From a bacterium (GTDB taxonomy: Bacteria > Babelota > Babeliae > Babelales > RVW-14): a DNA stretch of 11,757 bases. Position 1 is the first letter of the stretch; each line of letters opens with the position of its first letter. The notes under the pieces are model-generated. The model did not search any database. It was not told the origin of the DNA and saw nothing but the letters and a program-made list of their open reading frames with translations. Of the stretch, positions 1 through 11,757 are shown piece by piece. The DNA lies in NCBI GenBank assembly GCA_043822925.1, contig JBDRBF010000057.1, positions 1 through 11,757 on the forward strand, read 5' to 3'. A program made the position numbers and the translations under genes.

Positions 1-99
1 AGAATTTATCATTACAATCATTTTTTAAAATTTTGGATGCCTTGGGGTATTCATTCGTTCTCGAGAAACCAGGAAAAAACAAATCAAAAACTGAACGAA

Positions 100-1047
100 T
101 CACAATTTCGTATGCAACGGATACCCATCGAACCCAATAAATTGGCATTCAGCCTGCGGGATCATACCAAACTCGTTATACACAAGTTCTTGCATTTTAC
201 GAGCTAGGTCGATCACGTCCTGGGCTGTCGCCCCCGGGCTAGTAACAATCATATTGGCATGTTTATGCGAAACACAGGCTTTGCCAACACAAAGTGAACC
301 CTTAACGCCAATCTTATCAAGATAATAAGCAGTAAACGGCAACTTTTTGCCATTCACAAGATGAGTAATTTCGTGATCATGAAAATTTCTAAAAAAACTG
401 CCGCACGTACGCTCGGTAGGATATCGGCTATTACGGTGCCTGATAATCTGGTCACGGGCCCCTTGAGCATAGGCGCCACCCAGAACATCTGTTTTTTTAA
501 GTTTAAACGTAGCCTGAGTTACATAATACTGGCCCTCATGCAACTTGGACGTATCATAGCCAAAATTAAACCAAGTTTTATCAACCGACATAGATACGCC
601 GGTATCTTTATCGATAACACGGGCCCCAACAATAAAATCTGCAAAAAAACCACTAAAGTAGTGAATATTAATAAAAACGGAGCCACCAACACTACCCGGG
701 ATACCACTAAATTCTTCTAGGCCTACTAAATTTTTATCTAAACAGGCATCGATAAGCTCTTGAACCAGCACCCCAGCCCCACAGATAACCTGATCCTGTC
801 CGTCAAACATTATATCTTTGATAGCCGGGCGAATCACAAGCCCATCAAACCCAGCATCGCTGACCAAACTATTGGCCCCATCGCCGATAATAACCGTCTT
901 AAGCCCATGCTCACGGGCCAAACGCAACACATCCCCAAACTCTTGTTCTGTTTTAGGTTCTATAAAGTACCGGGCAGAACCCCCTACACGAAACCAATTT
1001 TTATCAACCAACGACACATTTTGTTCAAATTTACTGAGCGTATGCAT
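100..1047 (-). CDS. murB: UDP-N-acetylenolpyruvoylglucosamine reductase (MurB), divergent at some motifs
   Basis: 315-aa ORF with FRVGGSA, IIGDGANSLVSDAGFDGLVI (FAD-binding), GLEEFSGIPGSVGG, GSFFRN (catalytic Ser), KHANMIV and a C-terminal Glu (AEC). Confidence 0.95.
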   Translation of the reverse strand: MHTLSKFEQNVSLVDKNWFRVGGSARYFIEPKTEQEFGDVLRLAREHGLKTVIIGDGANSLVSDAGFDGLVIRPAIKDIMFDGQDQVICGAGVLVQELIDACLDKNLVGLEEFSGIPGSVGGSVFINIHYFSGFFADFIVGARVIDKDTGVSMSVDKTWFNFGYDTSKLHEGQYYVTQATFKLKKTDVLGGAYAQGARDQIIRHRNSRYPTERTCGSFFRNFHDHEITHLVNGKKLPFTAYYLDKIGVKGSLCVGKACVSHKHANMIVTSPGATAQDVIDLARKMQELVYNEFGMIPQAECQFIGFDGYPLHTKL

Positions 1048-1259
1048 GCAGGCGCACCTAATTTTATTGTTTTTAAGAACGGGGTAACAAATACGGCAAC
1101 CACAACATGATAGATTTTTTCTTCAAAACGTACAAATTTCTGTGATTATATTTTCTATTTATAATAAATCATTGAAAAGTATTAAGAGAAATTGATAATA
1201 TGAAATTGTACAGGGGGATAAATCTCAAGAAATACAAAAAACCGTGGTAGGAGAACATC

Positions 1260-2350
1260 ATGAAAAAATTACGCTATTTACTGCTGTCTGCAGGATTTAT
1301 TTTAAGCACAAGTACTCAAGCACAAGCAAATACACTTAAAAATATTATTGTGCATAACGATCCAGCACAAATCACACTGGAATTTTCACAACCAATAAAT
1401 TTTGAAAAAAAGTTTATTCAAGAGAAAATTCAGCTCAAAATCTATTTACATGATACAAAAATATTAAAAACGTTTCATCAAAAAATACTGGCTGAACTTG
1501 CTAAGTTAAGTTTTATTAAACAAGTGGATATTAAACAAAAAGCAAAGAATCACCTCTGCTCTGTTTTATGCGTCACACTCGTCAAAGATGAGACCAGCAG
1601 TATAGTTACAGGCTTTCACATAGAATGCATAAAAAAAGAAAACGCGCGCACACTTGTCATTAATATCTCAAAACAACAGCCACCTCATCTTATTGAGTCA
1701 GCCATAACATCGCTTGCGTCAAATAGTTCTTACCAAGACACGGCTAAAAAAAAAATACTCGAATTATAATAGACTGCTGTCCACAAAAAAATACGGATAG
1801 ACTCTCCACTCTTTTTACTGAAAAAATTGGACGCGATATTGCAAAAAATATTTACAAATTATTAAAACGCAATAACTATAATGCTCTTCTAGCTCAAGAA
1901 GAAAACTCACAAATCCCCTACGAACAAAAAATAGAACTCGCCAAACAATTAGAGGCCTGCATGGTTATTTCGTTATCTATTAATGCCCCGAGCTTAAAGT
2001 CTTTAATAACAAAGGCCCAGAACCAAGAAAGTACAATAAGTACTATAAATACACTTTATCCAGGATCAGCTACCCCACAAGCCACAAATCTCTCACAAAA
2101 TCTAGCCAACGAACTTAATAAATCTTTTATAAGCAACATGCAAGAAACACAAAATATCGTTCGCTATCTAGGCAAAAAACAGCTAGAACCTGTCATTTTC
2201 CCCACATCACAAACAGACATTGCATTTGTATCACTCGATATAGAGATACACAAAAACAATATTACACAGGCTGAAAACAAGTTTTTTCAGGTGCAATTTG
2301 CACAAAACATATATGCCGGAATCTGCCAATATCTTGCTAGCCAACAATAA
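1260..2350 (+). CDS. Exported AMIN-like + N-acetylmuramoyl-L-alanine amidase (Amidase_3)-like protein, split by a frameshift at an A10 tract; probably catalytically inactive
   Basis: SD AGGAG at 1249-1253 and signal peptide MKKLRYLLLSAGFILSTSTQAQA. Frame 0 stops at 1767-1769. The -1 frame is open from 1748 to 2350 and reads RIIIDCCPQ..TEKIGRDIAKNIYKLLKRNNYNALLAQEENSQIPYEQKIELAKQLEACMVISLSIN...QVQFAQNIYAGICQYL, matching the Amidase_3 pattern (IxID..EK..iA..l...L...vlltR..d..i.L..R...An...aDlfiSiHaN...lA.aI..gI..y). A10 run at 1746-1755. Confidence 0.7.
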
Positions 2351-2481
2351 AAAACCTGCTTAGCCCCTTTCTTATTTGGCCGAAAAGCTCTATACTTGTA
2401 CTACATTATTGACAAGAAAGCTCTTCTTAAATCATGATACAAGTGAAGACGTTGTGAAGAAAAATAAAAAGAGTCGTTTTC

Positions 2482-2531
2482 TTTGTCATCCTGCGTAGCC
2501 TTGTGCGAAGTAGGATCCGGGCCTTATAAAA
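2482..2531 (+). repeat. Orphan REP-like palindrome related to the GIY-YIG-flanking repeats
   Basis: TTTGTCATCCTG-CGTAGCCTTGTGCGAAG-TAGGATCC-GGGCCTT-ATAAAA. The first 12 nt are identical to the GIY-YIG IRs, and the AGGATCC..CCTTATAAAA end matches the reverse complement of the right IR plus its flank. Confidence 0.8.
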
Positions 2532-2547
2532 GAGAAAGAAAAAGATT

Positions 2548-3015
2548 ATGAATTCAAGTTTATCACTATCTCTCGAGCTTATATGTTTACTCTCTTGGCT
2601 TTTAAAAAACGAAAAACATATGCTTAACGATGTCGTCAAAGAAGCTATTAAAAATGGCCTCATACATGATATCAATAAGCTAGAACTCGAAGAAATGTCA
2701 AAAATAACAGAAGACCTTGATACTACAATTCTTGATTTTCTTATTTATCTTGAAGATTCTTTAGCAGACAATCTCAAAACAGTTCCATATCACGCAAAAG
2801 CTGAAACTGATATAACACCTACTCTTAAAAAAATTGAATCCATTGGTTTTAATCCAAACACTCTACGAACCAGTATTAAACAAGTAAAAGCTCAGATTAT
2901 AAAAGAAAAACAACATAATCCAAAAGTTTCAACTGATACTGAATATGCAAAACAGGTTTTATTCAAGCAAATTATCAAAAATTGGAAACCTTCCAGTAAA
3001 GACACCATGAACTAA
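2548..3015 (+). CDS. Hypothetical protein (155 aa, predicted helical)
   Basis: Long ORF with normal composition, followed by an intrinsic terminator. No motif recognised. Confidence 0.8.
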   Translation: MNSSLSLSLELICLLSWLLKNEKHMLNDVVKEAIKNGLIHDINKLELEEMSKITEDLDTTILDFLIYLEDSLADNLKTVPYHAKAETDITPTLKKIESIGFNPNTLRTSIKQVKAQIIKEKQHNPKVSTDTEYAKQVLFKQIIKNWKPSSKDTMN

Positions 3016-3032
3016 ACTCTAAACTTTAAGTC

Positions 3033-3076
3033 TGTCGGGCTTTTCGAATTTTAAGCTAAAAGCCCGACAATTTTTT
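3033..3076 (+). terminator. Rho-independent terminator
   Basis: 12-bp stem TGTCGGGCTTTT (3033-3044) / AAAAGCCCGACA (3058-3069), followed by a T6 run at 3071-3076, 17 nt after the stop codon. Confidence 0.8.
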
Positions 3077-3173
3077 GAAATTATTCTTTATTTTCCCATA
3101 TTTTTTCTCAGGGACTAAGCTCTTCCCCCTAAAAATGCCTAGAAATGGCACACTTCCAATCACTAATACCCTT

Positions 3174-3202
3174 TTGCAAACAATAACCAAACAATGTATA
3201 AT
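3174..3202 (+). promoter_or_regulatory. sigma70-type promoter for the 3277 gene
   Basis: TTGCAA (3174-3179)-N17-TATAAT (3197-3202); SD-like GGGGGA at 3265-3270. Confidence 0.65.
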
Positions 3203-3276
3203 AGATTAATCACATAGAGCTGCAAAATCAGCATTTTTATACAGGTATCAGCACAGTTATAAATGGGGGATCTAAT

Positions 3277-4122
3277 ATGAAAAAATTATCTATCAAGTTA
3301 CTCATAATCTTAACACTTAGTTTATCTTTTACGTTAAACATAATGCATGCTGAACTTATAGAAACATTCACATTTACCAATAACTATGGCACAAAAATTC
3401 TAGTCATTGGAGAAAGTCACGATGCTCGCTCAATATCTCAATTCACAGAATTATTAAACAAAAAAATTATTCTAGGCTCAGAAAAAGATTTTTCTTATTT
3501 ATTAGAACTTCCATCAGATCTTCCAGATACTGTACTTACAAAAAGCAAGGGACTACTGGACTATCTGCGCCTCAATAATATACCTAACTCAAAAAAAATA
3601 GATTGTGACAGGCTGCACACCTCACTTCAACTTTCATTCCCATTTGCCGAAATTTTCGAACAACCAATCTCAATCGAACTCATGAAAAAAATAGAAGTTT
3701 TTTTTACAAAACTTGGAACTTACGAAAAATACCCCCTACCTGGAAGCACGATCGCTTACGATTCGACATGCAAAGACCTAACTAAATATCAAACAATATT
3801 AAGTGCCGCAACTGCCGCACGCGACCGGGACAAAATCTTACGTATCATCAATGACTTTAGAACAAAATACAAAGATAATCAGGTAACAGTTCGCTTAGGC
3901 CTAGCCGTAACGCCCAATGGCATGCAAAACCGCAACCAAACAATGGCAAAAAACATCGCCGAATATAATCAAAAAAATAACGCAATATGCATTATTGGCA
4001 ACACCCACTTAAAAACAATCCACGACATTTTAAAATACCAATACAACATCAAAACACTGTCAGAAATAACAACCTATGAAACTGTGTTAAAAAATAATAA
4101 GCAAATTTTCTCATCAAACTAA
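3277..4122 (+). CDS. Secreted TraB/Tiki/EreA/ChaN-superfamily-like protein, paralog A (putative metallohydrolase)
   Basis: Signal peptide ending MHA|E. Motifs ILVIGESH, YLLE, KIDCD, RNQTMAKNI and ICIIGNTHL follow the GExH...E...D...RN/DxxM...vvGxxH pattern of this superfamily. Confidence 0.7.
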   Translation: MKKLSIKLLIILTLSLSFTLNIMHAELIETFTFTNNYGTKILVIGESHDARSISQFTELLNKKIILGSEKDFSYLLELPSDLPDTVLTKSKGLLDYLRLNNIPNSKKIDCDRLHTSLQLSFPFAEIFEQPISIELMKKIEVFFTKLGTYEKYPLPGSTIAYDSTCKDLTKYQTILSAATAARDRDKILRIINDFRTKYKDNQVTVRLGLAVTPNGMQNRNQTMAKNIAEYNQKNNAICIIGNTHLKTIHDILKYQYNIKTLSEITTYETVLKNNKQIFSSN

Positions 4123-4125
4123 AAT

Positions 4126-4188
4126 CTAGAATTTAAAACTAAGATCTTTAAGAGCTTGTCGCAATTCAAACATCGGCAAGCCCATAAT
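4126..4188 (-). repeat. Duplicated 3' end of maf (direct repeat of 6240-6302)
   Basis: 56/63 nt identical to 6240-6302, with the last 29 nt identical. The minus strand encodes IMGLPMFELRQALKDLSFKF*, versus IMGLPMFELRQVLKDLGFKF* in maf. Confidence 0.93.
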
Positions 4189-4237
4189 CGCTTTATAGCA
4201 CAATTCGCTTAAAATTGCTGCAGGAATAGCACTTTTC

Positions 4238-4266
4238 TTGATTTTGTACTATTCTTTTAGTACATT
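4238..4266 (+). promoter_or_regulatory. TA promoter with overlapping palindromic operator
   Basis: TTGATT (4238-4243)-N17-TACATT (4261-4266), overlapped by the inverted repeat TGTACTA (4245-4251)-N6-TAGTACA (4258-4264). Confidence 0.65.
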
Positions 4267-4302
4267 AATATCAAATTCAAAGAACTTAGAGAAAGATTTA
4301 GA

Positions 4303-4530
4303 ATGAAAAAAATATACATAGCATGGCAGGACACCGAATTTACAATCGAATGGTATTTCACTGCAAAAGGAGAAAGCCCTGCCTTAGAATATTTTGAAAA
4401 CCTAACCAAAAACCGCAAGAAAAAATTAACAAGCTTGTTCATAACAATAACGTCTTTAGGCAAAATCTTTAATAAAGAAAAGTTCAGGAGCGAAGGCGAT
4501 CAGATATACGCCTTCAAAAAGGAAAATATT
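4303..4530 (+). pseudogene. C-terminally truncated RelE/HigB-like (Gp49/DUF891-type) toxin, fused in frame to the downstream antitoxin
   Basis: FTIEWYFTAKGESPALEYFENL...LGKIFNKEKFRSEGDQIYAFK is the N-terminal half of this toxin type. The expected R(F/I)xxF...I.lTnaF.KK C-terminal half is absent, and there is no stop before the antitoxin ATG. Confidence 0.7.
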
Positions 4531-4854
4531 ATGAATAAAAAAACAAAAGTAAAAACAACCTGCGGGGAATTTCTCAAGTCACTCTCCCCAAAAGAAAGAA
4601 AGCTATTCGAAAAAGAACACAAAGAGTTCCTAATCTCTGAAATGCTTATTGCAGCCATGCAGAAAGATGATATCTCCGTAAGAAAACTCGCTGAACTTGC
4701 TGGCGTTTCATCTGCAATTGTGCAAAGCATCCGCGCGGGAACCCAAAAAAATATAACCCTAAAAACCCTCTATAAAATTGTACACGTTTTCGGCTATTCG
4801 CTAGCTCTAACAAAAGATAATGTTGTTGTGCCAATCGACATCGCACGCCTTTAA
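4531..4854 (+). CDS. XRE/HigA-like HTH antitoxin (107 aa)
   Basis: Own SD AAGGA (4519-4523) and ATG at 4531; HTH ISVRKLAELAGVSSAIVQSIRAGTQKNITLKTLYKIVHVFG. Confidence 0.85.
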   Translation: MNKKTKVKTTCGEFLKSLSPKERKLFEKEHKEFLISEMLIAAMQKDDISVRKLAELAGVSSAIVQSIRAGTQKNITLKTLYKIVHVFGYSLALTKDNVVVPIDIARL

Positions 4855-4874
4855 GTAATTCAAAAGGCTCTCGC

Positions 4875-5732
4875 ATGAAAAAATTATGTATAAAACTCGT
4901 ACTACTTATGGCCTTGAGCCTGTCTCTCGCCGTAAACACCGCTCACGCAGAACTTAAACAAATGTTTAAGCTAACCAATAAAAATGGCATAAGTATCCTC
5001 ATTATTGGAGAAACTCACTCAGAATATAGCAGAGATCAATTCAAAGACTTATTTGATAAGAAGATAATTGACGGAACAGAAAAAGATTTTTTTTATTTAC
5101 TCGAATTACCAGCTGATTTTTCCCTATACCTGAACCCTGGACGCGGCCTCATTGGCTATGTATGTAAAAGTCATTGGGACCCCATTGACAAAATTGGCAT
5201 AAAAAGCGATTTTATCGATTATAACTTTGAACACACGGCACTCAATCTTTCATATCCACTGAATAATCTGTTCGAAAATGATGCATCCATAGAAATTATA
5301 AACGAGTTTTTTACAAAACTTGGAACTTATACGGAAGAGGAAATACCTGATACGGGCATTTTTAATAATAACACAGCTATTTGCATGAACCTCATGGAAT
5401 ATAAAAAGGCCATAGAAGATGCGATCAAAGAACGCGCCCATGATAAATGCTTAAAAATCATCGCCGAATTCCACAACGACTGGTATAGTCTAATCGATAT
5501 CACTTTAGCACTGCAAATCACACCAAATGGCCTAAAAAACCGCAATCAATGCATGGCAAAAGCTATCGCCAAATGCAAATCGAAAAAGAACGTCATTTGC
5601 GTAGTTGGAAGCGCCCACCTAGAACCTATTCGTAAACTTTTAATAGATAAACACGAAATTAAAGCAGTTACAGAAATAGAAACTTGTGAAGACGTCTTAA
5701 AAAAAGAGAAACAAATATTCGTATCAAACTAA
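4875..5732 (+). CDS. Secreted TraB/Tiki/EreA/ChaN-superfamily-like protein, paralog B
   Basis: Signal peptide ending AHA|E; motifs ILIIGETH, YLLE, FIDY, RNQCMAKAI, ICVVGSAHL. Collinear with 3277-4122 (shared EKDF.YLLELP.D, FFTKLGTY, TPNG..NRNQ.MAK, KQIF.SN*). Confidence 0.75.
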   Translation: MKKLCIKLVLLMALSLSLAVNTAHAELKQMFKLTNKNGISILIIGETHSEYSRDQFKDLFDKKIIDGTEKDFFYLLELPADFSLYLNPGRGLIGYVCKSHWDPIDKIGIKSDFIDYNFEHTALNLSYPLNNLFENDASIEIINEFFTKLGTYTEEEIPDTGIFNNNTAICMNLMEYKKAIEDAIKERAHDKCLKIIAEFHNDWYSLIDITLALQITPNGLKNRNQCMAKAIAKCKSKKNVICVVGSAHLEPIRKLLIDKHEIKAVTEIETCEDVLKKEKQIFVSN

Positions 5733-5766
5733 AACTTCCTAATACTAGCCAGCCCTATTCTCATTA

Positions 5767-5803
5767 TTTGTCATCCTGGACTCGATCCAGGATCCAAGTC
5801 CTT
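5767..5803 (+). repeat. Left 37-bp inverted repeat (internally palindromic) flanking the GIY-YIG gene
   Basis: TTTGTCATCCTGGACTCGATCCAGGATCCAAGTCCTT, with internal hairpin ATCCTGGA-CTCGA-TCCAGGAT. 36/37 identical to the reverse complement of 6144-6180. Confidence 0.95.
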
Positions 5804-5807
5804 CTTC

Positions 5808-6113
5808 CTAATCCTCATCGTCTGGCCCAAAAATCTTTTCGTACAAATCTTCCCAATCTGGATTCCGTTGCTCTATCAAATCAATTTTCCACTGCCGAAG
5901 CCAACCTTTAAGTTGTTTTTCTCGAGCAATTACAGTATTAACGCAACATGATTGTTCAACATGCACCAATTTTTTCAAATCATATTTTTGAGTAAATCCT
6001 TTGACTAAGCCAAGTCTATGTTCTTGCATGCGACGTTTTAAATTATTGGTCATCCCAATATATAAGGTTCCACGGGGTTGATTGGTAAGAATGTAAACAA
6101 CATAGATCTTCAC
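5808..6113 (-). CDS. Stand-alone GIY-YIG nuclease family protein (101 aa)
   Basis: YVVYILTN...TLYIGMTNNLKRRMQEH...GFTQKY..KKLV..E...AREKQLKGWLRQWKIDLIE..NPDW.DL. Both Tyr motifs, the Arg and the metal-binding Glu are present. GTG start is uncertain. Confidence 0.93.
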   Translation of the reverse strand: MKIYVVYILTNQPRGTLYIGMTNNLKRRMQEHRLGLVKGFTQKYDLKKLVHVEQSCCVNTVIAREKQLKGWLRQWKIDLIEQRNPDWEDLYEKIFGPDDED

Positions 6114-6143
6114 AAATACTTGGCCCGTTTTTTTTATTTTTAT

Positions 6144-6180
6144 AAGGACTTGGATCCTGGATCAAGTCCAGGATGACAAA
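6144..6180 (-). repeat. Right 37-bp inverted repeat flanking the GIY-YIG gene
   Basis: AAGGACTTGGATCCTGGATCAAGTCCAGGATGACAAA, the reverse complement of 5767-5803 with one mismatch in the hairpin loop. Confidence 0.95.
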
Positions 6181-6239
6181 GAATATAAGAGAATTTGTCG
6201 TTTAGAAATTAGAAGCCTCAATTTATGGAATACAACTGA

Positions 6240-6872
6240 CTAAAACTTAAACCCAAGATCTTTAAGCACTTGGCGCAATTCAAACATCGGCAAGCCCATA
6301 ATTGAAGAGTAAGCCCCCTGAATCGACTTACAAAAATTTTGCCCAAAGCCTTCAATAATTGCCGCGCCGGCAGCGTGCATAACAAGCGGGACCTGTTTAA
6401 TAAAAAGATCTACATCGTCTTGGCCAACGACAAATTCAACACTTGCCACTGTTGTCCATGCTCTGGTTTCATCGCGCACCCATGCTCCATTTTCCCATTT
6501 TTTTCTTTCAAGGCAACAGCCAGTTGCAACTTCAACAGCTTCATTGCGATAAGTTTGCAGCATATAAAGCGCATGTTCTTTATCACGCGGTTTGCCAAAA
6601 ACCTGATGTGAGTTTTTTGTCCTGACCATCGTATCTGCTGTTAAAACAAAAATAGTATCGCCTGTTTTGTGAGCATCGTGTTCAGGCAAAATAAGACTGT
6701 CCATTTTGTGTTGTGCGATTGCAAGCACATAATTAGAAAAATCATGCTCTGTGTGCGTTGTAATTTGTTCGTCACTCGTATGATCAAGAACTTTAAATGT
6801 ATAACCGGTTTCTTCGAGTAATTTTTTTCGCGATTGAGATTGTGAACCAAGATATAATGTATCAATACTCAC
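6240..6872 (-). CDS. maf: Maf-family nucleoside triphosphate pyrophosphatase
   Basis: LYLGSQSQSRKKLL, LTADTMV, FGKPRDKEHA..ML, AGA..IEG.G, IQGAYSSIMGLP. Likely GTG start at 6872 with SD GGAG (6881-6878) 5 nt upstream. Confidence 0.92.
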   Translation of the reverse strand: MSIDTLYLGSQSQSRKKLLEETGYTFKVLDHTSDEQITTHTEHDFSNYVLAIAQHKMDSLILPEHDAHKTGDTIFVLTADTMVRTKNSHQVFGKPRDKEHALYMLQTYRNEAVEVATGCCLERKKWENGAWVRDETRAWTTVASVEFVVGQDDVDLFIKQVPLVMHAAGAAIIEGFGQNFCKSIQGAYSSIMGLPMFELRQVLKDLGFKF

Positions 6873-6945
6873 GTGTGCTCCAATATTTTTTTTATTTTTT
6901 AGATTTTTTCCCAGGAACAAAATTCACACCTAGGGTTAAAAACCA

Positions 6946-7001
6946 CCAGGCTAAAGAACATGAACGCGTGCCGCTGGCACGCTCATATGTTCCATGGCAA
7001 T
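6946..7001. repeat. Intergenic composite palindrome between dprA and maf
   Basis: Hairpin GAACAT..GCGTGCC-GCT-GGCACGC..ATGTTC (6956-6992), flanked by CCAGGCTAAAG and CCATGGCAAT. Confidence 0.6.
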
Positions 7002-7042
7002 AAATTTCAAAACTTTGCAACAAATTACACATGTGTTTAGCG

Positions 7043-8338
7043 TTAGATTTTTTCCCAAGAGCCAGCAAAATTTTGTTTTACTAAACCGTCAAGCTGTAGA
7101 CAAAAAAGCTTATCCTGTAACTCAGCAAAACTCAGACCTGATTTTATCGTTAATTCGTCCAGCGTATGCATGCTATCAAAATGAGCCAAGAACGGGTCGG
7201 CTAAAATTTGTGCTGGCGCAGAGACACGATTATATATTTTTGTCTGTTCTTGAGACACGCCTAATTCTTGTGCACTATCACGACCTAAGCGCGCAGCGCT
7301 TGCAACGCCAGCAGCACAATCATATTCACCAAACTCGCCCAAAATATCAGAAACATCTTTAACTAGTTTAGCGCCATGATCAAGCAATTTGTGGCACCCG
7401 TCACTTAAATCGTTAAATATAGACCCTGGAACAGCAAACACCTGTTTGCCTTGTTCAAGCGCAAATTCAGCCGTAATTAATGCACCGCTTTTTTGCGCAG
7501 CCTGAACAATAACACAGCCCTGAGATAAACCAGCTATAATGCGATTGCGCGCAGGAAACGTTGTTTTATCTGGAGACATACGCAGCGGGAAAGATGAAAC
7601 AAGCGTGCCGCCACTGGCCACTATTTTTTTGAAAAATTTTTTATTTTGTTCCGGATACGGACGTAAAAGACCGGAACCAAGCACAATAATTGTTTTGCCG
7701 CCAGCATCATGCGTTGCTTTATGAGCCATGCTATCGACACCCAATGCTCCCCCACTTACGATTTCCCAGCCATTACTTACTAACCCTGGAACCAAGTGGT
7801 CTATTACTTGAGCTGCGTATTTATCGGCTTTGCGTGCACCGACAAACGCGATACGTTTGGGGACCTCTTCGACGAGGCACGCAGGGTGAGCGCCGGACGA
7901 AGCAAAAAGAGCGCCCAGAAAACCGCCTTTGCTATACAACAATAATGGGGGCTGATTAATATTTCTGAGCAATACGGGATATTCTTGGTCAAGAATTGTA
8001 TCGATGCGTATCGTGTATTTTTCGATAAGCTCTAATTCTTCTTCAAGTAATTTTTTGTCTGCGAGCCCTTGAACCAAAATAGTAGCAACTTTTTCTGTAA
8101 GACCAATTTTATTTCTAAAATCAGCGCATGTAAATGCGTAAATTTGTTCGAACGATAACGTATCAAGATGCTCGATTTTATCCCGAAGAATATCGCAGGC
8201 TTGCGATGAGTTTAATCCAGATCGATCACGCAAAAAATCGTTAACATGCAACAGGTATGCAATTAACTTGCATACCGTTGCTGGTCCTATACCTGATATT
8301 AATGATAAATGTAATAACGTTTGTCTATTTTGTTTCAT
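7043..8338 (-). CDS. dprA: DNA-processing protein DprA (Smf)
   Basis: LSLISGIGP, YPVLLRNINQPPLLLYSKG, IAFVGAR, IVSGGALGVDSMAH, VLGSGL, FPARNRIIAGLS, AAQKSGALITA, VFAVPG, GCHKLL..GAKLV and a C-terminal winged helix. Likely start is ATG 8338 (MKQNRQ); the extension to 8410 is repeat-derived. Confidence 0.95.
   Translation of the reverse strand: MKQNRQTLLHLSLISGIGPATVCKLIAYLLHVNDFLRDRSGLNSSQACDILRDKIEHLDTLSFEQIYAFTCADFRNKIGLTEKVATILVQGLADKKLLEEELELIEKYTIRIDTILDQEYPVLLRNINQPPLLLYSKGGFLGALFASSGAHPACLVEEVPKRIAFVGARKADKYAAQVIDHLVPGLVSNGWEIVSGGALGVDSMAHKATHDAGGKTIIVLGSGLLRPYPEQNKKFFKKIVASGGTLVSSFPLRMSPDKTTFPARNRIIAGLSQGCVIVQAAQKSGALITAEFALEQGKQVFAVPGSIFNDLSDGCHKLLDHGAKLVKDVSDILGEFGEYDCAAGVASAARLGRDSAQELGVSQEQTKIYNRVSAPAQILADPFLAHFDSMHTLDELTIKSGLSFAELQDKLFCLQLDGLVKQNFAGSWEKI
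7861..7893 (-). repeat. REP-like element inside the dprA reading frame
   Basis: The reverse complement of 7867-7893 is GCGCTCACCCTGCGTGCCTCGTCGAAG, 26/27 identical to intergenic 8483-8509. It encodes (G)AHPACLVEEV. Confidence 0.85.
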
Positions 8339-8350
8339 ATACTTTGCTTG

Positions 8351-8540
8351 CCCTTCGACCTGTCCTCCGAAGCTACAAGCCGATAGGCGAAGAGCGTAGG
8401 AGGAAGCCACGTAGGGCGTAGTAGGGTTCTCTTGTTTTTTATTTCCCCAATCTTACATGATGCTTCGACAAGCTCAGCATGAGCGCTCTCCCTGCGTGCC
8501 TCGTCGAAGCCCTACGAAGACGGGTGCTTGTCGAAGGGTC
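8351..8540. repeat. Cluster of nested and back-to-back REP-like palindromes in the gyrA-dprA spacer
   Basis: GC-rich patch containing TCCTCCGAAGCT (8363-8374)/AGCGTAGGAGGA (8393-8404), ATGCTTCGACAAGCTCAGCATGAGCG (8460-8485) and GCGCTCTCCCTGCGTGCCTCGTCGAAG...GCTTGTCGAAGGGTC (8483-8540). Confidence 0.85.
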
Positions 8541-8545
8541 TTCTC

Positions 8546-11320
8546 TTATAAATCAGAATCGTCTTCGCCACCTGCATCAAACATGCTGCGCTGTTTTATT
8601 TCTTTGGCTGCAACATCAAAATCATCCTGTAATGCCGTGCGATTTGAACTTGCTGAGCGCTTCTGGCTATTATCAATAGTATCTTCAGAATCTTCTTGCA
8701 AGTCAGTATCTAAATCGTCTTCTTGGTCATCTTGATCTTCCAAACTATCTTGAGCATCAAGAGCTTCTAGATTACCTAAAGATAGCTCACCTTCAGCTTC
8801 TTGCCCGAACAATTTATCTCCAGCAACCAGCTTTTTATCGCCAGGGGTTACTTCTTCGTCATCATCTTCTTCATGTTCAAATGTAAGCACAGCTGATAAC
8901 GTTTGACCTACATCAAGTCTTACAAGTCTAACACCTTTTGCTTGTCTGCCCATTGTACGTACTTCTTGAGGTGAAAGACGAATAATTTTACCGTTTGTAT
9001 CAATCAATAAAATTTCAGAGTGTTCCGTTACACGCACAAGCGCAATAACTTCACCGTTACGGCCACCAGTTGGAATAGTTCTAACACCAAGCCCACCACG
9101 GTGAGCAACTCTAAAATCAGATATTTTGACGCGTTTTCCATACCCCTGTGACGTGCCGAACAAGAGCGTGTCTTGCTCGCTTACCACTTCAAGGCCTACA
9201 ACAAAATCGTCTTTTTTCAGTTTAATACCGCGTACACCAGCCGCTTGACGGCCCATTGACCTAATTTCATCTTCTTTAAAGTGTATGCCCTGGCCATTAC
9301 TAGTCGCAATAACAATTGAATTAGTACCTGAGCTAATTGCACAGAAAGCAAGTTCATCGCCTTCATGCAAGTTTACAGCTCTAATACCAGTGCTACGCAC
9401 TTTAGCAAATGCCATAGCGTCTGTTTTTTTAATAGTACCCTGGCGAGTAACCATGACTAAGAATTTGTTTTCCATGCCACGAGTACACAGAAGTTTAACA
9501 ACTTTTTCACCGTCAGATAACTGAAGCAAGTTAACGATAGCACGGCCTTTTGATGTTCGAGAGCCTTCTTGAACTTGGAATACTTGTAAGCTAAATACAC
9601 GACCGGTATTTGTAAAGAATAATAACTCATCATGATTTTTAGCAACAAACGCATCTTGCATCAAGTCGTCAGAATCATCAAGATCTGCCATACCCTTCTT
9701 GCCTTTGCCACCACGTCTTTGTACTACGTATGTCTCAAGAAGTACTCGCTTGATATATCCCTTACGCGTTAGTGTTACCACCATATCTTCGTCTGGGATT
9801 AAATCAGCTTCGCTCAAAATATCGACCGCGTCTTCTATCTTAGATTTGCGTGCATCACCATATGTTTTTTTAACTAATTCTAATTCTTCAACAATTACTC
9901 TACGCAGCTCAGCTTCATCTCGTAAAATAAACTCAAGCTTTGCGATTAATATGCGTAACTCTGAAATCTCGCCAGAAATTTTCTCTTGCTCTAAACCAGT
10001 TAAACGTTGCAACTTCATATCAAGAATAGCTTTTGCCTGCTCAAGTGAAAATTTGCATTTTTCTTGTAAGACATCGCACGCTTCTTGTGCTGTTTTTGAA
10101 GCTTTAATAAGCAAAACAACATTATCAATATCGTTTAAGGCTAAAATAAAACCATCAAGAATATGCTCACGGAACTTGCTTTTAGCCAGATCGAACTCTG
10201 TACGTCTGGTAACAATCTCTTTACGATGCAACAAGAAATGGTCAAGCACTTCACGCAACGTAAATAATGCCGGACGATTTTGAAAGAGCGCTAGCAAAAT
10301 AATAGACATCGAAGACTGAAGCGCCGTATGTTTATACAACAAATTCAACACAACTTGCGGATTCTCTCCACGTCTCAATTCAATAACAAGGCGAATTCCA
10401 CCACGAGCAGATTCATCACGGATATTGGAAATTCCCTCAATAATTTTATCTTTAACAAGATCAGCAATTTTTGTAATAAGATCAGATTTATTAACCTGAA
10501 ATGGAAGCTCAGAAACAACCAAAACCGGAAAACCTTTTTTCTCTTCTTCAACATCAATAACACCACGTATAACAACACGGCCATGACCAGTACGATACGC
10601 TTTAACAATACCTGAACGGCCACAAATTATACCGCCTGTAGGAAAATCTGGTGCAGGAATAATATCAAAAATTTTTTCATCAGTAATAGCCGGATTCTTT
10701 AAGATAGCCAAACAGGCATCAACAACTTCCGTTAAATTATGAGGCGGAACTGAAGTTGCCATACCAACAGCTATACCGGTTGAACCGTTTACGAGCAAAT
10801 GTGGAATTTTAGCAGGAAGCAATGTTGGTTCGGTACGGGACTCATCAAAATTTGGAACAAAATGAACGGTGTTTTTTTCTATATCGTTAAGCATCTCACG
10901 CGCAATCTTTGCCATACGCACTTCTGTGTATCGCATTGCAGCTGCGTTATCTCCGTCGATAGAACCCCAGTTACCCTGGCCATCAAGCAATGGGTATCTT
11001 TTTGAAAACTCTTGAACTAAACCAACCATGGTTTGATAAATTGCAGCATCACCATGTGGATGGTAATTACCTATAACTTCTCCAACAACAGTAGCTGATT
11101 TACGATATGCTTTATCGTTGTAATAACCAAGCTTATGCATAGCAAACAAAATACGTCGATGAACAGGCTTTAACCCGTCCCGCACGTCAGGAAGAGCTCG
11201 ACTGACAATAACCGACATTGCATAGTCAAGAAATGACGTCTTCAGCTCTTTTTCTATTGAAAGTAACGCAACACCAGACACTGATTTATTCTCAACTGTC
11301 GTATCGTTATCTGCAGCCAT
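8546..11320 (-). CDS. gyrA: DNA gyrase subunit A
   Basis: SFLDYAMSVIVSRALPDVRDGLKPVHRR, YHPHGD, AAMRYTE (catalytic Tyr), GyrA-box QRRGGKG, beta-pinwheel repeats (MGRQAAGVRGIKL) and an acidic tail. Likely ATG start at 11320 with purine-rich SD GGAAGGGGGA. Confidence 0.98.
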   Translation of the reverse strand: MAADNDTTVENKSVSGVALLSIEKELKTSFLDYAMSVIVSRALPDVRDGLKPVHRRILFAMHKLGYYNDKAYRKSATVVGEVIGNYHPHGDAAIYQTMVGLVQEFSKRYPLLDGQGNWGSIDGDNAAAMRYTEVRMAKIAREMLNDIEKNTVHFVPNFDESRTEPTLLPAKIPHLLVNGSTGIAVGMATSVPPHNLTEVVDACLAILKNPAITDEKIFDIIPAPDFPTGGIICGRSGIVKAYRTGHGRVVIRGVIDVEEEKKGFPVLVVSELPFQVNKSDLITKIADLVKDKIIEGISNIRDESARGGIRLVIELRRGENPQVVLNLLYKHTALQSSMSIILLALFQNRPALFTLREVLDHFLLHRKEIVTRRTEFDLAKSKFREHILDGFILALNDIDNVVLLIKASKTAQEACDVLQEKCKFSLEQAKAILDMKLQRLTGLEQEKISGEISELRILIAKLEFILRDEAELRRVIVEELELVKKTYGDARKSKIEDAVDILSEADLIPDEDMVVTLTRKGYIKRVLLETYVVQRRGGKGKKGMADLDDSDDLMQDAFVAKNHDELLFFTNTGRVFSLQVFQVQEGSRTSKGRAIVNLLQLSDGEKVVKLLCTRGMENKFLVMVTRQGTIKKTDAMAFAKVRSTGIRAVNLHEGDELAFCAISSGTNSIVIATSNGQGIHFKEDEIRSMGRQAAGVRGIKLKKDDFVVGLEVVSEQDTLLFGTSQGYGKRVKISDFRVAHRGGLGVRTIPTGGRNGEVIALVRVTEHSEILLIDTNGKIIRLSPQEVRTMGRQAKGVRLVRLDVGQTLSAVLTFEHEEDDDEEVTPGDKKLVAGDKLFGQEAEGELSLGNLEALDAQDSLEDQDDQEDDLDTDLQEDSEDTIDNSQKRSASSNRTALQDDFDVAAKEIKQRSMFDAGGEDDSDL

Positions 11321-11507
11321 CCAAGTCCCCCTTCCTGAGGAAAAAAGCAATAATTACAACTCTGATTTTTTTAACTTTTCTTTAAGTCATTAAGATAGCC
11401 TGATTTGTACCTTAAAGCAAGAATTGCCTCTCTTTTTAGAGTAAAAAAACATCGAAAAATATAGATAGAACCACGATATTTTAAATCGCAGCCCCCTCTC
11501 TTTTTAT

Positions 11508-11756
11508 TTAGAACACATCTTGCACACTAATACCCTGGCCAAAAACAACTGATGCACCTAAACCCAAATTAAACACATGTGTACCAAAGTGTTTAAGTAC
11601 AATATTTGTAAACGTCACCGTTACGTTATTATCAAGAAAAATAGAACTCAAACCGCTATCACCACACGTAATACTATGTCCCTGGCCATCAAATACAGTA
11701 TCTCCTGCAAAATATATAACGCTATGTTCAGGACAAACATATAAATCACCTGTCGC
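11508..11756 (-). CDS. 3' end of a hypothetical beta-rich protein (starts beyond the window)
   Basis: Open frame to the window edge: ATGDLYVCPEHSVIYFAGDTVFDGQGHSITCGDSGLSSIFLDNNVTVTFTNIVLKHFGTHVFNLGLGASVVFGQGISVQDVF*, TAA at 11510-11508. Beta-solenoid-like pattern (DGxGHxI..., VTFTNI). Confidence 0.7.
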   Translation of the reverse strand, partial: ATGDLYVCPEHSVIYFAGDTVFDGQGHSITCGDSGLSSIFLDNNVTVTFTNIVLKHFGTHVFNLGLGASVVFGQGISVQDVF

Positions 11757-11757
11757 T

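Follow-up and report, generated by a model that had tools for sequence, protein, structure and literature searches.

A small nuclease gene lying between two nearly identical hairpins raises the question of whether its product acts on these hairpins and, if so, whether it spreads them. Such a locus occupies positions 5767 to 6180 of the 11,757-nt stretch of bacterial DNA analyzed here (the window), which belongs to a 1.52-Mb genome bin. A first-pass annotation had proposed that a GIY-YIG nuclease, rather than a Y1 transposase, recognizes and nicks the hairpins and thereby mobilizes them.

The ssn gene and its flanking hairpins

The gene, referred to below as ssn, extends from 5808 to 6113 on the minus strand and encodes, from a GTG start and without an internal stop, a protein of 101 amino acids in which a Pfam scan recognized PF01541 (GIY-YIG; E value of 1.2e-13, residues 4 to 77) as the sole domain. 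The left repeat (5767 to 5803, plus strand) lies downstream of ssn and forms a hairpin with a TGTC tag at 5769, an 8-bp stem, a 5-nt loop, and a CCA tail; the right repeat (6144 to 6180, minus strand) lies upstream of ssn and forms the same hairpin, with its tag at 6178. The two repeats, 37 nt long and identical at 36 positions, are the longest inverted pair of the window. Their tags face outwards from ssn, whose stop codon (5808 to 5810) is 4 nt from the left repeat and whose start codon is 30 nt from the right one. Folded as single-stranded DNA (ssDNA), each repeat reached -7.9 kcal/mol (z scores of -3.7 and -3.2), a value that 1 of 200 shuffles equaled. The open reading frame, the Pfam match, the repeat comparison, and the folding thus agree with the first-pass description of an intact gene between two TGTC-tagged hairpins, and its statements on the stop codon and on the lack of a target duplication at the repeats were borne out as well. 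We found no promoter in the hairpin upstream of ssn and no terminator; promoter-like sites numbered 2, versus 2.0 expected by chance. An Rfam search of the window matched no RNA family, a PADLOC scan for defense systems matched none of three proteins, and a comparison with 50,697 phage records gave no match, leaving phage carriage unsupported.

Single-domain GIY-YIG proteins assigned to cd10448 (GIY-YIG_unchar_3), whose genes are flanked by tagged hairpins called NTS or SRM, have been described as Ssn (PMC11893778, Chenal et al. 2025). According to the accessible text of that paper, both flanks carry such hairpins in 42% of the Ssn homologues, hairpin-specific cutting close to the cognate repeat was shown for four homologues on ssDNA but not on dsDNA or RNA, and Neisseria meningitidis SsnA reduces transformation by NTS-bearing DNA, which is the sole in vivo effect published there. 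With 101 residues and PF01541 alone, the window protein lies within the limits of an Ssn single-domain protein (GIY-YIG, fewer than 150 aa). It has one match per chromosome in two Neisseria gonorrhoeae chromosomes, at 46 to 47% identity. This counterpart, a 94-aa protein with Y6, Y17, and E64 and with 10 NTS within 3.3 kb, is inferred to be the ssnA orthologue and was used as a stand-in for the N. meningitidis query. Searched against the bin by tblastn, it recovered the window gene (E value of 2.1e-22, 91 of 94 residues, 46% identity), which, measured against this stand-in, falls inside the Ssn homology rule (E value below 1e-10, more than 75% of the length) and outside the strict class (60% identity or more with N. 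meningitidis SsnA). In the accessible text of PMC11893778, the 60% value serves merely as a stricter filter, and all seven species from our own list of matches that were checked against its tables are entered as homolog yes, >60% no, and cd10448 yes.

Residues Y7, Y18, R28, H32, and E65 of the window protein align with Y6, Y17, R27, H31, and E64 of the N. gonorrhoeae protein, and the catalytic Y7, Y18, and E65 are kept in 96, 97, and 97 of 98 aligned homologues. Beside the catalytic glutamate, the window protein carries Val61, where 95 of the 98 homologues have alanine. In a quick tree (98 columns, few outgroups, and 58 rows chosen from 129), 37 ssn rows, including N. gonorrhoeae and Azospirillum lipoferum 4B, grouped on one side of a branch with an SH-aLRT value of 94, and this side excluded two other small GIY-YIG groups. 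As in Ssn, oriented tagged hairpins lie on both sides of the gene and are dispersed in the genome. We conclude from sequence that the gene and its repeats almost certainly form an SRM-ssn-SRM cassette of the Ssn family. The Ssn-type cassette system is already known, and the window copy is another case of it rather than a new system.

The repeat of the cassette is, by its sequence features, an SRM/CGTC-type REP variant. The SRM was defined from 29 genomes that do not include the host lineage of the window (PMC11893778), and the published search pattern found a single match in the bin, compared with 2.0 in 10 shuffles. The window hairpin itself is three substitutions away from the exact pattern. 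Hairpins beside close homologues grade from the short stem of the window type into exact NTS, and we therefore read the window hairpin as a short-stem variant that the SRM pattern misses; because it lies outside that pattern, its cutting specificity is an extrapolation. A relaxed pattern, which we built after viewing the flanks of homologues, gave 50 matches in the bin versus 0 to 3 (mean, 1.75) in 20 shuffles, showing that the abundance of the hairpin in the bin is not due to chance, and 42 of the 50 matches have at least 6 of 7 stem pairs. Twelve further SRM copies (C2:34373, C2:43557, C6:12738, and nine more, counted from 13 rows of which one is a neighboring pair) harbor a second hairpin of 31 to 47 nt inserted at one fixed position of the loop.

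Pairing of ssn with hairpins across genomes

The first-pass annotation had suggested looking for enrichment of such hairpins beside homologous genes, and this enrichment was found. Under a generic tag-plus-stem rule, hairpins were present on both sides at 67 of 110 homologue loci and on at least one side at 94 of 110. With the relaxed pattern, both sides carried hairpins at 19 of 27 loci of relatives and at 44 of 71 loci from other lineages (1 of 28 and 8 of 79 loci, respectively, having been dropped for short flanks), while none of the control windows placed 900 to 1,200 nt away was bracketed (0/22 and 0/61). The tags faced outwards in 17 of the 19 and 31 of the 44 bracketed loci. Independently of any pattern, inverted repeats of 18 nt or more occurred at 23 of 29 ssn loci and at none of 29 maf loci. 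Among the bin's 1,089 open reading frames of 100 aa or more, a set that excludes the window gene because of its GTG start, the only one bracketed by hairpins was a second ssn copy on contig C2, which is flanked by the commonest stem variant of the bin.

The two ssn copies of the bin share 75% identity, with a dN/dS of 0.084 and a dS of 1.67, versus a dS of 0.41 for maf between contigs C57 and C6; by these values, they are old, diverged, and conserved. The window copy adjoins maf-dprA, and the C2 copy sits before a weakly ComEC-like gene whose score is below the cut-off. Across ssn-positive genomes, the number of matches ranges from 1 to 7. Protein and hairpin similarity covaried as the first-pass annotation had anticipated, with a Mantel rho of 0.52 (n = 81, P = 0.001) that is inflated by kinship.

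Repeat copy number followed the presence of the gene. Among 40 relatives, a panel that contains no genome of the window's own genus, 16 of 18 with ssn were repeat rich (at least 15 matches), compared to 4 of 22 without it; within the family, the figures were 14 of 16 and 3 of 8. We settled on both the pattern and the 15-copy threshold only once the data had been inspected, and kin genomes are not independent. The counts are kept as first defined, with genome G006 scored as ssn positive by E value, although its match belongs to a second GIY-YIG subfamily. Four repeat-rich genomes (18 to 168 matches, 91 to 95% complete), in which our query found no ssn, speak against such a link; their small GIY-YIG genes fall into other groups, and two of the four also lack a Y1 match. 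These two, G001 and G017, have 168 and 42 hairpin matches and are 91% complete, and in them ssn may have been lost or left unassembled, or another mobilizer may be at work.

Filled and empty sites and other palindromes

On contig C6 of the same bin, C6:11698-21410 is syntenic with the whole window at about 85% identity and lacks the cassette. The bin holds further contig pairs that are 82 to 90% identical (C57/C80 versus C6, C15/C76 versus C16, and C50 versus C74), with a second gyrA, dprA, murB, and maf, and these are most simply explained by two sister organisms binned together. The absence from C6 is not confined to the cassette: the missing block comprises 2,114 nt (4126 to 6239) and includes a maf remnant, an HTH gene, a diverged copy of a hypothetical gene, and the ssn cassette. 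It starts with a 63-nt copy of the maf 3' end (4126 to 4188, minus strand), which differs by 7 mismatches from the 3' end of the intact maf gene that follows the block (6240 to 6302, minus strand). Since the missing block exceeds the cassette and is framed by maf repeats, the cassette may have arrived as a passenger. We observed no integrase in this block at the maf 3' end. Its HTH gene (4303 to 4854) may form a fusion with a truncated upstream gene, and its hypothetical gene (4875 to 5732) encodes a secreted-looking protein that is 42% identical to the product of an upstream hypothetical gene and was not found in 34 genomes of the family.

A finer comparison is offered by two convergent stop codons, which are 3 nt apart both at C6 and at window positions 4120 to 4128 and 507 nt apart at the cassette. 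About 504 nt (5736 to 6239) have therefore been gained at the cassette junction, or lost elsewhere, the direction of change in the contig-pair comparisons not being polarized. This extra DNA contains the entire cassette and extends about 31 nt and about 59 nt beyond the repeats. The leader outside the left hairpin (5733 to 5766, plus strand), which is part of it, is partly common to the C2 cassette and to one solo hairpin on C83. No target duplication was found abutting the repeats. A 9-nt repeat (5729 to 5737 and 6240 to 6248) was considered as one and rejected, as it is accounted for by a short tandem repeat that the C6 junction already has there.

Solo hairpins differed between paired contigs as well. 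In four cases (41, 42, about 57, and 75 nt), one contig of a pair carries the hairpin and its partner does not; one of the four lies in frame in dprA, and these insertions have 5' extensions of roughly 5 to 30 nt and no visible duplication. Among relatives, ssn was beside maf at none of 29 maf loci, at 26 of which dprA still adjoins maf. When ssn loci were compared pairwise, only 12 of 406 pairs had neighbors in common, 10 of these 12 coming from five loci near holB, and the homologues occupy more than 20 different neighborhoods, where each has a matching inverted pair of its own. In three genomes from different genera (L027, L031, and L032; L021 and L024 also lie near holB), ssn is found at a common site downstream of holB, which may be an ancient position of the gene or a place where it has landed repeatedly and which fits a stable locus too. 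In L027, L031, and L032, ssn sits between holB and a weakly ComEC-like gene, and the three proteins are not sisters in the tree. Absence from C6 and from relatives, the scarcity of common neighbors, the copy number, and the solo differences are indirect signs of mobility. Four public sequencing runs contained pieces of the window locus at full identity, with no contig joining across the cassette and no piece spanning it.

The orphan palindromes elsewhere in the window had been thought to be related to those of the cassette, which turned out to hold for only one of them. This altered hairpin (2482 to 2518, plus strand) keeps the tag and the outer stem, differs in its loop sequence, and is 26 nt shorter in C6. 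Most of the others belong to different families. The palindrome at 8340 to 8425 matches, at 43 of 48 nt, the repeats flanking a third small GIY-YIG group and is of the kind nested at the fixed point in SRM loops. Members of this third group (L184 and L186 to L194) lie mostly just downstream of tRNA-like genes. Palindromes at 7864 to 7893 and 8460 to 8545 resemble by eye, without a blastn match at an E value of 1e-3, the hairpins of a second small GIY-YIG subfamily (L199 to L222, e.g., G017:C21:1577-1861), in which hairpins of its own bracket 15 of 24 loci and SRM bracket none. Neither group was found in the window's bin, although similar repeats are present there. The palindrome at about 6925 to 6985 resembles by eye, with no blastn match, the flanks of the Y1 genes of the bin.

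Two further observations concern genes of the window. The dprA genes at 7043 to 8410 and at C6:16568-18013 carry differing in-frame palindromic insertions (7864 to 7893 in the window; 16726 to 16767 and about 17467 in C6). At 1260 to 2350, two consecutive open reading frames (169 and 129 aa) have no Pfam match and are also two in C6; they may derive from a split or decayed gene of the cell-wall amidase type.

Mechanism, rival explanations, and relation to known systems

The best explanation overall, and one that we consider likely, is that the locus is an Ssn cassette whose hairpin-cutting enzyme supports a host-assisted, semi-selfish spread. By analogy with its homologues, the window protein is likely to be an active, hairpin-specific enzyme: a Mg-dependent endonuclease that would bind its own tagged hairpin in ssDNA only and cut a few bases 5' of the tag. 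Our reading of the N. meningitidis data in the accessible text of PMC11893778 places the cut 4 nt 5' of the tag. With this geometry, nicks are predicted just beyond the cassette, at about 5764/5765 on the plus strand and about 6182/6183 on the minus strand. Such nicks may arise in ssDNA during replication or DNA uptake, and host recombination or repair would then join the ends in at new sites; the joined pieces would carry some flanking DNA and leave no target duplication. As in N. meningitidis, the nuclease may also trim incoming hairpin-bearing ssDNA. To our knowledge, GIY-YIG enzymes hydrolyze DNA and do not join strands, and no covalent strand-transfer chemistry is expected of them. The cassette and the solo hairpins would thus most likely spread as semi-selfish DNA by way of the host. 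Whether the nuclease causally drives this spread is, in our judgment, evenly balanced.

The main rival, which we regard as unlikely, is that ssn is a domesticated ssDNA restriction gene that cuts hairpins and tunes DNA uptake, while the repeats spread otherwise and the cassette is a passenger. Reduced transformation is indeed the only in vivo function published, the block missing from C6 exceeds the cassette and is bounded by a maf repeat, the two copies of the bin lie by maf-dprA and before a weakly ComEC-like gene, and there are repeat-rich genomes without a detected ssn. Against this, the cassette occupies a junction at which two comparators have just 3 nt, and the homologues sit in more than 20 neighborhoods with matching inverted pairs of their own. 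At the other extreme, the nuclease alone might excise and insert the hairpin-bounded unit, as IS200/IS605 TnpA does. The prevailing outward orientation of the tags at bracketed loci, the predicted nicks just beyond both ends, and the several copies per genome would suit such an autonomous transposon. This is nevertheless improbable, since the extra DNA of about 31 and 59 nt beyond the repeats and the variable 5' extensions of the solo insertions are not ends fixed 4 nt from the tag and no joining activity is reported in the accessible text of PMC11893778. Host-assisted nick-and-repair fits the ragged, duplication-free ends better than precise transposition does.

The possibility that a Y1/RAYT-type transposase elsewhere spreads the repeats, with the GIY-YIG gene being merely a frequent target, had been named in the first-pass annotation as what would undo its proposal; it is now largely refuted and very improbable. 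The annotation saw no transposase, which is correct for the window and not for the bin, where four Y1_Tnp genes exist (C2:23468, C64:2690, C68:4695, and C83:55121). They are IS200-like, and the one tested scores as an IS200/IS605 transposase with a weak RAYT match. However, each is flanked by its own, unrelated inverted repeats, and ssn-type hairpins bracketed 0 of 32 Y1 loci. Repeat richness showed no link to Y1_Tnp (10 of 16 Y1-positive genomes versus 10 of the 24 others), and in eight repeat-rich genomes we found ssn and no Y1 gene. With the inverted pairs at ssn rather than maf loci and, in the accessible text of PMC11893778, four homologues that cut hairpin ssDNA, the proposal that the hairpins are partnered by a GIY-YIG nuclease rather than by a Y1/RAYT enzyme is supported.

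More widely, Ssn nucleases might be the missing mobilizers of CGTC-tagged REPs and might, along with at least two further small GIY-YIG subfamilies that have hairpins of their own, drive an HUH-free spread by nick and repair; we advance this only tentatively and think it somewhat doubtful. Sibling pairings of GIY-YIG genes and hairpins, if confirmed, would widen the family. The locus adds one short-stem Ssn/SRM pair, which might offer ssDNA tools a further specificity, and it reveals that repeats of this class are undercounted by the published SRM pattern. Near-identical contig pairs provide filled and empty sites, by which the spread of CGTC-tagged REPs becomes testable. New here are the filled/empty contig comparison, the solo-hairpin differences, and the link of ssn, and not of Y1, to repeat richness. 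Our search, confined to literature outside subscription journals, found no later work on Ssn mobility or on sibling pairings of GIY-YIG genes and hairpins, and in the accessible part of a 2026 preprint, SsnA repeats serve only as a benchmark.

With GIY-YIG homing endonucleases and Slx1, ssn shares the fold and motif, but it has no separate DNA-binding domain, intron, or long target site, and matches to these proteins were weak (TIGR01453 at 23.8 bits versus a cut-off of 56; SLX1 chains at E values of 0.057 and 0.33). A classical insertion sequence or MITE-forming transposon was also rejected, as there is no transposase, the extra DNA runs past both repeats, and a target duplication is lacking. 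REPtrons and IS200/IS605 elements have in common with the cassette that inverted hairpins, found as solo copies too, enclose a gene for a small nuclease and that ssDNA hairpins are recognized. The REPtron-like layout noted in the first-pass annotation is thus real, but it had already been described, with the same parallel: the discussion of PMC11893778 compares NTS-ssnA-NTS to insertion sequences (IS200) and REP-associated transposases, and the accessible text only raises the mobile-element idea for Ssn cassettes. The window enzyme is a GIY-YIG and not an HUH/Y1 protein, and its tag is YGTC and not GTAG; with no Y1_Tnp match in the ssn protein and a TGTC tag, membership in the RAYT-encoding REPtrons was rejected.

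CGTC-tagged REPs, which include the Neisseria dRS3 and Rickettsia RPE-4 and RPE-6 repeats (PMC3733652, Di Nocera et al. 2013), have a CGTC or TGTC tag, a stem of 8 to 9 bp starting with AT, a loop of 4 to 5 nt, and a CCA tail, and the window hairpin has all of these, with TGTC, 8 bp, and 5 nt. Both families have intragenic copies, in the present case one of 42 nt that lies in frame within the C6 dprA. As far as the accessible text of PMC3733652 goes, no dedicated transposase was found for these REPs, whereas here a cognate GIY-YIG gene is bracketed. The likeness to Ssn/SRM comprises a single domain of about 100 aa, the catalytic Tyr/Tyr/Glu, and oriented YGTC-tagged hairpins on both sides and dispersed. 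The window pair differs in a stem shorter than the SRM pattern permits, in a protein that, at 46% identity to the N. gonorrhoeae counterpart, is below the strict 60% class, and in the filled and empty comparators that exist for its cassette.
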